Part shown: piece by piece, positions 1 to 64,000 of the stretch
How the letters are laid out: each line of letters begins with the position of its first letter
How positions within the stretch are numbered: the first letter of the stretch is position 1
Assembly (NCBI GenBank): GCA_012514175.1
Contig: JAAZAU010000012.1
Span: forward strand, 110,897 to 174,896
Reading direction: 5' to 3'
Length of the DNA stretch: 64,000 nucleotides
DNA from: Parcubacteria group bacterium
GTDB lineage: Bacteria; Patescibacteriota; Minisyncoccia; Phycocordibacterales; WO2-35-19
The notes under the pieces: generated by a model
Told to the model about the DNA's origin: nothing
Seen by the model: the letters and a program-made list of their open reading frames with translations, nothing else
Databases searched by the model: none
Program-made: the position numbers and the translations under genes

Positions 1-69
1 AAATATATCTTTAAAATTACTTAAAATCAATAAACTGGAAAAACAATTTTTTTATTGTAAAATAACGCT

Positions 70-1818
70 ATGACCGCAAACGCAATTAGAACAAAATATT
101 TGAAATTTTTTGAAAATAAAGGACACAAAATAATTCCAAGCGCTTCTTTAATTCCTGAAAACGATCCTTCTGTGCTTTTTACTACAGCCGGTATGCATCC
201 ATTGGTTCCTTTTCTTTTGGGAGAAAAACATCCAGCCGGAACCAAATTAGTCAATATTCAAAAATGCATTAGAACCGTAGACATAGAAGAGGTGGGGGAT
301 TATTGCCACCATACTTTTTTTGAAATGATGGGCAATTGGTCTCTTGGAGAATATTTCAAAAAGGAAGCAATTGAATTTAGTTTTGAATTTTTGACTTCGT
401 CAGAATGGTTAGGGCTTGATAAAAACAGAATAGCAGTTTCAGTTTTTGCTGGAGACGAAAATGCACCTTTTGATGAAGAAGCTTTTGAAAAATGGAAAAG
501 TCTGGGTATTTCTGAAAAAAGAATTGCCAAATTGCCAAAGAAAAATAATTGGTGGGGACCAGCGGGCGAAACTGGACCATGCGGACCAGACACCGAAATA
601 TTTTATTGGACAGGCGATCCAAAAGAAACGCCAGAAACTTTCAACGACGACAACCCAAAATGGTTAGAAATCTGGAACGACGTTTTTATGCAATACAACA
701 AAACCAAAGAAGGGAAATTTGAACCTTTGGCTCAAAAAAATGTAGATACTGGTATGGGATTAGAAAGAACACTCGCTGTTATTAACGGACTAGACGACAA
801 TTATAAAACTGAACTATTTTGGCCAATCATAGAAAAAATAGAAAATCTATCTAACCAAAAATATGAGGGAGAAAATATTAGAGTTATGCGCATTATCGCT
901 GATCATCTAAAAGCGGCAACTTTTATTTTAGGAGACGAGAAAGGTATAACTCCAAACAATACTGGTCAAGGTTATGTTTTGCGCCGACTTATTCGCCGAG
1001 CGGTAAGATATGGTAAGAATTTGAATATTTCCTCTTTTACTAAAGAAATCGCGGAAGTTGTTGTAAAAATGTATGGGGAAATTTATCCAGAACTTTCTAA
1101 AAATCAAAATTTCATTTTTACTAATCTTACCCAAGAAGAAGAAAAATTTGAAAAAACTTTAGAAAAAGGACTCAGAGAATTTGAAAAAGGCACCGATCCT
1201 TTCATACTTTTTACTACTTACGGTTTTCCGTTTGAATTAACTAAAGAGCTTGCTAAAGAAAAGGGAATTGAAATAGATCAAAATAAATTTAATGAAGAAT
1301 TAAAAAAACACCAAGAACTTTCTCGCACATCTAGCGCTGGTATGTTTAAAGGCGGACTTTCAGATAGCGGAGAAGAAACAAAAAAATTACACACAGCGAC
1401 ACATCTACTTCGTCGCGCGTTAGAAATTGTTTTAAATGAACCTATAATTCAAAGAGGGAGCAACATTAACGCCGAAAGACTAAGGTTTGATTTTGGGTTT
1501 AACAGAAAAATGACAGACGAAGAAAAACAAAAAGTGGAAGATTTGGTTAATCAAAAAATTTCTGAAAGTTTGCTAGTAAATAAAGTTATTATGAATATTG
1601 AGGAAGCTGAAAAAACTGGCGCGGTTCATTCTTTTGGAGACAAATATGGAGACGAGGTGAGTATTTATTATATCGGCGACTCTTTAGAAGACGCATGGTC
1701 TAAAGAATTTTGCGGTGGTCCTCATGTTTCTAAAACTTCTGAACTCGGAAAATTTAAAATCATCAAAGAAGAAGCAGTGGCTTCTGGTGTCCGAAGAATT
1801 AAAGCAACCTTAAGTTAA
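70..1818 (+). CDS. alaS: alanine--tRNA ligase, short form lacking the C-terminal C-Ala domain
   Basis: 582 aa. Class II AlaRS core at the N-terminus (FTTAGM, WNDVFMQY). Editing-domain HTATHLL (HxxxH) and CGGPH zinc motifs lie near the C-terminus. The protein ends about 290 aa short of canonical bacterial AlaRS. Confidence 0.9.
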   Translation: MTANAIRTKYLKFFENKGHKIIPSASLIPENDPSVLFTTAGMHPLVPFLLGEKHPAGTKLVNIQKCIRTVDIEEVGDYCHHTFFEMMGNWSLGEYFKKEAIEFSFEFLTSSEWLGLDKNRIAVSVFAGDENAPFDEEAFEKWKSLGISEKRIAKLPKKNNWWGPAGETGPCGPDTEIFYWTGDPKETPETFNDDNPKWLEIWNDVFMQYNKTKEGKFEPLAQKNVDTGMGLERTLAVINGLDDNYKTELFWPIIEKIENLSNQKYEGENIRVMRIIADHLKAATFILGDEKGITPNNTGQGYVLRRLIRRAVRYGKNLNISSFTKEIAEVVVKMYGEIYPELSKNQNFIFTNLTQEEEKFEKTLEKGLREFEKGTDPFILFTTYGFPFELTKELAKEKGIEIDQNKFNEELKKHQELSRTSSAGMFKGGLSDSGEETKKLHTATHLLRRALEIVLNEPIIQRGSNINAERLRFDFGFNRKMTDEEKQKVEDLVNQKISESLLVNKVIMNIEEAEKTGAVHSFGDKYGDEVSIYYIGDSLEDAWSKEFCGGPHVSKTSELGKFKIIKEEAVASGVRRIKATLS

Positions 1819-1871
1819 GTTTTTTCCACAATATTTATTGTGTATAAACAAAATAAGTTTATAATATAGAT

Positions 1872-3296
1872 ATGTCAAAAATCCAATTTAGTGATGTTAC
1901 TCCTCCGGAGCGAAGAAGAAGTATTCGCGATATTCCTATACCAAGCAGTAAAAGAAAATCATCACCAACAAAAACAAAACCAGATATTACTCCAAAATCT
2001 TCTTCTCAAGAAGAGAATTTTATCAAGATTACACAAAAAAACACCGCCCCGCAAGCAGATTATTCTTCAGTTCCAGAAAATAGAAACGAGAGCGCTTACG
2101 AATATTATTATCCGAAAGAAAGACAGGTGCCAGGAAAATATTTCAACATCAACAAACCTAAAAGAGGCAGGTTTGTATTTGGGGGTATAGCTTTTTTGGT
2201 AATAATAGGCTTCATAGTTGGTATGATGACAATTTTTGCTTCAGCCACAATAGCAATAACCCCAAAGAGTCAAACTATAGGTGTTGATATGGAAATAGAC
2301 GCCTCTCTTGAAGCGGGCACTGAAGCAGTAAGATACGAGATTATAAAATTAGCTAAAACCAAATCAATTTCAGTTCCTGCTACTGGCGAAGAAGTTGTAG
2401 AACTTAAATCTTCCGGCAAAATAATCGTCTACAACAATTTTTCTACAGAACCTCAAAGGTTAATCGTGCGAACCAGATTTGAAAGTCCAAAAGGACTTAT
2501 ATATAGAATACCCGAGTCAATCGTTGTGCCAGGCAAAACTGTTAAAGATGGCAAAACTGTGCCAGGTAGTATAGAAGTTGAGGTATTTGCTGATGAAGCT
2601 GGAGAAAAATACAACATAGAAAAAACCGATTTTACAATCCCAGGATTTAAGAACGACTCGGCTCGTTATGCTGGATTTTACGCGAGATCTTCTACTGATT
2701 TAACTGGAGGATTTATTGGCAAGAAAAAAACTGTCCTACCAGCAGATAAAGAAACTGCTTTACAAAAAATTCAGTCCGAGATAGAGAACGAATTACAAAA
2801 AGAATTACAATCCAAAATTCCAGAAGATTTGGCTTTGTTGCAAGATTCAATAATCTTTAAATCAAAAGAGTTGCCAACCAAAGACGAAAGCTCATCTGTT
2901 TTATTAGAACAAGAAGTAACCGCATACGCCGTAACTTTAAACACAGAAAGTTTGTCTGAAAAAATCATTTCCGAATATATAGTTAACTCATCAGAATGGC
3001 AAGGTATTGAAGCTGTAGTCCAAGATTTTTCAGGTCTGAAAATAACAAGCTTACCGGAAAATCCTGAATCCGGCGAAAATATTAAATTAAAAATATCAGG
3101 GACAGCCAAAGTCAGAGCTGATATAGACACAGATGTTATAACTCAAAGACTTTTAAACGCCCCTAAAAAAGAAGCGGCCAAACTGATAGACGAATTTGCC
3201 GGTATTTCTAGTGTAACTTCCACCTTAAGGCCTCTTTGGAAACAAAGTTTTCCAAAAGACACCTATCGGTTGCATGTGGAAGTGGTTCCTAAATAA
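1872..3296 (+). CDS. hypothetical membrane-anchored protein
   Basis: 474 aa. Basic S/P/K-rich N-terminal ~110 aa, one hydrophobic helix (FVFGGIAFLVIIGFIVGMMTIFASATIAI) and a large C-terminal ectodomain. No recognisable family. Confidence 0.6.
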   Translation: MSKIQFSDVTPPERRRSIRDIPIPSSKRKSSPTKTKPDITPKSSSQEENFIKITQKNTAPQADYSSVPENRNESAYEYYYPKERQVPGKYFNINKPKRGRFVFGGIAFLVIIGFIVGMMTIFASATIAITPKSQTIGVDMEIDASLEAGTEAVRYEIIKLAKTKSISVPATGEEVVELKSSGKIIVYNNFSTEPQRLIVRTRFESPKGLIYRIPESIVVPGKTVKDGKTVPGSIEVEVFADEAGEKYNIEKTDFTIPGFKNDSARYAGFYARSSTDLTGGFIGKKKTVLPADKETALQKIQSEIENELQKELQSKIPEDLALLQDSIIFKSKELPTKDESSSVLLEQEVTAYAVTLNTESLSEKIISEYIVNSSEWQGIEAVVQDFSGLKITSLPENPESGENIKLKISGTAKVRADIDTDVITQRLLNAPKKEAAKLIDEFAGISSVTSTLRPLWKQSFPKDTYRLHVEVVPK

Positions 3297-3352
3297 ACAG
3301 CTTGACACTAATAAGACTTATATGATAAGCTTTCTTAGTCGTTTCATTTAAA

Positions 3353-3586
3353 ATGTCAGATAAAGAAAGGTCGGAAACTAGCGTCGGATCAGTAACGGAA
3401 GCCCTTCCGAACGCCCTTTTTCGTGTCAAAATGCAAAACGGTGAAGAAAAACTTGCATATTTGTCTGGCAGAATGAGATTAAACAGAATTAAAGTCTTAA
3501 TCGGAGATTCTGTGGAGATGATCCTTGATCCTTATGGAGGAAAAGGCAGAATTGTCCGCAGACTTGATAATAAACGACCAACTTAA
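3353..3586 (+). CDS. infA: translation initiation factor IF-1
   Basis: 77 aa with S1-like IF-1 signature (FRVKMQNGEEKLAYLSGRMRLNRIKVLIGDSVEM). Confidence 0.92.
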   Translation: MSDKERSETSVGSVTEALPNALFRVKMQNGEEKLAYLSGRMRLNRIKVLIGDSVEMILDPYGGKGRIVRRLDNKRPT

Positions 3587-3666
3587 AAAATGAATCCCGT
3601 TAGAAGTACGGGAATCAGCGCGGTTTATAGGTTTGAAATTATAAATTATTTAATACTTCTAACAGG

Positions 3667-3783
3667 ATGAAAGTAAAAGCTTCTATAAAGAAAATATGCA
3701 CCAAATGCAAACTCGTCCGTAGGAGAGGGGTTTTGTTTGTCATATGTAAAAGCAATCCAAAACACAAACAAAGACAAGGTTAA
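3667..3783 (+). CDS. rpmJ: 50S ribosomal protein L36
   Basis: 38-aa [41 protein letters not shown] with the zinc-ribbon CxxC...C...H pattern. Canonical position between infA and rpsM. Absent from the ORF track because of its length. Confidence 0.85.
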
Positions 3784-3805
3784 AATTAAATTTTAAATAT
3801 CAAAA

Positions 3806-4186
3806 ATGCGTATATTAGGAATTACAATACCAGACGACAAAAGACTTGAAATAGGACTTACCACTTTGTTTGGAATAGGTCGCTCAAGAGCTAAGAAAAT
3901 TTTGGATGAAGCTAAGGTAGATTGGGGCACTACCGCTAAGGATTTAAGCGAAGAAAAAGAAAACGAAATCAAAAAAATAATAGAAAGATTAAAGATTGAA
4001 GGGGACTTAAAAAGAGAAGTTTCTGGCAACATTAAAAGACTGAAAGATATAAAATGTTACAGAGGCATCCGACATATGCGTTCATTACCAACTAGAGGCC
4101 AAAGAACCAAAACCAACTCTCGCACACGCAGAGGTAACGTTAGAAAAACTATGGGCACTGGTCGCAGAGCTGTAGATAAGAAATAA
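3806..4186 (+). CDS. rpsM: 30S ribosomal protein S13
   Basis: 126 aa, MRILGITIPDDKRLEIGLTTLFGIGRSRAKKIL. Conserved operon position. Confidence 0.95.
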   Translation: MRILGITIPDDKRLEIGLTTLFGIGRSRAKKILDEAKVDWGTTAKDLSEEKENEIKKIIERLKIEGDLKREVSGNIKRLKDIKCYRGIRHMRSLPTRGQRTKTNSRTRRGNVRKTMGTGRRAVDKK

Positions 4187-4196
4187 AATAACTAAT

Positions 4197-4628
4197 ATGG
4201 GGAAAAAAAGAATTGTAAAAACAGAAGGAGAAACAGGAACTGAAGATGTAAAAAAAACAACCAAAGTTTCTAGCAAAAGAAAAGTTGAGACTGGCATACT
4301 TTATGTCAGATCTACTTTTAACAATACCGAGTTAGTGCTCACTGACAAGAAAGGCAACGTCTTAGCTAGCGAATCTAGCGGTAAACTTGGTTTTAAAGGA
4401 GCCAAAAAAGGCACTCCGTTTGCAGCCGCCAAAGTCGGTGAAGCCCTGGCTGTTAAAGCCCAAACTATCGGCATTAAAGAAGTTGGTGTAGTAGTAAAAG
4501 GTATTGGCTCTGGACGAGAATCCGGAATCAGAGGTTTTATTTCTAAAGGCGTTAATATTTCTTATATCAGGGACGCCACCCCGGTGCCTCACAACGGACC
4601 AAAACCTAGAAAACCAAGAAGAGTATAA
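4197..4628 (+). CDS. rpsK: 30S ribosomal protein S11
   Basis: 143 aa, GILYVRSTFNNTELVLTDKKGNVLASESSG ... PHNGPKPRKPRRV. Confidence 0.95.
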   Translation: MGKKRIVKTEGETGTEDVKKTTKVSSKRKVETGILYVRSTFNNTELVLTDKKGNVLASESSGKLGFKGAKKGTPFAAAKVGEALAVKAQTIGIKEVGVVVKGIGSGRESGIRGFISKGVNISYIRDATPVPHNGPKPRKPRRV

Positions 4629-4640
4629 AAAAATAAAATT

Positions 4641-5246
4641 ATGAAAATCGGACCAAAATACAAAATAGCAAGAAGATTAAAAACACCTATTTTTGAGAAA
4701 ACTCAAACTCAAAAATTTAGTTTGAGACAAGATCGTAAATCTTCAAGATCAAAATTTTTCAAACCAAAAACTGATTATGGTTTGCAAATGGACGAAAAGC
4801 AAAAAGCTAGGATGTTTTATTGTGTAGGCGAAAAACAATTCTCAAAATATGTCAGAGAAGCCTTGGCTAAAAAAACAGGTTCTCCAGCTTCCAATCTCCT
4901 TAGATCTCTTGAACAAAGATTGGACAACGTGATTTGGAGAGCGGGTCTTTTGCCAACACATTTAGCTGCGAGACAAGCTGTTGCTCATGGTCATTTTCTA
5001 GTTAACGGTAAAAAAACATACGTTCCATCTTTTTCAGTAAAAGAAGGTGACAAAATCACCATCCGTGAAGGAAGCAAGAACAGCAAACTTTGGAGCAATC
5101 TTGAAAACGGCAGAGAAGTTCAAGAACCTGATTGGATGTCTTGGGATAATAATAAAAAAGAACTCACCATAAAAGACGGTTCTTTTACTGAAACTGCAGA
5201 TTTGATGTTTGATCTTGGGCAAGTGATTGAATTTTATCAAAGATAA
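4641..5246 (+). CDS. rpsD: 30S ribosomal protein S4
   Basis: 201 aa, MKIGPKYKIARRL ... S4 domain LDNVIWRAGL. Confidence 0.95.
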   Translation: MKIGPKYKIARRLKTPIFEKTQTQKFSLRQDRKSSRSKFFKPKTDYGLQMDEKQKARMFYCVGEKQFSKYVREALAKKTGSPASNLLRSLEQRLDNVIWRAGLLPTHLAARQAVAHGHFLVNGKKTYVPSFSVKEGDKITIREGSKNSKLWSNLENGREVQEPDWMSWDNNKKELTIKDGSFTETADLMFDLGQVIEFYQR

Positions 5247-5291
5247 TATTTTATAAAAATTTTGTTAGATTTTTAGTTAACTTTTAATATT

Positions 5292-6275
5292 ATGAACGAC
5301 AATTTTGATAAAGTTATAGTTTTGCCTTCAAAACCAAAAGTGGTATTAGATGAAGGCAACAAGGGAATTTTTGAGATAGATGGATTCTATCCTGGATTCG
5401 GCTACACCGTAGGCAACAGCTTAAGACGCATTATCTTGTCTTCTTTGCCTGGCGCCGCCGTAACTTCAATGAAAATAAATGGTGTAGATCATGAGTTTTC
5501 TTCTATCAAAGGAGTAAAAGAAGACGTAGTGATGATAATGCTCAATCTCAAAAAACTCAGGATAAGAATGATTACAGACGAACCACAAACTCTTACTCTG
5601 AAAGCTAAAGGAGTTAAAGAAGTAACCGCAGGGGATATTGAAGTCCCTGGTCAAATAGAAATAATGAACCCAGAACTTTTAATTGCCACTTTAACTGATA
5701 AAGATTCGGAATTAGAAATGGAAATGACGGTAGAAAAAGGTTTAGGTTTTATTAGTCGCGATCTGTCTAACAGAAACAAGGTTGATATTGGCACCATAGT
5801 ATTAGACGCCAACTTCACCCCAATCAGAAGAGTTAGTTACGAAGTAGAAAATATGCGAGTCGGCGATCGCACTGACTTTAACCGACTTCGTATCTCCTTA
5901 GAAACCGATGGCAGTATCTCTCCTAAAGAATCACTTGAAAAATCTATCAACATTATGATAGAACAATTGAAGGCCATTACTGGTTTTGAGGATAAAGAAG
6001 AAATTGTAAATGAATCAGTTTCTGATAGCGAAACCGCCGAGGAAGAAAATGAGAGCAATGCCCAAAAAATGGATCCAGAATTTCTTAAAACCAGAATAGA
6101 AAATTTAGAGCTCTCAACTAGAACTATGAATGCTCTTTCTAGCGCCAACATTAGAACCATTGGTGGTTTAGCTAGAAAAAAAGAAAAAGACATTCTTGAA
6201 ATAGAAGGCTTGGGCGCTAAAGGAGTTGCTGAAATCAAAAGAGTTTTAGCTGAACACGGTATAACATTAAAGTAA
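5292..6275 (+). CDS. rpoA: DNA-directed RNA polymerase subunit alpha
   Basis: 327 aa. N-terminal dimerisation/assembly domain and C-terminal aCTD (LELSTRTMNALSSANIRTIGGL). Located between rpsD and rplQ. Confidence 0.95.
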   Translation: MNDNFDKVIVLPSKPKVVLDEGNKGIFEIDGFYPGFGYTVGNSLRRIILSSLPGAAVTSMKINGVDHEFSSIKGVKEDVVMIMLNLKKLRIRMITDEPQTLTLKAKGVKEVTAGDIEVPGQIEIMNPELLIATLTDKDSELEMEMTVEKGLGFISRDLSNRNKVDIGTIVLDANFTPIRRVSYEVENMRVGDRTDFNRLRISLETDGSISPKESLEKSINIMIEQLKAITGFEDKEEIVNESVSDSETAEEENESNAQKMDPEFLKTRIENLELSTRTMNALSSANIRTIGGLARKKEKDILEIEGLGAKGVAEIKRVLAEHGITLK

Positions 6276-6276
6276 G

Positions 6277-6624
6277 ATGAGACATCATAACGCAAACAGA
6301 AAATTTGGTAGGGTCAGAAAAGTGAGAGTAGCTTTGCTTAATTCTCTTGCTCGTTCTTTGGTGTTGCATAAAAAAATTGAAACCACCGAACCAAAAGCTA
6401 AAGAACTTAGACCTTTCATAGAAAAACTGGTAACCAAAAGCAAGCTACAAACTGTCGCTTCAAGAAGAGCGGTTTCTGCCAAAATTGGTCCAAAAGCCAC
6501 CAAAATACTGTTTGATGATATTTCCAAAAAGTATGATGATCGCAAGGGTGGCTTTACGAGAATAGTAAAAACTGGTAGAAGACTTTCAGACGGTAGCAAA
6601 ATGGCTATAATAGAATTTATATAA
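6277..6624 (+). CDS. rplQ: 50S ribosomal protein L17
   Basis: 115 aa, MRHHNANRKFGRVRKVRVALLNSLARSLVLHKKIETT. Confidence 0.95.
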   Translation: MRHHNANRKFGRVRKVRVALLNSLARSLVLHKKIETTEPKAKELRPFIEKLVTKSKLQTVASRRAVSAKIGPKATKILFDDISKKYDDRKGGFTRIVKTGRRLSDGSKMAIIEFI

Positions 6625-6626
6625 AA

Positions 6627-6992
6627 ATGGAAAAAGAAAAAAATAAAAAAGAATACGAATTGGACGCGCAAGATCAAAAATTGGGCAGGTTGGCAAGTCA
6701 GATAGCTTCTTTATTAATGGGTAAAAATCGTCCAGATTTTGTCCGTAACGCTATCCCTGAAATCAAAGTTAAAGTCATCAATGCTAGCAAGATTCCAGTG
6801 ACTAACAAAAAAAAGATTTCCAAATTTTATAAAAGTTATTCAGGCTATCCGGGAGGTCTTAAAGAAACAAGTATGAAAAAAGTTATTGCCGATAAGGGAA
6901 TGGGAGAAACTTTAAGAATTGCCGTGAGAGGAATGTTGCCAAAAAACAAACTCAGAGATAGGATGATGAAAAACTTAACAATCAGTGAATAA
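6627..6992 (+). CDS. rplM: 50S ribosomal protein L13
   Basis: 121 aa, GRLASQIASLLMGKNRPDF ... typical L13. Confidence 0.93.
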   Translation: MEKEKNKKEYELDAQDQKLGRLASQIASLLMGKNRPDFVRNAIPEIKVKVINASKIPVTNKKKISKFYKSYSGYPGGLKETSMKKVIADKGMGETLRIAVRGMLPKNKLRDRMMKNLTISE

Positions 6993-7401
6993 AATGACAA
7001 CAGAAAACAAAAAAGAAAAATACACCGAAGCTACAGGCAGAAGAAAAACTTCTGTCGCCAGAATTCGTATTACCCCAGCTTCTAAAACCTCTTTCAAAAT
7101 TAATGAGCGTGATTTTGCTAGTTATTTTCCAACAGAAGAACTTCGTAAATTAGTGGAAGAACCTCTTGAAAAATCAAAACTTGGCACTTTCACCATTACC
7201 GCTGTTATTAAGGGTGGTGGCATTCATTCTCAAGCGGAAGCTATGCAACACGGCATTTCTAGGGCTTTAGTTAATTTTGACCCATCTTCAAGAACCAAAC
7301 TGAAAACTCTTGGTTTTCTTAAGAGAGATCCTAGAGCTAAAGAACGCCACAAATTCGGTCTCAAAAAAGCTCGTAAAGCTCCACAGTGGAGTAAAAGATA
7401 A
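6985..7401 (+). CDS. rpsI: 30S ribosomal protein S9
   Basis: 138 aa, TGRRKTSVARIRI ... KFGLKKARKAPQWSKR C-terminus. Confidence 0.95.
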   Translation: MNKMTTENKKEKYTEATGRRKTSVARIRITPASKTSFKINERDFASYFPTEELRKLVEEPLEKSKLGTFTITAVIKGGGIHSQAEAMQHGISRALVNFDPSSRTKLKTLGFLKRDPRAKERHKFGLKKARKAPQWSKR

Positions 7402-7406
7402 TAAAA

Positions 7407-7432
7407 AATCTCGGTTTATTCCGAGATTTTTT
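7407..7432 (+). terminator. rho-independent terminator after rpsI
   Basis: Hairpin AATCTCGG-TTTATT-CCGAGATT followed by a T-run. Confidence 0.7.
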
Positions 7433-7475
7433 AGAGTTGATTTTTTTCTAAAAAAGAGTAAAATATTGTTATCTT

Positions 7476-8060
7476 ATGAATAAAAACAAAGAAAAAAACC
7501 GCTCAGAAGAAGAAGCGGAGGATATAATTTTTGAAGAAGAAATAGATGAAGACGGTCAAAGCGACCCGATAGCAACCATCAAAAAACTTCGGCAAAAAAT
7601 AAAAGTTTTAGAAGAAAAATCCCAAGAATATTTAACTGGTTGGCAAAGAGAAAGAGCTGACGCCATCAATCTTAAAAAACGTCTAGAAGAAGAGAAAAGG
7701 GATTTTGCCAAGTTCGCCAAAGAAGATATCGCCACCGAACTTATGTCAGTTTTAGATTCATTTGAATCAGCTTTCAAAAATAAAGAAGTTTGGGAAAAGG
7801 TTGATAAAAATTGGAGAATAGGCATAGAACACATCCACAACCAACTTATAAGCGTTCTCTCCAATCACGGAATAAGCATCATCTCACCTTTAGGAGAAAT
7901 TTTTGATCCAAAAAGAGACGAAGCGGTAGAAGTAGTCCCAGTAAAAGACAAAAAAGATGATCAAAAAATAGTTGAAGTAACTAGCATTGGATACAAAATT
8001 CATGATAGAATAATCCGCGCTCCTAAAGTTAAAGTTGGAGAATTTAAAGTTGAAAATTAA
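7476..8060 (+). CDS. grpE: nucleotide exchange factor GrpE
   Basis: 194 aa with coiled-coil N-terminus and GrpE core. Preceded by TTGATT-17-TAAAAT promoter-like hexamers. Followed directly by dnaK. Confidence 0.9.
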   Translation: MNKNKEKNRSEEEAEDIIFEEEIDEDGQSDPIATIKKLRQKIKVLEEKSQEYLTGWQRERADAINLKKRLEEEKRDFAKFAKEDIATELMSVLDSFESAFKNKEVWEKVDKNWRIGIEHIHNQLISVLSNHGISIISPLGEIFDPKRDEAVEVVPVKDKKDDQKIVEVTSIGYKIHDRIIRAPKVKVGEFKVEN

Positions 8061-8107
8061 ATATTACCAGATTATTTAAAAATTAATAAATTAATAAATT
8101 AAAAAAT

Positions 8108-10003
8108 ATGTCTAAGATAATAGGAATAGATTTAGGGACCACCAACTGTGCGGTTGCGGTAATGGAATCAGGAGAACCGAAAATCATAGAAAATAGCGAG
8201 GGTGCACGCACCACACCATCAATCGTAGCCATATCTAAAACAGGTGAAAGATTGGCAGGCCTTTTAGCTAGAAGACAAGCTGTCACCAACCCTCAAAATA
8301 CCGTCTTTGGCATCAAAAGATTCATCGGTCACAATTTTGATGAACCAGCAATACAAAAAGACAAAGACACTGCGCCATTTGAGATTTCCAAATCCGACAC
8401 GGGGAGCGTGCAAGTCAAAATGAACGATCACATATACAGGCCAGAAGAAATTTCCGCTATGATTCTTACCAAACTAAAAACTGATGCTGAAGCCAAATTG
8501 GGAGAAAAAATTACTGAAGCTATCATCACCGTCCCGGCATACTTCAATGACGCGCAAAGAAAAGCCACTAAGGATGCTGGCCAGATAGCAGGTCTTGATG
8601 TGAAGAGAATAATCAACGAACCCACCGCGGCTGCTCTCGCTTACGGTTTTAACAAAAAGAAAAATGAGCAAATCGCAGTTTTTGACTTTGGTGGCGGGAC
8701 TTTTGATATCTCCATACTTGAGGTCGCTGATGATGTAGTTGAAGTTAAAGCTACTGACGGTGACTCACACTTGGGTGGTAAAGATATTGATCAAAAAATT
8801 ATCAACTGGCTTGCAAATGAGTTTAAGAAAGAATCGGGTATTGATATCACTAAAGACCCTTTGGCTCTCCAACGTCTTGATGAAGCTGCTGAAAAAGCGA
8901 AAATAGAACTTTCTTCTACCACCGAAACCGAGGTCAACATTCCATTTATTACATCCGACGCTTCTGGTCCAAGACACTTACTCATTAAGATGAACCGCGC
9001 TAAATTAGAAGAAATCGCGGATGAATTCATTCAAAGAGCCATAGATATTACAAAACGCGCCATAGAAAGTTCGCCATTTAACGTGGGTGATATTGATGAA
9101 ATTGTGCTCGTTGGTGGACAAACCAGAATGCCAAAAGTAGTAGAGGAGGTGAAAAAGTTTTTTGGTAAAGAACCAAACAAGAGCATTAACCCTGACGAAG
9201 TGGTCGCACTCGGCGCCGCTATTCAAGGTGGTATTATTGGTGGTGAAGTTAAAGATATTTTACTTCTTGATGTGATTCCGCTTTCTTTAGGATTGGAAAC
9301 TATGGGCGGTGTAGCCACTAAACTCATTGAACGCAACACCACCATTCCAGCTTCCAAATCTCAAATATTTTCAACTGCCGCTGACAATCAAACCTCTGTT
9401 GAAATCCATATCGTTCAAGGAGAGCGACCTCTTGCTAGCGACAACCGCACTTTAGGCAGATTTATTCTTGATGGTATTCCACCAGCACCTCGTGGCACAC
9501 CTCAAATTGAAGTAACCTTTGACATTGACGCTAATGGTATTTTGAATGTCAAAGCTAAAGATAAATCTAGCAACAAAGAGCAGTCTATAAGAATTGAAGG
9601 TAGTTCTGGACTTTCTAAAGAAGAAATAGAAAAAATGCAAAAAGACGCTGAAGCTCACGCCGCTGACGACGCTAAAAAGAAAGAAATTGCTGAAGCCAAA
9701 AACTTAGCTGAACAACTCATTTACACCACCGAAAAAGCACTCAAAGACGCGGAAGGAAAAATTTCTGACGAAATTAAAAAAGGAGTAGAAGAAAAAGTTG
9801 TCGAACTTAAAAACGTAAAAGATCAAAACGATATTTCTGCTATCAAAACTGCCACCGAAAATCTCTCTAAAGAAATTCAAAAAATAGGGGAGTATATGCA
9901 AAAAAATCCTCAACAAGGTGGAACCGCTACTGAAAGCTCTAGCGAGTCAAAAGAAGAACCTAAATCAGAAGAACAAAAGCCTTCTGAAGAAGAAAATAAG
10001 TAA
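8108..10003 (+). CDS. dnaK: molecular chaperone DnaK (Hsp70)
   Basis: 631 aa with [22 protein letters not shown] and [10 protein letters not shown] Hsp70 signatures. Confidence 0.97.
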
Positions 10004-10015
10004 AAAAAACAAATA

Positions 10016-10046
10016 AAACCACGACAAAAACGTGGTTTTATTTTTT
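10016..10046 (+). terminator. rho-independent terminator after dnaK
   Basis: AAACCACG-ACAAAAA-CGTGGTTTT hairpin plus T-run. A TGtgaTATAAT extended -10 for dnaJ follows. Confidence 0.7.
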
Positions 10047-10073
10047 CTTAAAATGTGATATAATAAGGGTTAT

Positions 10074-11168
10074 ATGGCAAAAAACTACTATGAAATTTTG
10101 GGTGTGGACAAAACGGCTTCAAAAGACGAAATAAAAAAGGCTTTTAGGAAATTAGCGCACAAATACCACCCCGACAAAAAAGACGGTGATGCGGACAAAT
10201 TTAAAGAAATAAACGAAGCTTACACCGTGCTTTCAGATGATCAAAAAAGACAGCAATACGACACCTTCGGACAAAGCTTTGCGGGTGGTCAAGGTGGTGG
10301 TTTTACTGGCAATTGGGAAGACATAATGAGACAGTCTGGTTTTGATTTTTCAGGTTTTACAAATCAAGGAGGGTTTTCCGCTGAAGGTTTTGATTTAGGA
10401 GATATTTTTGGAGAATTTTTTGGTGGTGGTCGTAGAAGCGGTAGAGTTAAGAGAGGCAGAGACATTTCCATAGATATTGAACTTTCCTTTGAAGAATCAA
10501 TTTTTGGAATAGAAAAAGCTATCTTGCTGAACAAAGTTTCAGTTTGTCAAACTTGTGAAGGATCTGGCGCCAAAAAAGGCACCGAGATGAAAACCTGCGA
10601 AACTTGTAACGGCAGGGGCACCATAAGAGAACTGAAAAGGTCTATCTTTGGTTCAATTGAAATGACACGCGCTTGCGAAACTTGTAGTGGCACCGGCAAA
10701 ACACCAAAAGAAAAATGTCCGATTTGCGCCGGTCTTGGTGTTTTCAAAAAAGAAGAAGAAATTAAAATAAAAATCCCAGCTGGTATAGAACATGGAGAGA
10801 TGGTCAAACTCGCTGGCGCAGGTGAAGCGATTAAAGGTGGAGCTTCTGGTGACCTTTACATAAAAATTCACGTTAAAAACCACAAAATTTTTCGCAAAGC
10901 AGGCAATGATTTAATAATGAATCTAGAAATTAAGCTTTCAGACGCACTCCTGGGCGCTAAAATAGATGTTCAAACCCTAGACGGACTTTCCACATTAGAT
11001 ATACCAGAAGGCACCAGTAATGGCGATATTTTACGAATTAAAGGTAAAGGTGTCCCACAAGGCAGGAGTCGGGGGGATATTTTGGTTAACGTAAAGGTAA
11101 TAATGCCTAAAAAACTTTCCAAATCTGCTCGCGAATCTATCCAAAAACTCAAAGAAGAAGGAATATAA
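10074..11168 (+). CDS. dnaJ: molecular chaperone DnaJ
   Basis: 364 aa with J domain (HPD in KYHPDK), G/F-rich linker and four CxxCxGxG zinc-finger repeats. Confidence 0.95.
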
Positions 11169-11305
11169 ATTAAAATAACAATATTATTCCCGTTTTTTCC
11201 GCTCAAGCCTTTAAATAAGTGATGTATGGACTTTTTTGTTTAAATACTGTATACTTATAAAACAGTCTAAAAAACACAGAAAGACAACGTAATTTTGAGC
11301 AAGTT

Positions 11306-12010
11306 ATGGCAATAAAATACAATTACTTTACCCCGCTGATAATGCAAAAAATTAGTTATTGCTTATTTTGGCCATTGTATAAAGTCTTTGCCAGATTAAA
11401 AATTACCGGAAGAGAAAATTTAATAGGTTTGAGGGGTCCGGTTATCTTAGCCTCAAACCACACTAGTGAATTAGATGTAACGGCACTGCCTATGGTACTG
11501 CCGTTTTTTTCTTCTCTTTCGCCAATATATTTCATTTCAAACGCTACTAAAAAATACAGAGAGAACAAAAAATTTGGTTGGAGAAGACATATTTATGGAG
11601 GTCTTTTCTTTAAAGTTCTCGGCGGTTTTTCAAGCAATTCTGGATTCAAAGATTACGCCACAGCTTTAAAAAATCACGTTGAATTACTTACAAAGGGTCA
11701 CACTCTTTGCATATTTCCAGAAGGCAAATGCACCCTTGATGGCAACATCGGTTTAGCGCGCGGAGGTTTGGGTTATTTGGTTCACACAACTCGGGCAACC
11801 GTTGTGCCCATCGCCATAAATACATTTTTTAAATTTTCTTTTAAAGATTTCCTTTTCAGAAAAAGAAAAATTTCAATTACTGTCGGCAAACCTCTTCAAG
11901 CTGAAGACATCGTTCTCCGCGGAGTTACAAACCCCGATGTAGAAGAATATCGCTTTATGGCCAATACTGTTTTGAATAAAATTAAAGAAATAATGAATCA
12001 AAAATTATGA
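11306..12010 (+). CDS. 1-acyl-sn-glycerol-3-phosphate acyltransferase-like (PlsC family)
   Basis: 234 aa with the acyltransferase HxxxxD motif (NHTSELD) and FPEG motif. Confidence 0.75.
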   Translation: MAIKYNYFTPLIMQKISYCLFWPLYKVFARLKITGRENLIGLRGPVILASNHTSELDVTALPMVLPFFSSLSPIYFISNATKKYRENKKFGWRRHIYGGLFFKVLGGFSSNSGFKDYATALKNHVELLTKGHTLCIFPEGKCTLDGNIGLARGGLGYLVHTTRATVVPIAINTFFKFSFKDFLFRKRKISITVGKPLQAEDIVLRGVTNPDVEEYRFMANTVLNKIKEIMNQKL

Positions 12011-12063
12011 CATCCTCATCGCAGAAAAGCGATATTTCAACCTCATCTGAAAAAGAAAAGGGT

Positions 12064-12513
12064 TTATAAAAGCTTTTTTATCTTGTCCAGCGAAGAATGA
12101 ACGGCTTGTATTTCTTCGATCACGCTATCTTTTCCTTTTGACAGACCCGAATGAAGTGCAAAGATAGAATCTCTTAATTCATCAGCTAGTCTTTTTCCGT
12201 CATCAATGTTACAAGTCTCTAAAAGTTCGGCCAAAAGACCGTTAGTGGAAACGTTTAAGTCGGGTTTATTTTGGTTGGTTAGAAGCATATCTTCAACTCC
12301 AAAAATAAAATCAGCATCCTCAATAAATTCAGCAAAAGGCAATTCTTCCCTTAATCTTTCTTCTGGTAAGTTAATTACCAATTCCAGCTCGGAGATAAAA
12401 GAGAGTAGTGTTTTTTTAATTTCACTTACCTGCTCTTTTTCTTTTGTGTGCGCTAATTCGTAACCGATTTTTTTGTAATTCATAGTTAGATTATATAAAG
12501 ATAGGTGACACAA
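12064..12513 (-). CDS. hypothetical acidic helical protein; true start probably the ATG at 12483
   Basis: The track ORF begins at a TTG. The first ATG (MNYKKIGYELAH...) lies at 12483..12481 and is preceded by a TATAAT 6 nt upstream, suggesting a leaderless transcript. No family recognised. Contains LPFAEFIEDADF, a weak resemblance to graspetide leader motifs. Confidence 0.5.
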   Translation of the reverse strand: MCHLSLYNLTMNYKKIGYELAHTKEKEQVSEIKKTLLSFISELELVINLPEERLREELPFAEFIEDADFIFGVEDMLLTNQNKPDLNVSTNGLLAELLETCNIDDGKRLADELRDSIFALHSGLSKGKDSVIEEIQAVHSSLDKIKKLL

Positions 12514-12689
12514 AACAAATCTGTGTCACCTATAAAACCTTGTCAACTTTTGGAGGATAGAATCCATGGTTTCTTCAGATATACTATTATACAGCAATAT
12601 GAATTACAAAAATAAGGCGCACGAGAATATAAAAATTTTTGAAGAAATTATTGGAAAAACTTTTTTCTATAAAAATTGAATATTTTTTC

Positions 12690-12788
12690 ATGAAAATTTT
12701 TGTTACAGGAGGAACAGGTTTTATTGGTAGACGACTCGTAGATCGTCTTTCTAAAAATAAAAACAATCAAGTTTTTATTCAAAAATAA
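12690..12788 (+). pseudogene. remnant of an NAD-dependent epimerase/dehydratase N-terminus
   Basis: 32-codon ORF MKIFVTGGTGFIGRRLVDRLSKNKNNQVFIQK* carries the Rossmann GxxGxxG start of an SDR-type epimerase and then stops. No downstream continuation in any frame. Confidence 0.55.
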
Positions 12789-12807
12789 AAAGGATATTTT
12801 AGCCCTA

Positions 12808-12847
12808 ATGATAAAAAGTCCTCGCTCTCTTTGTTAGAGCGAGGACT
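12808..12847 (-). terminator. rho-independent terminator of the ATP-grasp gene
   Basis: GTCCTCGCTCT-CTTTGTT-AGAGCGAGGAC perfect 11-bp stem, followed on the minus strand by TTTTTAT. Confidence 0.75.
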
Positions 12848-12862
12848 TGAGGTGTTGTATCC

Positions 12863-13810
12863 TCACAAATTTTTTTTGAAATATTCGACAATTGAATCAC
12901 GGATTGAGCCGTCATAGAGATAGTCGACCCACCACCATGCACCACAAGTGTTTATCTCAAGAAAATAAAGGTTGCCCTCGCTGTCTTCCATAAAATCTGC
13001 TGAACAATATTCAATAGATAATCTCTTCATGAGAATACGAAGTTGGCTTGTTGTCTTGTCATCAAAGTCGCAAGGTTTGAATGACACTCCTGTCGATCCA
13101 CACCTTCGGATGTCCTCAAGCTGCTGTTCGTTTGGTTCACAACAAGCTGCAAAAACATCATCTCCAACAACTACAACACGGTAGTCTTTTTTACGAACTC
13201 GATACTCTTGATATATAACCGGGCAAAATTGAAGATCGGCATCTTTTTTCAGCCAATCTTCCGGGACAATTTTAGTGTATGCCGCCATGGTTTCTCCTGG
13301 TAAAACAACCCAGGGGGTTGCCAGATTTTTGGCGACCGTTAGGTTTTTTTCTGAAAATGCCCTAATGTCTTTTGGTGTATTGGATATCAACGTAATTGGT
13401 ATCTTTAGTCCAGCCGATTTTGCATACATAAGCTGAAGTGGTTTGTTTGCGGCATAGATTATGTTTTTTGGGCTGTTTAGCCACGGCACACCAAGCAAAT
13501 CAAATATCGCAAACTGCGCAGCCCAAAGACTTCTACGTTGCAGATTTTCTCCGACAGAAGATTTTTGGTTCAAATACGGAGGAAGCTGTTGGCACCAACC
13601 GATTCCAATATGAGAACAGTTTATCTCCCGCCCATCGCAGAAAAGCGATATTTCAGTCTTATCACCATCAATAGCTAGAGAAACCTCAGATGCGTTTTCT
13701 TCCGCATCACAATTGAAACGGAATACAGGTACGCCATCCTGGCGAAGAGCATCAATCACAGTGTCGGCTTCAAAACCACGCTGGTGCGTTACGATCAAAA
13801 CGGTTTTCAT
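12863..13810 (-). CDS. ATP-grasp ligase of the microviridin/graspetide maturase family (MdnC/MvdD-like)
   Basis: 315 aa. N-terminus MKTVLIVTHQRG...VFRFNCD parallels MdnC MTVLIVTFSRD...AFRFDTD. Conserved LQFCP and YFLEIN motifs of RiPP ATP-grasp macrocyclases. AAGGAAGG SD 6 nt upstream. Confidence 0.85.
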   Translation of the reverse strand: MKTVLIVTHQRGFEADTVIDALRQDGVPVFRFNCDAEENASEVSLAIDGDKTEISLFCDGREINCSHIGIGWCQQLPPYLNQKSSVGENLQRRSLWAAQFAIFDLLGVPWLNSPKNIIYAANKPLQLMYAKSAGLKIPITLISNTPKDIRAFSEKNLTVAKNLATPWVVLPGETMAAYTKIVPEDWLKKDADLQFCPVIYQEYRVRKKDYRVVVVGDDVFAACCEPNEQQLEDIRRCGSTGVSFKPCDFDDKTTSQLRILMKRLSIEYCSADFMEDSEGNLYFLEINTCGAWWWVDYLYDGSIRDSIVEYFKKNL

Positions 13811-13880
13811 TGGAACCTTCCTTTCTTTTTATAAAGAACGAGTTTGACTGCTTTCTTAATAATATGATATAATGGTCACT

Positions 13881-15713
13881 ATGTCAAATGAAAAAGAAAA
13901 ATGGATGCAGAGGTTTTATGACCCGACAATATTTTGTATAAATCCTGCACGTAGCACGCCACACAAAACCATTATGGTTTCCAATATTTCTGGAAAGTTC
14001 CAACTTCATTCTTATGATTTTATTACAGGATTTTCTCGCCAAATAACGAACAAGCCCCAAGGCGCGCTTTTTGGTTCTATCTCTCCAGACGGAAAGTTCA
14101 TCTATTACTTAAATGATGGTCACGGTAGTGAACATGGTCATTTTGTGCGTGTGCCTTTTGTTGGTGGACGTGCAATAGACATAACTCCGTCTCTCCCGCT
14201 TTATTATTCATACGAAGTTAGTGTAAATAATGCCTGTAACCTATTATGTTTCCATGCGTCAATAGAAGATAAAAACAAAGTATACATCGTGCCTTTTGAC
14301 ACGAAGGGGAAGCCTTTGTCGCCTTATCTTTTATACGAATCAAACAAATCTATCCAAGGATCAATAATGAGTCCAGATGGAAAGTTCACCTGTATTTCAT
14401 TGTTGTCCGGCAAAAGCATAACCTCTTCCGATATACTTGTATTTGATAACACAACACGTAAAATCGCTTATTCATTTCATAATATTAAAGGTTCGTTCTT
14501 TCCTTACGCTTTTTCTGAATATTCGTCTAAGCTGAAAGTGCTAGGTCTTTCAAATGGTTCAGGATTTTATCGCCCTATTTTATTTAATCTTAAAGAAAAA
14601 ACGTCTAAGGAAATAAATAACTCTGCACTTAAGGGCGATGTTTTTGTTTTAGGATGGATTGAAAAAGAAAGAAAAATGCTGATCTCTGATGTGCATCAAG
14701 CCCAACAGAGTTTGTTTCTTTATGATTTAGAGAAAAACATCGTCAAAAAAATCGGTCCAACTACTGGCACTTTTGATCTATTCTTTAACTCAGTCGCGGT
14801 ATTACCTGACTCATCTCTCCTTATAAAATGGCACTCTTTTGAATCTCCACCGAAAATTTTAAAACTAAAATCTCCTTCATACAAAAAAATAATTGACGTA
14901 TATACGCCTGTTCCGACGACTAAATCTAAATACATACACAAAAATGTAAAATTCCGTTCGTCAGATGGCAAAGAGGTGCAGATGTGGATTGTTCAGCCCA
15001 AGAAGAAGAAAAAAAGACCTTTTGTAATTGATATCCATGGCGGACCGCACGGGTTTGTCGGTGACGAATTTTCTCCAAAAACTCAAGCATGGCTAGATAA
15101 AGGTTTTGGATATTGCGCCGTAAATTACAGGGGTTCAATAGGGTTTGGAAAAGAATTTATGGAGGGCATATATGGCAATCCTGGAACGTGGGAAGTTGAG
15201 GATGTTGTAGCTGCCCGTAATTGGCTTGTTAAAAAAGGGCTGGCGGATTCAAAGAAGATTATTCTCTCCGGTTGGTCTTGGGGAGGCTACATAGTGCTCC
15301 TTGCTCTTGGTAAGTATCCGAATTTATGGGCTGGGGGGATAGCAGGGACACCTATTGCAGATTGTGTTCTCCAATATGAAGATGAGCCAGCATATTTTCA
15401 AGCAATTGACAGAAAGAGATTTGGAGGTACGCCAGCTCAGAAACCAAAAATATACAAGAACAGTTCTCCAACAACTTACGCCAAAAACTTCCAAGCCCCC
15501 GTTCTTATTCTGTATGGGGAAAATGATGTCCGTTGTCCGCCGAGACAAATTAAACATTTTGAGAAAATACTCAGAAAAGCGAACAAGCGCATCATTGTTA
15601 ATAAATTTTCCTCAGGTCATGCCGGTGAATTTGCTAATACTAAAATCCGTATTGCCAATACGAAAAAAGCTCTTGATTTCGCTGTTAACACAATAAAAGA
15701 AGCCTCTACCTAA
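13881..15713 (+). CDS. S9 family serine peptidase (prolyl oligopeptidase / acylaminoacyl-peptidase type), cytoplasmic
   Basis: N-terminal beta-propeller region plus C-terminal alpha/beta hydrolase with GWSWGGY nucleophile elbow, ENDVRCP Asp and SSGHAG His. No signal peptide. A TTGACT-18-TATAAT promoter ends 7 nt before ATG 13881, so the transcript is probably leaderless. The track start 13872 overlaps the -10. Confidence 0.85.
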   Translation: MSNEKEKWMQRFYDPTIFCINPARSTPHKTIMVSNISGKFQLHSYDFITGFSRQITNKPQGALFGSISPDGKFIYYLNDGHGSEHGHFVRVPFVGGRAIDITPSLPLYYSYEVSVNNACNLLCFHASIEDKNKVYIVPFDTKGKPLSPYLLYESNKSIQGSIMSPDGKFTCISLLSGKSITSSDILVFDNTTRKIAYSFHNIKGSFFPYAFSEYSSKLKVLGLSNGSGFYRPILFNLKEKTSKEINNSALKGDVFVLGWIEKERKMLISDVHQAQQSLFLYDLEKNIVKKIGPTTGTFDLFFNSVAVLPDSSLLIKWHSFESPPKILKLKSPSYKKIIDVYTPVPTTKSKYIHKNVKFRSSDGKEVQMWIVQPKKKKKRPFVIDIHGGPHGFVGDEFSPKTQAWLDKGFGYCAVNYRGSIGFGKEFMEGIYGNPGTWEVEDVVAARNWLVKKGLADSKKIILSGWSWGGYIVLLALGKYPNLWAGGIAGTPIADCVLQYEDEPAYFQAIDRKRFGGTPAQKPKIYKNSSPTTYAKNFQAPVLILYGENDVRCPPRQIKHFEKILRKANKRIIVNKFSSGHAGEFANTKIRIANTKKALDFAVNTIKEAST

Positions 15714-15737
15714 AATAGATTTGATAGAGGCTTCAAA

Positions 15738-15754
15738 GGAAGAATTATTCTTCC
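15738..15754 (+). terminator. terminator-like hairpin after the S9 peptidase gene
   Basis: GGAAGAAT-T-ATTCTTCC hairpin followed by a T-rich stretch. Confidence 0.5.
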
Positions 15755-15971
15755 TGGTTGTGCTTGACCGGACTCATCACAATCGGCTTGCGGTGAGACC
15801 ATGTCTGAGTACTCGGTGTCATAGTTAAACTGGTTGACACGGCCTTAATTGTTGTCATCATACCACAACAATTTTGAGGAAATTACGCGGAGGATTTGGT
15901 TTATAAAAACTTTTTTTCTATCTTGTGATAATATAGATAAAAACGATGGATTTAAAAATTAATTAAAAATT

Positions 15972-16724
15972 ATGACCTCTCCACAATTAAAACAAAATAA
16001 TCCAAAAGAAAAAGAATGGAAAGAAAGCATTTTCCTACGACTTTCTTACTCCTTTCTCAAGGCCACTTTAGGCACATTAATCCGTTTAATTTGGGTAAAA
16101 AAAGTAGAGGGACTAGAAAATATCCCTAAAAAAGGTTCCGTAATAATTGCTTTTAACCACCAAAGTATTTTTGATTTTCTTTGTTTTATACCAATATTAC
16201 CGAGACATATTCATTATCTATCAGCTGAAAAATTTTTCTCACATCCTGTTTGGACCCCGCTCGTCAAAATGACTGGACAAATTAAGGTAGATCGCGTCAG
16301 TCGAGATAAGAGCATCTCACACCAAACTCTTTATAAATACCTAGCTAATAATAAAGTAATTGGTATTTACCCAGAGGGGACCCGATCGCCATTTGAGAAA
16401 GAAATGCTTTATGCTTTCACAGGTGTTGCTAAATATGCAATCAACGCACAAGTGCCGGTTATACCGGTTGGCATCAAGGGCACTTATGAAATTATGTCCC
16501 GACACGACAAAAAACCTAAATTTAAAAAACTAGCAACTTTTCACATTGGCAAACCAATAGATTTTACAAAATACCAAAGCGCAAACCTCAACAAAAAAGC
16601 TTACCGAGTTTTAACAGATAGAATTATGATGGAAATTTCAAAACTTTCGGGTAAAACTTACCCATATTACGGCAAGTTTAAAACTAAAAAACCCAAAAAA
16701 ACCACGGTTGAAACAAAGTGGTAA
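15972..16724 (+). CDS. 1-acyl-sn-glycerol-3-phosphate acyltransferase-like (PlsC family), second paralog
   Basis: 250 aa with HxxxxD (NHQSIFD) and YPEGTRS motifs. Only distantly related to the 11306..12010 paralog. Confidence 0.75.
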   Translation: MTSPQLKQNNPKEKEWKESIFLRLSYSFLKATLGTLIRLIWVKKVEGLENIPKKGSVIIAFNHQSIFDFLCFIPILPRHIHYLSAEKFFSHPVWTPLVKMTGQIKVDRVSRDKSISHQTLYKYLANNKVIGIYPEGTRSPFEKEMLYAFTGVAKYAINAQVPVIPVGIKGTYEIMSRHDKKPKFKKLATFHIGKPIDFTKYQSANLNKKAYRVLTDRIMMEISKLSGKTYPYYGKFKTKKPKKTTVETKW

Positions 16725-16750
16725 AATTTAAAATAATTTAAAATAATAAT

Positions 16751-17659
16751 ATGGAAAAATTTACAAACAGTACAGAACAACGAGAAGACAGTTTTGAAAA
16801 ACAATTTTCAAATAGAGAGACCATAGAAGTTTTAGACGGAAAAGTTGAAGTTGTTGACATAATACCGGAAAATTTAGAGAAGGAAATTCCCGTCTTATTT
16901 GCTTCAGGTTGGGGTAACACCATCAAAAGCTACAAGGACTCAATGAAAATAATGAGCGAAAAAGGTAGGCGAGTTTTAGGAGTAGAGCACGCCAGACAAG
17001 GTATAAGTGAAAATTCCTTAAAAAACGAACAAACAGACGAAACAAAAAAATACCCAATAGAAGAACTCAGAAAAGCATTTTCTATTTTAGCCGTAATAAA
17101 CAAAAAAAATATAGAAAAAATAGATGTTATTGCTCATTCTGAGGGAGCGATAAATACAGCTATCGCTGCTTCAATAGAACCAGAAAAATTCAGCAGAATC
17201 GTTTTCCTAAATCCAGCCGGAATGATTGGTAAAGATAATTTTTATACTCTTACCAAACGATATATTTCTAATAATCTAAAAGAAACTAAAAATAATTTAT
17301 TTCAACAAACGGATAAAACCAGAAAAAAACGCTTCGCAAATTTTGCCAAAGAACAAATTACTTATATCATCAAAAACGTCATCAGAGCAAACAATGAATC
17401 TAAAGCCATATCAGAAACAGATGTAAGAGATTTATTAAAAGAGTTAAAGGGGTTAGGAATAAAAATTATAGTTGTAGCTGGTGTAGATGATGCCTTATAT
17501 CCAATAGAGAAAATAAATGCACACACCAAAGCAGAAGGTGTTGATGGTTTTCTTTCAGTTTTAGGTGGACATATAGAAATGAGTATGCAACCCGAAAAAT
17601 TTGTCCCCGCTATTGATTCTCTGCTCTCTAAAGAGGAAATCAACCGAGATTCTAACTAG
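16751..17659 (+). CDS. alpha/beta-fold hydrolase
   Basis: 302 aa with nucleophile elbow IAHSEGA (GxSxG-type) and an abhydrolase-like layout. Confidence 0.7.
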   Translation: MEKFTNSTEQREDSFEKQFSNRETIEVLDGKVEVVDIIPENLEKEIPVLFASGWGNTIKSYKDSMKIMSEKGRRVLGVEHARQGISENSLKNEQTDETKKYPIEELRKAFSILAVINKKNIEKIDVIAHSEGAINTAIAASIEPEKFSRIVFLNPAGMIGKDNFYTLTKRYISNNLKETKNNLFQQTDKTRKKRFANFAKEQITYIIKNVIRANNESKAISETDVRDLLKELKGLGIKIIVVAGVDDALYPIEKINAHTKAEGVDGFLSVLGGHIEMSMQPEKFVPAIDSLLSKEEINRDSN

Positions 17660-17819
17660 ATAATACTGTTTGTGGTATAATACTTATAAACAAATTAATT
17701 ATAATTTTAAAAGAATAAAATTAAACAACCAAAATAACAAAAATAGTTTTTGTTATTTTTAAAACTGTTTTTAGGTACATTTATTTGTTCAATTTAAGCA
17801 AGAGTGGTATAATACTTTT

Positions 17820-18479
17820 ATGAACGAACTAGTTATTTTTGATGTAGATGGAACTATTTTAAAAGGACAGAGTCAAAAATTGTTTCTAAACTACATGTTT
17901 AAAGAAAAGTACATTTCTTTATTTGGATTTATAAAACTGAATCTCTGGTTTATTTTTTATAAGTTAGATTTTATAAAAAATCCCTTACCCGCAATAAATT
18001 ATGCTTACAGTTTTTTGAAAGGTAAAAGCATTTCTGAAATAGAAAATTTGATAAATAATTTTTTCAATTCGATTTTAAAAAAATATATTTTTAAAGAAGT
18101 AATTGAGATCATAAATGACCATTTAAAAAATGGAAGAAAAGTTATCTTAGTATCAAATTCAGTTGATATTTTAATAAAAAAAATAGCTGAATATTTAAAC
18201 GTTTCTGATTTTATATCTACTAAATTAGAAGTTCAAAACGATAGATACACAGGAAAAATAATCGGAAGCATGATGTATGGTGAAAATAAAATTAAAGCCG
18301 TAGAACAATATGCGCAAAAGAATAATATTTCATTAAATAATTCTTGGTCTTATGCAGATCACTATTCTGACATACCTTTGTTATTGAAAACGACATATGT
18401 TTTTGTGGTTAACCCATCAAAAAAATTACAACAAATAGCTACAGAAAAAAATTGGCAAGTGTTACAATTTAACATATGA
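17820..18479 (+). CDS. HAD-IB family hydrolase (phosphoserine phosphatase-like)
   Basis: 219 aa with DxDGT motif I (VIFDVDGTILKG) and HAD-IB cap region. Preceded by a TGGTATAAT extended -10. Confidence 0.75.
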   Translation: MNELVIFDVDGTILKGQSQKLFLNYMFKEKYISLFGFIKLNLWFIFYKLDFIKNPLPAINYAYSFLKGKSISEIENLINNFFNSILKKYIFKEVIEIINDHLKNGRKVILVSNSVDILIKKIAEYLNVSDFISTKLEVQNDRYTGKIIGSMMYGENKIKAVEQYAQKNNISLNNSWSYADHYSDIPLLLKTTYVFVVNPSKKLQQIATEKNWQVLQFNI

Positions 18480-20065
18480 ATATATTCGGAATAACAAGCT
18501 TGATGATATTCTTTGCAGGAATTGGCTTTGGTCTTTTTTTGTATTCATCTGACAGAACTTCAAAACTTAATAAATCTTGGTTTATAGTTTCAATTTTTAC
18601 AGCCTTATGGGGGTTATCACTTTTCGGGGTCACTTCCGCGGACACAGCAAACATTGCTATGAAATGGCAATGTTTGCTTGATGTGTCCGCTACTTTTATT
18701 CCAGTCACATATTTTTATTTCGTTTGTCAACTATTAAAAATAAAAAGAAAAGCCTGCAATAGATGTATTTTAATTTTGGGAATTGTAATAGCAATATTTT
18801 CCTTAACTCCTTATCACAAAACAGAAATTACTACAAGATATGGTTTTTTTTGGGTTGATCCGGGGGAATATTACTTCTTGTTTTCATTTTTCTTTGGAAT
18901 TGTAACTCTCACATCACTTTTCTTGTTAATACAAGGATACTTCAAAAACAGAAAAGAACCCCTGTTTAGAGCTCAAATAAGAAACACATTAATAGCGGGC
19001 ATAATAGGTTTTGGAGGAGGTATCACCAATTTCTTTCCACAACATATAGATATATACCCATATGGTAATTATTTTATTTTACTTTATGTGTTTTTCATGA
19101 GTTATGGAGTATTGAAATACAAATTACTAAACACAAAAATAATATCTGCTCAATTGTTAGCGGGAGCAATTGTTTTAATATTTTTATTTGATCTATTAAG
19201 ATTTAATTACAATTTATATGATTGGATTGTAAAATTTATATTATTTATACTTGTTTTGTTATTTAGTGTTTTCTTAATAAGAAGCGTATTTAAAGAAATA
19301 GAGCAACGTGAACATATAAAAAACCTCGCTAAAGATTTACAGGAAGCAAATGAAAAATTGAAAGAATTGGATCAAATGAAATCAGAATTTATGTCCTTAG
19401 CCACACACCAAATTAGAGCGCCACTGACCGCTATCCGAGGTTATTCTTCAATGCTTCTAGAAGGGGATTTTGGAGCTTTGCCAGCAAAGGCTGCCGATTC
19501 TATAGAAGTCATAACCAAATCCAGTCAAAACCTGATTGATATCGTGAACGATTTCCTCAACATTTCCAGAATAGAGCAAGGGAGAATGGTTTATGAAAAA
19601 AGTGTTTTTGATTTAGTGAAATTGGTAAAAGAAGTAGCGGATGAGTTGAGACCTAACATTAAAGACGCTGGGTTAGATTTGAAAATCAATATAATACCAA
19701 ACAATCTTTTTATGGAAGTGAACGGTGATAGAAACAAATTGAGACAAGTTTTCAGCAATCTTTTAGACAACGCCACCAAATACACACTGAAAGGTAGTAT
19801 TGAAATTTCTATTACAGAAGAAAATTCTAAAGCAAAGATAGAAGTAAAAGACACCGGTGTTGGCATAGACCCAGCAGAAACCGAAAAACTTTTCGGAAAA
19901 TTTAACAGAGCCAAGGACGCAAACAAAACCAATGTTATTGGCACTGGAATCGGTCTTTATCTTGCTAAAAAAATAGTGGAAGCTCACGATGGTCGTATCC
20001 AGGTTTTTTCAGAAGGTTTAGATCATGGCACCACTTTTACCATTGAATTACCTTTGGAAAAATAA
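18476..20065 (+). CDS. sensor histidine kinase with multi-TM N-terminal sensor domain (orphan, no adjacent response regulator)
   Basis: 529 aa with about 7 predicted TM helices, then a coiled coil, H-box HQIRAPLTAIRGY, N-box and G-boxes (GTGIGLYLAKKIVEAHDGRI). Confidence 0.9.
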   Translation: MNIFGITSLMIFFAGIGFGLFLYSSDRTSKLNKSWFIVSIFTALWGLSLFGVTSADTANIAMKWQCLLDVSATFIPVTYFYFVCQLLKIKRKACNRCILILGIVIAIFSLTPYHKTEITTRYGFFWVDPGEYYFLFSFFFGIVTLTSLFLLIQGYFKNRKEPLFRAQIRNTLIAGIIGFGGGITNFFPQHIDIYPYGNYFILLYVFFMSYGVLKYKLLNTKIISAQLLAGAIVLIFLFDLLRFNYNLYDWIVKFILFILVLLFSVFLIRSVFKEIEQREHIKNLAKDLQEANEKLKELDQMKSEFMSLATHQIRAPLTAIRGYSSMLLEGDFGALPAKAADSIEVITKSSQNLIDIVNDFLNISRIEQGRMVYEKSVFDLVKLVKEVADELRPNIKDAGLDLKINIIPNNLFMEVNGDRNKLRQVFSNLLDNATKYTLKGSIEISITEENSKAKIEVKDTGVGIDPAETEKLFGKFNRAKDANKTNVIGTGIGLYLAKKIVEAHDGRIQVFSEGLDHGTTFTIELPLEK

Positions 20066-20141
20066 TAGGGTAAAATTTGTATTCCATAATAAAAAATGTA
20101 AGTCTATACAAATTTGTAAAGTAGTCTAAAATCTAAAAAAA

Positions 20142-21038
20142 TTGTATGATGCAACGTATATGCTAAAAAATAAATGTTTTGAATTTCTATCCTGTCCTAT
20201 AGATGGAAGCGACATGGTCTCTTTAGGAAAAAGTGTTTGTTGTGTAAATAAACACTCTTTTGACGTATCAAAAGAAGGATATATAAATATGCTAACGAGC
20301 GATAAACGCTTCAAACAGAAAATAGGTGACGTAAAAGATATGCTACTAGCAAGGTCTAATTTTCTACAAAGCGGATACTACAATTTTCTTTCAGAAGAAA
20401 TAAATAAAATAGCAATAAGATATTTACAAAATAATAACAATAAAGATGGCTGTATTTTAGAAGTAGGTTGTGGCACTGCTTTTTATCTAAAAAGATTAAA
20501 AGACAACATAGATAATGATTTAAAAAAAGAATTTTGCTATTTTGGGACTGATATATCAAAAGAAGCAATCAAAATCTCAGCAAAAAAATATAAAGACATA
20601 AATTTCATAGTTGCAGATACTTACTTTAAAATTCCTATAAAAAACAAAACTGTAAAAATTATTTTAAATATATTTTCTCCCAGAAATCCGGAAGAATTTT
20701 CAAGATTATTAGACGATAAAGGGATTATAATAACAGTGATTCCAAACGAAAATCATCTTAACGAACTTATAGAAAAATTCGGACTAGTAAAAGTCGAACA
20801 AGAAAAGAAAAAACATCTAATGGACGCTCTTGATGGTCAATTTGACAAAATAGAAGACTATAATTTTACGAAGAAAATTTCTTTAAAATCTAATTCTATC
20901 ATAGACTTAATTAAAATGGGACCAAGCTATAAATGTCTAAATGATAAAAAAATAATAAACATAAAAAATATGAACAAAAATTTATTAGAAGTAACTGCTT
21001 CTTTCAATATCTTAGTTTTTGTTTCAAAAAGCCGGTAA
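20142..21038 (+). CDS. RlmA-like 23S rRNA (guanine-N1) methyltransferase
   Basis: 298 aa. N-terminal Zn-ribbon CPIDGS...CCVNKHSFDVSKEGYINML matches the RlmA CPxC...HxFDxAKEGYVNLL pattern. Class I SAM motif LEVGCGTAFY. Confidence 0.75.
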   Translation: MYDATYMLKNKCFEFLSCPIDGSDMVSLGKSVCCVNKHSFDVSKEGYINMLTSDKRFKQKIGDVKDMLLARSNFLQSGYYNFLSEEINKIAIRYLQNNNNKDGCILEVGCGTAFYLKRLKDNIDNDLKKEFCYFGTDISKEAIKISAKKYKDINFIVADTYFKIPIKNKTVKIILNIFSPRNPEEFSRLLDDKGIIITVIPNENHLNELIEKFGLVKVEQEKKKHLMDALDGQFDKIEDYNFTKKISLKSNSIIDLIKMGPSYKCLNDKKIINIKNMNKNLLEVTASFNILVFVSKSR

Positions 21039-21060
21039 CCAATACAACTGGTTACCGGCT
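21030..21060 (+). terminator. bidirectional terminator between rlmA-like and DUF397 genes
   Basis: AGCCGGTAACC-AATACAACT-GGTTACCGGCT perfect 11-bp stem. Confidence 0.7.
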
Positions 21061-21078
21061 TGATAAGTAATGACTTTT

Positions 21079-21294
21079 CTAAGACATTTCAAATTCGTTG
21101 TCTTTGACACCTTTCGAAAATGCCTGCCATTCACCACGTGAAAAACACAAAACTGAACCTTCTGGATTCTTGGAATCCCGAACGAAGACCATCTCATCCT
21201 TGAAAGCCACCTCAACACACCGATTGTGTGTATATTGGGAATAGGATGACTTTCGGAAATTCAACCCTTCGATATTCTGCACATTCTTGCTCAT
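21079..21294 (-). CDS. DUF397 domain protein
   Basis: 71 aa: FRKSSYSQYTHNRCVEVAF...VFVRDSKNPEGSVLCFSRGEWQAFSKGVKDNEFE closely matches the actinomycete DUF397 consensus (WRKSSYS..NCVEVA..VRDSKDP.GP.L.F...EW.AF..GVK.GEFD). Confidence 0.8.
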   Translation of the reverse strand: MSKNVQNIEGLNFRKSSYSQYTHNRCVEVAFKDEMVFVRDSKNPEGSVLCFSRGEWQAFSKGVKDNEFEMS

Positions 21295-21297
21295 AAC

Positions 21298-22110
21298 TTA
21301 TCCCTCCTGAGAAACAATGTTGTGATATTGTTTCCAGATTTGTAAGTATTTTTGGTAAGACCCCACGTTCTGTTTTATAACAAAACGATTTATATTGTCT
21401 CTCTCATCTCCTTTCTCACTTTCTAAATCATTTATAAGTCTTAATACTTCATTTGGTTTTGGCCCAGAAAAATGAACCAGTCTTGCATTAGGATTGAAAC
21501 CCCACCAAGGTTTCCAGTCATATTCAGGTGATAAGTTATCCCATTTTTGAGAATAAAATGTATTCCACGCTCCTTGACTACAAGGACCATGTCCTGCAAA
21601 AGAAAAATCAAAATTGTGCGAAATCAGATGTTTAACAAATTTATCGTAATCCTCCCTTAATCTTTGAAGATTTAACACCATTACTCCAGTACTCACAAAT
21701 GTCCAATCCAACACATCCCAATCTGGTGGTGCAGAAAAGTATCTAGGTTTATGGTCAAATTCCAAATTGTTCATAACCATAATATCTGCATCAAGATATA
21801 TCGCGTACTCATCATCGATACTGTTTGCTTTGAAAGCATTAGCTGTTTCAATACACAAATAAGCTCCAGCACAATAATCGAAAGATTTATTACCTGTATA
21901 TGTCATTTCAATTTCTTCCAAAAACGGAACCTGCCATCTAATACAAGGTACCTTGCGATTATAGAGCCAAGACATAAAGCTAATATCCTGACCGTCATAC
22001 AAACAACATACATCAACATTAGAATTTAATTGTGCTGTTAATACCAAGACCTTAGCCATCTCGATATAAGTAGGATCTCTATCAGTTACCGTAAATACAC
22101 ATTTCATCAT
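21298..22110 (-). CDS. glycosyltransferase family 8 (LgtC/glycogenin-like)
   Basis: 270 aa with DxD motif (YLDADIMV) and the GT8 C-terminal HFSGPKP (I-HF-G-x-KPW-like) motif. Sits 4 bp upstream of the DUF397 gene on the same strand. Confidence 0.8.
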   Translation of the reverse strand: MMKCVFTVTDRDPTYIEMAKVLVLTAQLNSNVDVCCLYDGQDISFMSWLYNRKVPCIRWQVPFLEEIEMTYTGNKSFDYCAGAYLCIETANAFKANSIDDEYAIYLDADIMVMNNLEFDHKPRYFSAPPDWDVLDWTFVSTGVMVLNLQRLREDYDKFVKHLISHNFDFSFAGHGPCSQGAWNTFYSQKWDNLSPEYDWKPWWGFNPNARLVHFSGPKPNEVLRLINDLESEKGDERDNINRFVIKQNVGSYQKYLQIWKQYHNIVSQEG

Positions 22111-22213
22111 CTTCTTCTCCCAATATTTTTAAAATTGTAAAACAACAATTACATCCAATTTAGATTGGATTATATAAATCACAAATAGTCAAATACAGAA
22201 ATTACCATTTAGA

Positions 22214-22271
22214 TCACATTCGGAAATTTAGGTCATGGCACCACTTTTACCATTGAATTACCTTTGGAAAA
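22214..22271 (+). pseudogene. remnant copy of the histidine-kinase 3' end (direct repeat of 20005..20061)
   Basis: 39 nt (22233..22271) are identical to 20023..20061. Flanking bases are also similar. The fragment encodes ..GHGTTFTIELPLE.. in frame, like the kinase C-terminus (DHGTTFTIELPLEK*). Confidence 0.7.
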
Positions 22272-22299
22272 CAGAAAACAATTTACAAAATAGTCTATA

Positions 22300-22328
22300 T
22301 TGACTTTAAGTGCTAAATTTGCTATAAT
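22300..22328 (+). promoter_or_regulatory. consensus sigma70-type promoter
   Basis: TTGACT - 17 nt - TATAAT. A short hairpin plus T-run follows at 22357..22384, then the DUF167/tyrS genes. Confidence 0.55.
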
Positions 22329-22420
22329 TAGGGGTAGTGCTTCTCATAGAAATCAAAAAAGAGCCTCATCAGCTCTTTTTTATTTAGGAAAATATTCAAA
22401 AAAATGCTATTTTATAAAAG

Positions 22421-22681
22421 ATGAAAGTTTATGTGAAAGCCAAAACCAGAGCAAAGGAAGAAAAAATTGATCCAGCCACGCTGGAGTTGTGGCAAGCAAA
22501 GAAAAATCACGATTCTTCTGATTTAAACTGGTTAACTGTATCTGTTAAAGAACCACCAACCCAAGGTCAAGCCAACATAGCAATAATGAAAGCGTTGGCA
22601 AAATTTTTTGGCGTTTCCAGTTTTCAAGTGCGCTTGGTTTCGGGCTTTTCCTCCAAACAAAAGGTTTTTGAAATTTCATAA
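22421..22681 (+). CDS. DUF167 (YggU-like) protein
   Basis: 86 aa with GQANIAIMKALAKFFGVSSFQVRLVSGFSSKQKVFEI matching the YggU/UPF0235 pattern. Confidence 0.75.
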   Translation: MKVYVKAKTRAKEEKIDPATLELWQAKKNHDSSDLNWLTVSVKEPPTQGQANIAIMKALAKFFGVSSFQVRLVSGFSSKQKVFEIS

Positions 22682-22697
22682 AAAGAATGGTAGGATA

Positions 22698-23939
22698 ATG
22701 AATAATATGGATCCATTAAAAAATTTACAGGACAGAGGATTTGTAAAAAATTGCTCAAACGAGTCTGCTTTGCGCGAAAAAATCACCAAAGAACCAATAA
22801 CTTTTTACGTGGGTTTTGATGCTACTGCCGACAGTTTGCACGTAGGTCACTTAATGCCCATTATGGCCGTTGCCCATCTTCAAAAAGCGGGGCATATTCC
22901 TATTTTGGTAGTTGGTGGTGGCACAACCCTCATCGGCGATCCCAGCGGTAGGACCGAAATGAGAAAAATGCTTTCTCTTGAAACCATTATGCATAATGCT
23001 GAACAAGTCCAAAAACAACTCAGTAAATTTATTTCTTTTGAAGACCAAAAAGGCATGTTTCAAAACAACCTAGAATGGTTAGCAGATTTAAAATACATTG
23101 AGTTCCTTAGAGATGTTGGTAAATATTTCAGAGTTAATGAAATGATAAAATCTGAGGCTTACAGACTACGCTTAGAAAGACAAGATGGTCTTTCGTTTAT
23201 TGAATTTAACTACCAACTTTTGCAAGCTTATGATTTCTTAATGCTGAACGATAAATACGGTTGCGTTTTACAAATTGGCGGTGATGATCAGTGGGGCAAC
23301 ATCGTAGCGGGGGTGAGTCTCATCAGGCAAATGAGACAAAAAGAAGTTTACGCTCTCACTTTTCCATTATTAGAAACAGCAAGTGGTAAAAAAATGGGGA
23401 AGACCGAAGCTGGTGCAGTCTGGTTTGACGCTCTGAAAACTTCACCTTTTGAATATTATCAATATTGGATCAACACTGATGACAGAGATGTGATTAAATT
23501 TTTGAAATTTTTCACTTTCTTGTCTTTAGACGAAATCGCAGAAATGGAAAAACTTACCGGCGCCGACATCCGTCAAGCTAAAGAGACACTCGCTTTTGAA
23601 GCCACTAAAATCGCCCACGGTGAAGAAGAAGCAAAAAAAGCTATGGAAGCTTCTAGATCACTTTTCGGCTCTGATGTAAAAGATCACGAAAACATCCCTA
23701 GTAAACAAGTAGAAAAAAAATTATTTGAAAAAGGTATCTCGGTTGTTGATTTATTTTGTATAGCAGGATTAGCCACAAGCAAAACCGCATCACGAAAACT
23801 TATTGAACAAGGGGGCGCATACATAGAAAATGAACGTGTCACATCAGCTGAAAAAATCATCACCGAAAAAGACCTGGTTGATAACTCCATTCTTTTAAGA
23901 CAAGGCAAGAAAAATTATATTAAAGTAGTTTTGAAATAA
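22698..23939 (+). CDS. tyrS: tyrosine--tRNA ligase
   Basis: HIGH motif in FYVGFDATADSLHVGHL, KMSKS-like KMGKT and C-terminal S4-like domain. The track ORF starts at an upstream TTG overlapping DUF167. The ATG at 22698 (MNNMDPLKN) is preferred. Confidence 0.92.
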   Translation: MNNMDPLKNLQDRGFVKNCSNESALREKITKEPITFYVGFDATADSLHVGHLMPIMAVAHLQKAGHIPILVVGGGTTLIGDPSGRTEMRKMLSLETIMHNAEQVQKQLSKFISFEDQKGMFQNNLEWLADLKYIEFLRDVGKYFRVNEMIKSEAYRLRLERQDGLSFIEFNYQLLQAYDFLMLNDKYGCVLQIGGDDQWGNIVAGVSLIRQMRQKEVYALTFPLLETASGKKMGKTEAGAVWFDALKTSPFEYYQYWINTDDRDVIKFLKFFTFLSLDEIAEMEKLTGADIRQAKETLAFEATKIAHGEEEAKKAMEASRSLFGSDVKDHENIPSKQVEKKLFEKGISVVDLFCIAGLATSKTASRKLIEQGGAYIENERVTSAEKIITEKDLVDNSILLRQGKKNYIKVVLK

Positions 23940-23948
23940 AACAAGAAA

Positions 23949-23978
23949 AAAGAAGCGTCCTCCAAGCGCTTCTTTTTT
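23949..23978 (+). terminator. bidirectional terminator between tyrS and HNH gene
   Basis: AAGAAGCG-TCCTCCAAG-CGCTTCTT followed by TTTTT. Confidence 0.7.
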
Positions 23979-23997
23979 GATAAGAACAAAAGAACAA

Positions 23998-24546
23998 TTA
24001 ATTTTTCTTTTTCCTAATTGAGATTTTGGCAGTTTTGGATTTGGTAAAAAATTCAATATCGGGATCTAACCAAACCTTATTACAAATTTCCAAAATCTCA
24101 TCCAAAGAAAGATTATCAAACAACAAAATCCAAGCGCACAACTTTTTGGCTTCGGACTTACTGTTTATGTTGGTCAAATTTATTACTTGTCTCAAACTTT
24201 TAGAGTTAAATAATTTGTTGCGTCTACTTTTTTGGTGAGACTCCAAAAGATTTAAGACAATTTGTCTGGCCATCAAAACAGCTTTGCCTTCACCAAATTT
24301 TTTCCAATACTTTTCCAATTTGAAGGCCACTTTTTCGTTAGGATACCTGTCAAAAAGCAGGTTCCAAGCTTGGTGATGTTCCGCTGAAACAAAAGATATA
24401 TTTCTGTCGGAATCATCACCTCCGTCTTCTCTTCGTTTGCGGTGGTGGATTGTATAACCAGTTGGTGCGCTTATTCCCACGCCTTTCCTCCTTGGTTGGT
24501 GTTTGTCTTTCCACAATATACCCCCATTTTTAAGAAAATCAAACAA
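23998..24546 (-). CDS. HNH endonuclease domain protein
   Basis: 182 aa. N-terminal YTIHHRKRREDGGDD..NISFVSAEHH fits the HNH/His-Me finger pattern (HH...GG...N...H). C-terminal ~100 aa has no recognised family. Confidence 0.6.
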   Translation of the reverse strand: MFDFLKNGGILWKDKHQPRRKGVGISAPTGYTIHHRKRREDGGDDSDRNISFVSAEHHQAWNLLFDRYPNEKVAFKLEKYWKKFGEGKAVLMARQIVLNLLESHQKSRRNKLFNSKSLRQVINLTNINSKSEAKKLCAWILLFDNLSLDEILEICNKVWLDPDIEFFTKSKTAKISIRKKKN

Positions 24547-24569
24547 ATAAAGTTTGTTAGAATACTTTT

Positions 24570-26219
24570 ATGACCCAAAAAGAAGCCTTGGACATCCTAA
24601 AAACTGGAAGAAACGTGTTTTTAACTGGCGCCGCAGGTTCCGGCAAAACTCACGTTTTACGCGAATATATTGCTTATTTAAAAGACTTAGACGCTAATAT
24701 CGGCATCACTGCCTCAACAGGCATCGCGGCGACTCATATGGGCGGAACTACCATACATTCGTGGAGCGGTATTGGTATCAGAGATTCTCTTTCTAAAAGT
24801 GAAATCAAAGAAATCGCCGAAAAAAGACAGGTCAGAAAAACCGTGCAAGACGCTTCAGTTTTAATCATAGACGAGATTTCTATGTTACATCATTTTAGAC
24901 TAGACCTTATAGATTCTGTAATCAGGGAAGTTAAAAATTGTAACGAATCTTTTGGTGGTATGCAGGTAGTTTTTTGTGGTGATTTTTTTCAATTACCACC
25001 AGTCAGAAAAGCGGGCGGACCAGAAACTTTATTTGCTTATCATTCTGAAACTTGGAAAAATCTTAATCTTAAAATTTGTTATCTTTCCGAACAACACCGT
25101 CAAAACGATTTGGATTATTTAAAAATATTAAATGCGGTTAGAGAATCTTCGGTGTCTGAGGAAATTATAGAAACCTTAAAAACCAGATTCCATCAAAACA
25201 TCCCAACAGAACCAACCAAACTTTATTCTCATAATCGCGATGTTAATTCTGAAAATGAAAACGAACTGAATAAAATACCAGGTAAAACTTTTGAATATGA
25301 AATGCGTGAGATGGGACGCCAAAGCATCATAAAATCTTTGAAAAAAAGTTGCTTGGCGCCGGAAACTCTAAAACTAAAAGTGGGCGCTAAGGTGATGTTT
25401 GTAAAAAATAATTTTGAACAAGGTTATGTTAATGGCACCTTGGGCACTGTTATAAAATGTGGTTATGAAGAGATAACAGTTCAAACATTTTCTGGCAAAA
25501 CTATTGATGTTGAGAGAGAAACTTGGGTGATAGAAGAAGATGGCAAAATCAAAGCGGAAATAAACCAGTATCCTTTGCGATTAGCCTGGGCTATTACCGT
25601 TCATAAAAGCCAGGGTATGTCTCTAGATTCGGCTCTGATAGATTTATCACGTTCTTTTGAAAGAGGAATGGGTTATGTGGCGCTTTCCCGGGTGCGTTCT
25701 TTAGAAGGACTTTTTTTGAAAGGATTTAACTATATGGCATTGCAGATCAATGAAGAAGTTCTTGAACAAGACAAAAAATTTAAAGAATATTCTAAAACCA
25801 ATTCTTTCCACATAAGAACAATGGGGGAGAAAAAACTTTCCCAAATGCATCAAGAATTTGCTAAAAAAATAAAGGGGGTTCGCTCCGCTAAAGCAACACG
25901 AAATAAAGAAAAAACTACTGTGGAACAAACTAAAGATTTGCTTGATGAAGGCAAAGGTCTAAAAGAAATTGCTAAAATTAGAGGCCTGAAACTCGGCACG
26001 ATTTTGGATCATATAGAACAAATAAAAAAACAAGATAACAACTACAATATTTACAATCTCCGAAACAGCATCACGAAAAATAAATTCAAAGAAATTTATA
26101 ACGCTTTTCGCAAAAATGGCATAAGTGAAGGTGGTGTTTACCATTTAGCGCCAGTCAAAAACCTTCTCGGTCCAAAATATTCTTATGACGATTTGCGATT
26201 AGTGCGATTGTTTTTGTAA
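24570..26219 (+). CDS. Pif1/RecD-family ATP-dependent DNA helicase with C-terminal HTH-like extension
   Basis: 549 aa with Walker A GAAGSGKTH, DEISML, QLPPV and VHKSQGMSLD motifs typical of Pif1-like SF1B helicases. Confidence 0.85.
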   Translation: MTQKEALDILKTGRNVFLTGAAGSGKTHVLREYIAYLKDLDANIGITASTGIAATHMGGTTIHSWSGIGIRDSLSKSEIKEIAEKRQVRKTVQDASVLIIDEISMLHHFRLDLIDSVIREVKNCNESFGGMQVVFCGDFFQLPPVRKAGGPETLFAYHSETWKNLNLKICYLSEQHRQNDLDYLKILNAVRESSVSEEIIETLKTRFHQNIPTEPTKLYSHNRDVNSENENELNKIPGKTFEYEMREMGRQSIIKSLKKSCLAPETLKLKVGAKVMFVKNNFEQGYVNGTLGTVIKCGYEEITVQTFSGKTIDVERETWVIEEDGKIKAEINQYPLRLAWAITVHKSQGMSLDSALIDLSRSFERGMGYVALSRVRSLEGLFLKGFNYMALQINEEVLEQDKKFKEYSKTNSFHIRTMGEKKLSQMHQEFAKKIKGVRSAKATRNKEKTTVEQTKDLLDEGKGLKEIAKIRGLKLGTILDHIEQIKKQDNNYNIYNLRNSITKNKFKEIYNAFRKNGISEGGVYHLAPVKNLLGPKYSYDDLRLVRLFL

Positions 26220-26253
26220 CCTCTTCTGAGTATTTCTATATTTTGCGCAAATC

Positions 26254-26289
26254 AAATCCCGCTGTTTGTTTAAAACAGCGGGATTTTTT
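26254..26289 (+). terminator. rho-independent terminator after helicase gene
   Basis: AAATCCCGCTGTTT-GTTT-AAACAGCGGGATTTTTT. Confidence 0.75.
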
Positions 26290-26321
26290 GATAAATTGCT
26301 TTTGTTGTAAGAGAGAGCAAG

Positions 26322-27194
26322 GTGAGTTATCCTATAGATATGAAAAATATCAAAATTTGGACAGAAGAGATGGGTGAATACAAACTCTTAGATTCAGGGA
26401 ATAAAGAAAAATTAGAAGAAATCGGGGGTATAAAAATAGTAAGAAACGAGCCGAGAGCTTGGTGGGAACCTGAACTTTCAAAAGAAAAATGGAAAACAGA
26501 ATCATTTTTAAAAAAAGGGGAAGGGTTAGAAGCTGTTATTGATATTGGTTTAGAAGGAATCAAAGCAAAAATAAGATACAAAAAAACCTCCAAACATATC
26601 GGTATTTTTCCAGAACAGTTTCCGCAATGGCAATGGATCTTTAAAAAAATTACAGACACCAAATTACAAACGCCAAACAGAGTAGTGAATGTTTTAAATT
26701 TATTTGGTTATACCGGAATGGCAAGTTTGGTCGCAACAAAAGCTAATGCTAAAGTCACTCACGTAGACGCTTCAAAACCAAGTGTTGATTGGGCAAGAGA
26801 AAATCAAAAACTTTCTAAAATGGAAAAAGCTCCAATAAGATGGGTGGTTGATGATGTGGTTAAATTTATAAAAAAAGAAAAGAACAGAGGTATAAAATAC
26901 GACTGCATCATAATGGACCCGCCAAGTTATGGAAAAGGTCCAAAAGGAGAAGTTTGGAAAATAGAAAAAGAGCTTCCAAATTTACTTTTGGCTTGTAGAG
27001 AAATTTTAAGCGATCAACCTTTGTTTATAATTTTTAATATGTATTCTACCGAACTCTCTTCAATTTCTGTCGCCAACTTACTTTCTGAAATAACAAAAGA
27101 TTTGGGGGGCACCATTGAATCTGGCGAACTTGCCCTTAAGACCACAAATTCCAACCGTCTTCTGCCTATGTCTATTTTCGCTTTATGGAATTAA
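26322..27194 (+). CDS. class I SAM-dependent methyltransferase (RlmI/YccW-like, putative rRNA methyltransferase)
   Basis: 290 aa with VLNLFGYTGMASL...HVDASK and IIMDPPSYGKG motifs typical of the RlmI-type MTase fold. Confidence 0.7.
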   Translation: MSYPIDMKNIKIWTEEMGEYKLLDSGNKEKLEEIGGIKIVRNEPRAWWEPELSKEKWKTESFLKKGEGLEAVIDIGLEGIKAKIRYKKTSKHIGIFPEQFPQWQWIFKKITDTKLQTPNRVVNVLNLFGYTGMASLVATKANAKVTHVDASKPSVDWARENQKLSKMEKAPIRWVVDDVVKFIKKEKNRGIKYDCIIMDPPSYGKGPKGEVWKIEKELPNLLLACREILSDQPLFIIFNMYSTELSSISVANLLSEITKDLGGTIESGELALKTTNSNRLLPMSIFALWN

Positions 27195-27203
27195 AAAAGA
27201 AAA

Positions 27204-27226
27204 GGTCCGAGGTAAAACCTCGGACC
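27204..27226 (+). terminator. bidirectional terminator between methyltransferase and lipase genes
   Basis: GGTCCGAGGT-AAAA-CCTCGGACC perfect hairpin flanked by A/T runs on both sides. Confidence 0.8.
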
Positions 27227-27247
27227 TGAAAATTTTAATTTTAGAAA

Positions 27248-28516
27248 TCACTGACGAACAACGTAGACACGTTTTCCATCTGCGTCTAACGAGACATCAA
27301 TGAAAGCTACAATATACGGACGGCTATCGCCAGCACTTCCATGACTTTCACTTAAATCCTGTATGAAAGTTCTAGTTTTACCGTCGGATGTGCTAATTTG
27401 AATCTGAGCCGTTTCTGGGCCATAACCACGGTAATAATTCACGCCCACTTGATATGTGCCTAAACCATCGCTTCCACAAGGGACGTAATAATGTTCAGGT
27501 CCAAAACCGGTAACATCGTCCAAATCCAAATACCCGAAAGATCCAGTCATATTCCAATAATACACATGGTTACCGTCGGGCTCAAAGATGTGCAGATCCA
27601 CATCTGGTTCAGCTCCCCACGTAAGCGTAACGGTAATAGCTCCACTACCAAGATAGGTATATGGAAAGACCATATCCACGATTCTGGAAGCCAAATCTTC
27701 GTCAATCAATCTTCTGCTAACCAATTTACTTGAAAAATATGATTCAATAAACTGGTGGTTAGAAAAATCTCTATGATCCCCAAAAATACCTGGATCATTA
27801 TCCACATTGGAGTCAAGCACGGGAAACAGGGCTCTAAGCGCATTAATCACTCGGTCGTCATGGGCAGTGTAATAGGTGCTATCGCCATAAAGCAACTTTG
27901 CTGGCGAAGCCACTCCAATCATACCGATGCTTTGGGGAAACTCATTTGACAGAGCTGCCATCGCGTCATTAGCAAACATATTGCCTTGACTATGAGCGAC
28001 CAACAAAACTCTTTTACCTTCCAAAAGATCAGTCTCATATTTTTGGATGAGAGCCGAAGAGTTAACTTCGGCAGTAATCCTAGCGGCCAAAAATTCCTCA
28101 ATAGTGAGAATAATCGGTTGAGCCTCAGGTGGAAAAAGAAGCTGGACGTTTCGCAAACTCATATACATCGCAAAATAAACTTCAGGTGAAGTTCGCGAAA
28201 CCTGTGGAGCGTTGATTTCAACTATCTTTTGACCGATAACCTCAATAACATCCCGAACTTTGTCCACGTGATAGTTGTAAGCTAATTTGAACTCAAAAAC
28301 TTGATCTGGGTAGATAGTTTTGAGAGTTTCTGCATATGCTTTTACAAGCGCAACTCTACCCATCTCCGCTTGGTCTACCGTGTTCCAAACACCATTAACA
28401 AAATAGATCGCAGTGGTTTTAGCGTTGGAACAAAAATCCACTGATGTTTGTCCTGTGTTAGGACAAACGGCAAGCAAAGCAAAAGCGAAAACACCACAAA
28501 GAAGTTTAACTTTCAC
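27248..28516 (-). CDS. secreted alpha/beta-hydrolase (lipase/esterase-like) with C-terminal beta-rich domain
   Basis: 422 aa with signal/lipoprotein-like N-terminus MKVKLLCGVFAFALLAVC and nucleophile elbow LLVAHSQGN (cutinase/lipase-like xHSQG). C-terminal ~130 aa is a separate Gly/Tyr-rich domain. G+C is visibly higher than neighbours. Confidence 0.7.
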   Translation of the reverse strand: MKVKLLCGVFAFALLAVCPNTGQTSVDFCSNAKTTAIYFVNGVWNTVDQAEMGRVALVKAYAETLKTIYPDQVFEFKLAYNYHVDKVRDVIEVIGQKIVEINAPQVSRTSPEVYFAMYMSLRNVQLLFPPEAQPIILTIEEFLAARITAEVNSSALIQKYETDLLEGKRVLLVAHSQGNMFANDAMAALSNEFPQSIGMIGVASPAKLLYGDSTYYTAHDDRVINALRALFPVLDSNVDNDPGIFGDHRDFSNHQFIESYFSSKLVSRRLIDEDLASRIVDMVFPYTYLGSGAITVTLTWGAEPDVDLHIFEPDGNHVYYWNMTGSFGYLDLDDVTGFGPEHYYVPCGSDGLGTYQVGVNYYRGYGPETAQIQISTSDGKTRTFIQDLSESHGSAGDSRPYIVAFIDVSLDADGKRVYVVRQ

Positions 28517-28539
28517 TATCGCACCACCTTTCTTTTCGT

Positions 28540-29061
28540 TTATTCGCAGGGATTTTCTTCTTGGTCAGAACCGTAAAAACCACCACTAAGCAACGCGTTG
28601 AAATTTTGGTAGGCTTTGTTTCGGTTAGGATCACCTTTGAGCATTTCCACTTCCAAAAGCGATGATTCTTCATACATACCCTCTATGCTACCAGTTCTCT
28701 CAAACAAACAATAATTACCTTTACTGATAGCAGCTCTACCCGCTTGAGCAGCACTGTCATCTCCAGCATTGCCAGCGTAAACACCGGTTTGCAAAGCTTT
28801 GGCTTTTTGTCTTAGCGCAGACTGCATAACCGCGCTGTCTGGGTATCGGTCTACAATATATTTATCAAGATCATCCCAAACTCCGTTAGCGTCATCGTCA
28901 TAACCAAAACCATCGTAAGTGCTCTGCGAGGGATTGTTGGTGCCACCAGTATTGGTCGTTTTGGTGTTAGTGGCTTTTTTAGATCCACCAAAACCACAAC
29001 CCAATAAAACAATGCTCAACAAAAGCACGATCGGCAAACAAATAAGCAACGGTTTTTTCAT
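28540..29061 (-). CDS. small secreted lipoprotein, paralog A of a tandem pair
   Basis: 173 aa with lipobox LLGC. Shares YDGFGYDDDANGVWDDLDKYIVDRYPD...LQTGVYAG..DDSAAQAGRAAISK..EESSLLEVEMLKGDPNRNKAYQNFNALLSGGFYGSDQ-ENPCE with the next gene. Stretches of >100 nt are near-identical at DNA level. Confidence 0.6.
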   Translation of the reverse strand: MKKPLLICLPIVLLLSIVLLGCGFGGSKKATNTKTTNTGGTNNPSQSTYDGFGYDDDANGVWDDLDKYIVDRYPDSAVMQSALRQKAKALQTGVYAGNAGDDSAAQAGRAAISKGNYCLFERTGSIEGMYEESSLLEVEMLKGDPNRNKAYQNFNALLSGGFYGSDQEENPCE

Positions 29062-29137
29062 AAATTTCTCCTTTTAGCTGTTAATTGATTGATTTCTCAA
29101 GGTGCGAGACCTAGCCCTGAGTATAACTTATTTTCAT

Positions 29138-29641
29138 TTAAAATGCAGGTGTGAGAGGTTCGCAGGGATTTTCTTTCTGGTCAGAGCCGTAAAAACCACC
29201 ACTAAGCAACGCGTTGAAATTTTGGTAGGCTTTGTTTCGGTTAGGATCACCTTTGAGCATTTCCACTTCCAAAAGCGATGATTCTTCATCAAACCTCCTG
29301 ATGTCACCATCAGTTCTTTCAAGTAAACAATAAAGGGATTTGCTTATGGCAGCTCTACCCGCTTGAGCAGCACTGTCATCTCTAGCACTACCAGCGTAAA
29401 CACCAGTTTGCAAAGCTTTAGCCATTTGCTTCAACGTGGCCTGCATAACCGCGTTGTCTGGGTATCGGTCTACAATATATTTATCAAGATCATCCCAAAC
29501 TCCGTTAGCGTCATCGTCATAACCAAAACCATCGTAAGTGCCAAGTTGAGAAGAATTTTTAGACCCATCAAAATTATAAATCAAAAAAATAACACCTAGT
29601 AAAAACAAAATTGATAAACAAACGAACACAATTTTTTTCAT
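29138..29641 (-). CDS. small secreted/membrane-anchored protein, paralog B of the tandem pair
   Basis: 167 aa with signal-anchor N-terminus. Shares long near-identical nucleotide blocks with 28540..29061. Confidence 0.6.
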   Translation of the reverse strand: MKKIVFVCLSILFLLGVIFLIYNFDGSKNSSQLGTYDGFGYDDDANGVWDDLDKYIVDRYPDNAVMQATLKQMAKALQTGVYAGSARDDSAAQAGRAAISKSLYCLLERTDGDIRRFDEESSLLEVEMLKGDPNRNKAYQNFNALLSGGFYGSDQKENPCEPLTPAF

Positions 29642-29763
29642 AAATTTATTTTTAATGATTGGTTAATAATAGTATTTTACAACATTTCCTGAGATACAAA
29701 ACCCGGTTATGGGTGTAGCTCATAATTTTGGAAATAGCGTCATTTGTGGTAATATTTCAAGGT

Positions 29764-30747
29764 ATGTCAAAAATAATTCTTTCAGGAGTAAAGCCTACAG
29801 GTAGACCTCATATAGGTAATTATTTTGGCGCTATGAAGCAATTCGTAGATTTGCAAAACAGCGAACCAGAAGCCATTAAATATTTCTTTGTAGCGGACTA
29901 CCACGCGCTCAACCTCATTCAAAACGCAGAAGAAATGAGGCAACACTCACGTGATATAGTTTTAGATTTTTTAGCTATTGGCCTTGATCCAAACAAATCT
30001 ATTATTTTCAAACAGTCCGACATTTTAGAACACACAGAACTTTGTTGGATTTTTGACGCAATCACCACTGTGCCATATTTGAAGCGCGCCCACGCTTACA
30101 AAGATGCAGTTGCCAAAGGAGGCGAAGAAATCATTAACGTTGGCACTTTCAATTACCCGATGCTTATGGCAGCCGATATTTTGCTTTACGACACCGACCT
30201 TGTGCCGGTTGGCAAAGATCAAAAACAGCACGTTGAATTTGCTCGTGACACAGCCGAGAAGTTTAATCGTGTTTTTGATAGCGAAACTTTCAAATTGCCT
30301 GAGCCTTACATTTTACCAAATGTAGAAATTGTGCCTGGCACCGATGGACAAAAAATGAGTAAGAGTTATAAAAACACTATCCCGCTTTTTGCTGACGATG
30401 AAGAAATTGAAAAAATAGTGATGGGTATAGTAACTGACTCTACTGGTGAAAAACCGCAAAATGTTTACAACATTCACAAAATTATTCTGTCAGCCAATAA
30501 CGCAAGTGATGTTGTCCAAGACAAACTGCAAAAAATTTACGAGGAAAACAAAGGTAAGTATAAAAACCTAAAAGAAATTTTGATAGAAGATTTAAAAAAT
30601 TTCATAAGACCACTCAGAGAAAAGAGAGCTGAGTTAGCAAAAGATGAAGAACTGGTAAATAATATTTTGAAAGTCGGCAGAGAAAAAGCTGGTCCAGTAG
30701 CAACCGAAAAAATGAAGCAAATAAAAAAAGCTATCGGAGTAATATAA
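29764..30747 (+). CDS. trpS: tryptophan--tRNA ligase
   Basis: HIGH motif in VKPTGRPHIGNYFGA, KMSKS (GQKMSKS). Start taken at ATG 29764 (MSKIILSG), which has an upstream AAGG and TAATAT -10-like hexamer. The track ORF begins upstream. Confidence 0.92.
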   Translation: MSKIILSGVKPTGRPHIGNYFGAMKQFVDLQNSEPEAIKYFFVADYHALNLIQNAEEMRQHSRDIVLDFLAIGLDPNKSIIFKQSDILEHTELCWIFDAITTVPYLKRAHAYKDAVAKGGEEIINVGTFNYPMLMAADILLYDTDLVPVGKDQKQHVEFARDTAEKFNRVFDSETFKLPEPYILPNVEIVPGTDGQKMSKSYKNTIPLFADDEEIEKIVMGIVTDSTGEKPQNVYNIHKIILSANNASDVVQDKLQKIYEENKGKYKNLKEILIEDLKNFIRPLREKRAELAKDEELVNNILKVGREKAGPVATEKMKQIKKAIGVI

Positions 30748-30751
30748 TTAT

Positions 30752-32152
30752 ATGCAAAGAACTTATATAAAAGATTTGAAAGAAAAAATAGGGGAGGAAG
30801 TGATTATTAAAGGTTGGGTTAATGTTCGGCGCGATCAAGGAAAAATGGTTTTCGTTGATATGCGCGATATGACCGGACTTGTGCAATGTGTCGTTTTGCC
30901 AAAAAGCGAAGCTATTGAGGTTGCCAAGGAAATAAGAACCGAATGGGTTTTATCCATAAAAGGAAAGGTAAACGAACGCCCAGAAAAGAATAAAAATGAC
31001 AAGGTTCAAAACGGCGATATTGAAATTGAGATTTTAAACATAGAAATTTTAAATAAAGCTGAAGTTTTACCTTTTGAAATTTCGTCGGATACCAAAGATA
31101 TAAACGAAGATACTCGTCTTAAATATCGTTATCTAGATTTGCGTAGCGAAAGAATGCAAAAAAATATCCGAGCTAGAGGCAAACTCATAAAATACGTAAG
31201 AGATTTTATGGATAGTGAAGGTTTTGTAGAAGTAGAAACTCCAATACTTACTAAATCTACACCAGAAGGTTCGCGCGACTATGTCGTGCCTTCCAGACTT
31301 TACCACGGCAAATTTTATGCTCTACCACAATCACCTCAACAATACAAACAACTTTTAATGACTGCCGGTATGGAAAAATATTTCCAAATTGCGAGATGTA
31401 TGCGCGATGAAGATTCTCGCGGAGACCGACAACCCGAGTTTACACAAATGGACTTAGAAATGAGTTTTGTTGAAAGAGAAGACGTGATGGACATCAACGA
31501 AAGATGCCTCATTGGACTAATCCAAAAACTTTATCCTGAAAAGAAAATACAGCAGATACCTTTTCCAAGACTTTCTTTTGCTGAAGCTATGGAAAAATAT
31601 GGTAGCGACAAACCTGATCTCCGCGAAGACAAAAACGATCAAAATCTTTTAGCTTTTTGTTGGGTAATTGATTTTCCATTTTTTGAAAAAACCGATGAAG
31701 GTGGTTGGACCTTCACTCATAATCCATTTTCTAGACCAAAACCCGAATTTATGGAAGACCTTATGAAAAAAGAGAACATTGAAAAAATCCTAACGACTCA
31801 ATACGACATTGCGTTAAATGGTATGGAAATTGGCGGTGGCAGTATTAGAAACCACGAACCAGAAGCTTTGCAAAAAGTTTTTGAAATTATGGGACACGAA
31901 ACCGAAAAAATAAAAGAAAACTTTGGTCATATGCTATCGGCCTTTTCTTTAGGCACACCCCCTCATGGTGGTATCGCTTGGGGAATAGACAGATTGGTAA
32001 TGATACTTCAAAACGAACCAAACATCCGCGAAGTTATTCCTTTTGCAAAAACCGGGGAAGGTAAGGACCCAATGATGGAATCACCAACCACGATCACAGA
32101 AACTCAACTCCGCGAACTTCATATAAAAATTAGAGACACTAACCCAAAATAA
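30752..32152 (+). CDS. aspS: aspartate--tRNA ligase (compact archaeal/eukaryal-like type)
   Basis: 466 aa with N-terminal OB anticodon-binding domain and class II motifs (FQIARCMRDED..., GGGSIR). Confidence 0.9.
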   Translation: MQRTYIKDLKEKIGEEVIIKGWVNVRRDQGKMVFVDMRDMTGLVQCVVLPKSEAIEVAKEIRTEWVLSIKGKVNERPEKNKNDKVQNGDIEIEILNIEILNKAEVLPFEISSDTKDINEDTRLKYRYLDLRSERMQKNIRARGKLIKYVRDFMDSEGFVEVETPILTKSTPEGSRDYVVPSRLYHGKFYALPQSPQQYKQLLMTAGMEKYFQIARCMRDEDSRGDRQPEFTQMDLEMSFVEREDVMDINERCLIGLIQKLYPEKKIQQIPFPRLSFAEAMEKYGSDKPDLREDKNDQNLLAFCWVIDFPFFEKTDEGGWTFTHNPFSRPKPEFMEDLMKKENIEKILTTQYDIALNGMEIGGGSIRNHEPEALQKVFEIMGHETEKIKENFGHMLSAFSLGTPPHGGIAWGIDRLVMILQNEPNIREVIPFAKTGEGKDPMMESPTTITETQLRELHIKIRDTNPK

Positions 32153-32160
32153 AGATAAAA

Positions 32161-32186
32161 CCCCCAGACGCGAATGCGTCTGGGGG
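32161..32186 (+). terminator. bidirectional terminator after aspS
   Basis: CCCCCAGACGC-GAAT-GCGTCTGGGGG with A/T runs on both sides. Confidence 0.75.
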
Positions 32187-32451
32187 CGGACAACGAGAAT
32201 ACGGAATTGTCAAAAAAGAGAACGAGGACGTCGTGATGCCGAAGGCACGATTTGTTTGGACACAGGCTCCAAACTGCCAACGACAACAGCCGACACCCCG
32301 ATCTCGTTGTTGGTTTACGGTCTACATTTTATTATAGACCAATATACAACTTTTTACCACTTAACATATAAGTATTTATGTGTTATAATTTTATTCACTC
32401 TTATTAAAACAAAGAGAAAAAGAATATTGGAAATATGTTAAAATAAGCCCT

Positions 32452-33183
32452 ATGCACGATGATTTTAAGGTAAAAATAGGGGAAATAGAAGGGCCGTTAG
32501 AGCTTATTTTGGACCTAATAGAAAAGAGGAAACTTCACATAAGTGACGTTTCTCTTTCCCAAGTGGCAGACGAGTTCATTGAATACATAAAATCTTTTGA
32601 GGAATTTCCAATACAAGATTCGGCTGATTTTATTTTGGTTGCTTCAACGCTTTTATTGATTAAGTCCAAATCGCTTTTACCAAATCTTTCACTTACCCCG
32701 GAAGAACAGGACAATATAGAAGATTTAGAAAATAGATTAGCAACCTATAAAAAATACAAGGAGCTTTCTGTAAATGTCGCTCAAAGATTTGGGAATTTTT
32801 TATATTTTGCTAGAGAAAAGAGAAATATCAATATCGTGTTTGCTCCGGCAAACGATATCAATCTTTCTACGTTAAAAAACGCTCTGGTAGAAGTTTTAAA
32901 AAATGTGCCTCAAAAAACTGAAAAACTTCCAAAAGTGGCTATCACCAAAATTATAAGTTTGGAAGAGATGATAAACCGTTTATCAGACAGAATAAAAACC
33001 AGTCTTCGCACTAGTTTTAAAGATTTTTCAGGTATGGGCAAAGCGCAAAAAGTGGATGTGATAGTGAGTTTTTTAGCTATGTTAGAATTAGTAAAACAAG
33101 GCGTGGTAAAAGCCGACCAAAGTAACAATTTTGAAGATATTCAAATAGAAGGCGAAAACGCTGGGGTGCCAAGTTATTATTAA
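32452..33183 (+). CDS. scpA: segregation and condensation protein A
   Basis: 243 aa kleisin ScpA pattern (GPLELILDLIEKRKLHISDVSLSQVADEF...). Confidence 0.85.
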   Translation: MHDDFKVKIGEIEGPLELILDLIEKRKLHISDVSLSQVADEFIEYIKSFEEFPIQDSADFILVASTLLLIKSKSLLPNLSLTPEEQDNIEDLENRLATYKKYKELSVNVAQRFGNFLYFAREKRNINIVFAPANDINLSTLKNALVEVLKNVPQKTEKLPKVAITKIISLEEMINRLSDRIKTSLRTSFKDFSGMGKAQKVDVIVSFLAMLELVKQGVVKADQSNNFEDIQIEGENAGVPSYY

Positions 33184-33194
33184 AAAAGTAAATT

Positions 33195-33746
33195 ATGGAT
33201 TTAGAACAAAAAATAGAAGCTTTGCTATTTTATAAAAACGAACCTTTAACCATAAAAGAATTGGTTAAATACACCTCAGAAAAAGAAAGTAATGTCAGAG
33301 AAGCCCTACAAAGGCTATCAGAAAATCTTTCAAACCGAGGTATTTGCCTTGTTGCAAACGACACAGAAGTTAGTCTAGCGACAGCTGTCCAAATGAAGGA
33401 CTTTTTAGAACAAATCGCCAAAGACGAAATGAGCAAAGAAATAGGCAAAGCCGGACTAGAAACTCTTGCTATAATCCTTTATAATGGGCCTGTAACCAGA
33501 AAAGAGATTGATTATATAAGAGGGGTTAATTCTGCCTTTATATTAAGAAATCTGTGTGTTCGTGGATTAGTAGAAAAGGAAGTGAACGAAAAAGATCAAA
33601 GAACTTTTAAATACAAAAGCAGTCTAGCGCTTTTAGCTCATTTAGGAATTACGAAAGTATCTGAATTGCCAGATTTTGAAATCTTAAATAAAAAAACAAA
33701 CGAATTAAAAAACCCACCTGAAAATGAAGAAGATGATCAAAGATAA
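33195..33746 (+). CDS. scpB: segregation and condensation protein B
   Basis: 183 aa with tandem winged-helix ScpB layout (IEALLFYKNEPLTIKEL...GLVE). Follows scpA. Confidence 0.85.
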   Translation: MDLEQKIEALLFYKNEPLTIKELVKYTSEKESNVREALQRLSENLSNRGICLVANDTEVSLATAVQMKDFLEQIAKDEMSKEIGKAGLETLAIILYNGPVTRKEIDYIRGVNSAFILRNLCVRGLVEKEVNEKDQRTFKYKSSLALLAHLGITKVSELPDFEILNKKTNELKNPPENEEDDQR

Positions 33747-34686
33747 ATTTAAAAAAATATTAGAAATAGAAACGAGAACAAAATATTTTACTCATTTTTT
33801 GTTGTGCCTACTAGTAACTTCAATAATATCTTTCAGCCTACTCGTTGTTCTAGAAACAACTCCTAAGGTTAAAAAAGAAAAACAAACTAAAAAAGTAGAT
33901 GCTTTTGAAACTGTAAAACTGGAAGCTAAAAGCGCTATAGTTTGGGATGTGGTTAATGGAAAAACAATTTTTTCAAAAAACTGTGACGAACCTTTGCCCC
34001 TTGCTTCGCTCACCAAAATAATGACCGCTGTCACCGTTGCCAAAGAAATAGATGATAACCAAAAAATAAAAATAACCCCAGAAGACTTATCACCGGAGGG
34101 AGATTCAAATTTGATAGTCGGAGATATTTGGCGGGCGAGAGAGCTGAGAGATTTTACTTTATTAACCTCTTCTAATGATGGGGCTTACGCTTTAGCCTCG
34201 GTCATTAAAGCCTATCCTAACAATCAACTAACGGACACCGACAACAATTTTGTAAAAAATATGAATGATAACGCGTTAGATATTGGACTTTTGAGTAGTA
34301 AATTCTTTAATGAACACGGTTTAGACAGGGATGAAAATAGAGGAGGCGCTTATGGTTCAGCTCGAGATATGGCTATGCTTTTTGAATACGCTTTAAAAAA
34401 TTACCCTGAAGTTTTAGAAGCCACTCGTTATAAAAATTTACATTTTGCTAGCACCGAAAAAATATACTCTGTTGAAAACACAAATGTTATAGTAGATCAA
34501 ATACCAAACCTCATTGCTTCTAAGACTGGTTACACTGATCTTGCCGGAGGCAACCTAATAATCGCTTTTGACGCTGGGCTCGGACGACCAATTATTATAA
34601 CTGTCCTGGGTTCAACAGAAGAGGGAAGATTTGCTGATGTTTTAAAATTAGTTGAAGCTACTAAGCAACAACTTCCAAATTTATAA
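33724..34686 (+). CDS. D-alanyl-D-alanine carboxypeptidase (S11 family PBP)
   Basis: 320 aa with N-terminal TM and SxxK (ASLTK), SxN (SSNDGA) and KTG (SKTGYT) motifs. Confidence 0.85.
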   Translation: MKKMIKDKFKKILEIETRTKYFTHFLLCLLVTSIISFSLLVVLETTPKVKKEKQTKKVDAFETVKLEAKSAIVWDVVNGKTIFSKNCDEPLPLASLTKIMTAVTVAKEIDDNQKIKITPEDLSPEGDSNLIVGDIWRARELRDFTLLTSSNDGAYALASVIKAYPNNQLTDTDNNFVKNMNDNALDIGLLSSKFFNEHGLDRDENRGGAYGSARDMAMLFEYALKNYPEVLEATRYKNLHFASTEKIYSVENTNVIVDQIPNLIASKTGYTDLAGGNLIIAFDAGLGRPIIITVLGSTEEGRFADVLKLVEATKQQLPNL

Positions 34687-34689
34687 ATT

Positions 34690-35769
34690 ATGATTATTGA
34701 TATTGTAAAAGTTTTTTTACCAGCGGTTGGAGCCTTCGTCTTAGGAGTTTTGATGACCCCAATTTTAACTAACTTCCTTTATTCACATAAGATGTGGAAG
34801 AAGAGGGGAGGCAAAATAGCGCTTGATGGCAACCAAGCCGAGGTTTTCAACAAACTCCATAAAGAAAAAGAAGTAAACACTCCAAGAATGGGTGGAGTTA
34901 TTATTTGGTTTAGTTCGGCAGTTGTTATTATAGGTATCTGGATCGTTTCTAAATTTTTTCCCGGCGACATTACCACAAAACTTGATTTTCTTTCCAGAAA
35001 CCAAACTTGGGTGCCCTTAGGAACACTTCTACTTGGGTCTTTTGCTGGTCTTTTGGATGATTATCTAGAAATCAAAAGATCTGAAAGAACCGACGGGAAA
35101 AATGGCGGTCTTCCAGTAAAAATCCGTCTTTGCGTCGTTTTTGCAATATCTCTGGCTTGCGCTTTGTGGTTTTACGTAAAATTGGATGTAACGGGAATAG
35201 GTCTTCCATTTGGATTTGGAGAACTTTATTTAGGGCCTTTATTTGTTGTATTGTTTTTATTAACTTCGTTATTTATATACGCGAGTGGAGTTATTGATGG
35301 CATAGATGGACTCTCTGGCGGAGTTTTCGCTACTGTGTTTGCGGCTTACGCCGGTATCGCTTTTTATCAACAACAAATAGACCTTGCTGCTTTTTGCACT
35401 GCTGTTGTCGGAGGCATATTGGCATTTCTTTGGTTTAATATTCCGCCAGCCAGATTTTATATGTCAGAAACTGGCACGATGGGGCTCACTATTACGTTAA
35501 CAGTAGTCGCTTTTATGACTGATAGATTGGGCGGAGGTTATGGTTTTTTGGTGCTACCGATTATCGCTTTACCTTTAGTAATAACTGTATTATCCGATCT
35601 TATTCAAGTTTTTTCTAAAAAATTTAGAGGAAAAAAAGTTTTCCGCGTCGCTCCTTTACATCATCATTTTGAAGCCATTGGTTGGCCATCTTATAAAGTA
35701 ACTATGCGTTATTGGGTAGTTTCTGTGGTTTGCGCCATAACTGGTATTACTTTGGCTCTCATTGGATAA
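34690..35769 (+). CDS. mraY: phospho-N-acetylmuramoyl-pentapeptide transferase
   Basis: 359 aa polytopic protein with MraY signatures PRMGGV, LLDDY, GIDGL and HHHFE. Confidence 0.92.
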   Translation: MIIDIVKVFLPAVGAFVLGVLMTPILTNFLYSHKMWKKRGGKIALDGNQAEVFNKLHKEKEVNTPRMGGVIIWFSSAVVIIGIWIVSKFFPGDITTKLDFLSRNQTWVPLGTLLLGSFAGLLDDYLEIKRSERTDGKNGGLPVKIRLCVVFAISLACALWFYVKLDVTGIGLPFGFGELYLGPLFVVLFLLTSLFIYASGVIDGIDGLSGGVFATVFAAYAGIAFYQQQIDLAAFCTAVVGGILAFLWFNIPPARFYMSETGTMGLTITLTVVAFMTDRLGGGYGFLVLPIIALPLVITVLSDLIQVFSKKFRGKKVFRVAPLHHHFEAIGWPSYKVTMRYWVVSVVCAITGITLALIG

Positions 35770-35836
35770 TTCTTTAAAATCTCATAAGTTTTCTTCTCCT
35801 TAGTAAGAGGAGGCTGAGGGTGTTATAATAGAGAGC

Positions 35837-36952
35837 ATGTCAGCTAAACTTGGAAAAATAAGCAAGCCGTTTTTGTTTTGGACTATAATTCTGGTTGTTG
35901 GTGGTTTTTTTATTTTTAGTTCAGCTTCACTTGGAGTTTTGGCTAGAGATGAAGTTAAATTTTCCAATGTCGCTTTTAACCAATTGTTTTACGGTTTATT
36001 TTTTGGTTCTATTGCTTGCCTTTTTTTTGCAAAAACTGATTATCATATCTGGAAAAAATATTCTTTTATATTTTTTGTGGGTTCAATATTGCTTACTGCT
36101 CTGGTATTTGTGCCCGGTATCGGTATGGAACACGGCGGAGCAAAACGCTGGATCAATCTTGGTTTTATCACATTTCAGCCCGCAGAAATTTTAAAAATCT
36201 CTTTTATAATATATTTTGCTGCTTGGCTTTCACAGATGAAAGAAAAAATAGGCACCTTTAAATGGGGTCTTTTGCCGTTCATTGTTTTTGGCGCCATTAT
36301 TGGAGTTATTCTTTTAACCCAACCAGACACCGACACTTTTGCAGTTATTATTTTCGCAGCCCTTTCAATGTATATCGTCGCCGGTGCTAAATGGCGTCAC
36401 ATAGGTTTGATACTTCTTTTGGGTGTGGCTATTGCGACCGCGCTTTATTTCACCAGACCTTACATCAAACAAAGAGTAGATGTAATGCTTCACCCGTCTA
36501 TAAACAACCAAACATCTGGTTACCAACTTAAACAATCTCTAATAGCAATTGGTTCTGGAAAAATGTGGGGCAGGGGATTCGGTCAAAGTATTCAAAAATT
36601 TCATTATCTACCAGAACCAATTGGCGATTCAGTGTTCGCGGTAGCCGCGGAAGAATTCGGTTTTGTGGGAGCCTGTATAATAATAGTCAGCTTTGTTATT
36701 TTTAGTTTTGAAGGCTTGAAAATCTCAATCAGATCAAGAGATGATTTTGGTAGACTTGTGTCTTTAGGAATTGTTATAATGCTAATGTCTCAAGCTTTTA
36801 TCAATATTGGGGGTATGATAGGCGTATTACCGCTTACCGGGATACCTCTACCATTTATCAGCCATGGCGGTACTGCTCTTTTTATAACTTTAATTGAAGT
36901 TGGTATCGTAATGAATATATCTAAAAACAGAAAACGTATTAAAAAATCATGA
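35837..36952 (+). CDS. ftsW: SEDS-family peptidoglycan polymerase FtsW/RodA
   Basis: 371 aa with 10 TM helices and SEDS motifs. Located between mraY and murG. Confidence 0.88.
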   Translation: MSAKLGKISKPFLFWTIILVVGGFFIFSSASLGVLARDEVKFSNVAFNQLFYGLFFGSIACLFFAKTDYHIWKKYSFIFFVGSILLTALVFVPGIGMEHGGAKRWINLGFITFQPAEILKISFIIYFAAWLSQMKEKIGTFKWGLLPFIVFGAIIGVILLTQPDTDTFAVIIFAALSMYIVAGAKWRHIGLILLLGVAIATALYFTRPYIKQRVDVMLHPSINNQTSGYQLKQSLIAIGSGKMWGRGFGQSIQKFHYLPEPIGDSVFAVAAEEFGFVGACIIIVSFVIFSFEGLKISIRSRDDFGRLVSLGIVIMLMSQAFINIGGMIGVLPLTGIPLPFISHGGTALFITLIEVGIVMNISKNRKRIKKS

Positions 36953-38082
36953 AAATAATATTTACAGGCGGAGTTACAGGTGGACATTTTTATCCGATTA
37001 TAGCTGTCGTAGAAGCTATTCAAAAAATATCCAGAGAGAAAAAAATTCTTTCACCTAAAATGTATTTTTTTGCACCTTCTCCATACAACCAAGGTCTGCT
37101 TTATGATCACAATATAGAATTCAAAAGAGTGACTGCAGGCAAAATGCGCACATATTTTTCATTACAAAATTTTACAGATATATTTAAAACTATATGGGGA
37201 ATTTTAAACGCTCTTTATGACGTTTTCAACATTTATCCAGATGTTGTTTTTTGCAAAGGAGGATACGGAAGTTTTCCGGTAGTATTCGCGGCTAGAATAT
37301 TGCGTATTCCAGTATTTGTTCATGAGTCAGATTCTGTCGCCGGCAAAGTTAATAAGTGGGCAAGTAAATTTGCAGACAGAATCGCAATTTCCTTCAAAGA
37401 AGCCATTGCCTCTTTCCCTGAAGCAAAAGTAGCTTACACCGGACAGCCTGTGCTAGAAGAAAAACTGAACCCGATTGCAGACGGCGCTAATGAATTTTTC
37501 GGATTTGATAACAGTGTTCCAACCATCTTTATAATGGGGGGCTCCCAAGGCGCCGAGATGATCAATAATGCTATTTTGGATATTTTGCCAGACTTGGTTG
37601 AAAATTATCAAGTTATTCACCAAACTGGTCTAACCAATCTAAAAGTAACAGAAGAATCAGCTGCCGCCATACTTTTGGGCAATCCAAACAAAGATAGGTA
37701 CAAAACTTTCGGTTATATGAATAATCTTGAAATGATGATGGCAGCGGGAATATCTTCGCTAGTTATAAGCAGAGGCGGTTCTAGTATTTTTGAAATAGCT
37801 TCTTGGGCCAAGCCTTCAATTATAATACCGATCACAAATTCAAGCGGTAACCACCAAATTAAAAACGCATTCGCTTACGCTTCAAGTGGTGCTTGTTCGG
37901 TCCTGCAAGAAGAAAATCTTAAACCTAGCATCTTTATTGCCGAAATTAAAAGAATACTTAATAATCCAGAAATCGCAGAAAAAATGAAAGAAAATGCTAA
38001 AAATTTCTTTAAACCCGGCGCAGCTGACACTATCGCGAGAGAACTTTTATCTATTATGTTTTCCCACGAAAAATTAGAATAA
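36949..38082 (+). CDS. murG: UDP-N-acetylglucosamine--N-acetylmuramyl-(pentapeptide) pyrophosphoryl-undecaprenol N-acetylglucosamine transferase
   Basis: 377 aa with N-terminal GGTGGHFYP motif and GT28 fold. Confidence 0.9.
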   Translation: MKIIFTGGVTGGHFYPIIAVVEAIQKISREKKILSPKMYFFAPSPYNQGLLYDHNIEFKRVTAGKMRTYFSLQNFTDIFKTIWGILNALYDVFNIYPDVVFCKGGYGSFPVVFAARILRIPVFVHESDSVAGKVNKWASKFADRIAISFKEAIASFPEAKVAYTGQPVLEEKLNPIADGANEFFGFDNSVPTIFIMGGSQGAEMINNAILDILPDLVENYQVIHQTGLTNLKVTEESAAAILLGNPNKDRYKTFGYMNNLEMMMAAGISSLVISRGGSSIFEIASWAKPSIIIPITNSSGNHQIKNAFAYASSGACSVLQEENLKPSIFIAEIKRILNNPEIAEKMKENAKNFFKPGAADTIARELLSIMFSHEKLE

Positions 38083-38148
38083 TTAATTCTAAAAATTAAT
38101 TCTAAAAAAGATCTAATCCAACAAGGTATTTTTTGCTATAATAGACTT

Positions 38149-39609
38149 ATGGCAAATAATGAAAAAGTGGTCACCAGATTTGCGCCGTCACCAACGGGTT
38201 TTATGCATGTTGGAAGCGCAAGAACCGCCCTTTACGCGTGGTTATTAGCTAAAAAAAACAATGGCACTTTTATATTAAGAATAGAAGACACAGACAAAGA
38301 AAGGGAAGTTGCTGGTTCTATTGAACATATAAAAAAATCTTTGAAATGGCTTTCTTTAAACTGGGACGAAGGACCTGATATTGGCGGTCCTAGCGCTCCT
38401 TATATTCAATCAGAAAGATTGGAAATATATAAAAAATACGCAAATATTTTGATAGAAAAAGGTTATGCGTATGCCGATCCTTACACAGCCGAAGAAATAG
38501 AAAACTTCAAGAAAAAATCAGAAGAAGAAAAGAAACCTTTTTTGTATCGGGAATACAGACCAGAAAATCCTCCTCCTTGGGATGGTTCTAAGCCTCTTAG
38601 ATTTAAAGTGCCTGAATTAAAAAGAACCGAATGGAAAGATTTAGTTTGGGGCGAACTTTCTGCTGGCATTGAAGCTTTGGACGATTTTGTATTAATAAAA
38701 AGTGATGGTTTTCCGACATATAATTTTGCCCACATTGTTGATGATATTGAAATGGGTGTCACTCACATAGTGAGAGGACAAGAATTTATTGCTTCCACGC
38801 CAAAATTTTTATCAGTCTATGAAGCTTTAGAAATTACTCCTCCAAATTTTGTAACCGTGCCTCCAATAATGGGAGCCGACGGCAAAAGAAAACTTGGCAA
38901 ACGAGATGGCGCTAAAGATATTTTGGATTACGAAAACGAAGGTTATCTCCCAGAAACTATGGTTAATTTCCTCGCCTTTCTAGGTTTTAATCCAGGGGGA
39001 GAGAAAGAGATCTACACCAAAGAAGAATTGGCAAAAGTCTTTGATCTAAACAAAATTCAAAAATCGGGAGCACAATGGAATGACGACAAATTAGACTGGA
39101 TGAACAGAGAACACATTAAATTGTTGCCCGAAGAAGAACGTAACGAAAAAATATTTGACCGTCTTCAAAAAAATCCTGAAATATCAAAAAGTGAAAAAAT
39201 AAAAGACCGAGATTATGTTTCAAAAATTTATCCTATTATTTTTGATAGAATCTCTAAGTGGTCAGATATAGACACAATGATTTCAGCGGGGGAGCTTTCT
39301 TATTTCTTTGAAAAACCTACTCTAGAAAAAGAAAAAATTGTCTGGAAAACTCAAACTCAAGAAAATGCTAAAGAAAATCTGGAAAAAGTTTTAGGAATTT
39401 TTGAATCAGAAATTACCAATTACGAATCGTGTAAAGAAAAAATTATACAACACGCAACCGAAGTAGGGAAGGGGGAAGTACTTTGGCCTCTACGCTATGC
39501 CCTATCAGGAAAAGAAAAATCGCCAGACCCACTAACCTTGATTAGCGTGCTGGGTATAGCAGAAAGCAAAGAGAGAGTTGCAAAAGCTATCCAAATTTTG
39601 ACGCCTTAA
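38149..39609 (+). CDS. gltX: glutamate--tRNA ligase
   Basis: 486 aa, FAPSPTGFMHVGSARTAL (HIGH-type) and KLGKRDG (KMSKS-type). Confidence 0.92.
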   Translation: MANNEKVVTRFAPSPTGFMHVGSARTALYAWLLAKKNNGTFILRIEDTDKEREVAGSIEHIKKSLKWLSLNWDEGPDIGGPSAPYIQSERLEIYKKYANILIEKGYAYADPYTAEEIENFKKKSEEEKKPFLYREYRPENPPPWDGSKPLRFKVPELKRTEWKDLVWGELSAGIEALDDFVLIKSDGFPTYNFAHIVDDIEMGVTHIVRGQEFIASTPKFLSVYEALEITPPNFVTVPPIMGADGKRKLGKRDGAKDILDYENEGYLPETMVNFLAFLGFNPGGEKEIYTKEELAKVFDLNKIQKSGAQWNDDKLDWMNREHIKLLPEEERNEKIFDRLQKNPEISKSEKIKDRDYVSKIYPIIFDRISKWSDIDTMISAGELSYFFEKPTLEKEKIVWKTQTQENAKENLEKVLGIFESEITNYESCKEKIIQHATEVGKGEVLWPLRYALSGKEKSPDPLTLISVLGIAESKERVAKAIQILTP

Positions 39610-39622
39610 TTTTTCAAAAGAA

Positions 39623-40897
39623 ATGTTTGTATCAATTAAAAAAACAACAACTGTAACACTTGCTCTAGTTTTGTTATTGGGCGTGGTTCATAAAACTAAA
39701 GCAGAATCCGTTGCCGAACTCAAACAAAACATCCAAAACAATGTAGACAAAATCAAACAACTAGACGAAGAAATAAAAATTTACGAGAAACAGATAGAAA
39801 CCACCAACAGTCAAGCTCAAACGTTAAAAAACACTATTCAGGTGCTTGATATTAACCAAAAAAAGATAAGCACAGAAATTCAAAAAACCGAAACTAATAT
39901 TAAAAAGACGAACTTGACAATACAAGATATAAGTGATGAAATAAAAACAATTGAAGCTAAGATGGAAGCCAACACCAAAGCTATCGCTAAGGCTATAAAT
40001 AGCATTCATCAACACGACGAACAATCTCTGATAGAAAGTTTTCTTACCAACAACAGCCTAACCGACGTGTTAGACAAATACGAATCTATCACGAAATTTC
40101 AAGAAAATGTGCGAGATAAATCAAAAGAGCTTGAGGCTCACAAAAAAGAACTTTCTGAAAAAAGAAATTTAAGCGAAAAAGAAAAAAGTAATTTGGTCTC
40201 TTTTAAATCAGAATTAAATGATCAAAATCAAATTCTGGCGAATAATAAGAAAGAGAAAAGCAATCTTTTAAGCGCGACTCAAAATAAAGAGGCTGAGTAT
40301 AAAAAAATATTAGCGGCCAGACAAGCTGAGAAAGAAAGATTTGAAAAAGAATTGTTTGATTTTGAATCTAGACTTAAAAGGGCTATTGATCCAAACAGTT
40401 TTCCGTCTAGCGGTAAAGGCATCTTTTCTTGGCCAGTAGATCCTGTCCGTATCACTCAATATTTCGGCAAAACTGCCGATTCTAAGAGACTTTACACATC
40501 AGGAACTCACAACGGTGTTGATTTTGGTGTCAGTCGTGGCACTCCTGTTAAATCAACTTTGAAAGGGGTAGTTCGGGGTACCGGCAATACCGATGAGCAA
40601 AAAGGTTGTTATTCCTATGGCAAATGGATACTTATAGACCACCCAAACGGTTTATCCACGCTCTACGCTCATTTAGACCTTATTAAAGTCTCCGCCGGAC
40701 AAGCCGTAGAAACTGGTCAAGTAATCGGTTATAGCGGTAATACTGGCTATTCAACTGGTCCACATTTGCACCTCACTGTTTACGCCACTCAAGGTATCGT
40801 TGGAATTCAAAAATATTCTTCCAGTAAAAATTGTAAAAATGTTAGTATACCGATAGCTGACGTTAAAGCTTATTTAGACCCAATGCTGTATTTCTAA
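39623..40897 (+). CDS. M23 family peptidase with long N-terminal coiled coil (EnvC-like)
   Basis: 424 aa with signal peptide, ~230 aa coiled coil and C-terminal LytM domain (HNGVDFG...GYSGNTGYSTGPHLH). Confidence 0.85.
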   Translation: MFVSIKKTTTVTLALVLLLGVVHKTKAESVAELKQNIQNNVDKIKQLDEEIKIYEKQIETTNSQAQTLKNTIQVLDINQKKISTEIQKTETNIKKTNLTIQDISDEIKTIEAKMEANTKAIAKAINSIHQHDEQSLIESFLTNNSLTDVLDKYESITKFQENVRDKSKELEAHKKELSEKRNLSEKEKSNLVSFKSELNDQNQILANNKKEKSNLLSATQNKEAEYKKILAARQAEKERFEKELFDFESRLKRAIDPNSFPSSGKGIFSWPVDPVRITQYFGKTADSKRLYTSGTHNGVDFGVSRGTPVKSTLKGVVRGTGNTDEQKGCYSYGKWILIDHPNGLSTLYAHLDLIKVSAGQAVETGQVIGYSGNTGYSTGPHLHLTVYATQGIVGIQKYSSSKNCKNVSIPIADVKAYLDPMLYF

Positions 40898-40937
40898 TTT
40901 TAATGCGTTAAAAATAAATTAGTTTAGCAGAAACCCA

Positions 40938-41201
40938 ATGAAAACTTTCAAAAATAAAAACAACAAAGGTTTTATCAAGATCAAAGTAATTTTGATTATA
41001 ATCGCCATATTAGTGGTATTAAAGTATGTCTACGATATAGATATCGTCGGTTTTTTGACTCAAGGCAAATTTAAAGAGCTTTTAGATAAATTTTATAATT
41101 TAAGTCTTAAAGGTTGGGAAAAATACAAAGACACCGTAATGCAAGTTTGGAATTTGCTGGTTGGGTTCATAAAGGGTCTTTTTGCTAAACTCACAAAATA
41201 A
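40938..41201 (+). CDS. small hypothetical membrane protein
   Basis: 87 aa with one TM helix. Weak evidence beyond the ORF. Confidence 0.4.
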   Translation: MKTFKNKNNKGFIKIKVILIIIAILVVLKYVYDIDIVGFLTQGKFKELLDKFYNLSLKGWEKYKDTVMQVWNLLVGFIKGLFAKLTK

Positions 41202-41512
41202 TAGGAGAGAACCACCGAAAGAAAAATAAAAAAAATAATTTTCTTTAAAATTAATTTGTCTCTAAAAAATAATTTTAATAATGGGGAAGGGGTTTTATCA
41301 TTAATTTTATAAAGTAAGCACTGTATTAGAATTATTACATAATGACTACTACAAAGGTATATTGTGCGACGTTCATACTATCTAAAAACAACTTAAAGAA
41401 ATTAATAAAAAAATGAAAGATGAACCTAATCATTCGCTTCCCTTTACCTAACCAGTAAGACAAAAATAAAATCCCCTAGTCCGAGAACTAGAGGATTTTA
41501 TTTTAAAATTCA

Positions 41513-41986
41513 TTACCTATTGATTGCCAAATCTGTATATTCGGAATAGGCGACTGTTTTGGTCCAACATTTAGAAGAGGAGCTCCAAGGTTTGACGCCA
41601 TACTTCTCAAAGAGATATCTAGCGTAAGCTGTGTTCCCTTCTAGGGTGAGGATATCAAATCCTAATTTTTCCGAATCTTCACTGTGATAGTATTCGTTGA
41701 TTTGCATTACTCCCCTGTCAAGATTGTTTACTTCACCACGCAACACATTTCCATTTTTGTCATATTGACGGAAACGAGATTCACATCTAGCAACTTCAAT
41801 CATAATCGGAATATCTGAAAAGTAACTTCTCACATATTCCTCAACAGTCATATTTCTTTCAACTACTTCTTTCTTCGCCTCACTTGGCAAAACATTTTTC
41901 GTTTGTATAACTTCCGGTGTTATAGCAGGAGCAAGAGATGATCCATTAAAACCTATAACCGTTGAAGCCAACATCACGAATCCCAA
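41513..41986 (-). CDS. lytic transglycosylase-like (SLT/lysozyme-like) protein
   Basis: 157 aa with ARCESRFRQYD...GVMQINE fitting the SLT catalytic E-S and GLMQ motifs. N-terminus and start codon uncertain. An in-frame TTG lies 2 codons upstream. Confidence 0.6.
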   Translation of the reverse strand: MGFVMLASTVIGFNGSSLAPAITPEVIQTKNVLPSEAKKEVVERNMTVEEYVRSYFSDIPIMIEVARCESRFRQYDKNGNVLRGEVNNLDRGVMQINEYYHSEDSEKLGFDILTLEGNTAYARYLFEKYGVKPWSSSSKCWTKTVAYSEYTDLAINR

Positions 41987-42300
41987 AGCGGTAGTTTGGA
42001 AAATAAGCCGATTGTTTAATTTTAATCTACTCTAATCCCCTAGCCTACCTTTGATAGACTTTGCATTTTTAGTTTGGGATTAAAATAGTAGAGATACATT
42101 TTCAGAAAACCTCAAGCGCGAACCTTAACTCTGTTTTAGAGTATAAATTTATACTTGAGCCAAAAAGTTTCTCTATATTACCTTCTTGATTTGTGAAAAC
42201 CTTGTCAAAAAAGCAAAAATCCAGTATTACTGGACCTACATATATATTAGCATTTTTTGCTCTTGCTGTCAAGAGTAAAATGTGTTCAAATTTGTGTTCC

Positions 42301-42327
42301 AAAAATGGCTCTATTGAGCCATTTTTT
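42301..42327 (-). terminator. terminator after the 441-aa secreted protein gene
   Basis: AAAAATGGCTC-TATT-GAGCCATTTTT symmetric hairpin. Confidence 0.65.
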
Positions 42328-42358
42328 AGATAATTTTTAAAGAAAATCCGCTCAAAAA

Positions 42359-43684
42359 TTAGAATTCTTTGTAGTTTGGATTGATCGCAAAATTAGCGTG
42401 AACAGTCTTGTTGCCCGTAGCAGTTAGGGTGCAAGTCCCTCCAGAACCATCAGCTTCCTTTGTGGAACCCCCATCGCAAACAGTTGAATCACTCCAACCC
42501 ACAAATATGCGACCAGTAGACGGTGTAGCGGTTAAAGTAATCTCTTCACCTTCTTCAAATTTAGCAGATTGAGAAGAACACCCTTCCCCGCATTTAATAC
42601 CATCAGGGCTACTAACCACAACTCCCTGACCAGATTTTATAACAGTAATATCAAATTCCTGATTAAGAATTTTGATTAAAACATTCGCGTAAGAATTGGT
42701 GCCTGCCGGACTACAATTTATTTCATAAGTGGTATTTACCACTGGACTGACAGAGAAAGTTCTTGAATCATTAGGATAATTCAAAGACGAACCATAACCA
42801 GTAACAGTGCAGTTGGTAGCGTTTTGATACGAAAAAGTGATATTGGCGCTATTACCTTTCTTTATTTCTGTCGGGCTGGCACTTATATTAACAGTTGCAG
42901 CAACTGGAGTGGCATAATTAGCTATCACAGTCTTATTAGAATTCACTTTAACGTTACAAGTGCGACCAGTTACAGAATTACAACCATGCCAAGCGGAAAA
43001 GGTTTGACCTCCCACAGTAGCAGGAGCGGTCACAGAAACATCGCTATTATGATAAACGTTGTAAGTTCTTTGGAATGGTGTTGAGCCGTTTGCATTACCC
43101 GCCACATCAGCTGGTGACACAACCATCGTTACCCCGCTTGCAGGATTATTGGAACTTATTGAAAGAGTGCGGAATAACCCGCCGACACTAACACCAGAGA
43201 AATCAACCCAACCAACAACACTTGAACCCCAAGCAAAACCAGAAAAACTACCCGTTTCAGTATTAAAAGAAACAGAATTAGAATGCCCATCTAGACGAAT
43301 CCAGCCATCCCAACCATCAGTCCGGCTAGTCATTGAAGAACAATTACCAGAAGCGGTTCCCGCGCAAGCCCGAATCCAACCGGTAACTTTTCCCGTAGAG
43401 AAATCAATAAGAGCATTGCCCCCTACCCCTCCCGGAAAAGAACTGAGACCACCAAATTTTACCCAGCCAATATTTTCCGACCAGGCATAACCGCCCAATA
43501 CACCATTGACATCATCAAGATAGACTCCACCATACGCTGGAGTCATATCTATCCAACCGATAGTTTCCGACCAGGCATAACCGGAAACACTAGTCACAGC
43601 AGAAAGTGCTCGAGCAGGAGCTATATTGAAAAACAAAACGGATACCATTATCAAACAGAGAAATATCAAAGTCTTATTTTTCAT
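42359..43684 (-). CDS. secreted Trp-rich repeat protein with C-terminal divergent InlB B-repeat domain
   Basis: 441 aa with signal peptide. At least 4 copies of G[YF]AW[SG]x2-3[IV]GW[IV]x[FM] (GYAWSETIGWIDM, GYAWSENIGWVKFGG, GFAWGSSVVGWVDFSG). C-terminus FVGWSDSTVCDGG...CTLTATGNKTVHANFAINPNYKEF. Confidence 0.65.
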   Translation of the reverse strand: MKNKTLIFLCLIMVSVLFFNIAPARALSAVTSVSGYAWSETIGWIDMTPAYGGVYLDDVNGVLGGYAWSENIGWVKFGGLSSFPGGVGGNALIDFSTGKVTGWIRACAGTASGNCSSMTSRTDGWDGWIRLDGHSNSVSFNTETGSFSGFAWGSSVVGWVDFSGVSVGGLFRTLSISSNNPASGVTMVVSPADVAGNANGSTPFQRTYNVYHNSDVSVTAPATVGGQTFSAWHGCNSVTGRTCNVKVNSNKTVIANYATPVAATVNISASPTEIKKGNSANITFSYQNATNCTVTGYGSSLNYPNDSRTFSVSPVVNTTYEINCSPAGTNSYANVLIKILNQEFDITVIKSGQGVVVSSPDGIKCGEGCSSQSAKFEEGEEITLTATPSTGRIFVGWSDSTVCDGGSTKEADGSGGTCTLTATGNKTVHANFAINPNYKEF

Positions 43685-43702
43685 AATTTTATATAACTAT
43701 TA

Positions 43703-45043
43703 TTATTGTTTCCAAATATAAACATAACCATCCCCACCTGCACCAGCAGTACATTGATCATGAGACGCACCACCACCGCCACCACCACTTACACCACTTG
43801 TAGCGTTTGTAGTATTACTACAATTTCCACTCCCTCCTCTTCTTGTGCCACCTCTACCACCAAATGGACCACCGCCATTACCTCCAGGGACAGAGTCTTC
43901 GTCGTCGGTATTTTTAATAGGCATTCCGCCAAGACCTCCGGCTATTCTGATTGTATCTGCAGTCGCACTTTTTCCAACACCTCCCCCAAAGCCACAAGAA
44001 CAAACGGTGCTAGCGCACAAAGTATGCCCACCATTATCTATATAACACCCGCCTTTACCACCATAAGCCACAAGAGAAGTGCCCCCTATGCTCATAGTAG
44101 TGTTACCACCATTTCCTCCTGTTTGAAATGTGGCAGATCCTCCATAACCTCCAACTCCCACATTACCATTTACAGTAGTTGCAGTATCGAGAGTAACTCT
44201 ATGATAAACTGTTTCCCCTTCTCCACCACCACCGCCAGATTCGGGGTTGCTATCGTTCCAGCTAGCACCACCACCACCACCACCAGCACCTTTCATTTCT
44301 ATAATATAAGTTCCTGGCTCCAAATTAGCCGAAAAATTACCAGAACCAGTTTGACTGAAAGCTAAACTTTCTCCCAAAAACGGTCCGGAATTGGCAGAAC
44401 CACCAGGCGCTTGCCAACTAGCGTTACCAGACGCATCAGAAGTCAAAACCTTCCCAACACCAGGAGAACCTCCGGAGATTTTCACTGTGCCATTTACATC
44501 AAGATTAGCAGAAGGATTTTGGACACCAATACCAACCTTACCGTTAAAATAAGTATTGTTTGTGTTTACATCCATACGAACTATATAGTCGTCGTGATTA
44601 CGACCTATCCAAAGAAAATTTATTGTTTCTGCGGAGTAACCATGGCCACCATAGCCTCCAAGCAGTGCAGAACCATCAGAAGTAGAGAAGCCAAATCTTC
44701 TAGACCAACCTCCACCAGGAGCAGCCGAAATAGCAACACCATAAGCAGGTTGATTATATGAAATTCTCACAAGATTTTGAACATTCAAAACTCCATTTAG
44801 AACAAAACCTCCATTAACTGTCAAAACGTTAGCACCAGCAACACCCATATTCAAAATTTTATTACCAGCAAAAATTTGTTTGTTGGTGCTGATGTTGATT
44901 GGCGCTGAAACGTTATTGCCAGGAGGTTCCGCCGTCGGCGCAGTCCAGCTGTAAGCTATTCCTACAAAACCCGTAACTGCAAAGCAAACAGCAATAGTTA
45001 TGATGATTTGTTTTATATTCCGCATATTTTTTAAATTAATCAA
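43703..45043 (-). CDS. secreted glycine-rich protein
   Basis: 446 aa with signal peptide. N-terminal WTAPTAEPPGNNVSAPIN motif and long poly-Gly tracts (GGGGGGASW, GGGGGEGE, GGNGGGPFGGRGG). Confidence 0.65.
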   Translation of the reverse strand: MINLKNMRNIKQIIITIAVCFAVTGFVGIAYSWTAPTAEPPGNNVSAPINISTNKQIFAGNKILNMGVAGANVLTVNGGFVLNGVLNVQNLVRISYNQPAYGVAISAAPGGGWSRRFGFSTSDGSALLGGYGGHGYSAETINFLWIGRNHDDYIVRMDVNTNNTYFNGKVGIGVQNPSANLDVNGTVKISGGSPGVGKVLTSDASGNASWQAPGGSANSGPFLGESLAFSQTGSGNFSANLEPGTYIIEMKGAGGGGGGASWNDSNPESGGGGGEGETVYHRVTLDTATTVNGNVGVGGYGGSATFQTGGNGGNTTMSIGGTSLVAYGGKGGCYIDNGGHTLCASTVCSCGFGGGVGKSATADTIRIAGGLGGMPIKNTDDEDSVPGGNGGGPFGGRGGTRRGGSGNCSNTTNATSGVSGGGGGGASHDQCTAGAGGDGYVYIWKQ

Positions 45044-45068
45044 TAATTAAATAACAAATTTATTAATT

Positions 45069-45395
45069 TTATAAATTTTCCATTTCTTTAGTTTGTTCAG
45101 AAACAAGATCTCCTTCTGCTTCATTTCCTTCATTTTCTTTTTCTAGATTATTCATTTCATTCATTTGAGCATCCAAGGTTTCTTCAGACGCAGGCTGAAA
45201 ATCGTTGCTGTTTACTATTTTTTCCATTTCTCTCAATTGCCCTGAAATAATCTCCTCTTCTGTTGGAGATTTGGCTTTGTTATAAAAATATATAGAAAGA
45301 ATAATTACTGCTATCAATAACAAAACACCCGCAACCCACCAGATAAGTTTAGATTTGGAAAAGCCAGACATATTTTTGTATTTTGATTTTGACAT
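45069..45395 (-). CDS. small membrane-anchored acidic protein
   Basis: 108 aa with one TM helix and E/N-rich tail. Confidence 0.45.
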   Translation of the reverse strand: MSKSKYKNMSGFSKSKLIWWVAGVLLLIAVIILSIYFYNKAKSPTEEEIISGQLREMEKIVNSNDFQPASEETLDAQMNEMNNLEKENEGNEAEGDLVSEQTKEMENL

Positions 45396-45449
45396 ATTTA
45401 TGTATTGTATATAAAAAATTTAGATTTTGATAGATTTATTTGTAGATAA

Positions 45450-46493
45450 CTAAAATTCTTTATAATTTGGGTCAACAATAAAGTTGGCTTTTACGTTTTT
45501 AGCGTCATTCATTATAAGGTTGCAGAGTCCCAAACCGGTGCAATCACCACTCCAACCGGCAAATTTTCTTCCTGGATTTGGTCTAGCAAACAAAGTAATT
45601 TTTGTATCTGGTAAATAATCAGAAATACAAGCGCCTCCGCAGTTAATACCGGGCTGACTTGGATCAACAAGCGTGCTAAAAACCAAACCTTGACCACTTT
45701 TTTCTACTTTCAAACTAAAAGGAGTTGGAGGTGAAGAAACATTTATAGACACGTTATCATTTATTGGTAAACCATTACTACCCCAACAGGTTAAAGAATA
45801 AGAATAAGAACCTGGACCGATTAGATTACCAGTTTCAAAACTACCAGAATCAGCGCCATCAGTAGCGTCAAATCCTGGGAAACTAGGAAAAGTAGCCGTG
45901 CAAGAATTTGCATTACTGTAATTCCAATAAACCGTAGTGCCAGTATTATTACTTAAGTTTTCGTTAAGAGCGGACATATTGACGGTGGCAGGAGTAGGTT
46001 CGGGAGTAGGACCTGTACCCGGACCTGAGCCTGGGTCTGTGCCTGGATCTGGATTTTCTGGGTCTGGTGTTGGACCTGGATCAATACAGTCTGCATCTGA
46101 ACCACACATATTCTCAGTAGCGGTGCCAGTGCTGTCTATTTGGCAAGATTGATTTTGACAAATTAAATAATTATTGGCTGGTTCTGGCTCAACACACTGA
46201 CATTCTCTACCTTTATCGCACTTAATAGAAGTAGTAAATTCATTAGAAAGTATGCACTGCTCCCAACCAAGCCAACTGCAGGTGGCTACTTTGCCAACTT
46301 CACAATCACAGGTGTTGAAAACCGGTCTTACACAATCGTGTCTTCCGTCCCTTCCGTTATAACAAGCTTCACCGCCAACATACGTCCCTTCTGGAGTAAA
46401 TTCTGGCAGACCGCGACAAACCAGAGCGTCGGCGCAAGAAGGTAAAAATAAAATAAAAGCAGCGATTATAGAAAATTTTAAAAATAACTTCAT
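45450..46493 (-). CDS. secreted cysteine-rich protein with Pro/Thr linker and C-terminal divergent InlB B-repeat domain
   Basis: 347 aa with signal peptide and about 20 Cys in the first 140 aa. PTPDPENPDPGTDPGSGPGTGPTPEPTP linker. C-terminus FAGWSGDCTGLGLCNLIMNDAKNVKANFIVDPNYKEF. Confidence 0.65.
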   Translation of the reverse strand: MKLFLKFSIIAAFILFLPSCADALVCRGLPEFTPEGTYVGGEACYNGRDGRHDCVRPVFNTCDCEVGKVATCSWLGWEQCILSNEFTTSIKCDKGRECQCVEPEPANNYLICQNQSCQIDSTGTATENMCGSDADCIDPGPTPDPENPDPGTDPGSGPGTGPTPEPTPATVNMSALNENLSNNTGTTVYWNYSNANSCTATFPSFPGFDATDGADSGSFETGNLIGPGSYSYSLTCWGSNGLPINDNVSINVSSPPTPFSLKVEKSGQGLVFSTLVDPSQPGINCGGACISDYLPDTKITLFARPNPGRKFAGWSGDCTGLGLCNLIMNDAKNVKANFIVDPNYKEF

Positions 46494-47062
46494 ATTGATT
46501 TAGGTAAAACTTGTATTGAAACCTCAACGAGATCAGTTTCTAATTGTGCAAGATTAATTTGGATTTGATATTTGGTCCCTTCTATTTCAATCATCCCAAA
46601 CTTTTCACCATAACTAGAATACAAAACATTGCTATCTTGGAACGAACTGAAGAAATCTGAAAAAATTTGAGCTAATTCCCCATTTTTATTATATAAAAAA
46701 CTATAACCTGCTCCACCCTTAAAATCTAATTTTAAGTATCTCGCTTCGTTTACTGAATCGGTCGGCACAAAAATAACTAAATTTGAAGGCAAATCTTCTT
46801 TTTTAATTTCTGTCAATGAATCAGCTTTAGGAATAGCTATTGTAGATTTTTGAGAAATAACTAAACGTTCTTTAACAAGAGCTTCGTCTAATTTTCTTTC
46901 ATTTAAAACAGGCTCTTCTGTTATAAAAGATGATTCGTTAACTGCTTTGTAGACAAAAAGAGAAACAAGACCCAAAAACAAAAAAATCCCCACCACAAAC
47001 AAAAGAACTAGAAGTTTCTTGTCAGTGTTGGTGTTAGTATTGGGTTGAAACTCGTCTGGCAT
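46490..47062 (-). CDS. hypothetical N-terminally membrane-anchored protein
   Basis: 190 aa with one TM helix after a short cytoplasmic N-terminus. Overlaps the upstream gene by 4 bp (operon). Confidence 0.55.
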   Translation of the reverse strand: MPDEFQPNTNTNTDKKLLVLLFVVGIFLFLGLVSLFVYKAVNESSFITEEPVLNERKLDEALVKERLVISQKSTIAIPKADSLTEIKKEDLPSNLVIFVPTDSVNEARYLKLDFKGGAGYSFLYNKNGELAQIFSDFFSSFQDSNVLYSSYGEKFGMIEIEGTKYQIQINLAQLETDLVEVSIQVLPKSI

Positions 47063-47140
47063 TATGGATATATTTTAACATGTTCAAAATTTACCAAACA
47101 AAAAACTGTGTATAAGACATTTATTGAAAAACCGATGTTT

Positions 47141-47833
47141 TTACTTTTTTAAAGCCTCGTCTATAACTGTTTTAAAAGCTTCATAAGATTGAGCGCCAAC
47201 CAATTTTTGACCGTTGATAATAAAAACTGGAGTGCCATTTACTCCGACGTTTTGTCCATCTTTGAAATCAGCCGAAACCACCTTGCTAGTTGACCCCGAA
47301 TCTAAACAAGAATTGAATTGTGCCATATTAAGACCGAGCTCTTCAGCGTATTTTTTTAGATCCGAAACAGCGAGACCGGTTCCATCGCCGTTACCATTTT
47401 TAAAGAGTAAATCGTGATAAGGCCAAAATTGACCTTGTTTGTTAGCACACTCCCCTGCCTCTGCTGATTTTTGAGCATTTGTATGACCTGGTAATGGAAA
47501 ATGACGAAAAATTATTTTGATTTTATCGGTATCAACATAATTAGTTTTAATCTTTTCAAAAGTCTCTTGCGTAAATTTTTTAGAATATGGACACTGAAAA
47601 TCAGAAAATATAAAAAGTTCCACTTTCCCTTTACCCATAGTGGGAGCATCTTTTCTGGCATTAACTTTAATAGTTTGAGTTGCGCTTTCATTTTCAACTT
47701 TCTCTTCTCCTCCTCCAAAAGAGAGCTTGCCAGCGCTAAAACCAATACTAACAGCAATAAAAACCGATCCCAATAAAATACTTATGGGGATCAATAAATC
47801 TTTAAATTTTATTTCATTTATATTCCAAAACAT
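47141..47833 (-). CDS. DsbA-like thioredoxin-fold protein with CXXS active site
   Basis: 230 aa with signal anchor. FSDFQCPYSKKF aligns with the DsbA/BdbD F-x-D-F-x-C-P-x-C motif, but the second Cys is Ser (TGT CCA TAT TCT read directly from the DNA). Confidence 0.75.
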   Translation of the reverse strand: MFWNINEIKFKDLLIPISILLGSVFIAVSIGFSAGKLSFGGGEEKVENESATQTIKVNARKDAPTMGKGKVELFIFSDFQCPYSKKFTQETFEKIKTNYVDTDKIKIIFRHFPLPGHTNAQKSAEAGECANKQGQFWPYHDLLFKNGNGDGTGLAVSDLKKYAEELGLNMAQFNSCLDSGSTSKVVSADFKDGQNVGVNGTPVFIINGQKLVGAQSYEAFKTVIDEALKK

Positions 47834-47883
47834 TTTTTTAATTTAATCTTTTTTCGTTGCGTTAGCAATAACATATTATAAAA

Positions 47884-48339
47884 TTATTTTAAACCTTTAC
47901 AGTTACTGGCTGGAGTATAACCAGCTTTGCGAGCTTCTTCAATTGAGCTAAAGGTAATGAGATTTTTAGCAGAAATTTGTTTAGCTCCAGCGCACCACGG
48001 ATAATGATATTTAGTGCCATTTTTTGAAGCCACCACAGCGCCAGCAACCATAGTGGAATTCATAGTAGTGTCAGGTTGTTCTACTCCCACCTGCCCTTGT
48101 TGACCAGAAAACGTTTTATCTAAAACCCCCTTCGTTTCCTCTTCTCCAGAAATTATTCTCACCGGCATTTTTTTATCTTGCAAACCAGAAATCCTACCCA
48201 AAGAAAAACCGATCACCGCCACCAAAATAATAATTAAAGGCACAAAATATTTACCTGTTAAAACAACTTCTATTTTAGACCTCCAACCTTCCGTTTTTAC
48301 CTCTTCAAACTCTTCTGTTTTGATATATTCTTCCTCCAT
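47884..48339 (-). CDS. hypothetical membrane-anchored protein with C-terminal Ada-like metal-binding-type motif
   Basis: 151 aa. C-terminal KYHYPWCAGAKQISAKNLITFSSIEEARKAGYTPASNC resembles the YHxPxC...F.S..EA..AGYRPC pattern of Ada N-terminal Zn domains but has only two Cys. Confidence 0.5.
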   Translation of the reverse strand: MEEEYIKTEEFEEVKTEGWRSKIEVVLTGKYFVPLIIILVAVIGFSLGRISGLQDKKMPVRIISGEEETKGVLDKTFSGQQGQVGVEQPDTTMNSTMVAGAVVASKNGTKYHYPWCAGAKQISAKNLITFSSIEEARKAGYTPASNCKGLK

Positions 48340-48435
48340 TTTTTAACTGGAAATTGTCTCTTGCATTTAAATTAAAGTTAAGTTATACTTCTAGCTGTTA
48401 GTAATTATAGCAGATTTTAGTATTTACCTTATATT

Positions 48436-48708
48436 ATGGCACGGAAAAAAGCCGCAGGCTCAACAAAGAACGGGCGAGATTCAAACCCAAAATATTTAGG
48501 TGTTAAACTCACCGACGGCAGTTTTGCTAATGTTGGTTCTATTATAATACGCCAAAGAGGTTCAGATGTATTGCCTGGAGACGGTGTCGGCATAGGTCGT
48601 GATCACACTCTTTTCGCTCTTAAATCAGGCACAGTTAAGATGTCCACCAAAAGGAAAGTTCATTTTGATGGTTCAACTCTCATAAAAAAAGTGGCTTCTA
48701 TAATTTAA
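48436..48708 (+). CDS. rpmA: 50S ribosomal protein L27
   Basis: 90 aa, [24 protein letters not shown]...[14 protein letters not shown]-17-TATACT promoter upstream. No adjacent rplU. Confidence 0.93.
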
Positions 48709-48769
48709 TTTATAAAACTATAAAACCAATGACAATCGCAAGCTTTCAAGTATTTTGTAGGCTTGTTTT

Positions 48770-49231
48770 TTATTCTTTTTCAACAATTACTTTAAATTCA
48801 GTTTTACTGCTACCAATTGAAACTAAAACCGTATGCTCCCCTATTTCTTTTATCGGTTCTTCTACAGATAAAAATTCCGCACCTATTTCAATACTCGCTT
48901 GTTCTTTTAGTGCTTTAACAATCTCGTCTGGATGAACCTGCTCAAATAGGTTGCCTTTTTCATTACTCTTCTTTTTTAAGACTACCGCAACATTTTTTAA
49001 AGTCTCTATTTGTTTCTCTGCCAACTTCTCTTTAATTTCCATTTCTACGACAGCATTCATTTTAGAAATTTCTGCTCTTTTCACTGCTTCTGGAGAAGCG
49101 TGTTCAGCTAATTTGTTCGGTATTAAAAAATTGTTAGCGTAACCAGCGGAAACGTCTTTAATTTCAAATTTTCTCCCCACACCTTTTACGTCTTGTTTTA
49201 ATATAACTTTCATAAGCACAATATAGCACAA
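48770..49231 (-). CDS. rplI: 50S ribosomal protein L9
   Basis: 153 aa, MKVILKQDVKGVGRKFEIKDVSAGYANNFLIP. Confidence 0.9.
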   Translation of the reverse strand: MCYIVLMKVILKQDVKGVGRKFEIKDVSAGYANNFLIPNKLAEHASPEAVKRAEISKMNAVVEMEIKEKLAEKQIETLKNVAVVLKKKSNEKGNLFEQVHPDEIVKALKEQASIEIGAEFLSVEEPIKEIGEHTVLVSIGSSKTEFKVIVEKE

Positions 49232-49284
49232 AATAACAAAAACACGTAATTTCTTTTTTTATGCAAAAAAAGATTAAAAGTAGA

Positions 49285-50496
49285 TTATTTCAAAAGATAA
49301 TTCACCGCTGTGTCTTTTTGCGGGTCTTTTCCGTCTTTAGTGTTTTCCAAAGTTAACCCCACCTCAATATCAGGAGTCAGCCCACCTTCGGAAATAGAGT
49401 TACCAAGCGGTGTAAGCCAATGAGCCACAGTTACTTTAAGAGAAGTATCCGAAGTAATCGGTAAAAGTTCTTGAACCGAACCTTTGCCAAAAGTTCTGGT
49501 ACCAATAAGAGTAGCCTTGCCATATTCTCTCAGAGCTCCCGCTAAAATTTCTGAAGCAGAAGCAGAACCCTCGTTTACTAATATTACAAATTTCAAATTA
49601 TCATTGAATATATCATAACCCTTACTCCTATAAATTTTTGGCGAAATAGACTCCCCAAAATCTTCAGTGACTACCACTTTACCAGCTGGCAAAAACCAAC
49701 TAGCCATATCAAGCGCCGCCTCCAAATAACCACCAGGATTATTGCGTAAATCTAAAATCAATTTATTGGAACCGGATTCAACGAACTCCCGCAAAGCCCC
49801 ACGGAACAAATTTGGAGAGGTTGCTGTAAAACTATAAAGCTCTATCACAAAAATATCTTCCGACAGGATTTCTGTTTCAATAGTTGGCACTTCTATATTA
49901 GCTCTTACAATAGTTTTCACAATCGGCTCATTGACTCCTTTTCTGGCAAAAGTAATGACTATAGGTGTCCCAGCTTCACCTCTAATCAATTTAACAGCTT
50001 CATCTGAACTAAGTTTTGAAGCGGGAATTTCTCCAATAGTAATTATCTTATCACCAGCTTTAACTCCAGCTCTTTCAGCTGGTGTGCCTTTCAAAGGAGC
50101 GACAACCGTAAGAACGCCGTCTTGAACACCCACTTCTATACCGATACCCCCAAAAGAGCCACTGATTTCCTCTTCAAACATTTTAGATTCCGCTGGTGGG
50201 AAAAATACAGTATAAGGATCCTTATATGAAGCCGTTAAACCTTGAATAGCGCCCCAAATTTTTTCTTGATTTTTTACAACTTCAACAGTGGATGAGGCGG
50301 GAGTAAACTTTTCATCAAGAATTTTCCAAGCTTTCCAAAACGGAGCTAAATCTACATTTTCTACATTTGAAGTATTTAAAAATTGAGACGGAACACCACT
50401 GAGAGACCTTTCTTGACCCACATAAAAACCCAGAGCAAAAACCCCGCCCACCAGCGCTATTATTATCAAAGCTTGAGTATACCTATGTTTTATCAT
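49285..50496 (-). CDS. ctpA: carboxyl-terminal processing protease (S41 family)
   Basis: 403 aa with N-terminal TM, PDZ domain and S41 catalytic region (GSASASEILAGAL...TFGKGSVQ). Confidence 0.9.
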   Translation of the reverse strand: MIKHRYTQALIIIALVGGVFALGFYVGQERSLSGVPSQFLNTSNVENVDLAPFWKAWKILDEKFTPASSTVEVVKNQEKIWGAIQGLTASYKDPYTVFFPPAESKMFEEEISGSFGGIGIEVGVQDGVLTVVAPLKGTPAERAGVKAGDKIITIGEIPASKLSSDEAVKLIRGEAGTPIVITFARKGVNEPIVKTIVRANIEVPTIETEILSEDIFVIELYSFTATSPNLFRGALREFVESGSNKLILDLRNNPGGYLEAALDMASWFLPAGKVVVTEDFGESISPKIYRSKGYDIFNDNLKFVILVNEGSASASEILAGALREYGKATLIGTRTFGKGSVQELLPITSDTSLKVTVAHWLTPLGNSISEGGLTPDIEVGLTLENTKDGKDPQKDTAVNYLLK

Positions 50497-50543
50497 TTTC
50501 TGATATAATATATCACAGTTTTAATTGTCATCAAAAATACCAA

Positions 50544-51446
50544 ATGATAACCACACGTTCATTTATGGATCAGATTTGGATAGACCTCAATTCTCCAACC
50601 AAAGAGGAGGTTGATTCCATTATGATCACACAAAATATAAGTCCAGCTTTAGCCAAAGACTTACTTACACCAACTCCAACTCAATATTCTGAAGATTGCG
50701 GTGATGTGATTTACGCCGTTTTACGTATTCCTACATTTAAACACACCCACCCTAATGAGATTGGACAAGAATTAGATTTCATTATTTCAAAAAATAGCGT
50801 AATCACTGCCAGATACGATTCCATAGACGCTTTACACTATTTCGCCAAAAAAATTGAAGTAAATGAAATTTTAAATCATCAAAACAACCTTCATCTTTTT
50901 TTTGGTATGATGGAAGAAATTTACAATTTTATAACCAACGAATTGGCGAGTATTGAAGTTTGGATAACAGAAATAGAAAAAAATATCTTTGAAGGTCAAG
51001 AAAAAGAAATGGTTTTTGCAATTTCTAACACAGGTAGAAATATTCTTAATTTCAAAAGGGCCATTGATCCACATGGTGAAGTGTTTGATTTCATAGCTCG
51101 TGTTGGTGGAGAAAAATTTGGCAAAAGTTTTGAAGATGAAGCAAAAGTTCTTCGGGATGAATGGCGCAGAGTAATGAAAAGAATAAACAACTATTTAGAT
51201 ATGATCGCCGAATTACGCGAAACCAATAATTCTATGCTTTCCACTAAACAAAATGAGACGATGAAGATTCTCACTATTATGGCTTTTGTTACCTTCCCTC
51301 TTTCGCTTATAGCATCTATATTTGGAATGAATACTTATTTTACACCTTTTGTTGGTAATCCTAATGATTTTTGGATAGTTTTAAGCATTATGTGTGTTAT
51401 GAGTATTGCAATGTTTGGTTTCTTCAAGTATAAGAGATGGATATGA
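50544..51446 (+). CDS. corA: CorA-like magnesium transporter
   Basis: 300 aa with two C-terminal TM helices and the GMN signature (IFGMNTY). Confidence 0.8.
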   Translation: MITTRSFMDQIWIDLNSPTKEEVDSIMITQNISPALAKDLLTPTPTQYSEDCGDVIYAVLRIPTFKHTHPNEIGQELDFIISKNSVITARYDSIDALHYFAKKIEVNEILNHQNNLHLFFGMMEEIYNFITNELASIEVWITEIEKNIFEGQEKEMVFAISNTGRNILNFKRAIDPHGEVFDFIARVGGEKFGKSFEDEAKVLRDEWRRVMKRINNYLDMIAELRETNNSMLSTKQNETMKILTIMAFVTFPLSLIASIFGMNTYFTPFVGNPNDFWIVLSIMCVMSIAMFGFFKYKRWI

Positions 51447-52849
51447 CAGAGATTAAACTTCAAAACACATTAACTGGCAAAAAAGAAATATTTAAACCCC
51501 TTAAAGAAAAAGAGGTTAGTTTTTATCAATGCGGACCAACTGTTTATTGGACCCAACATATTGGTAATTTGCGAGCTATGACAATGGCCGACATTATTAA
51601 TCGCACTTTTCAATATTTAGATTATAAAGTTAAGTTTGTTCGCAATTATACCGACGTTGGTCACCTTACCTCAGATAACGATGAAGGTGAAGACAAAATG
51701 TCTAAAGGCGCCGAAAAAGAAGGTCTTTCACCAAAAGAAATTGCCGACAAATACATTGCTATTTTTGAAAAAGATAATTCTGCTTTAAACAATTTAGAAC
51801 CCACAATTAAACCTAAGGCCACTGAAAACATAAATGAGGTTATTGAAATGGTAAAGATAATGTTAGAAAAAGGTTATGCTTATCAAACTGAGCTTGCAAT
51901 TTATTTTGATATCACCAAAGCCTCAGAATACAACTGTCTTTCCCATCAAGATTTAGAAAAACAAAAACAAGGTGCTGGTGCAGGAGAAGTTAGTGATAAC
52001 GATAAAAAAAATCCAGCAGATTTTGCTGTTTGGTTTTTCAAAAAAGGTAAACACATCAACGCTTTACAAGTTTGGGATTCGCCTTGGGGTGTCGGCTTTC
52101 CTGGTTGGCATATTGAGTGTTCGGCTTTCATTAGAAAATTTTTAGGTCCAACTATTGATATTCATATGGGTGGTATAGAACACATCTCTATTCATCACAC
52201 TAACGAAATCGCCCAAAGCGAAGCGGTCAACAACGCCCCCCTTGCAAACTACTGGCTCCATAACGAACACTTGCTTGTTGATAATAAAAAAATGTCCAAG
52301 TCTGAAGGAACCAGTTATAGTTTAGAAGAAATAAAAACTAAAGGTTTTGATCCACTAGCCCTGCGTTATCTTTTTCTTAGCGCTCATTATCGCTCCAAAC
52401 AAAATTTCACCTGGGAAGCACTCTCCTCTGCTCAAAATGGTTTGCATAATATTTATAGACAGATTAAAGAATTAAAAAATGTCTCCCCTGCTTTGCCAGA
52501 TGAATCTTTTAAAGAAGATTTTATTAAAACCATCACTGATGATTTTAATATTCCTAAAGCTCTTGCTGTCATTCAAGAAGTTTTGAAATCCGATTTGGTA
52601 GCAGATAAAAAATTAGCCACTTTGCTTGATTTTGACAAAGTTTTGGGATTAAAATTGGCTGAAGCAATTTCTAAAAAAGAAACAGATACAGAAATCCCTG
52701 AATACGTTTTAGAAATGAAAAAAGAACGCGACGATGCCCGCGCTCAAAAAGATTGGCAAAAATCTGACGAACTCCGCAAAGAAATAGAGCGTGAAGGTTA
52801 TATTTTAGAAGATTCAAACACAGGGAGCACTATAAGAAAAACTAACTAA
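51437..52849 (+). CDS. cysS: cysteine--tRNA ligase
   Basis: 470 aa with HIGH (CGPTVYWTQHIGNLR), KMSKS and zinc-binding Cys/His residues. Confidence 0.93.
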   Translation: MDMTEIKLQNTLTGKKEIFKPLKEKEVSFYQCGPTVYWTQHIGNLRAMTMADIINRTFQYLDYKVKFVRNYTDVGHLTSDNDEGEDKMSKGAEKEGLSPKEIADKYIAIFEKDNSALNNLEPTIKPKATENINEVIEMVKIMLEKGYAYQTELAIYFDITKASEYNCLSHQDLEKQKQGAGAGEVSDNDKKNPADFAVWFFKKGKHINALQVWDSPWGVGFPGWHIECSAFIRKFLGPTIDIHMGGIEHISIHHTNEIAQSEAVNNAPLANYWLHNEHLLVDNKKMSKSEGTSYSLEEIKTKGFDPLALRYLFLSAHYRSKQNFTWEALSSAQNGLHNIYRQIKELKNVSPALPDESFKEDFIKTITDDFNIPKALAVIQEVLKSDLVADKKLATLLDFDKVLGLKLAEAISKKETDTEIPEYVLEMKKERDDARAQKDWQKSDELRKEIEREGYILEDSNTGSTIRKTN

Positions 52850-52983
52850 TTGTGCGAGCCGTGGGACGTTATCGGAACAATTTTAGTGAAAAATAAGTAA
52901 ATTGAAAAGCTATTCTTTCCTTAAGAATCTTCTTTTATTTATATCTATGTTACAATATTTTTACTAATCACTTAAATAAAAAA

Positions 52984-53565
52984 ATGAAAAGATTGGGTAT
53001 ATTCCTTTTGATTGGTATAGTCATTATAGGAGGGATAATAGGATGTTATTTCTGGTATAAAAACACTCCACCAATAACACCAGATGAAACGGCGTTAATT
53101 AAAAAAGAGAAAAACCAACCTGGACTGAAAACTTATAGAAATGATAAATTTAGATTTGAATTTTCATATCCAGAAGATGTGCCTGTTAGTGTAAACAAAA
53201 ACCCACTTTTTCTATTATACGTAGAAATTGGAAAAGGTATGCTTAATCCATATGCTTTGACAGTGGAGAAAACAGATATAAAAGATATTGAATCTTTAAA
53301 CAATTACACCCTTAAAAAAGATTTCGAATCCAGAGGGCAAGGAGTAAAGGAGCAACATTACATAACTTTGGCTGGAGAAAAAGCGAGAGTAACCACTTTT
53401 AATGTAAATTTCTATGGTAGCCCTGGTTCCAAAAAAAATGTCTTCATACAAATAATCCATGATGGAAAATTATATTCGATGTTGATATGGGAAAATACTG
53501 GTTCAGACAAAACAAGCTGGAATATATATGATGTAATGCTTCCAACTTTTAAATTCTTAAAATGA
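52984..53565 (+). CDS. hypothetical N-terminally membrane-anchored protein (FxFSYPE family)
   Basis: 193 aa with one TM helix. Shares FRFEFSYPEDV with 62629..63186 (FIFSYPEKLKV) and the same architecture. Confidence 0.5.
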   Translation: MKRLGIFLLIGIVIIGGIIGCYFWYKNTPPITPDETALIKKEKNQPGLKTYRNDKFRFEFSYPEDVPVSVNKNPLFLLYVEIGKGMLNPYALTVEKTDIKDIESLNNYTLKKDFESRGQGVKEQHYITLAGEKARVTTFNVNFYGSPGSKKNVFIQIIHDGKLYSMLIWENTGSDKTSWNIYDVMLPTFKFLK

Positions 53566-53614
53566 AAAGAGCTCCCCAGCAAAGCCAAGAAGCTCTCAAA
53601 AAAGCAAAGGACTA

Positions 53615-53831
53615 TTTACGGCTCATCTTCCCATAAAATGTTGGAATCGCCGTTTCCATATGGATCTACAGGAGTTACGCCACTGACACGAACTTCAAAA
53701 TGGAGATGGTATCCAACCGATACTCCGACGGGTGCTTGGTTACCAACCGTGGCAACCACATCACCTTGCGTCACAGTCGAGTATCCTTGAAAAAGGATGT
53801 CTGATTCAACTGCGCTACTGTTAAACCCACT
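53615..53831 (-). pseudogene. C-terminal remnant of an M23 (LytM) peptidase gene
   Basis: Minus-strand frame encodes ...QGDVVATVGNQAPVGVSVGYHLHFEVRVSGVTPVDPYGNGDSNILWEDEP*, matching the HLH..V-containing C-terminus of M23 peptidases. An in-frame stop lies upstream and there is no start codon. G+C is higher than surroundings. Confidence 0.6.
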
Positions 53832-53898
53832 CTAGAAATACCCCCCAAAGAGCTTAAACGCATTTTAGACAAAGAATTATTCTTATTTGGAGAAATTG

Positions 53899-53969
53899 TG
53901 CGAGATGCGAGAATCGAACTCGCGTCTGATGCTTGGGAAGCACCCATTTTGCCACTAAACTAATCTCGC
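53899..53969 (-). tRNA. tRNA-Gly (anticodon CCC)
   Basis: Minus-strand sequence GCGAGAT-TA-GTTT-AGTGGCA-AAAT-G-GGTGC-TTCCCAA-GCATC-AGAC-GCGAG-TTCGATT-CTCGC-ATCTCGC-A folds into a canonical cloverleaf with 7-bp acceptor, TTCGATT T-loop and anticodon loop U-CCC-A. No encoded CCA. Confidence 0.85.
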
Positions 53970-53971
53970 GT

Positions 53972-54349
53972 TTACTTAAATAAATTTACCACAAAATTTT
54001 TAAATTTTTGCCAATTTGAAATTTTAATCGTGGAGGGGACGATTGGGATTTCTTCTTCCACGATAATCGCCACGCTCTCGCCCACTTCAGCCACATTTAG
54101 TTTTCTACGCATTTCAAATGCCAAACCTTCTTGAGTTTTCAATCTTTCCAAAGAATCGTTTAATTCCTTTTCCCTTTTTTGCAATTCATAAACTCTATCA
54201 TTCATTTTAACCAAAGCTTCTTCTGCTCCGATTTTTTTATTATAAACTTTGCGCACTGAATTCAATAAAACACCCAAAACCAGGACCAAAAACAAAAAAG
54301 CTACCAGTATTTTCCATTTGCTACTTTTTTTTGTTTTAATACCTCGCAT
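53972..54349 (-). CDS. FtsB/DivIC-like septum formation initiator
   Basis: 125 aa with N-terminal TM helix then a coiled coil (NDRVYELQKREKELNDSLERLKTQEG). Confidence 0.6.
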   Translation of the reverse strand: MRGIKTKKSSKWKILVAFLFLVLVLGVLLNSVRKVYNKKIGAEEALVKMNDRVYELQKREKELNDSLERLKTQEGLAFEMRRKLNVAEVGESVAIIVEEEIPIVPSTIKISNWQKFKNFVVNLFK

Positions 54350-54493
54350 TATGTTATTATATTATAACTATGTTGTGGAATCCAAAAATGCGCAAATTTA
54401 TCAAAATAGCTTGGTTTGTAATATCTATTTTTCTTATCTTTAGCCTAGTTTTGATGTATATGCCTATAGGTTAATTTTCAATTTGAAAATTAA

Positions 54494-56296
54494 TTACTCT
54501 GGTTTCATTATTTTTATAAAAACATCTTGAGGAATTGAGATTTTGCCCCTCTCTTTCATTTTCTTTTTCCCCTTCTTCTGTTTTTCCCGAAGCTTCATTT
54601 TGCGAGTAATGTCTCCGCCATACATATGTTGAGTAACATCTTTTCGGTAAGCCGAAAGAGTGCGAGAAGCAATAATTCGACCTGACACTTGAGCTTGAAT
54701 CTTAAGTTCAAACATTTGACGAGGTAAAAGATTTTTGAGTTTTTCTACTAAAACTTCTGCTTCTTTCTCAACAATTCTTCTAGAAACTACTCTAGAAAGC
54801 GATGGTTCTTCATCCCCACCAATCAGAATACTAAGCTTGGTAACCTCAGCTTTACGCATTTCAAAATTTTCATAAGAAAGAGAAGCATAACCTTGAGAAA
54901 GACTTTTCAGTTTATCAAAAAAACCTCGCATAAGTTCACGAAGTGGCATTATTATGTGCACATTAGTCTTGCTAGCGTCACCGCCGAAGTTTTCGGTTGA
55001 AATTATTTCGGCTTCATGTTCATACAGGAGAGGTAAAATATTGCCCAAGTTGTCAGATGGAGTAATAATATTAGCTTTAACCCAAGGTTCAAATATTTTT
55101 TCTAACAAACCATCTTCTGGGAAAAAAGCCGGTGAATAAATTTTCTCAGTTTTACCATTTTTATAAACAACTTCGTAAGTAATAGACGGCTGAGTAATAA
55201 CTAGCGTAAGGTTAAATTCCCTTTTAAGTCTTTCTGTAATAATTTCCAAATGAAGCATACCAAGAAAACCGCAACGAAAGCCCTTGCCCAAAACCCCAGA
55301 CGATTCTTCTTCATAATACAGCGACGAATCAGTAAGTTTAAGCTTAGCGAGTGATTGTCTCAGTAAAAGCAAATCGCTTTGATCTTCAGGAAAAATACTA
55401 GCCCAAACTACTGGATTCGGCATTGTATATCCAGCCAAAGCTGTGCCGTTTTCTTTTTCTTTGCCTATGGTGTCCCCCACCGAAACAATGCCTGGAGTTT
55501 TAATACCTGTCACAATATAGCCAATTTCTCCCGACGTTAATCTTTCAGCTGGAGTTTCTTCAGGATGAAAAATACCCACTTCCAAAGCTATAAATTTTTG
55601 ATCAGCTATTCTAAAAATTAAATTTTCCCGAGACTTGACTTCACCAGAAATAATTCTAACGAAAACAATGATTCCTTTATGAGTTGAATATTTGAAATCA
55701 AAAACAAGAGCTTGAAGTTCTTCTCCGGTTTTTCCGTTAAGATGAGAAGAATTGTGTAAAATCGGACTTGGTATTTTTCCCACAATAGTTTGCAAAAGTT
55801 TTTCAACCCCGTCTCCAGTTTTGCCTGAAGTTTCTATGATATCTTCCTCCTGACAACCAACAAGAGAGACTATTTCCGCCTTCACCTCCGAAACTCTCGC
55901 CAAAGGTGAATCTATTTTGCTTAAAGCTGGTATTATTACCAGTCCAAGATTTTTAGCCATTTCAAGCACCGAAAGAGTTTGCGCTTCCACTCCTTGGGTG
56001 GCGTCCACCAAGAGAATCGCTCCTTCAACCGCTTTAAGAGCTCTGGAAACTTCATAAGAAAAATCAATATGCCCCGGGGTGTCTATCAGATTTAAAATAT
56101 AGTCTTTATAAACCATTCTAACGGGCGTCATCTTTATCGTTATCCCTCTTTCTCTTTCAAGCTCCATACTATCAAGCGCCTGAGCTTTCATTTTTCTTTT
56201 CTCAATAGTGCCAGTTATCTCAAGCAACCTATCTGCTAGAGTAGATTTGCCATGATCAATATGCGCAATAATGCAGAAATTTCTGATGTTATTCAT
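54494..56296 (-). CDS. lepA: elongation factor 4
   Basis: 600 aa with NFCIIAHIDHGKSTLADR G1 motif, DTPGH and LepA-specific C-terminal domain. Confidence 0.95.
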   Translation of the reverse strand: MNNIRNFCIIAHIDHGKSTLADRLLEITGTIEKRKMKAQALDSMELERERGITIKMTPVRMVYKDYILNLIDTPGHIDFSYEVSRALKAVEGAILLVDATQGVEAQTLSVLEMAKNLGLVIIPALSKIDSPLARVSEVKAEIVSLVGCQEEDIIETSGKTGDGVEKLLQTIVGKIPSPILHNSSHLNGKTGEELQALVFDFKYSTHKGIIVFVRIISGEVKSRENLIFRIADQKFIALEVGIFHPEETPAERLTSGEIGYIVTGIKTPGIVSVGDTIGKEKENGTALAGYTMPNPVVWASIFPEDQSDLLLLRQSLAKLKLTDSSLYYEEESSGVLGKGFRCGFLGMLHLEIITERLKREFNLTLVITQPSITYEVVYKNGKTEKIYSPAFFPEDGLLEKIFEPWVKANIITPSDNLGNILPLLYEHEAEIISTENFGGDASKTNVHIIMPLRELMRGFFDKLKSLSQGYASLSYENFEMRKAEVTKLSILIGGDEEPSLSRVVSRRIVEKEAEVLVEKLKNLLPRQMFELKIQAQVSGRIIASRTLSAYRKDVTQHMYGGDITRKMKLREKQKKGKKKMKERGKISIPQDVFIKIMKPE

Positions 56297-57923
56297 GACG
56301 GATTTTTTTGATAATTTCTTTTAATTCTCTGTTTTTAACAAGATACAATAATACAACTCCAGCCGCAATACCTGTAAGACCAGAGGCTAACGCGTGACCA
56401 AAAACATTAATAAGAGAATCCAAAACAAAAAAGGTGCTGAAAAATCTCAAAGCATAAAAAGTCACAAAACCAACAACCAATGAAGCGAGCACGGTTTCCA
56501 ACGCAGTTTTCAAGATTCCCTCGCTGGCAATATCTTTAGTTTTTTTATTCAAAAAGAACCAAAGCCCCAAAGTGGTGAAGGCTGATCCTAAAGAAAACGA
56601 TAACGGCAAAATAATTATTTTTGAAGTTATAATTCCACCAATCTCTAAAAAATGACTAAGCCAAGAAACAAATCCTGACAAAAAATCAAAATAAAAAAGT
56701 GTCGTAAACAAAGCCGTCACCACCGCTCCTGAAAGTCCAAAAATGAGAGGAATCTTTGTTTTACCTAAAGCATAGTGCGCTCTCGTCAAAAAAAGGTTTA
56801 TACTTTGAAAAACAAAAGAAAGAGCAAAAAGCGACAAAACTGCAGCGGTAAGCTTGGTATCTGTCCAATCAAAAGCGCCGGAGCCCAAAATAACTCTTAC
56901 AATGTGTGTTCTTAAAATAATAAAAAGAGCGGTAACGGGCACGGTTAAAAATATAATATATCTGATTGACTCACCTATATATTTCCCACACTCTACAACA
57001 TTATTTTTAGCATGATGTTCAGACAAAGTTGGAAAAGCTGCTAAAGAATAACTAGCACCAATAACTGACAGTGGCACAGATTGTAAATTGAAAGCCAGAT
57101 TAAAGACGGCAACTGCACCCGTCCCCAAAAAAGTTGCCACGATCGTAAAAACAATGTTAATAATCTGAGTTGCTGAAAGAGCTAAAGTGCGAGGAATAGA
57201 AACTAACGCCGTCTCTCTTACTTCCAACCAATTTATCTTCCGAGTCAGACGCGGAACTTTCTTTTTATAAAAAATAAAACTGGCTGGCACCAAAAAATGC
57301 AACAAGGCGCCAAAAACCACTCCCCACACCACTGCTGTAATACCAAAATGTTTAGCACCAAAAACTATACCAGAAATAATACCTCCGTTGTAAAAAAGTG
57401 GACTTAAGGAATAAAGTAAAAATCTTTTTTCATATTGAACAATACTGCCAAAAAAATTTGAAAACCCTAATAAGATCGGTGACAAGAGTAAAATTCTGGA
57501 AAACTTGATAACCTCGCTTAAAACTTCGGCAGAAAAACCTTTAAATAAAAGCCCGGCTATTTGAGGCATAAAAATAAAAGCCAACAAACAACTGAAAACG
57601 ATAGCCACTGAAAAACTAGTGAAAATAGAGTTAATATAAGTTTGAACTGACTTTTCATCATTGACTGCTTTCTTAGAAAACATTGGGACCAAAACCGAAA
57701 TAGAAACCAAAGAACCAAAGGTGATAAAAATAAAATCAGGAATTCTAAACGCGGTGTAATAAATATCAAGAACTTCGTTAGCGCCAAAATGATGAGCAAG
57801 CAACCTATCCCTTATAAAAGCCAAAACTTGAGACAAGATTGAAAAACCTGCCAGCCAAAAAGCGGCTTGATGCAAGCCGCTTATTTTGGCAGTAATGGCT
57901 TTTAAAGTTCTGCTGACCATCAC
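56289..57923 (-). CDS. murJ: lipid II flippase MurJ
   Basis: 544 aa with 14 TM helices and the MurJ/MviN layout. Overlaps lepA start by 8 bp. Confidence 0.88.
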   Translation of the reverse strand: MMVSRTLKAITAKISGLHQAAFWLAGFSILSQVLAFIRDRLLAHHFGANEVLDIYYTAFRIPDFIFITFGSLVSISVLVPMFSKKAVNDEKSVQTYINSIFTSFSVAIVFSCLLAFIFMPQIAGLLFKGFSAEVLSEVIKFSRILLLSPILLGFSNFFGSIVQYEKRFLLYSLSPLFYNGGIISGIVFGAKHFGITAVVWGVVFGALLHFLVPASFIFYKKKVPRLTRKINWLEVRETALVSIPRTLALSATQIINIVFTIVATFLGTGAVAVFNLAFNLQSVPLSVIGASYSLAAFPTLSEHHAKNNVVECGKYIGESIRYIIFLTVPVTALFIILRTHIVRVILGSGAFDWTDTKLTAAVLSLFALSFVFQSINLFLTRAHYALGKTKIPLIFGLSGAVVTALFTTLFYFDFLSGFVSWLSHFLEIGGIITSKIIILPLSFSLGSAFTTLGLWFFLNKKTKDIASEGILKTALETVLASLVVGFVTFYALRFFSTFFVLDSLINVFGHALASGLTGIAAGVVLLYLVKNRELKEIIKKIRHE

Positions 57924-57941
57924 CCACTATATTAACATACT

Positions 57942-60332
57942 TTAGTTTTCTTCTTTTATAGGCAACTCAGCTCTCTTTTCTGGCTCTTCATCTAACGGAG
58001 CTTGAATACCGGCAAAGACATCTTTACCAGCTTTAATGTTTTCTACAATAAGAGAGACTTCAGTGTTTTCCGGATTAGTAACTTTTATTTCTTCAAACTG
58101 TTTCAGAGAATCATCTTTGCGATTGAGTTTGTAATAAGCCAGTCCTAAGAAATATTTAGCATTTGCATAATCAGGAATTAAAGTTACTGCTTTTTCCAAA
58201 GCGCTAGCTGCACCAAGGTAATCTTTTTGATTGTATTTAAGAAGACCAAGTTGGAAATAAAGACCAGTATTGTTTGGCTCCACTAAAGTAGCAGCTTCCA
58301 CAGATTTAATAGCAGATGGAATATCGTCTTGAGCAACCTGAAGTTGAGCTAAAGTAAAGTAGGCGTCAGTGTAATTATTTTTGAGTTCCAAAGCTTTAAC
58401 AATATTAGCTTTAGCTCCTTCAATATTACCTTCCAAAGCATCAAGTCTAGACAAAGCTAGAGGCACCGAAGGGTTGCTTGGAGAAAGTGTGCCAGCTTTG
58501 TTGTAAGCGTTGCGAGCCTCTTCCAGAGAACCCCCTATTCCATTAGCACCTAAAACTTCATAAACTCTTGCTAAGACAAACCAGTTTTGGAAATTATCAT
58601 CATCAACCGCAACAGCCGCTTTGGCAGACGCTACCGAATCAGAGATGAGAGTTTGAGCTTGGGTCCTGACTTCATCTGTCACCTGTTCTGGAGCGTTAAT
58701 ATTACCTAACACTCTACCTAAATCATTGAGAGAAATTTCAGTAAGTCCTCTCCAGTAAATATCGCTCGGCACCATAGTAACTGATTTAGCAATAGATTGT
58801 TTTGCAGATTGAATATCGCCAGTCATTTGATAATTTATAATGCCTTTTTCAAAAATGACAGCGGCTGCCGATCTTTCCCACACAAAATAACCTCCAGCAA
58901 CAGAAACGATAAGCAAGATCACAATAGAGAGCACTGAAAGGAAATTAGTTTTTGGATTTGAAAAAATATTGATTTTCCAAAGACTCATAATTCCTTGAGG
59001 CACAAGCGTAGCGGTAAACAGACCAGTAAAGATGAAAGCGAGAGCCATCACAACTATGCTTGGACTATAAAGGAAAAGCATTATCCAAAAATAAACAGAA
59101 ACCAAGAAGGAAGCAGTTGATAAATAGCGTGAACGACCAGCATAAACTTGAGCAAAAATCGCTTTTACACCTGTCAAAAGATACATCACAATAAAAGCAA
59201 GAAGTGAGAGCAGACCCAAGAGACCGGTAGTGATAGCGATAGTCGGAACAAAACCAGAACCAGAATAAAATTCAGTACCCCAAAATTGAGTTTGATTTAT
59301 TTCTACTGGTTTGTGCATATCCCAAAATTCTGAAAAACGATTAGGACCGACACCTAAAGCAAAATTTTGTTTCCAAGACAATAGCGACAAATCCATAGTA
59401 GTCTGGAAATTTGGTCGGATTTCAGTAGTCTGCACTCTCAAAGTTTTTGAGAAGAAATCAGAAATGCCAGAACCACCCAAAAGCAATATAATTGAAGCAA
59501 TTAAAACTATAAGAGAAGAGAGAGAAATTTTTCGGTTTAAACCTTGATTGTTATCTTCTGAACTAGTTGTCTCACTGCTTGGTTTGCCAACAGACCAAGA
59601 CAAAATATAAACAAAGAAAACTAAAGAAATTAAACCAAGAATGATAATTACTGGAGTAAAATTGGTAGCTCCAATAAAAATCAAAGAAAAGGCAGTAAGC
59701 GCATACAAGACATATCTCATCTTTTTAGAAACATCTGACATATTGATAGCGCAAAGCGCTAAAATCACCGCGCTACCAAAAATAATTGCAGTATCAACGG
59801 CACCGCCAGCAAGGAAAAATGGCATTTTAGAAGCCAAAGATTCTGGGATCAAAGAATAACCAAAAGCTCCGAGCAAAGTATAAAGCGCCAAAGCAACTGT
59901 GGAATAAATGAAAGCTGTTATGATTTTGCTTACTGTTCCAACGCTTTTAACAGCCAAAACTGTCATAAACAAAAGAAACACAAGCATAATGATTGAACCC
60001 GAAGTGCCGAGATCAAAAACTGAACCAGCCAAAGAAGAATTGATAGAGCCAGAAAAGACCGATGAGAGCAATGCTACCAAAGCAAAAACTCCTATCGGGA
60101 TCAGATACTTAGCCTTAGGTAATTCAATCATGCCAGTAGAAAGTACTGACGACAAAAAAATGGCAAAAATTGCCACTAAACCAGTAGCCAAAAAGGTTAT
60201 CTTGGCCACATATAAACCGACTCCGCTAACCGGCACGAAAAAGATCGGCAACAGAAAAACGAAGATCGACAAAATTGTTCCTAGTTTCCTGACGAGCAAG
60301 TTACTAGAAGTATTTTGAACTTCTTGTTCCAT
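57942..60332 (-). CDS. O-antigen ligase-like polytopic membrane protein with C-terminal TPR repeats
   Basis: 796 aa with ~12 TM helices (Wzy_C-like large periplasmic loop), then a TPR-rich domain (AYNKAGTLSP..., YFQLGLLKYNQKDYLGAASALEKAV). Confidence 0.75.
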   Translation of the reverse strand: MEQEVQNTSSNLLVRKLGTILSIFVFLLPIFFVPVSGVGLYVAKITFLATGLVAIFAIFLSSVLSTGMIELPKAKYLIPIGVFALVALLSSVFSGSINSSLAGSVFDLGTSGSIIMLVFLLFMTVLAVKSVGTVSKIITAFIYSTVALALYTLLGAFGYSLIPESLASKMPFFLAGGAVDTAIIFGSAVILALCAINMSDVSKKMRYVLYALTAFSLIFIGATNFTPVIIILGLISLVFFVYILSWSVGKPSSETTSSEDNNQGLNRKISLSSLIVLIASIILLLGGSGISDFFSKTLRVQTTEIRPNFQTTMDLSLLSWKQNFALGVGPNRFSEFWDMHKPVEINQTQFWGTEFYSGSGFVPTIAITTGLLGLLSLLAFIVMYLLTGVKAIFAQVYAGRSRYLSTASFLVSVYFWIMLFLYSPSIVVMALAFIFTGLFTATLVPQGIMSLWKINIFSNPKTNFLSVLSIVILLIVSVAGGYFVWERSAAAVIFEKGIINYQMTGDIQSAKQSIAKSVTMVPSDIYWRGLTEISLNDLGRVLGNINAPEQVTDEVRTQAQTLISDSVASAKAAVAVDDDNFQNWFVLARVYEVLGANGIGGSLEEARNAYNKAGTLSPSNPSVPLALSRLDALEGNIEGAKANIVKALELKNNYTDAYFTLAQLQVAQDDIPSAIKSVEAATLVEPNNTGLYFQLGLLKYNQKDYLGAASALEKAVTLIPDYANAKYFLGLAYYKLNRKDDSLKQFEEIKVTNPENTEVSLIVENIKAGKDVFAGIQAPLDEEPEKRAELPIKEEN

Positions 60333-60444
60333 AATTATTTTACTTATCCCTTCGGCCTACGTCTTTTTAGGCGCAATAGCCATCACCTCTTATACACTGA
60401 CTAAGTGCAAAGGATAATTTAAAGGGGGTTAATAATCTATTAAT

Positions 60445-60861
60445 TTAACCTGTATATATTATAAAATGCTCACAAACAAAAACAAGAAAAAAGTGTGGAA
60501 AAATCAACTTCCCAATGTCCGACGTTGGGAGATGAGCCAGCCAAAGTTTAAAAGGTTCAGCGTTAGGTGATGGGATAGATTGAACAATTCGGAGCGTTGT
60601 CTCCGTATCGGCAACATCTGTAAAATAATATTTACCATCAGAAGACTGCATTTTCAGTTGTCCGATTTTTCCGGACAACTCATTTCCTTCTTTTTTGAGT
60701 TTAATTTTTAAATCATTCCAATATTTTCTAGGTCTATCAGTTTGAGTCAAAGTCTCAATAATATCTATAATTGAAAAATACCAAATTTCTTTTTCCTTAT
60801 CCCAATGGCGCCGAATCTGTTTATCTTTAAATAAAATTATTTTTGATTCTTTTTTTATCAA
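60445..60861 (-). CDS. Bro-N/KilA-N-like domain protein (phage antirepressor N-domain only)
   Basis: 138 aa: IRRHWDKEKEIWYFSIIDIIETL...DGKYYFTDVADTETTLRIVQSIPSPNAEPFKLWLA parallels the Bro-N pattern (DGE.WF.A.DVA..LG...KPEAKKFKKWV). The usual C-terminal domain is missing. Confidence 0.6.
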   Translation of the reverse strand: MIKKESKIILFKDKQIRRHWDKEKEIWYFSIIDIIETLTQTDRPRKYWNDLKIKLKKEGNELSGKIGQLKMQSSDGKYYFTDVADTETTLRIVQSIPSPNAEPFKLWLAHLPTSDIGKLIFPHFFLVFVCEHFIIYTG

Positions 60862-60884
60862 ATTATTAATTTATTTGTTAAAAA

Positions 60885-62606
60885 TCACTCTCTAAATATC
60901 ACTCCACTTTTGAAAATCGCTCCGCCTTTCAAAACTTTGTCCGCACTGGCTCCTGCTGTTGGAGTCTCACCTCCCCCTGCGACATATTCATCAGCACCTA
61001 TGTCCCATGCACTTCTTGTATCTCCATCAACATCATCTGTAAAAGTCCCAGACAAATCTTCACCAGATATTCCAAACAAACTCAAACCTGTGCCTTTAAG
61101 ATGAAAATCTTTATTTATATAATCTTCAAAATAATCTCCATAAGAAGTTAAACCAGTAGCGACTGTAGTCCCTACAGCAGTAGCATCAGAAGAAACATTC
61201 CTATCAGAAGATGCACTCCAATCAATGTCATAATCAATGTTGGTATTATTAAAAGAGATATTGTTTTTCGCAATTGAATATGCACCAATGTTACTCGCAG
61301 CCATACCATAATAATTGTTATATAAAGTATTATTATAATAATAACCATAACTACTAGAAGTCGTTTTACCTACCTTAATTCCGTATGCATTGCTGTTATA
61401 ATTAAATCCATAAATTATATTGTTATACACTAAAGCGTCGCTATAATCGGGTATTTCTACACCTACACCCGCCTTATATATACCTTTCAGTATATTATGA
61501 GAAAAGATTGGACTAGCGGATCCATAAGAAAAAAGAACACCATTACTCCAATAAGTAGCATTCGAATCTACACCCATTTGCAATCCTATGATTTTTGTAT
61601 AATCTGTATTCGCACCGACATTCAACACTCTAGTGTAACTAACTGAATCAGTATTTATTAGTCTATATTTTGTATCATCCCAAACCCCATCATGTCTATC
61701 ACTTCCAGCAGGATTGGTCCAAATTTTTATATAATGAGTAGAGTTAGTTGTATAACCTGTGACATCTACACTTGTAGTATCAGCTGTACCATCACTGGCT
61801 TCGCATTCAAAAGTAAGTTGTTCATCAGAAACAGTAAGATCTCTGGCTTCGGCAACAACAGCAGCGTTAAGAGAAGCATAATCACCTGTGCCTCCTGTAT
61901 CCACCGTAACGACGGTCGCAGTTAAAGCATAAGCAGTCGGTCTCATTATATCCACAAACTTTTGCCAATTAGTTTTTTCGGGAGGAACATAATCAGCCAT
62001 TGAAACGACGGCTTTTTGATCGGATTTCTTCTCTTTAATGATATTTAAATCAATAACCGGCAATCTCTTGATATCTTCTAGCTTTGAGACTTTTTCGATT
62101 TCATTTGCGTTAAGGATAGTTGTGTAGTCAATGCCCTTTTTTCTCATTTTTAAAGTTTTTTCAAATTCAATTTCCTCACCTTCAACGACTTCTCTTTCTG
62201 TAACCACTTCTGAAGACATAAGATCTGCTATTTGCCCCTTAGTCAGTTTAGCTGGATAATACAAAGGTAGAAGTTTGACTGTCTCTAGTCTACTCAGTGG
62301 ATTTCTATCTCCAAATTGATTACAAAGTTTGGTCCCGTCTCTTATTTCTACAATATCTCCCGCTTCATATCTACCTTCGCCTACTCCTGTCGCTACTGGT
62401 TTGACAAGGAGTATCATCCCGTCTTTATAGTCGCAAGCTTTAAAATCTGGATCAGTTGGGACAATGAAATTCCAAACTGTTTGAACGATATCATTTGGAA
62501 GATTGAGTTTTTGACCGACAGCAGTCTGAGAGAAAATGATAAAACCAGTGATGAGGAAGATGACAACGAGTCCGATTTTAGTTGATTTATGAAGTTTAGT
62601 GAGCAT
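60885..62606 (-). CDS. surface protein with right-handed parallel beta-helix repeats
   Basis: 573 aa with signal anchor. VDTGGTGDYASLNAAV start of a pectate-lyase-like beta-helix and repeated NN-I/V motifs (NNIIYGFNYNSNAYGIKVG, NNTLYNNYYGMAASNIG, KNNISFNNTNIDYDI). Confidence 0.6.
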   Translation of the reverse strand: MLTKLHKSTKIGLVVIFLITGFIIFSQTAVGQKLNLPNDIVQTVWNFIVPTDPDFKACDYKDGMILLVKPVATGVGEGRYEAGDIVEIRDGTKLCNQFGDRNPLSRLETVKLLPLYYPAKLTKGQIADLMSSEVVTEREVVEGEEIEFEKTLKMRKKGIDYTTILNANEIEKVSKLEDIKRLPVIDLNIIKEKKSDQKAVVSMADYVPPEKTNWQKFVDIMRPTAYALTATVVTVDTGGTGDYASLNAAVVAEARDLTVSDEQLTFECEASDGTADTTSVDVTGYTTNSTHYIKIWTNPAGSDRHDGVWDDTKYRLINTDSVSYTRVLNVGANTDYTKIIGLQMGVDSNATYWSNGVLFSYGSASPIFSHNILKGIYKAGVGVEIPDYSDALVYNNIIYGFNYNSNAYGIKVGKTTSSSYGYYYNNTLYNNYYGMAASNIGAYSIAKNNISFNNTNIDYDIDWSASSDRNVSSDATAVGTTVATGLTSYGDYFEDYINKDFHLKGTGLSLFGISGEDLSGTFTDDVDGDTRSAWDIGADEYVAGGGETPTAGASADKVLKGGAIFKSGVIFRE

Positions 62607-62628
62607 TGGTTTATTATATCAAAAAATA

Positions 62629-63186
62629 TCACCTAAACTTCCAAGTTTTCAAAATTTCTTCCATTGTTGATCCAAAGTCGCGATAAGTGCGGGCTTGATA
62701 AATAGAACCTTTATAAACAAACCAAATCTCATAAGTCGGACCGATATCTGACGTCTCACTTTCAAAAGCTAGAGCGTCTATCCCCTCGCCCACCGAGACT
62801 CTCTTTTCTTTTTGGATAACCAAGTTTGGCAAATCTTTCAAAATCCTCTCTTTAGTAATAGGACCCGCTTCATCAAAAGGCAAAACTATGATTTCAAAAC
62901 CTTTGCCCAATTCACCACTTTCTACCAAAATCACTTTCCCCGCTGGCGCTCCTTCTATGCCTCCTAGGGGTGTCTCGGTCACTTTCAATTTTTCAGGATA
63001 AGAAAAAATAAAATCATTTTCTGAATTTTCATATTTTTGAGCTTCACCCAATTCGGCAACTACCGAAGAAGGTAGATTTCCATCTGAAAATAAATCCGGA
63101 CTCTCTCCTCCAAATCGCCACCAAACCAAAACTCCGATGACCAATATCACAATTATCCAAATCAATTTTGTCGTATGTTTTTGCAT
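62629..63186 (-). CDS. hypothetical N-terminally membrane-anchored protein (FxFSYPE family)
   Basis: 185 aa. Paralog-like to 52984..53565. Confidence 0.5.
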   Translation of the reverse strand: MQKHTTKLIWIIVILVIGVLVWWRFGGESPDLFSDGNLPSSVVAELGEAQKYENSENDFIFSYPEKLKVTETPLGGIEGAPAGKVILVESGELGKGFEIIVLPFDEAGPITKERILKDLPNLVIQKEKRVSVGEGIDALAFESETSDIGPTYEIWFVYKGSIYQARTYRDFGSTMEEILKTWKFR

Positions 63187-63223
63187 TTTGTTTTTAAAAT
63201 TTCAAATTTTGGGAAATAAATGA

Positions 63224-64000
63224 CTAATTACCTTTGACACAACGAACATAATAAATGGTATCCTTGAAGTTGCTATATATATCACCATTACTGAAATGGA
63301 CGTACTTCGCGCCCGAAGTATTGTACTCCGTACTCGACCAGTAGCCGTTCGACTGAAAAGTGCCAAAAAGAGCGCGGTTAGTGTACATAGAAGAAAGCTC
63401 GGTGACGGTCGGCAATCTACCTCCTATTGCTTTACAAATATTGCGAGCAGAATAATCTGTAAAATCAACCGCATTGCTTGAGACTAAATTGTCTCCATCT
63501 TGAGCACCATCTAGTCCACATTGCGGAGTATCACAAGCAGTATTTGAAGTCTTCCAAGAACCAGCTAAATCAATTCGTCCCACCAATACATAGTCGCCAT
63601 CTCCCAAGGTGTTGGCGATGACATCGTCTTGATCACAATACCAGACTTCGTTATCGCAGGTTGAAGCTGGTGGAGTATAGGTGATTTTCATCCCCGCCCC
63701 TTGATTATAAAGTCTTTTTATTTCCTCTGCCGACAAAACACGATTATAAACACGAACATCATCCATAAGACCCAAAAAAGAATAGTTTACTAAATCCTCG
63801 TCTATACCAATATATACAGGATTATTGTTTTGAGGAGCATTTCGTGTTGAAGCAGTATTGCCACCATCTAATTGCCCATTTATATAAAACGAAACTCCGT
63901 TGGTTGAACTTTGTATATAAGTAACATGTGACCAAACATCCATAGGCACACTGCTATTGGAATAAGAATAAGTCCCATTACCATAATTGTAACCGGTTAA
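63224..64000 (-). CDS. LamG-like (concanavalin A-like) domain plus DUF1566 (Lcl C-terminal) domain protein, 5' end beyond window
   Basis: The reading frame is open to the window edge. LMDDVRVYNRVLSAEEIKRLYN is the signature end of LamG-like jellyroll domains. C-terminal CKAIGGRLPTVTELSSMY...GYWSSTEY...YYVRCV matches DUF1566. Confidence 0.75.
   Translation of the reverse strand, partial: LTGYNYGNGTYSYSNSSVPMDVWSHVTYIQSSTNGVSFYINGQLDGGNTASTRNAPQNNNPVYIGIDEDLVNYSFLGLMDDVRVYNRVLSAEEIKRLYNQGAGMKITYTPPASTCDNEVWYCDQDDVIANTLGDGDYVLVGRIDLAGSWKTSNTACDTPQCGLDGAQDGDNLVSSNAVDFTDYSARNICKAIGGRLPTVTELSSMYTNRALFGTFQSNGYWSSTEYNTSGAKYVHFSNGDIYSNFKDTIYYVRCVKGN

Follow-up and report, generated by a model that had tools for sequence, protein, structure and literature searches.

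A rare but conserved two-gene module pairs a DUF397 protein with a predicted glycogenin-like glycosyltransferase in several bacterial lineages

The window analysed here, a 64-kb stretch of DNA from a Parcubacteria genome, carries a two-gene unit in which the gene for a predicted GT8-type glycosyltransferase (GT) is followed directly by the gene for a small DUF397 (BldB-like) protein. Comparison of related loci identifies this GT-DUF397 pair as a rare but conserved two-gene module of several bacterial lineages, which is probably mobile between them. DUF397 and GT8 are both known domain families; the conserved partnership between them is previously undescribed and lies outside the known range of DUF397. 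The DUF397/BldB family has been stated as not found outside Actinobacteria (PMC10294661, PMC7159879), and neither a link between DUF397 and a glycosyltransferase neighbour nor a link between DUF397 and CPR bacteria was found in the literature searched. As a tentative explanation, to which we assign a probability of roughly 0.45, we propose that the DUF397 protein binds the GT as its dedicated partner and either gates or targets this cytoplasmic, presumably retaining enzyme.

Results

Operon structure of the GT-DUF397 pair

The window has a GC content of about 36% and is full of housekeeping genes, including those for aminoacyl-tRNA synthetases, Hsp70/DnaJ/GrpE, ribosomal proteins, MurJ and FtsW. 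Table 1 presents the features of the GT-DUF397 locus and its immediate surroundings. Inspection of the junction between the two genes reveals a spacer of 3 nt (TAA-GTT-ATG) that leaves both ORFs in the same frame, with the AGGAGGG motif situated 7-8 nt 5' of the DUF397 ATG. The combination of so short a spacer with a Shine-Dalgarno sequence inside the GT gene indicates translational coupling of DUF397 to GT. Promoter and terminator scans placed nothing between the two genes, and the hairpin that follows DUF397 (dG -25.2 kcal/mol, z = -5.85) overlaps the rlmA stop codon. Given the lack of any signal between the genes and the strong hairpin after the second, co-transcription is the natural reading, and GT and DUF397 almost certainly constitute a two-gene operon.

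Table 1. Coordinates of the GT-DUF397 pair and neighbouring features in the 64-kb window
Feature	Position	Strand	Remarks
45-nt direct repeat, copy 1	20017..20061	(+)	last 15 sense codons of histidine-kinase gene
RlmA-type 23S rRNA G745/G748 methyltransferase gene (rlmA)	20142..21038	(+)	convergent with the pair
Intrinsic terminator 3' of DUF397	21025..21061	(-)	15-bp stem, 3-nt loop, U-run
DUF397 (BldB-like) small protein gene	21294..21079	(-)	71 aa
AGGAGGG, Shine-Dalgarno for DUF397	21302..21308	(-)	within last GT codons
GT-like ORF	22110..21298	(-)	270 aa; glycogenin-like GT8-fold glycosyltransferase gene (predicted)
GT start	22110-22105	(-)	tandem ATG ATG
GGGAGAAG, Shine-Dalgarno-like	22114..22121	(-)	5' of GT start
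45-nt direct repeat, copy 2	22227..22271	(+)	non-coding remnant in GT-yggU intergenic region

A DUF397 protein with a distinctive aromatic loop

The product of the downstream gene matches PF04149 with 68.1 bits (E 7.5e-19, cutoff 24) across profile positions 2-55 of 55. Kaur et al. 2020 (PMC7159879) describe two hallmarks of the domain, a CxE motif in strand 2 and, where strand 3 ends, an RDS motif. These correspond to C26-V-E28 and R39-D-S41 of the window protein; Bacteroidota-type members carry CVQ instead of CVE. The window protein further contains the subfamily loop S19-Q-Y21-T-H-N24, which forms part of a signature, S-Q-Y-x-[W/H]-N-x-C-V-[E/Q]-V, present in GT-linked DUF397s and lacking in named actinobacterial ones. 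This SQYx[W/H]N loop is aromatic, in contrast to the Gly-rich or polar equivalent of Streptomyces BldB and other actinobacterial DUF397s. Residues S19, Q20 and Y21 are invariant across GT-linked DUF397s, and the Tyr is absent from the actinobacterial DUF397s in the comparison set; an S-x-Y motif is also seen in low-GC DUF397s without a GT link. In the structural model, the loop is of lower confidence (pLDDT about 77-82).

A database entry with the same 71 residues carries the name 'DUF397 domain-containing protein [Parcubacteria group bacterium]', and this sequence recurs on many metagenomic contigs, some as long as 442 kb. The protein also has a PHROG family match (phrog_10815, E 3e-21). Within the 64-kb window, no second DUF397 or GT paralogue was detected. 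The neighbours of DUF397 are GT and rlmA, and no XRE/DUF5753 gene was found in the window; likewise, no XRE-type HTH was detected in a six-frame translation of the 64-kb window, where the HMM used for the search was a rough one, derived from three classical XRE domains.

A divergent glycosyltransferase of the GT8 type

The upstream gene product scores below threshold against the Pfam profile for GT8 (PF01501, Glyco_transf_8; 18.3 bits, cutoff 24.3), with a match confined to residues 141-217 in the C-terminal third, and it has no NCBIfam match. The AF2 model of the protein is of high confidence (pLDDT 92.1, pTM 0.91), and its best Foldseek matches are glycogenin-2 (E 5e-11), glycogenin-1, the GT8 protein 3tzt, UGGT, GlyE and LgtC, where the top matches range from E 5e-11 to 1e-9 and from 0.55 to 0.66 in TM. 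Among PDB sequences, a profile of the GT family matches best to glycogenin-2, to Gat1, which is the Skp1 galactosyltransferase, and to glycogenin-1. The DxD metal site is represented by D107-A-D109 and is invariant across the family alignment. Three further elements are kept in all pairs, namely an N-terminal D-x-x-Y, the QGAWN motif (S178-Q179-G-A-W-N in the window GT) and HF[SA]GP[KM]P (H213-F-S-G-P-K-P in the window GT). Judged by its predicted fold and active-site motifs, the protein is a GT8-type glycosyltransferase, presumably a retaining one, and it is divergent in sequence.

Comparison with glycogenin (GYG1/2), Gat1 and the CAZy GT8 enzymes LgtC and GlyE reveals a common GT-A fold, DxD site, Q-G-x-x-N motif and C-terminal H-x-x-G-x-K-P motif. 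In contrast, identity to these enzymes is only ~17-20%, and the window GT possesses a C-terminal three-helix extension (residues ~219-269). The residue preceding the invariant Gln is Asp in Bacteroidota-type GTs and Ser in CPR-type GTs; its counterpart is the Asp of the glycogenin DQG (Asp162). With Ser in place of this Asp, the catalytic competence of the CPR-type GT is assumed rather than certain. In the HMMER alignment with glycogenin-2, which is weak in this region, the invariant Y-D-W-K-P of the GT falls opposite the YTY-SP loop and would put an invariant Trp at the position of the self-glucosylated acceptor Tyr of glycogenin. Neither a signal peptide nor a TM segment is evident in the GT sequence. 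The features described here point to a soluble GT-A-fold enzyme whose metal and nucleotide-sugar site is intact and which is probably cytoplasmic and active.

A profile search run exhaustively against 1.84 billion representative proteins returned 377 GT relatives at E 1e-30 or better. The motif Y197-D-W-K-P-W-W-G of the window GT occurs in only 2 of the first 40 representatives checked, and the YDWKPWWG and QGAWN signatures together mark what is, by sequence, a previously unnamed GT8-like subfamily. Among the 149 additional representatives retrieved for the wider family of the GT, none was a GT-DUF397 fusion.

These results uphold most of what a preliminary description of the locus had said of the two genes. 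The motifs it quoted for the 71-aa ORF are all present and the ORF is a true DUF397; its co-transcription with a GT8-type gene is consistent with the operon structure presented above; and its view that the partner is non-canonical, a GT instead of XRE/DUF5753, agrees with the rough XRE check of the window. Two details require adjustment. DUF397 does adjoin the GT gene, but at 3 nt and not at 4, and the GT8 label holds for the fold, the DxD site and HFSGPKP but not for the Pfam score.

Conservation of the pair across genomes

Among GT homologues of at least 35% identity with a readable neighbourhood, all but one have a same-strand DUF397 ORF directly downstream. The paired loci (L009-L017 and L020-L030) include Hainich groundwater contigs (L009-11 and L024), a Paceibacterota MAG (L020-22), a Mucilaginibacter MAG (L023) and further loci (L012-15, L025 and L026; L016; L017; L027-L030), and in L017 and L012 the DUF397 ORF had been missed by gene callers. 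The exception, P0039 (L018/19), shares 48% GT identity and is without a DUF397 neighbour, which indicates that the enzyme can exist alone. P0045 (28% GT identity, 69% GC) and the GT homologue of E. coli plasmid pEC81-2 (34.6% identity) are also without an adjoining DUF397, and both fall outside the DUF397-linked subfamily. The pair was found in at least 12 distinct genome contexts, comprising Paceibacterota, the Mucilaginibacter MAG and unassigned contigs, and it persists down to 35% GT identity with intergenic distances that lie between a 17-nt overlap and +80 nt. Only GT and DUF397 are common to all 12 contexts. A third conserved module gene was sought across these contexts and none was found, rlmA being limited to the Paceibacterota clade.

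The association is likewise seen when the search begins with the small protein. With a profile of GT-linked DUF397s, ~29 clusters were retrieved that carry the pattern S-Q-Y-x-x-N-x-C-V; a GT lies immediately upstream in both signature DUF397s that were looked up (P0064 and P0071), and in neither of two low-GC non-signature DUF397s (P0087, from a Catillopecten gill symbiont, and P0079). The two proteins co-diverge, with pairwise identities correlated at r = 0.61 (Mantel p = 0.0004). Pairwise identities span 46-95% for DUF397 versus 35-87% for GT, and conservation is thus higher in the small protein than in the enzyme. Peptides of the GT signature were matched in 2 of 185,579 GTDB species representatives. 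The SQY-signature DUF397s do not form one clade in a crude UPGMA of a 58-column alignment, which is too short to root the family.

Composition, synteny and the flanking direct repeat

The GC content of the pair (36.2%) equals the window mean (36.2%), which suggests that the pair is not recent in the window genome; composition offers no evidence of a recent import. At other loci the pair departs from its flanks, with 51% vs 40% in L016, 41.5% vs 62%/48% in L033 and 48% vs 55-57% in L035. Deviant pair GC in several hosts, together with the spread over Paceibacterota and Mucilaginibacter, suggests that the unit is mobile from one genome to another. For the window DUF397, the nearest relatives come from short metagenomic contigs, at 60-67% identity, and many of them are GT-linked; the best named actinobacterial DUF397s among the closest matches reach ~47-50% identity.

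The locus is bracketed by two copies of a 45-nt direct repeat, which are identical at 44/45 positions and contain an exact 30-nt core with 0 expected matches in shuffles. Copy 2 lies 117 nt upstream of the GT start, and the 2.2-kb segment bounded by the two copies holds rlmA as well as the GT-DUF397 pair. The repeat is also present in sister strains whose loci cover both positions. The order rlmA-DUF397-GT is kept in four other Paceibacterota-type loci, and in L016 the HAD-HisK block is located on the other side. Given that the repeat encloses rlmA along with the pair and that the three genes are syntenic in relatives, the repeat records a local three-gene translocation beside HisK. It does not mark the entry of the GT-DUF397 pair, and rlmA, whose synteny with the pair is confined to the Paceibacterota clade, stands outside the universal module.

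Discussion

Relation to known DUF397 systems

The nearest points of comparison for the window DUF397 are the BldB proteins of Streptomyces, encoded in WhiJ(XRE-DUF5753)-BldB-AbaA loci. Both have the PF04149 domain with its CxE and RDS motifs, and the topology of the family, four beta-strands and then a terminal alpha-helix, may be shared as well. Both are also small, stand-alone proteins encoded directly downstream of a gene with whose product they probably work. In contrast, the window host belongs to the Parcubacteria (CPR) and other members of the group reside in Bacteroidota-like genomes; the partner is a GT8-like enzyme and not an XRE/DUF5753 transcription factor; and a single copy is present in the 64-kb window, as compared with a median of 19 bldB paralogues in actinobacterial genomes. 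From the side of the enzyme, the regular pairing with a DUF397 gene sets the window GT type apart; in the literature searched, such a pairing was not found for any GT8.

A second point of comparison is the predicted Xre-DUF397 type II toxin-antitoxin system (Makarova et al. 2009), which is likewise a two-gene mobile cassette with DUF397. The window pair has no HTH partner, and both its gene order and the nature of the partner differ. Whether the actinobacterial pairs are toxin-antitoxin systems has itself been contested experimentally.

A proposed role for DUF397 as a dedicated partner

The reading that we prefer, albeit at somewhat less than even odds, has the DUF397 protein serving the GT as a dedicated partner. 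DUF397 would be made in step with the GT through translational coupling and would then bind the GT, a putative interaction that we infer from the conserved pairing. The bound DUF397 protein may gate the activity of the GT or steer the enzyme to its acceptor, and the aromatic SQYxWN loop would be the likely specificity determinant and a candidate contact for the GT. BldB offers a partial analogy: it lacks DNA-binding activity, forms hetero-oligomers with its paralogues and also occurs fused to WhiJ (PMC10294661). Streptomyces BldB-like DUF397s may moreover act together with WhiJ, the regulator whose gene adjoins theirs. Direct BldB-WhiJ binding is itself undemonstrated, and the analogy therefore rests on incomplete knowledge.

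Several observations were weighed in arriving at this assignment. We counted in its favour that the pairing is seen both from the GT side and from the DUF397 side, that only these two genes are common to all contexts, that the two proteins co-diverge with DUF397 the better conserved, and that the GT looks active. Counted against it were the lack of a fusion among the representatives of the wider family, the DUF397-free P0039, the Ser that CPR-type GTs have before the invariant Gln and the failure of the signature group to form a clean clade.

Alternative explanations

A different role for the small protein would be that of a protein acceptor of the GT, in effect a 'split glycogenin' in which the enzyme O-glycosylates Ser or Tyr of DUF397 (candidates S19 and Y21), so that glycosylation would either switch DUF397 function or prime a glycan. 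The closest solved relatives of the GT (glycogenin-1/-2, Gat1, GlyE and UGGT) act on proteins or protein-linked glycans, and the Trp at the position of the glycogenin acceptor Tyr suggests that the GT needs an acceptor in trans. The invariance of S19, Q20 and Y21 in a lower-confidence loop, and the absence of the Tyr from the actinobacterial set, are counted in its favour as well. However, the argument is drawn purely from distant homologues at ~17-20% identity, with a weak alignment in the acceptor loop, and an LgtC-type GT8, which acts on lipo-oligosaccharide, scores nearly as well. The occurrence of S-x-Y in low-GC DUF397s that are not GT-linked does not fit such a function, and a stoichiometric acceptor is not obviously expected to out-conserve its enzyme over the whole length of the protein. 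We consider it unlikely that DUF397 is the acceptor. The pair might instead be a conflict module akin to a toxin-antitoxin system, in which either the GT or DUF397 is harmful and the other protein neutralises it. A compact, tightly coupled unit that is patchy across phyla, differs from host flanks in GC in several genomes and sits among hypothetical genes in some copies would suit this reading, as would the PHROG match of DUF397 and its prediction as the toxin of Xre-DUF397 pairs and as a co-effector of conflict systems (PMC2701414, PMC7159879). On the other side, experiments on Streptomyces XRE-DUF397 pairs reportedly argue against toxin-antitoxin behaviour (PMC6262351, PMC10364602). Neither GT nor DUF397 has a PADLOC match or a recognisable DNA-binding antitoxin domain, no phage homologue of the GT was found, and plasmids yielded no copy of the pair, all DUF397 matches on them being actinobacterial. 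In the clade of the window, furthermore, the pair keeps a stable place beside rlmA in a housekeeping neighbourhood and has native GC. A conflict module is accordingly judged improbable.

The remaining alternative concerns origin and not function, and stems from the preliminary description, which had placed the pair in a repeat-flanked insert and suggested horizontal acquisition of this actinomycete-type gene. In its strict form, DUF397 would have been acquired recently from an actinomycete and would stand beside an unrelated GT by chance. The family is overwhelmingly actinobacterial in named databases (PMC10294661), and the direct repeat that brackets the segment is real. This repeat nevertheless encloses rlmA too, a gene that accompanies the pair in syntenic loci of relatives, and it is not the vehicle of the pair. 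A recent import from an actinomycete is not supported in view of the recurrence of the pair in 12 contexts, its native GC and the metagenomic affinity of the nearest DUF397s, which exceeds the similarity to the best named actinobacterial ones among the closest matches. Co-divergence of GT and DUF397 is equally at odds with a chance juxtaposition, and we regard such an origin as scarcely credible. The same description had raised the matter of whether such pairs are common in reduced genomes; they do recur in related Paceibacterota and beyond, which in substance is the outcome it had named as counting against its view, but the GTDB count marks them as rare.

Significance

For decades BldB has ranked among the classic developmental genes of Streptomyces, and its biochemical function is still sought. 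A non-actinobacterial DUF397 subfamily that is tied to one enzyme of known fold offers a simpler system in which to study how DUF397 acts. The very small genome of the host, with no DUF397 paralogue in the window, eases the asking of whether DUF397 binds, inhibits or targets the enzyme, or accepts sugar from it. In a more speculative scheme, which we hold to be rather doubtful, DUF397 would be O-glycosylated on the SQY loop or would be an obligate specificity subunit, the module would have been swapped between CPR and Bacteroidota, and the XRE-linked form of Actinobacteria would represent a derived use of one and the same partner-binding fold. If this scheme were true, the pair would represent a bacterial 'split glycogenin' or a protein-glycosylation switch, and the module may reveal the biochemical role of the BldB/DUF397 fold. 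For the GT subfamily, the only conserved genomic partner is a protein of some 70 residues, which points to protein-directed glycosylation in CPR bacteria.

A direct repeat brackets the rlmA-DUF397-GT block

Inspection of the sequence around the glycogenin-like GT8-fold glycosyltransferase gene (GT) and the BldB-like small protein gene DUF397 reveals a direct repeat whose two copies enclose a 2.2-kb block comprising the pair and the convergent rlmA-like 23S rRNA methyltransferase gene. The first copy forms the final 15 codons of a histidine-kinase gene, and the second, upstream of GT, is a remnant with no coding role. The same repeat is found in sister strains L001-L003. This arrangement suggests that the block reached the 3' end of the kinase gene by insertion or translocation.

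The GC content of rlmA is only 26.6%, versus 36.2% for the window, and falls below that of every neighboring gene despite conserved synteny with the pair.

Features in the window and at comparison loci
Feature	Sequence	Coordinates	Strand	Remark
Direct repeat, 45 nt	Window	20017-20061 and 22227-22271		44/45 positions identical
rlmA	Window	20142-21038	+	
Sigma-70-like promoter and hairpin	Window	22300-22382	+	Near-consensus TTGACT-17-TATAAT, extended TG
ORF, 182 aa	Window	23998-24546	-	
PIF1/RecD-like helicase with HTH_40 tail	Window	24570-26219	+	PADLOC RecD_like, E 5e-24
Hypothetical protein, 376 aa	L040, E. coli IncY plasmid pEC81-2 (NZ_CP088132.1)	4935-6065		
GT of pair, called at only 220 aa	L020/L022, Paceibacterota MAG (JBBDJY010000013.1)	5001-5663		
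DUF397 protein	L037, Catillopecten margaritatus gill symbiont (CP138327.1)	4001-4216		
DUF397 protein	L038, non-actinobacterial genome	4001-4219		

Elements neighboring the block

Approximately 25 nt downstream of the promoter, and immediately before yggU(DUF167)-tyrS, lies a hairpin with a T-run. This element, possibly an attenuator or a tiny sRNA, folds weakly (z = -1.86) and has no match in Rfam. Further along, the 182-aa ORF adjoins the helicase gene in divergent orientation, returns zero matches in Pfam, PADLOC and PHROG, and is absent or shorter in sister strains L003 and L004.

Relatives of GT and DUF397 elsewhere

The pEC81-2 protein shares 34.6% identity with the window GT and belongs, as a remote relative, to its unnamed GT8-like family, here carried on a conjugative plasmid. 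Its gene lies near a nucleotide-sugar dehydrogenase, in surroundings rich in IS elements, and DUF397 is not among its neighbors. The alignment of the Paceibacterota GT begins at approximately residue 70 of the family, such that the N-terminal nucleotide-binding strands are missing. The start may have been mis-called, or the enzyme may be decaying while its DUF397 stays intact.

Among DUF397 genes lacking a GT, one, in a symbiont, adjoins a DUF6722 gene, and another lies near a reverse transcriptase. GT is absent from both L037 and L038, each from a non-actinobacterial genome. The range of DUF397 is clearly wider than Actinobacteria, and DUF397 has additional partners beyond GT.

Follow-up and report, generated by a model that had tools for sequence, protein, structure and literature searches.

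A G+C-rich spacer between aspS and scpA as a candidate minus-strand small RNA gene in a clade of Parcubacteria

Introduction

The described RNAs closest to the element studied here are trans-encoded small RNAs (sRNAs) and the universal structured RNAs of bacteria. Trans-encoded sRNAs such as RsaE/RoxS, the pyrimidine- or C-rich sRNAs of low-G+C bacteria, are stand-alone intergenic units, 100-250 nt long and G+C-rich against an AT-rich genome, that have their own sigma-70-like promoter and intrinsic terminator, and they combine a pyrimidine-rich segment with a narrow phylogenetic range and fast sequence turnover. They fold into several short hairpins with C-rich loops and usually act by an anti-Shine-Dalgarno mechanism. 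SRP RNA (4.5S; RF00169), conserved across bacteria, is an unbranched hairpin of ~100-120 nt with a terminal closing helix, a GNAR tetraloop, and conserved domain IV loops. 6S RNA (ssrS; RF00013 and related families) is a rod closed by 5'/3' end pairing and opened by a two-sided bubble that mimics an open promoter, and its shape is conserved over weak primary-sequence conservation. 5S rRNA (RF00001) has a closed, G+C-rich core of ~120 nt, a three-way junction, and an rRNA operon context. In Patescibacteria, such RNAs can be divergent.

The spacer between aspS and scpA in the window, that is, the whole stretch of 64,000 nucleotides of Parcubacteria DNA that was analyzed, resembles each of these in part. 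In its setting, size, signals, base composition, pyrimidine-rich segment, narrow range, and rapid change it is like the trans-encoded sRNAs. The unbranched hairpin with a closing helix is reminiscent of SRP RNA; end-to-end closure, a size within a factor of ~1.5, and a shape that outlasts the sequence recall 6S RNA; and the closed, G+C-rich core of ~120 nt is similar to that of 5S rRNA. Unlike RsaE/RoxS, however, the element is predicted to form one long closed rod and matches no Rfam sRNA sequence or covariance model, and the usual anti-Shine-Dalgarno mechanism is unlikely in a host that barely uses Shine-Dalgarno sites. On balance, judging from sequence and modeled structure, we favor the reading that the spacer is a stand-alone minus-strand sRNA gene of ~170 nt, which would belong to a fast-evolving, clade-restricted family and may act in trans.

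Results

Locus and composition

The spacer is flanked by two genes of the plus strand:

30752-32152, plus strand: aspS, aspartate--tRNA ligase of 466 aa, upstream flank, with Pfam tRNA-synt_2 and OB anticodon-binding domains
32452-33183, plus strand: scpA, segregation and condensation protein A, downstream flank, followed by scpB (Pfam SMC_ScpA and SMC_ScpB)

The aspS product is of the bacterial type without the GAD insertion and scores 646 bits against the NCBIfam aspartate--tRNA ligase equivalog (cut-off 443). A preliminary description of this DNA had called the spacer conspicuously G+C-rich, and it is: the G+C content peaks at 0.54 in 120-nt windows, or 54% against a background of 36% (mean of the 64-kb window 0.362, sd 0.064), which places it at the 99.9th percentile among all 120-nt windows of the 64 kb. 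A perfect 9-bp inverted repeat, ACAACGAGA at 32190-32198 and TCTCGTTGT at 32302-32310, spans 121 nt; by our estimate, a 9-bp perfect inverted repeat within ~150 nt is expected by chance ~0.04 times. A coordinate check found this long-range pairing, the internal hairpin CGTG-AT-GCC-GAA-GGC-ACG (32232-32249), and the GGTCTA...TAGACC inverted pair (32319-32340) exactly where the preliminary description had put them. The observation of a G+C-rich, self-complementary spacer is confirmed.

Neither a second copy of the element nor terminal duplications were found in the 64-kb window. The sole other matching stretch, 30 nt in inverted orientation at 52086-52115 (80% complementary, 12 nt exact), lies inside a 470-aa coding ORF, presumably cysS, and was dismissed as a meaningful second site, being at chance level. 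A reading of the element as a MITE or another repeat was set aside on its single copy in 64 kb.

Distribution of the element

Relatives of the AspRS protein were found in Patescibacteria/Parcubacteria (best identity 76% in species-representative genomes), and the annotation of the ScpA relatives is Zambryskibacteria or Paceibacterota. Eight independent contigs of the same species, from different samples, carry the identical spacer, and a ninth differs by one SNP. This SNP, 32246 C>T in L090, would turn a predicted minus-strand C-G pair into C-A; the contig has low coverage and the change is uninformative. Searches with blastn and nhmmer against 80 loci from genome contigs returned no similar sequence, and over all 140 loci they returned only the same-species copies and the L129/L130-L139 pair.

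The slot between aspS and scpA is hypervariable: many relatives have just 2-27 nt there, and others have what we read as HIT-like and NUDIX-like ORFs, a PG_binding_1 gene (Pfam), or different sRNA-like short units. The element is missing from some of the lineages nearest by ScpA (74-78% identity), where the spacer measures 18-45 nt; it is therefore dispensable. Five lineages with spacers of 283-348 nt (L098, L129/L130, L135, L138, and L139) share the architecture of the window. In all six members, the minus strand carries, in this order, a -35 box, 16-17 nt, a -10 box, a core of 95-198 nt, a G+C-rich hairpin, and a U-run.

The ScpA proteins of the carrier relatives are 74-78% identical to that of the window, and the element sequences are almost unalignable; in the ScpA tree, the window element has a long branch. 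A covariance model (R1) built from L130 and L139 recovers, with default filters, only its own sequences. With filters off, the L135 element comes at the top of its set with a score that is not significant (13.8 bits, E 0.82), and the window element gives a 5-bit partial match. The case for homology of the window element with the five relatives is thus built on position, orientation, promoter block, terminator, overall architecture, and the register of the closing helix.

Comparison with known RNA families

At gathering scores, Rfam identified one tRNA (53899-53969) in the 64-kb window and no other family. The preliminary description had offered 5S rRNA, SRP RNA, 6S RNA, or a novel RNA as candidates, and had proposed an Rfam search that would also cover RNase P and tmRNA. 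With permissive filters and E-values up to 10, none of these known families was matched at 32050-32500 (451 nt), and four related elements gave no Rfam match at E up to 5. The only matches of the permissive search were weak, minus-strand ones to VrrA and NsiR1, driven by the terminator. ARAGORN detected no tRNA or tmRNA.

The predicted fold has the wrong shape for each of the suggested families, since the MFE and centroid structures of both strands are unbranched rods. 5S rRNA was rejected for want of a model match and of a three-way junction; an rRNA operon context is also missing, as the flanks are aspS and scpA and the 64 kb contain no rRNA. SRP RNA was rejected because neither the window nor four relatives match the model and no GNAR-capped domain IV is present: instead of a GNAR tetraloop, the apex carries a loop of 7 nt, GCCUGUG on the minus strand and CACAGGC on the plus strand, and around the GAAG/GAA loop at 32241-32244 the conserved SRP loop motifs are missing, as read by eye. 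Moreover, SRP RNA is widely conserved, whereas the element shows no sequence conservation among relatives. 6S RNA was rejected because the model does not match and the internal loop of the centroid structure is one-sided, with ~2 nt on the 5' side versus ~24 nt on the 3' side, in place of a two-sided bubble; the MFE structure has no central bubble, and, in a further difference from 6S RNA, the element is missing at the same locus in close relatives. The novel RNA is what remains of the original suggestions once the known families have been tested. Most likely, as far as the sequence tells, the element is a non-coding structured RNA gene that is not 5S, SRP, or 6S RNA.

Promoters and terminator

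The following signals were located around the core of the spacer:

32331-32336, minus strand: -10 box TATAAT of a putative promoter, with TATA.T columns invariant in the six-locus alignment
32354-32359, minus strand: weak -35 box TGGTAA (three of six matches), 17 nt upstream of the -10 box, within the conserved AAGTKG block
32361-32389, plus strand: divergent promoter P1, TTAACA-17-TATAAT with a TG extension (11 of 12 matches in the scan)
32436-32444, plus strand: extended -10 box TGtTAAAAT, separated by 7 nt from the ATG of scpA (32452)
32150-32187, minus strand: intrinsic terminator, in which a 12-bp stem (nine G-C pairs; 32160-32187) precedes TTTATCTTTA as read on the minus strand

In the six-locus promoter alignment, AAGT.G and TATA.T are invariant at a spacing of 16-17 nt; for the five relatives, the conserved promoter can be summarized as AAGTTG-N-TATACT. 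The -10 box reads TATACT, TATATT, or TATAAT, and the -35 boxes of the relatives are TTGCAG, TTGCAT, TTGTTA, or TTGTAA at 16-nt spacing. A strict scan calls a minus-strand promoter at the same position as TATAAT in L135, L139, and L130, and makes no such call in the window, L098, or L138. Since the minus-strand TATAAT sits in its loop, the GGTCTA/TAGACC hairpin is probably promoter DNA that lies outside the RNA; the preliminary description, which had counted it with the structured element, was right about its position and probably wrong about its membership in the RNA. The conserved block also serves as the -35 of a plus-strand promoter: the -35 of P1, which written out is TTAACA-17-TGTGTTATAAT, and that of the minus-strand promoter are placed back-to-back. 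Spacer-versus-spacer local alignments with shuffles (window, L098, and L129) gave significant similarity only in the promoter region, not in the RNA body.

The TGtTAAAAT box is a probable leaderless promoter (P2) of scpA. A -10-like box is found 6-7 nt before the scpA start in six of six loci, with the TG extension in five. Similar boxes lie 6-8 nt ahead of the ATG at many crude gene starts in the window, and GGAG is found upstream of 3 of the 58 crude starts. Because GGAG starts are so few, -10-like boxes near the ATG so many, and scpA alike in six lineages, the organism looks largely leaderless and seems barely to use Shine-Dalgarno sites.

At the window locus, the terminator scan reported a minus-strand site and no other; in plus orientation, CGGACAACGAG comes after the stem and contains no T-run. 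The terminator had been described as bidirectional, which holds for termination of minus-strand transcripts and fails in the canonical sense, the T-run following the stem only on the minus strand. In agreement with the earlier suggestion of a minus-strand transcript ending there, a G+C-rich hairpin with a U-run can be read in minus orientation in five relatives. Three loci, the window, L135, and L138, have a minus-strand terminator by the strict scan, which calls no plus-strand terminator at the aspS-side position in any locus scanned. The same-strand intrinsic terminator and U-tract expected of a stand-alone sRNA gene are thus present.

Candidate transcript and predicted fold

The candidate RNA and its predicted parts are, in RNA orientation:

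32153-32324, minus strand: candidate small RNA of ~170 nt, delimited by the promoter and terminator positions
32302-32310, minus strand: closing helix, 5' strand, RNA ACAACGAGA, paired with 32190-32198 in the centroid structure
32223-32300, minus strand: inner rod, RNA CGGGGUGUCGG...CGACGUCCUCG, a long hairpin with imperfect pairing in the MFE and centroid structures
32255-32273, minus strand: apical hairpin UUUGGA-GCCUGUG-UCCAAA of the MFE/centroid fold
32232-32249, minus strand: sub-hairpin CGUGCC-UUC-GGCAUCACG within the inner rod
32199-32222, minus strand: pyrimidine-rich tract of 24 nt, RNA UUCUCUUUUUUGACAAUUCCGUAU, which in the centroid structure is a one-sided internal loop separating the closing helix from the inner rod
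32190-32198, minus strand: closing helix, 3' strand, RNA UCUCGUUGU, 2 nt ahead of the terminator stem

Transcription would start ~7 nt past the TATAAT box, with the weak -35 in the AAGTKG block 17 nt away from it, and would end with the U-tract of the G+C-rich hairpin that adjoins the aspS stop codon. The ~120-nt unit closed by a 9-bp helix, as described earlier, would then be the core of the RNA and not the whole transcript, which likely runs for ~170 nt from 32324 to ~32153. The RNA is predicted to fold into one long, imperfect, unbranched hairpin made up of the 9-bp closing helix, the inner rod with its 7-nt apical loop, and the 24-nt pyrimidine tract on the 3' side, with the terminator hairpin directly after it. 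A look-alike of the apical hairpin, AUCGGA-GCCGUUG-UCCGAU, is seen by eye in L098 and has no statistical support.

The folding of the core (32188-32322, terminator hairpin removed) was compared with 200 dinucleotide shuffles. The minus-strand core yields z = -3.03, with 2 of 200 shuffles as good, and z = -2.75 in a repeat run (1 of 200); the plus-strand core yields z = -0.80 (43 of 200) and z = -1.04 (35 of 200). Only on the minus strand does the core fold better than shuffled sequences. With the terminator stem included, the z-scores are -5.95 and -7.99, the latter for the minus strand.

Pairing patterns among diverged elements

Five cores were tested; in four, the minus-strand fold is the more stable one, and L129 is the exception. 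The minus-strand z-scores of the five range from -2.75 to -6.1. G-U pairs are in modest excess on the minus strand (20 versus 12 over five members). Since self-complementarity is strand-neutral, and the structure tests rest on six sequences and one hand alignment, the pairing results below are to be read within these bounds.

Pairing of the ends was examined in an alignment-free way, by taking the first 28 and the last 28 nt of each core, as set only by the promoter and terminator positions. The end duplexes average -19.9 kcal/mol with the element's own partner versus -12.1 kcal/mol across lineages, and the true pairing ranks first among 720 permutations for six members and first among 120 for five; 5'/3' end pairing is kept in all six members. 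For the closing helix, five sequences were aligned by hand with the structure in mind, in the register G-Y-G-R-G-A-G. In this alignment, 85% of the cells are paired and five of the eight pairs change on both sides (U-A to C-G, A-U to G-C); on four of five measures, only 1-10 of 500 shuffles reach the observed values, and every slid register is much worse. The comparison with related spacers that had been proposed as a check for covariation is compatible with a maintained structure, on a set of sequences too small for a formal covariation test and on a hand alignment. An automatic alignment of the six cores by MAFFT did not respect the structure.

L130 and L139 are the only pair that can be aligned by sequence. 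They have 22 predicted pairs in common, of which none is broken, two show compensatory changes, and two show one-sided changes. By eye, their apical hairpins occupy the same place and have entirely different sequences.

Alternative explanations

Other readings of the spacer were weighed against that of a stand-alone sRNA gene. There is some chance, which we consider minor, that the spacer is a non-functional, fast-turnover quasi-palindrome, relic DNA in a hypervariable slot whose hairpin goes back to mutation (for example, template-switch inverted duplication) or to a decayed mobile element and not to selection on an RNA. The variable junction (2-27 nt, or other ORFs and units, in relatives), the almost wholly unconserved primary sequence, and the close relatives without the element would fit such a relic, and self-complementarity alone says nothing about a strand. 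However, six diverged lineages have kept correctly spaced -35 and -10 boxes and a terminator U-tract on the same strand, the ends have continued to pair as their sequences changed, and the 64 kb contain one copy without terminal duplications, the other 30-nt match being at chance level within a coding ORF. It seems unlikely, too, that the locus is a purely cis-acting module with no role for the RNA elsewhere, in which convergent transcription and a strong hairpin insulate aspS from scpAB or an antisense transcript counters aspS read-through. In favor of such a module, aspS has no canonical plus-strand terminator. Relatives without the module have an aspS-scpA spacer of 18 nt, so that co-transcription of the two genes is likely there, and in loci with the module scpA can be served by promoters of its own, P1 and P2. 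Yet insulation needs no structured core of 95-198 nt with maintained end pairing; a simple terminator would suffice.

The position on the coding strand between two plus-strand genes, a hairpin that in the absence of a plus-strand T-run might allow transcription through, and the slightly better plus-strand fold of L129 could all point to a plus-strand element, either a structured 3' UTR of aspS or an upstream leader of scpA. We hold this to be improbable: the plus-strand core of the window folds no better than shuffles, both scpA promoters lie downstream of the element, and it is the opposite strand that carries the terminator U-tracts and the conserved -10 box. A divergent copy of a universal RNA (5S rRNA, SRP RNA, or 6S RNA), which the closed core of ~120 nt, the rod shape, and the divergence that Patescibacteria RNAs can show might suggest, is very improbable in view of the Rfam results and of the missing three-way junction, GNAR-capped domain IV, and two-sided central bubble; moreover, the sequence is unconserved among lineages with 74-78% identical ScpA proteins, and the same slot lacks the element in close relatives. 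Equally hard to credit is a small protein, encoded for example by a 33-codon plus-strand ORF (32236-32337) or by the 61-codon ORF at 32256-32441. The ATG of the former has a Shine-Dalgarno-like GAGGA 7 nt upstream, and gene callers have annotated an 80-aa ORF over the equivalent region in L135 and L136. But six-frame translation of the six spacers revealed no conserved ORF in any frame, the 33-codon ORF included, Pfam matched neither the 61-codon ORF nor a 55-codon minus-strand ORF at 32119-32286, and the genome hardly uses Shine-Dalgarno sites. The 61-codon ORF, already thought implausible in the preliminary description, has no counterpart in relatives, and the segment behaves as non-coding DNA and not as the decayed protein-gene fragment that had been considered there.

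Discussion

Possible function of the candidate sRNA

Under the favored reading, that of a stand-alone minus-strand sRNA gene, the family would be restricted to one clade of Parcubacteria (Zambryskibacteria-like) and to the same aspS-scpA slot, and would keep its promoter, orientation, end-to-end pairing, and terminator and almost none of its primary sequence. Our best guess is a trans-acting regulatory or protein-binding role, in which the pyrimidine-rich 3' segment may contact a purine-rich RNA or an RNA-binding protein. All six members have such a segment, as judged by eye. In L135 it is a tract of 22 nt, UCCUCUUCCCUCUUGUCCUUUU, which is predicted to be unpaired, and in L139 it extends over ~85 nt. 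The MFE structures of L129 and L139 have a long unpaired 3' segment; in L098 and L138, the pyrimidine tract is predicted not to be accessible. The RNA could be expressed together with scpAB, or in competition with it, from the common divergent promoter region.

An anti-Shine-Dalgarno seed as the main mechanism was considered and rejected: GGAG precedes only 3 of 58 starts, many starts look leaderless, and the tract is not consistently unpaired. Since the genome looks largely leaderless, such a role is unlikely, and in a host without Shine-Dalgarno sites the RNA would therefore work by other means than classic anti-Shine-Dalgarno pairing. If the proposal is true, the RNA might, for example, sequester a pyrimidine-binding protein or pair with coding or leader sequences rich in purines. 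A comparison of cognate versus non-cognate duplexes gave no significant sign that the sRNA and the scpA leader have co-evolved (rank 41 of 720), and duplexfold gives unrealistic long-range loops in this comparison.

Significance

The stakes are modest, as the element is dispensable in close relatives, has a narrow range, and has a candidate function only. We tentatively propose that these elements may form an undescribed structured RNA family of a Parcubacteria (CPR) clade, a closed rod with a variable pyrimidine-rich platform, back-to-back with scpAB. A full-text literature search for sRNAs or 6S RNA of CPR/Patescibacteria found no relevant paper; if the proposal is true, this would be, as far as that search showed, among the first regulatory RNAs proposed for Patescibacteria, bacteria with tiny genomes that are uncultivated and, in the window, barely use Shine-Dalgarno sites. 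The module of promoter, rod, and terminator, divergent from scpAB, would be a testable sRNA candidate for existing groundwater metatranscriptomes and a possible seed for a new RNA family model. More generally, G+C-rich islands in AT-rich genomes may mark non-coding RNA genes even where no database model matches.

The aspS-scpA junction as an insertion slot

Across Parcubacteria, the junction between aspS and scpA (positions 32153-32451 of the window; loci L001-L140 in the relatives compared) is a hypervariable insertion slot. In many of these genomes the two genes are separated by 2-27 nt, some relatives carry a PG_binding_1 gene (Pfam) at this place, and open reading frames found here elsewhere were read as HIT-like and NUDIX-like. 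In other genomes the junction is filled by unrelated short units, each consisting of a promoter, a hairpin, and a terminator.

The spacer of the window contains divergent promoters arranged back-to-back at 32354-32366, where the minus-strand -35 box (32354-32359) is separated by a single base from the plus-strand -35 box (32361-32366). When the six lineages sharing the promoter-rod-terminator layout were compared, these paired boxes fell where the spacer is most conserved.

Other sRNA-like units occupy the same slot in two more distant relatives, L035 and L002:

L035, ~5440-5580, plus strand: TTGACT-17-TATCTT promoter, hairpin and terminator in this order, each oriented for that strand
L002, ~5430-5600, minus strand: CU-rich unit with its own terminator

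The hairpin of the L035 unit spans about 90 nt and is closed by UCGGGGUG/CACCCCGA. Neither unit is matched by R1, the covariance model built from the L130 and L139 elements.

Sequence variation and assembly of the spacer copies

Among nine contigs the sole intraspecies variant is C>T at window position 32246, which comes from one short Logan contig (L090, position 603). It is located in the predicted rod of the element, the candidate minus-strand small RNA gene of the spacer, and would convert a C-G pair of the predicted minus-strand fold to C-A; in the 33-codon plus-strand ORF, the same change would replace Ala by Val. The run of N at 1597-1696 of L129, with a duplicated 55-nt segment on its flanks, is a scaffolding artefact, and an uninterrupted version of this spacer is present in L130.

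Repeats and a G+C-rich stretch elsewhere in the window

A 12-nt exact match (GGGGTGTCGGCT) links the minus strand of the element (32288-32299) with positions 52086-52097, which lie within a 470-aa coding ORF read as cysS (WGVGFPGWHIEC region); such a match is about what is expected by chance in a 64-kb window. Two longer repeats were also found. The first is a tandem duplication (28543-28922 and 29159-29541) with copies about 0.6 kb apart, in which identity is 98% over 131 nt and 89% over 231 nt; two neighbouring ORFs on the minus strand, 173 and 167 aa long, fall within it. The second, a 45-nt direct repeat of 98% identity (20017-20061 and 22227-22271, 2.2 kb apart), probably reflects a motif conserved between paralogous genes.

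53616-53898, minus strand: G+C-rich stretch of 280 nt just downstream of a tRNA gene

This stretch, which had no match in Rfam, reads as a C-terminal piece of an M23-type peptidase (...GYHLHFEVRVSG...) split into short ORFs, and may therefore be a pseudogene.

AspRS size and translation starts

The AspRS encoded at 30752-32152 has only 466 aa and aligns with the bacterial aspS model of 590 positions in two segments, indicating that the insertion (GAD) domain of about 120 aa is missing. In close relatives the length of AspRS is 447-477 aa, with one protein called at 432 aa.

According to crude start calls over the whole window, GGAG occurs at most 20 nt upstream in 3 of the 58 gene starts, and in many cases a -10 box resembling TATAAT or TAAAAT precedes the ATG by 6-8 nt. 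For instance, scpA is preceded by TGtTAAAAT 7 nt 5' of its ATG (32436-32452), and an equivalent -10-like box stands 6-7 nt before the scpA start in five relatives. The genome appears to be largely leaderless and almost devoid of Shine-Dalgarno sites.

Follow-up and report, generated by a model that had tools for sequence, protein, structure and literature searches.

The locus considered here raises the question of whether eight neighboring genes of a Parcubacteria group bacterium encode a single cell-surface apparatus or whether only some of them belong together. A preliminary description of the analyzed stretch of DNA (64,000 nt, hereafter the window) had favored the former, viewing the genes as one operon for a surface appendage or adhesion. 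The eight co-directional minus-strand ORFs (g1 to g8 in the direction of transcription; all features below are on this strand) are indeed all present in the order and at the positions it had given. Seven of them, g1-g7 (42359-48339), each open with a hydrophobic export segment and are separated, in order, by 50, 78, -4 (an overlap), 54, 25 and 18 bp. The g7-g8 gap is 372 bp and contains the terminator predicted past g7, an intrinsic-terminator-like hairpin with a U-run at 42327-42301 (MFE -17.2 kcal/mol, z -2.75), which would end the g1-g7 unit. With spacing as the sole basis within the window, g1-g7 are probably a co-transcribed set of exported-protein genes, so the operon claim stands for these seven but not for g8, which has a separate promoter. 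Signal peptides or anchors had likewise been assigned to all eight proteins. By the Kyte-Doolittle 15-residue mean, the assignment holds for g1-g7 and fails for g8, which in this species lacks a convincing signal peptide, its most hydrophobic window reaching 1.45.

An N-terminal hydrophobic segment is found in 7/7 consecutive cluster genes compared to 17/55 (31%) elsewhere in the window. Given this background, a run of seven is expected with a chance of ~0.31^7 = 3e-4 per starting position, or ~0.015 per window, so that the observed run exceeds chance, if only modestly. The same 31% speaks for a quite different possibility, namely, that the genes encode unrelated exoproteins in a secretome-rich stretch, and that any recurrent adjacency among them results from tandem duplication or shuffling rather than joint function. 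We compared 80 loci from other Patescibacteria species (some on short contigs), centered on a gene of the g7 type, referred to below as the Trp gene. A gene with the N-terminal motif of g6 (g6N-type) occurs no farther than 1.5 kb from the Trp gene in 38/80 loci. Of 76 g6N-type genes, 41 are no more than 500 bp away from the Trp gene and 75 share its strand; their density is 0.53 per kb close to it versus 0.012 per kb at 6-10 kb. In 27/80 loci (odds ratio 9.7, p 7e-12), an adjacent gene on the same strand encodes a small, acidic, g5-like protein with a membrane anchor. All three parts come together in 16 loci, at least one partner is present in 49, and two loci have alternating tandem pairs (Trp-g6N-Trp-g6N in L025, g6N-Trp-g6N-Trp in L027). 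Homologs of g1, g2, g3 and g8, on the other hand, are absent from 79-80 of the 80 loci, contrary to the proposed co-conservation of all eight genes. In other words, evolutionary conservation within the cluster is limited to g5-g6-g7, which form a lineage-wide module.

Some of these data do agree with shuffling of unrelated genes: the order and copy number of the module vary between loci, 31/80 Trp genes have neither partner nearby (some of the contigs being short), and the wider surroundings of the Trp gene are mostly housekeeping (EF-G/Tu, NusA, S10, trigger factor). However, the ~40-fold enrichment of g6N-type genes within 500 bp, their nearly uniform orientation and the significant adjacency of a third, unrelated component are difficult to reconcile with it, as is the persistence of these patterns in lineages with g7 identities as low as 30-50%. 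We therefore consider the absence of joint function improbable. The explanation we prefer, which has about an even chance of being correct, is that g5-g6-g7 constitute a lineage-wide surface module consisting of an acidic anchor, a Sec-secreted fiber and a barrel protein with a stalk and a tail. As far as sequences can tell, this three-gene core probably builds a cell-surface fiber or adhesin from domains absent from the databases searched.

The barrel protein, g7 (42359..43684), is Sec-secreted and consists of a barrel, a low-confidence linker, an Ig-like domain, an InlB B-repeat and a C-terminal tail. It had been described as a Trp-repeat InlB-repeat protein, and the five GW-containing repeats together with the B-repeat bear this out. 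In the AlphaFold model (pLDDT 84.5, pTM 0.80), residues 30-170 (43175-43597) form a Trp-rich eight-stranded beta-barrel with a conserved Cys107-Cys115 pair. This domain has no sequence match in Pfam, NCBIfam or PDB chains. In a set of 5.8 billion proteins it had 564 matches among 8000 scored candidates, and at least 545 stretches were found in GTDB species representatives. Organism-specific titles among the 80 kept loci are all from Patescibacteria lineages, and among the matches examined the domain is seen only in this group. The fold matches of the barrel are those that any up-and-down eight-stranded barrel would give and point to no particular ligand. Compared to the eight-stranded barrels of hemophilin/HphA hemophores, TbpB, HpuA and fHbp, sequence identity is 9-17% and TM-scores are only 0.47-0.49. 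Unlike these, the g7 barrel is made of hairpin repeats, four or five in number, of the form G-[YFW]-A-W-S-x-N-I-G-W-I-x-F, has a disulfide-bonded insert (A-C-A-G-T-x2-G-x-C), and comes from monoderm-like Patescibacteria, which have neither Slam nor an outer membrane.

The second member, g6 (43703..45043), is a Sec-secreted fiber-like protein whose signal peptide ends in ...IAYS. It had been noted as Gly-rich, in line with its Gly content of 22.4% and a C-terminal Gly_rich_2 domain (43715-44344) that scores above the family cut-off. The mature N-terminus carries the motif WTAPTAEPPGNNVSAPIN (44864-44947), with the consensus W-T-x-P-x3-P-P-x2-N-x3-P-I-N-V-G-x3-Q-x-K-x-G and, across the g6N family, invariant P12, P16, P24 and Q32. 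Its W-T-x-P-x3-P-P-x2-N part is new to the databases searched. Another motif of ~60 residues (residues 160-225; 44369-44566) is widely shared, being common to proteins with Peptidase_S74, C1q, collagen or Gly_rich_2 heads. Only 6/65 matches of this fiber motif have W-T-x-P-x3-P-P-x2-N, yet all module-linked g6 paralogs do. The C-terminal head differs between species, Gly_rich_2 being the one found here.

A fiber motif and modular variable C-terminal heads are features that g6 has in common with trimeric tail-fiber-like proteins, which brings up the idea of a domesticated phage tail-fiber or receptor-binding cassette, either a prophage remnant or a tailocin-like element. The fiber motif is common to endosialidase-chaperone-domain proteins and a structural protein of Rhodococcus phage E3, and g7 matches PHROG 2155, a virion structural protein (E 1.9e-5). 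However, g6 differs from tail-fiber-like proteins in having a Sec signal peptide followed by W-T-x-P-x3-P-P-x2-N and in being chromosomally encoded outside any phage context. There are no phage genes within +/-10 kb, the flanks consisting of ribosomal and cell-wall genes, no Trp-domain match was confirmed in 2.9 million IMG/VR contigs, and fold matches in BFVD are low-TM and limited to Ig repeats. The GC content of the cluster (0.39-0.41 versus ~0.36) is not anomalous. Chromosomal synteny is also conserved: L008 keeps the order g6-like, g7, g8, M23, GltX even though its g7 is only 41% identical. Taken together, these observations make a phage origin of the cassette very unlikely.

The third member, g5 (45069..45395), is a protein of 108 aa that is anchored by its N-terminus, has no Cys and carries a tail of acidic repeats. 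Its sequence relatives adjoin the module in L009 and L065, but the g5-like component was defined mostly by physical properties; sequence similarity is weak and jackhmmer searches drifted. The N-termini of g5, g1 and g3 are all strongly hydrophobic (2.9-3.2).

The C-terminal tail of g7 (NPNYKEF, 42362-42382) recurs in g4 as DPNYKEF (45453-45473). In g4 (45450..46493), a secreted protein of 347 aa, a Cys-rich head is joined to an Ig-like domain, a divergent copy of the InlB B-repeat (31.4 bits, cut-off 23.6) and the tail. The earlier picture of an InlB-repeat protein with about 20 Cys is thus accurate: there are 21 Cys (6.05% versus 0.73% in the window's other genes), 15 of them in the head (residues 26-136). 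Judging from the alignment of its residues 166-347 with residues 260-441 of g7 (33% identity, E 2e-17), the C-terminal half of g4 is paralogous to g7, so that a Cys-rich head sits on the same stalk and tail. g4 is not co-conserved with the module either; g4-like matches at the 80 loci come down to the InlB and Ig-like domains held in common. The tail consensus is P-x-hydrophobic-x-E-hydrophobic, or with x in the last position, and the penultimate Glu is present in 159/199 non-redundant g7-family members compared to 5% of neighboring genes. No NCBIfam model matches it, and the P-x-hydrophobic-x-E-x tail on g7 and g4 is new to the databases searched. Like LPXTG/sortase, PEP-CTERM, GlyGly-CTERM and MYXO-CTERM signals, it is short, conserved and placed at the very C-terminus of many otherwise diverse exported proteins in one clade. 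Unlike those sorting signals, it is followed by neither a TM helix nor a basic cluster, the g7-type protein ending one residue past the conserved Glu. No candidate tail-processing enzyme is co-located with tail-bearing genes. The tail has a pLDDT of 48 in the structure model and is therefore probably disordered. Counting against our preferred explanation, it may merely be the conserved end of the Ig-like domain; a tail-like LNQEF also occurs inside g7 (residues 343-347), in or just past a predicted beta-strand (residues 331-340).

How might the three components work together? Since the g7 barrel and the N-terminal peptide of g6 are the most conserved elements and occur in 1:1 tandem pairs, we propose that the barrel docks this peptide. 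The g7 tail might then hold the complex at the cell surface, possibly via the g5 anchor, or, in some lineages, attach to a type IV pilus instead, whereas the variable g6 heads could contact the host or substrate. The g6-g7 interaction, surface location and adhesion function are what we infer from these patterns.

The link to pili also has a stronger version, in which g6/g7 are a type IV pilus accessory with terminal peptides docking on the pilus tip or minor pilins, the proteins being displayed or secreted by pilus extension or joined in a PilY1-like tip complex. TcpF and CofJ, secreted by type IVb pili, bind minor pilins through N-terminal peptides, and PilY1 joins the minor-pilin tip complex. 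Like these Sec-exported pilus partners, g6 and g7 have type I signal peptides, and the mature N-terminus of g6 and the disordered tail of g7 resemble docking peptides and could serve likewise. In some lineages the module genes lie in or beside pilus operons. Homologs of pilB are present in 14/80 loci, 12 of which also have a g6N gene; in most of them, 22-592 bp separate pilB from the nearest module gene, and pilC is next in 11. Among the 58 loci that extend at least 2.5 kb downstream, pilB-pilC directly follows the module in nine, with pilB starting on the same strand <2 kb past the last module gene, more than the ~4% estimated by chance. Prepilin-like genes are found in about eight loci, in one case (L072) 24 bp after the Trp gene. 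Nevertheless, the likeness to PilY1, TcpF and CofJ comes from gene context, and 66/80 loci, as well as the window itself, have no pilB, pilC or prepilin gene nearby. Class III signal peptides are absent from the whole 64 kb, and no cluster protein has a prepilin signal. Moreover, CPR genomes commonly carry type IV pilus genes, so that a certain amount of adjacency would arise anyway. A pilus accessory is therefore a possible but rather doubtful explanation. The preliminary description had also stated that, by eye, none of the large proteins belongs to a characterized pilin or S-layer family, and family profile searches agree. The recurrence of g5-g6-g7 and their linkage to pilus operons in some lineages fit a surface appendage or adhesion role; it is the inclusion of all eight genes that finds no support.

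That inclusion supposed one dedicated appendage apparatus, with an SLT enzyme opening the cell wall and a DsbA-like helper folding the Cys-rich protein. The helper, g2 (47141..47833), is a membrane-anchored DsbA/MdbA-like thioredoxin-fold protein (Thioredoxin_4 E 7e-32; DSBA E 3.5e-22) with the reported CXXS site, CPYS, at residues 81-84 (47582-47593) and two more Cys at residues 129 and 176. The CPYS sequence is identical in four independent assemblies, so the Ser is not a sequencing error. Among solved structures, g2 is closest to 4pwp/4pwo (deposited as DsbA) and 7uno/7unn (E about 1e-17), and in the alignment the T-P of its cis-Pro loop matches the corresponding positions in 7uno and 4pwp. 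In common with MdbA/BdbD-type membrane-anchored DsbA of monoderms and with the MdbA-like family fam000318, g2 has an N-terminal membrane anchor and a Thioredoxin_4/DSBA fold into which a helical domain is inserted, this domain having a second Cys pair. Family fam000318 is CPR-wide and CPR-enriched, has CxxC in 89% of its CPR members and VKOR as its most frequent conserved partner (Meheust et al. 2019, PMC6744442). CPYS thus departs from the norm: among 453 related domain copies, 86% have CxxC and 6% CxxS, and the CxxS copies elsewhere are mostly fused to CxxC copies, whereas the g2 domain stands alone.

A single apparatus would agree with the co-direction, short spacers and overlap of the genes, with the ~40 Cys that the exported cluster proteins hold together, and with the requirement of MdbA for pilin folding in Actinobacteria (cited in PMC6744442). 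However, a g2 homolog is near a g7 homolog in just 1/80 loci, 6 kb away on the opposite strand, and none of the four other Cys-rich proteins found with this tail has a DsbA-like gene at its locus. Neither VKOR nor DsbB is encoded within +/-10 kb of g2. In addition, CPYS could not act as a stand-alone disulfide oxidase; such a monothiol would work only via mixed disulfides, like an isomerase or holdase. By its family relationships g2 belongs to a CPR-wide MdbA-like housekeeping family and, contrary to the initial view, is not dedicated to the cluster, although it probably assists the ~40 exported Cys.

The remaining enzyme, g8 (41513..41986), is a 157-aa protein with weak lysozyme-like or SLT-like character. 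Its C-E-S and G-V-M-Q-I-N motifs are invariant, and its sequence has no match in the PDB. The SLT_3 score of 17 bits is below the cut-off of 27, with two orthologs equally weak, so that the earlier naming as an SLT-like transglycosylase is not confirmed. g8 lies behind the terminator, is preceded by a conserved promoter and leader of its own (41987..42272) and would be transcribed separately. The promoter is TTGACA-17-TAATAT with TG upstream (42272-42244); this conserved non-coding region also has a conserved hairpin with a U-run (42237-42217) and ~200 nt of conserved leader, and it has no Rfam match. g8 does stay beside g7 in L007, L008 and L013, but outside close relatives this is one lineage only. 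We regard g8 as a candidate for a separately regulated cell-wall hydrolase. With this separate control and the lack of a signal peptide here added to the near-absence of g1, g2, g3 and g8 from the 80 loci, one eight-gene apparatus seems unlikely.

Both other members of the run, g1 and g3, are lineage-specific membrane proteins. g3 (46490..47062) is a 190-aa N-terminally anchored, Cys-free protein overlapping g4 by 4 bp, with no family match in profile searches and no homolog at any of the 80 loci. g1 (47884..48339), the first gene of the run and divergent from rpmA (L27), encodes a bitopic membrane protein of 151 aa. Its N-terminus is acidic, a TM segment spans about residues 33-50, and the C-terminus bears a weak sunset/Ada-Zn-like motif (Ada_Zn_binding E 0.004; NCBIfam sunset 16.7 bits, cut-off 27). 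In L013, a g1-like ORF lies between L27 and the SLT-like gene.

The eight minus-strand genes g1 (47884-48339), g2 (47141-47833), g3 (46490-47062), g4 (45450-46493), g5 (45069-45395), g6 (43703-45043), g7 (42359-43684) and g8 (41513-41986) were all found at the coordinates assigned to them in a preliminary description, which had taken them for a single surface apparatus with its own DsbA-like helper and an SLT-like, wall-opening enzyme. The best-supported reading of our data is narrower: g5-g6-g7 would constitute a surface module conserved in Parcubacteria, with lineage-specific neighbours making up the remainder of the cluster. The spacers between g1 and g7 (50, 78, -4, 54, 25 and 18 bp) are short, and the terminator proposed after g7, a hairpin with a U-run at 42327-42301 (minus strand, z -2.75), is indeed present and opens a gap of 372 bp, with g8 lying 3' of it. 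Export segments had been ascribed to all eight proteins; they are evident in g1-g7, for which the best 15-residue N-terminal hydrophobicity is 2.6-3.2, but not in g8 (1.45). The N-termini of g1, g2, g3 and g5 resemble signal anchors, and those of g4, g6 and g7 look like cleavable signal peptides (...ADA|L, ...AYS|W and ...ARA|L, respectively). Seven exported proteins in a row are modestly non-random relative to the 31% background. An alternative that we regard as unlikely is that the cluster is a set of coincidental exoproteins. The cysteine content reaches 6.05% in g4 and 2.49% in g7 compared with 0.73% in other genes of the window.

The cluster is embedded in the core genome of an uncultured Parcubacteria-group bacterium (Patescibacteria/CPR). 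One flank carries rpmA (L27), rplI (L9) and an S41/PDZ protease, and the other an M23 peptidase, GltX, MurG, FtsW and MraY. The GC content of the cluster (0.39-0.41 versus about 0.36) is slightly raised without being anomalous, a single tRNA gene is present in the window, and no Rfam family was found in the cluster region. We rejected the possibility that the module is a phage-derived cassette, since these flanks hold no phage structural or replication genes and the Trp-repeat domain of g7 has no confirmed match in IMG/VR. The cluster proteins are identical to GenBank entries NLE07567-NLE07573 (locus tags GX627_03080-03110), annotated as "hypothetical" with the sole exception of "DsbA family protein", and the same contig is present in many ENA and Logan assemblies.

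The N-terminal ~140 residues of g7 define a Trp-repeat family, to which 564 matches were obtained among 8000 scored candidates from a set of 5.8 billion proteins. At least 545 stretches of this family occur in GTDB species representatives, and neither Pfam, NCBIfam nor PDB contains a sequence match to the domain. We kept 80 loci carrying its homologues, called their ORFs and searched these with all proteins of the cluster and its flanks. All organism-specific titles among these loci refer to Patescibacteria (Kaiser-, Yonath-, Taylor-, Nomura-, Nealson-, Niyogi-, Portnoy-, Harrison- and Terrybacteria, Paceibacteria and Minisyncoccia), several other records being titled merely "uncultured bacterium". 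The partner of the Trp gene is a gene sharing the N-terminal motif of g6 (g6N-type). After iteration 76 such genes were identified, 41 of them within 500 bp of a Trp gene and all but one (75/76) on its strand. Their density is 0.53 per kb near the Trp gene versus 0.012 per kb at a distance of 6-10 kb, and in 38 of the 80 loci a g6N gene lies no farther than 1.5 kb from the Trp gene. In two loci the pair is duplicated in alternating order, as Trp-g6N-Trp-g6N (L025) and as g6N-Trp-g6N-Trp (L027). The third component resembles g5, being a protein of 65-150 residues that is N-terminally anchored, Cys-free and acidic, and in 27/80 loci it lies beside the module in the same orientation. Since jackhmmer searches with g5 drifted toward unrelated proteins with transmembrane and coiled-coil segments, this component was tested by its properties instead; such proteins account for 15% of adjacent genes compared with 1.8% of those lying 2 kb or farther off (odds ratio 9.7, p 7e-12). 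All three parts occur together in 16 loci, and at least one partner accompanies the Trp gene in 49 of the 80.

The remaining genes are distributed differently. Outside the species and its close relatives, homologues of g1, g2, g3 and g8 are practically lacking, so that the co-conservation expected of a single eight-gene apparatus holds for g5-g6-g7 and fails for these four; we regard such an apparatus as unlikely. The exceptions are a distant Paceibacteria locus, L013, in which L27, a g1-like gene, an SLT-like gene and a Trp gene follow one another, and one unlinked DsbA gene in L053. A scan of metagenome contigs with g2 yielded only two short contigs of 1.1 and 1.9 kb devoid of gene context. 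In the closest relatives with usable contigs, L007 and L008 (g7 identity of 71% and 41%, respectively), the order g6-like gene, g7, g8, an 87-aa ORF, M23 and GltX is kept; both contigs end inside g6, and the comparison with these relatives runs from there through g7 and g8.

AlphaFold prediction for the full g7 protein gave a confident region at residues 30-170 (pLDDT ~90) followed by a low-confidence linker, an Ig-like domain at residues 264-340 (pLDDT ~90), an InlB repeat and a low-confidence tail. When modelled separately, the Trp domain is all-beta (pLDDT 84.5, pTM 0.80), and Foldseek matched it to HphA/hemophilin with a probability of 0.97-0.99 at a TM-score of 0.47-0.49. We read this model as a generic up-and-down, eight-stranded soluble barrel rather than a member of the HphA/hemophilin family. 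The repeats are G-[YFW]-A-W-S-x-N-I-G-W-I-x-F hairpins; in the full-length alignment of the family six Trp residues are invariant and five more are conserved in at least 90% of sequences. An insert containing a Cys pair, R-A-C-A-G-T-x2-G-x-C-x5-R-x-D-G-W-D-G-W-I, is nearly invariant. What follows the barrel is variable, the C-terminal partners including FN3, PKD, CARDB, Ig-like and InlB repeats. A PHROG match of g7 (E 1.9e-5) and low-TM fold matches in BFVD were discarded, as they come from the Ig-like/InlB-type repeats and not from the Trp barrel.

A second conserved element is found at the very end of the protein. Both g7 and g4 terminate in PNYKEF-COOH with nothing beyond the motif. Among 199 non-redundant Trp-family proteins, Glu occupies position -2 in 159, Pro position -6 in 105, one of I/F/V/Y/W position -4 in 137 and I or F position -1 in 101; a penultimate Glu is seen in 5% of neighbouring genes. 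A few Cys-rich secreted proteins lacking the Trp domain carry the same tail behind the same type of Ig-like domain. Sortase (LPXTG) and other CTERM signals consist of a motif, a hydrophobic helix and a basic tail, whereas the tails of g4 and g7 have neither the helix nor the basic part. With no transmembrane helix beyond it, the tail is not a signal of the sortase or exosortase type. Residues 166-347 of g4 are paralogous to residues 260-441 of g7 (33% identity, E 2e-17), and thus g4 is the stalk and tail of g7 under a different, Cys-rich head. In addition, g7 has an internal tail-like sequence, K-I-L-N-Q-E-F (42656-42670, residues 339-343 onward), at the end of the Ig-like domain and before the InlB repeat, suggesting a shorter ancestral protein that ended there and was later extended by the InlB repeat and another tail.

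In g6 the predicted signal-peptidase site directly precedes the motif W-T-x-P-x3-P-P-x2-N-x3-P-[IL]-N-V-G-x3-Q-x-K-x-G-x-L, in which P12, P16, P24 and Q32 (alignment numbering) are invariant. When the 5.8-billion-protein set was searched with a profile from the 56-residue alignment of this motif, only 107 candidates were scored and 10 short fragments returned, a result that gives no indication of the size of the family. Farther along, residues 160-225 (NGKVGIG...GKVLTSDASGNASWQ) form a fibre motif common to proteins with Peptidase_S74, C1q, collagen and Gly_rich_2 heads from CPR, Bacteroidota and one phage. Only 6 of the 65 fibre-motif matches have the N-motif, and therefore it is the N-motif rather than the fibre motif that marks the module. 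PDB sequence searches with g6, g7 and g8 gave nothing significant. The families guessed for the cluster proteins were upheld in Pfam: g2 matches Thioredoxin_4/DSBA, g4 and g7 contain divergent InlB B-repeats (PF18998, 31.4 and 37.7 bits, gathering score 23.6), and residues 234-443 of g6 match Gly_rich_2 (PF21722, 36.3 bits versus a cut-off of 24.3). No SLH or other S-layer anchoring or lattice domain was detected in any of the eight proteins at E <= 0.1 in Pfam and NCBIfam, in keeping with the initial impression by eye.

The barrel of g7 and the N-terminal peptide of g6 are the two most conserved parts and are found as paired tandem copies, with variable heads and stalks, from which we infer that the barrel may bind the peptide. 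The g7 tail and the small anchor would then fix the assembly to the cell or, for some lineages, to type IV pili. The latter suggestion comes from gene neighbourhoods. Unbiased clustering of neighbouring ORFs brought up, besides housekeeping genes, PilB in 11 loci and PilC in 8, and pilB was located in 14/80 loci when searched for directly. Downstream sequence of 2.5 kb or more was available for 58 loci, and in nine of these pilB begins within 2 kb after the last module gene and is co-directional with it. Most of the loci with pilB have 22-592 bp between this gene and the closest gene of the module, and pilC is usually next. Prepilin-like genes are present in about 8 of the 80 loci, in one case 24 bp downstream of the Trp gene. 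These figures would also be compatible with a less likely rival explanation in which the module is an accessory or a cargo of the pilus. In the locus studied here, pilB and pilC are absent within +/-10 kb of the cluster and among the other large ORFs of the window, and no class III signal peptide (G/[FM][TS]L[IL]E) occurs in any frame of the 64-kb window. Returning to the three-gene surface module, it is tempting to speculate that the Trp barrel, N-motif fibre proteins and acidic anchor represent an undescribed Parcubacteria-wide surface fibre system with a peptide docking code, where the N-motif binds the barrel and the P-x-hydrophobic-x-E-x tail serves as an anchoring or sorting signal independent of a transmembrane helix. 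A sizeable minority of lineages would have this system mechanically coupled to their type IV pilus machine, which would display or secrete it, and it would be a principal host-contact device of these episymbionts. Taken as a whole, we consider this proposal rather unlikely.

Patescibacteria possibly make up about one quarter of bacterial diversity, and their cultivated members live attached to other microbes; to our knowledge, almost nothing is known about their host-contact proteins beyond type IV pili. The cluster genes are already deposited, though undescribed, and the thioredoxin-fold protein and the InlB, Gly-rich and fibre domains are of known kinds. Our searches of literature and libraries yielded no account of the Trp barrel, of either terminal motif, of the three-gene linkage or of the juxtaposition with pilB-pilC. 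The locus points to a Parcubacteria-wide module built of domains missing from Pfam, NCBIfam and PDB, with two short terminal motifs as possible docking or sorting signals. Testable candidates are the barrel-peptide interaction, a C-terminal signal without a transmembrane helix and the pilB-pilC operon link, and hundreds of "hypothetical" genes or more could gain annotation.

Other families also recur near Trp-barrel genes. HisKA_7TM histidine kinases, having a 7TM N-terminal region, are the second commonest neighbours (27 ORFs in 17 loci, L017 and L021 among them), and one is encoded in the window at 18476-20065, 22 kb from the cluster. Modules that are not pilus-linked (L009-L088) tend to adjoin highly expressed translation or transcription genes, such as EF-G/EF-Tu (15 loci), NusA (14), S10 (11) and trigger factor (10), their counterparts here being L27 and L9.

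The thioredoxin-fold protein g2 was thought to be dedicated to the cluster. Its matches to Thioredoxin_4 (111 bits, cut-off 23.2) and DSBA (79.5 bits) indicate a thioredoxin fold with an inserted helical domain. The nearest PDB chains (E ~1e-17, T-P loop aligned) are 4pwp/4pwo, deposited as DsbA, and 7uno/7unn, deposited as thioredoxin domain-containing protein, all of which we take to be MdbA-type proteins. The catalytic CxxC is absent from g2, its place being taken by CPYS (residues 81-84, 47582-47593), identical in four assemblies. A monothiol site can form mixed disulfides only, with precedents in Eug1p and ERp44, which are isomerase or retention proteins. The g2 relatives of L053 and L090 carry CPFC and CPHC. 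A representative-library search with g2, dominated by multi-domain tandem DsbA proteins and used solely for tabulating active-site motifs, gave 453 related domain copies (150 best representatives), of which 86% have CxxC and 6% CxxS; the CxxS copies are mostly found within proteins of 2-6 tandem DsbA-like domains, where CxxC copies are present alongside them. No VKOR/DsbB re-oxidising partner is encoded within +/-10 kb of the cluster. An MdbA-like oxidoreductase family is enriched CPR-wide, with CxxC in 89% of members and VKOR as a frequent neighbour (Meheust et al. 2019, PMC6744442). Family membership together with the CPYS site makes g2 look like a variant member of this general CPR folding factor. 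Moreover, g2 is co-conserved neither with the module nor with other Cys-rich tail-bearing proteins, which speaks against its dedication to the cluster and corrects the tempting inference that a nearby DsbA-like gene must be a dedicated folding factor.

As for g8, its SLT_3 match stays below threshold (17 bits versus a cut-off of 27), as it does in two orthologues, and the L013 orthologue has no match; PDB gave none even with a four-sequence profile. At the same time, C68-E69-S70 and G92-V-M-Q-I-N97 are invariant in four orthologues. We take these motifs to be the signature of Family 1 lytic transglycosylases/SLT (catalytic Glu-Ser and G-L/V-M-Q). In the species and its close relatives g8 has no convincing signal peptide, and the N-terminus of the L013 orthologue is extended by a long hydrophobic stretch; this means either a mis-set g8 start or a difference in export among lineages.

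The g7-g8 spacer (41987-42358, minus strand) is 77% identical to that of L008 over 266 nt, compared with 65% for g7, 71% for g8 and 70% for M23. Conserved within it are a promoter-like TTGACA-17-TAATAT with an upstream TG, a hairpin and U-run directly after it, and a leader of ~200 nt. RNAalifold proposed helices with nine doubly changed pairs from three sequences only. A 66-aa ORF in the spacer (42102-42302) was excluded as coding, and the spacer is considered non-coding, because the orthologous spacers differ by 1- and 2-nt indels. By nhmmer the element is present in this lineage only, and Rfam gave no family at the gathering threshold or in E-value mode. We regard the spacer as a putative cis-regulatory leader, or a putative small RNA, belonging to the lysozyme-like gene g8.

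At the opposite end of the cluster, g1 scores below the cut-offs of both the sunset family NF051437 of NCBIfam (16.7 bits versus 27) and Ada_Zn_binding (17.5 versus 23). The protein is membrane-anchored with a weak sunset-like C-terminal motif, K-Y-H-Y-P-W-C...G-Y-x-P-x3-C. Its gene is directly divergent from rpmA (L27), as is that at 8678-9019 of L013, and NCBIfam also includes a sunset-domain variant of ribosomal protein L20. Other exported proteins are encoded elsewhere on the minus strand of the window. Two small unannotated paralogues lie in tandem at 28540-29061 and 29138-29641, share the sequence YDGFGYDDDANGVWDDLDKYIVDRYPD and adjoin a 422-aa exported protein (27248-28516); one of them has a lipobox-like LLGC. 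Another small surface-protein pair consists of a 573-aa exported protein (60885-62606) with a marginal match to DUF1565 (beta-helix, 20.6 bits versus a cut-off of 20.3) and, after it, an anchored protein of 185 aa.
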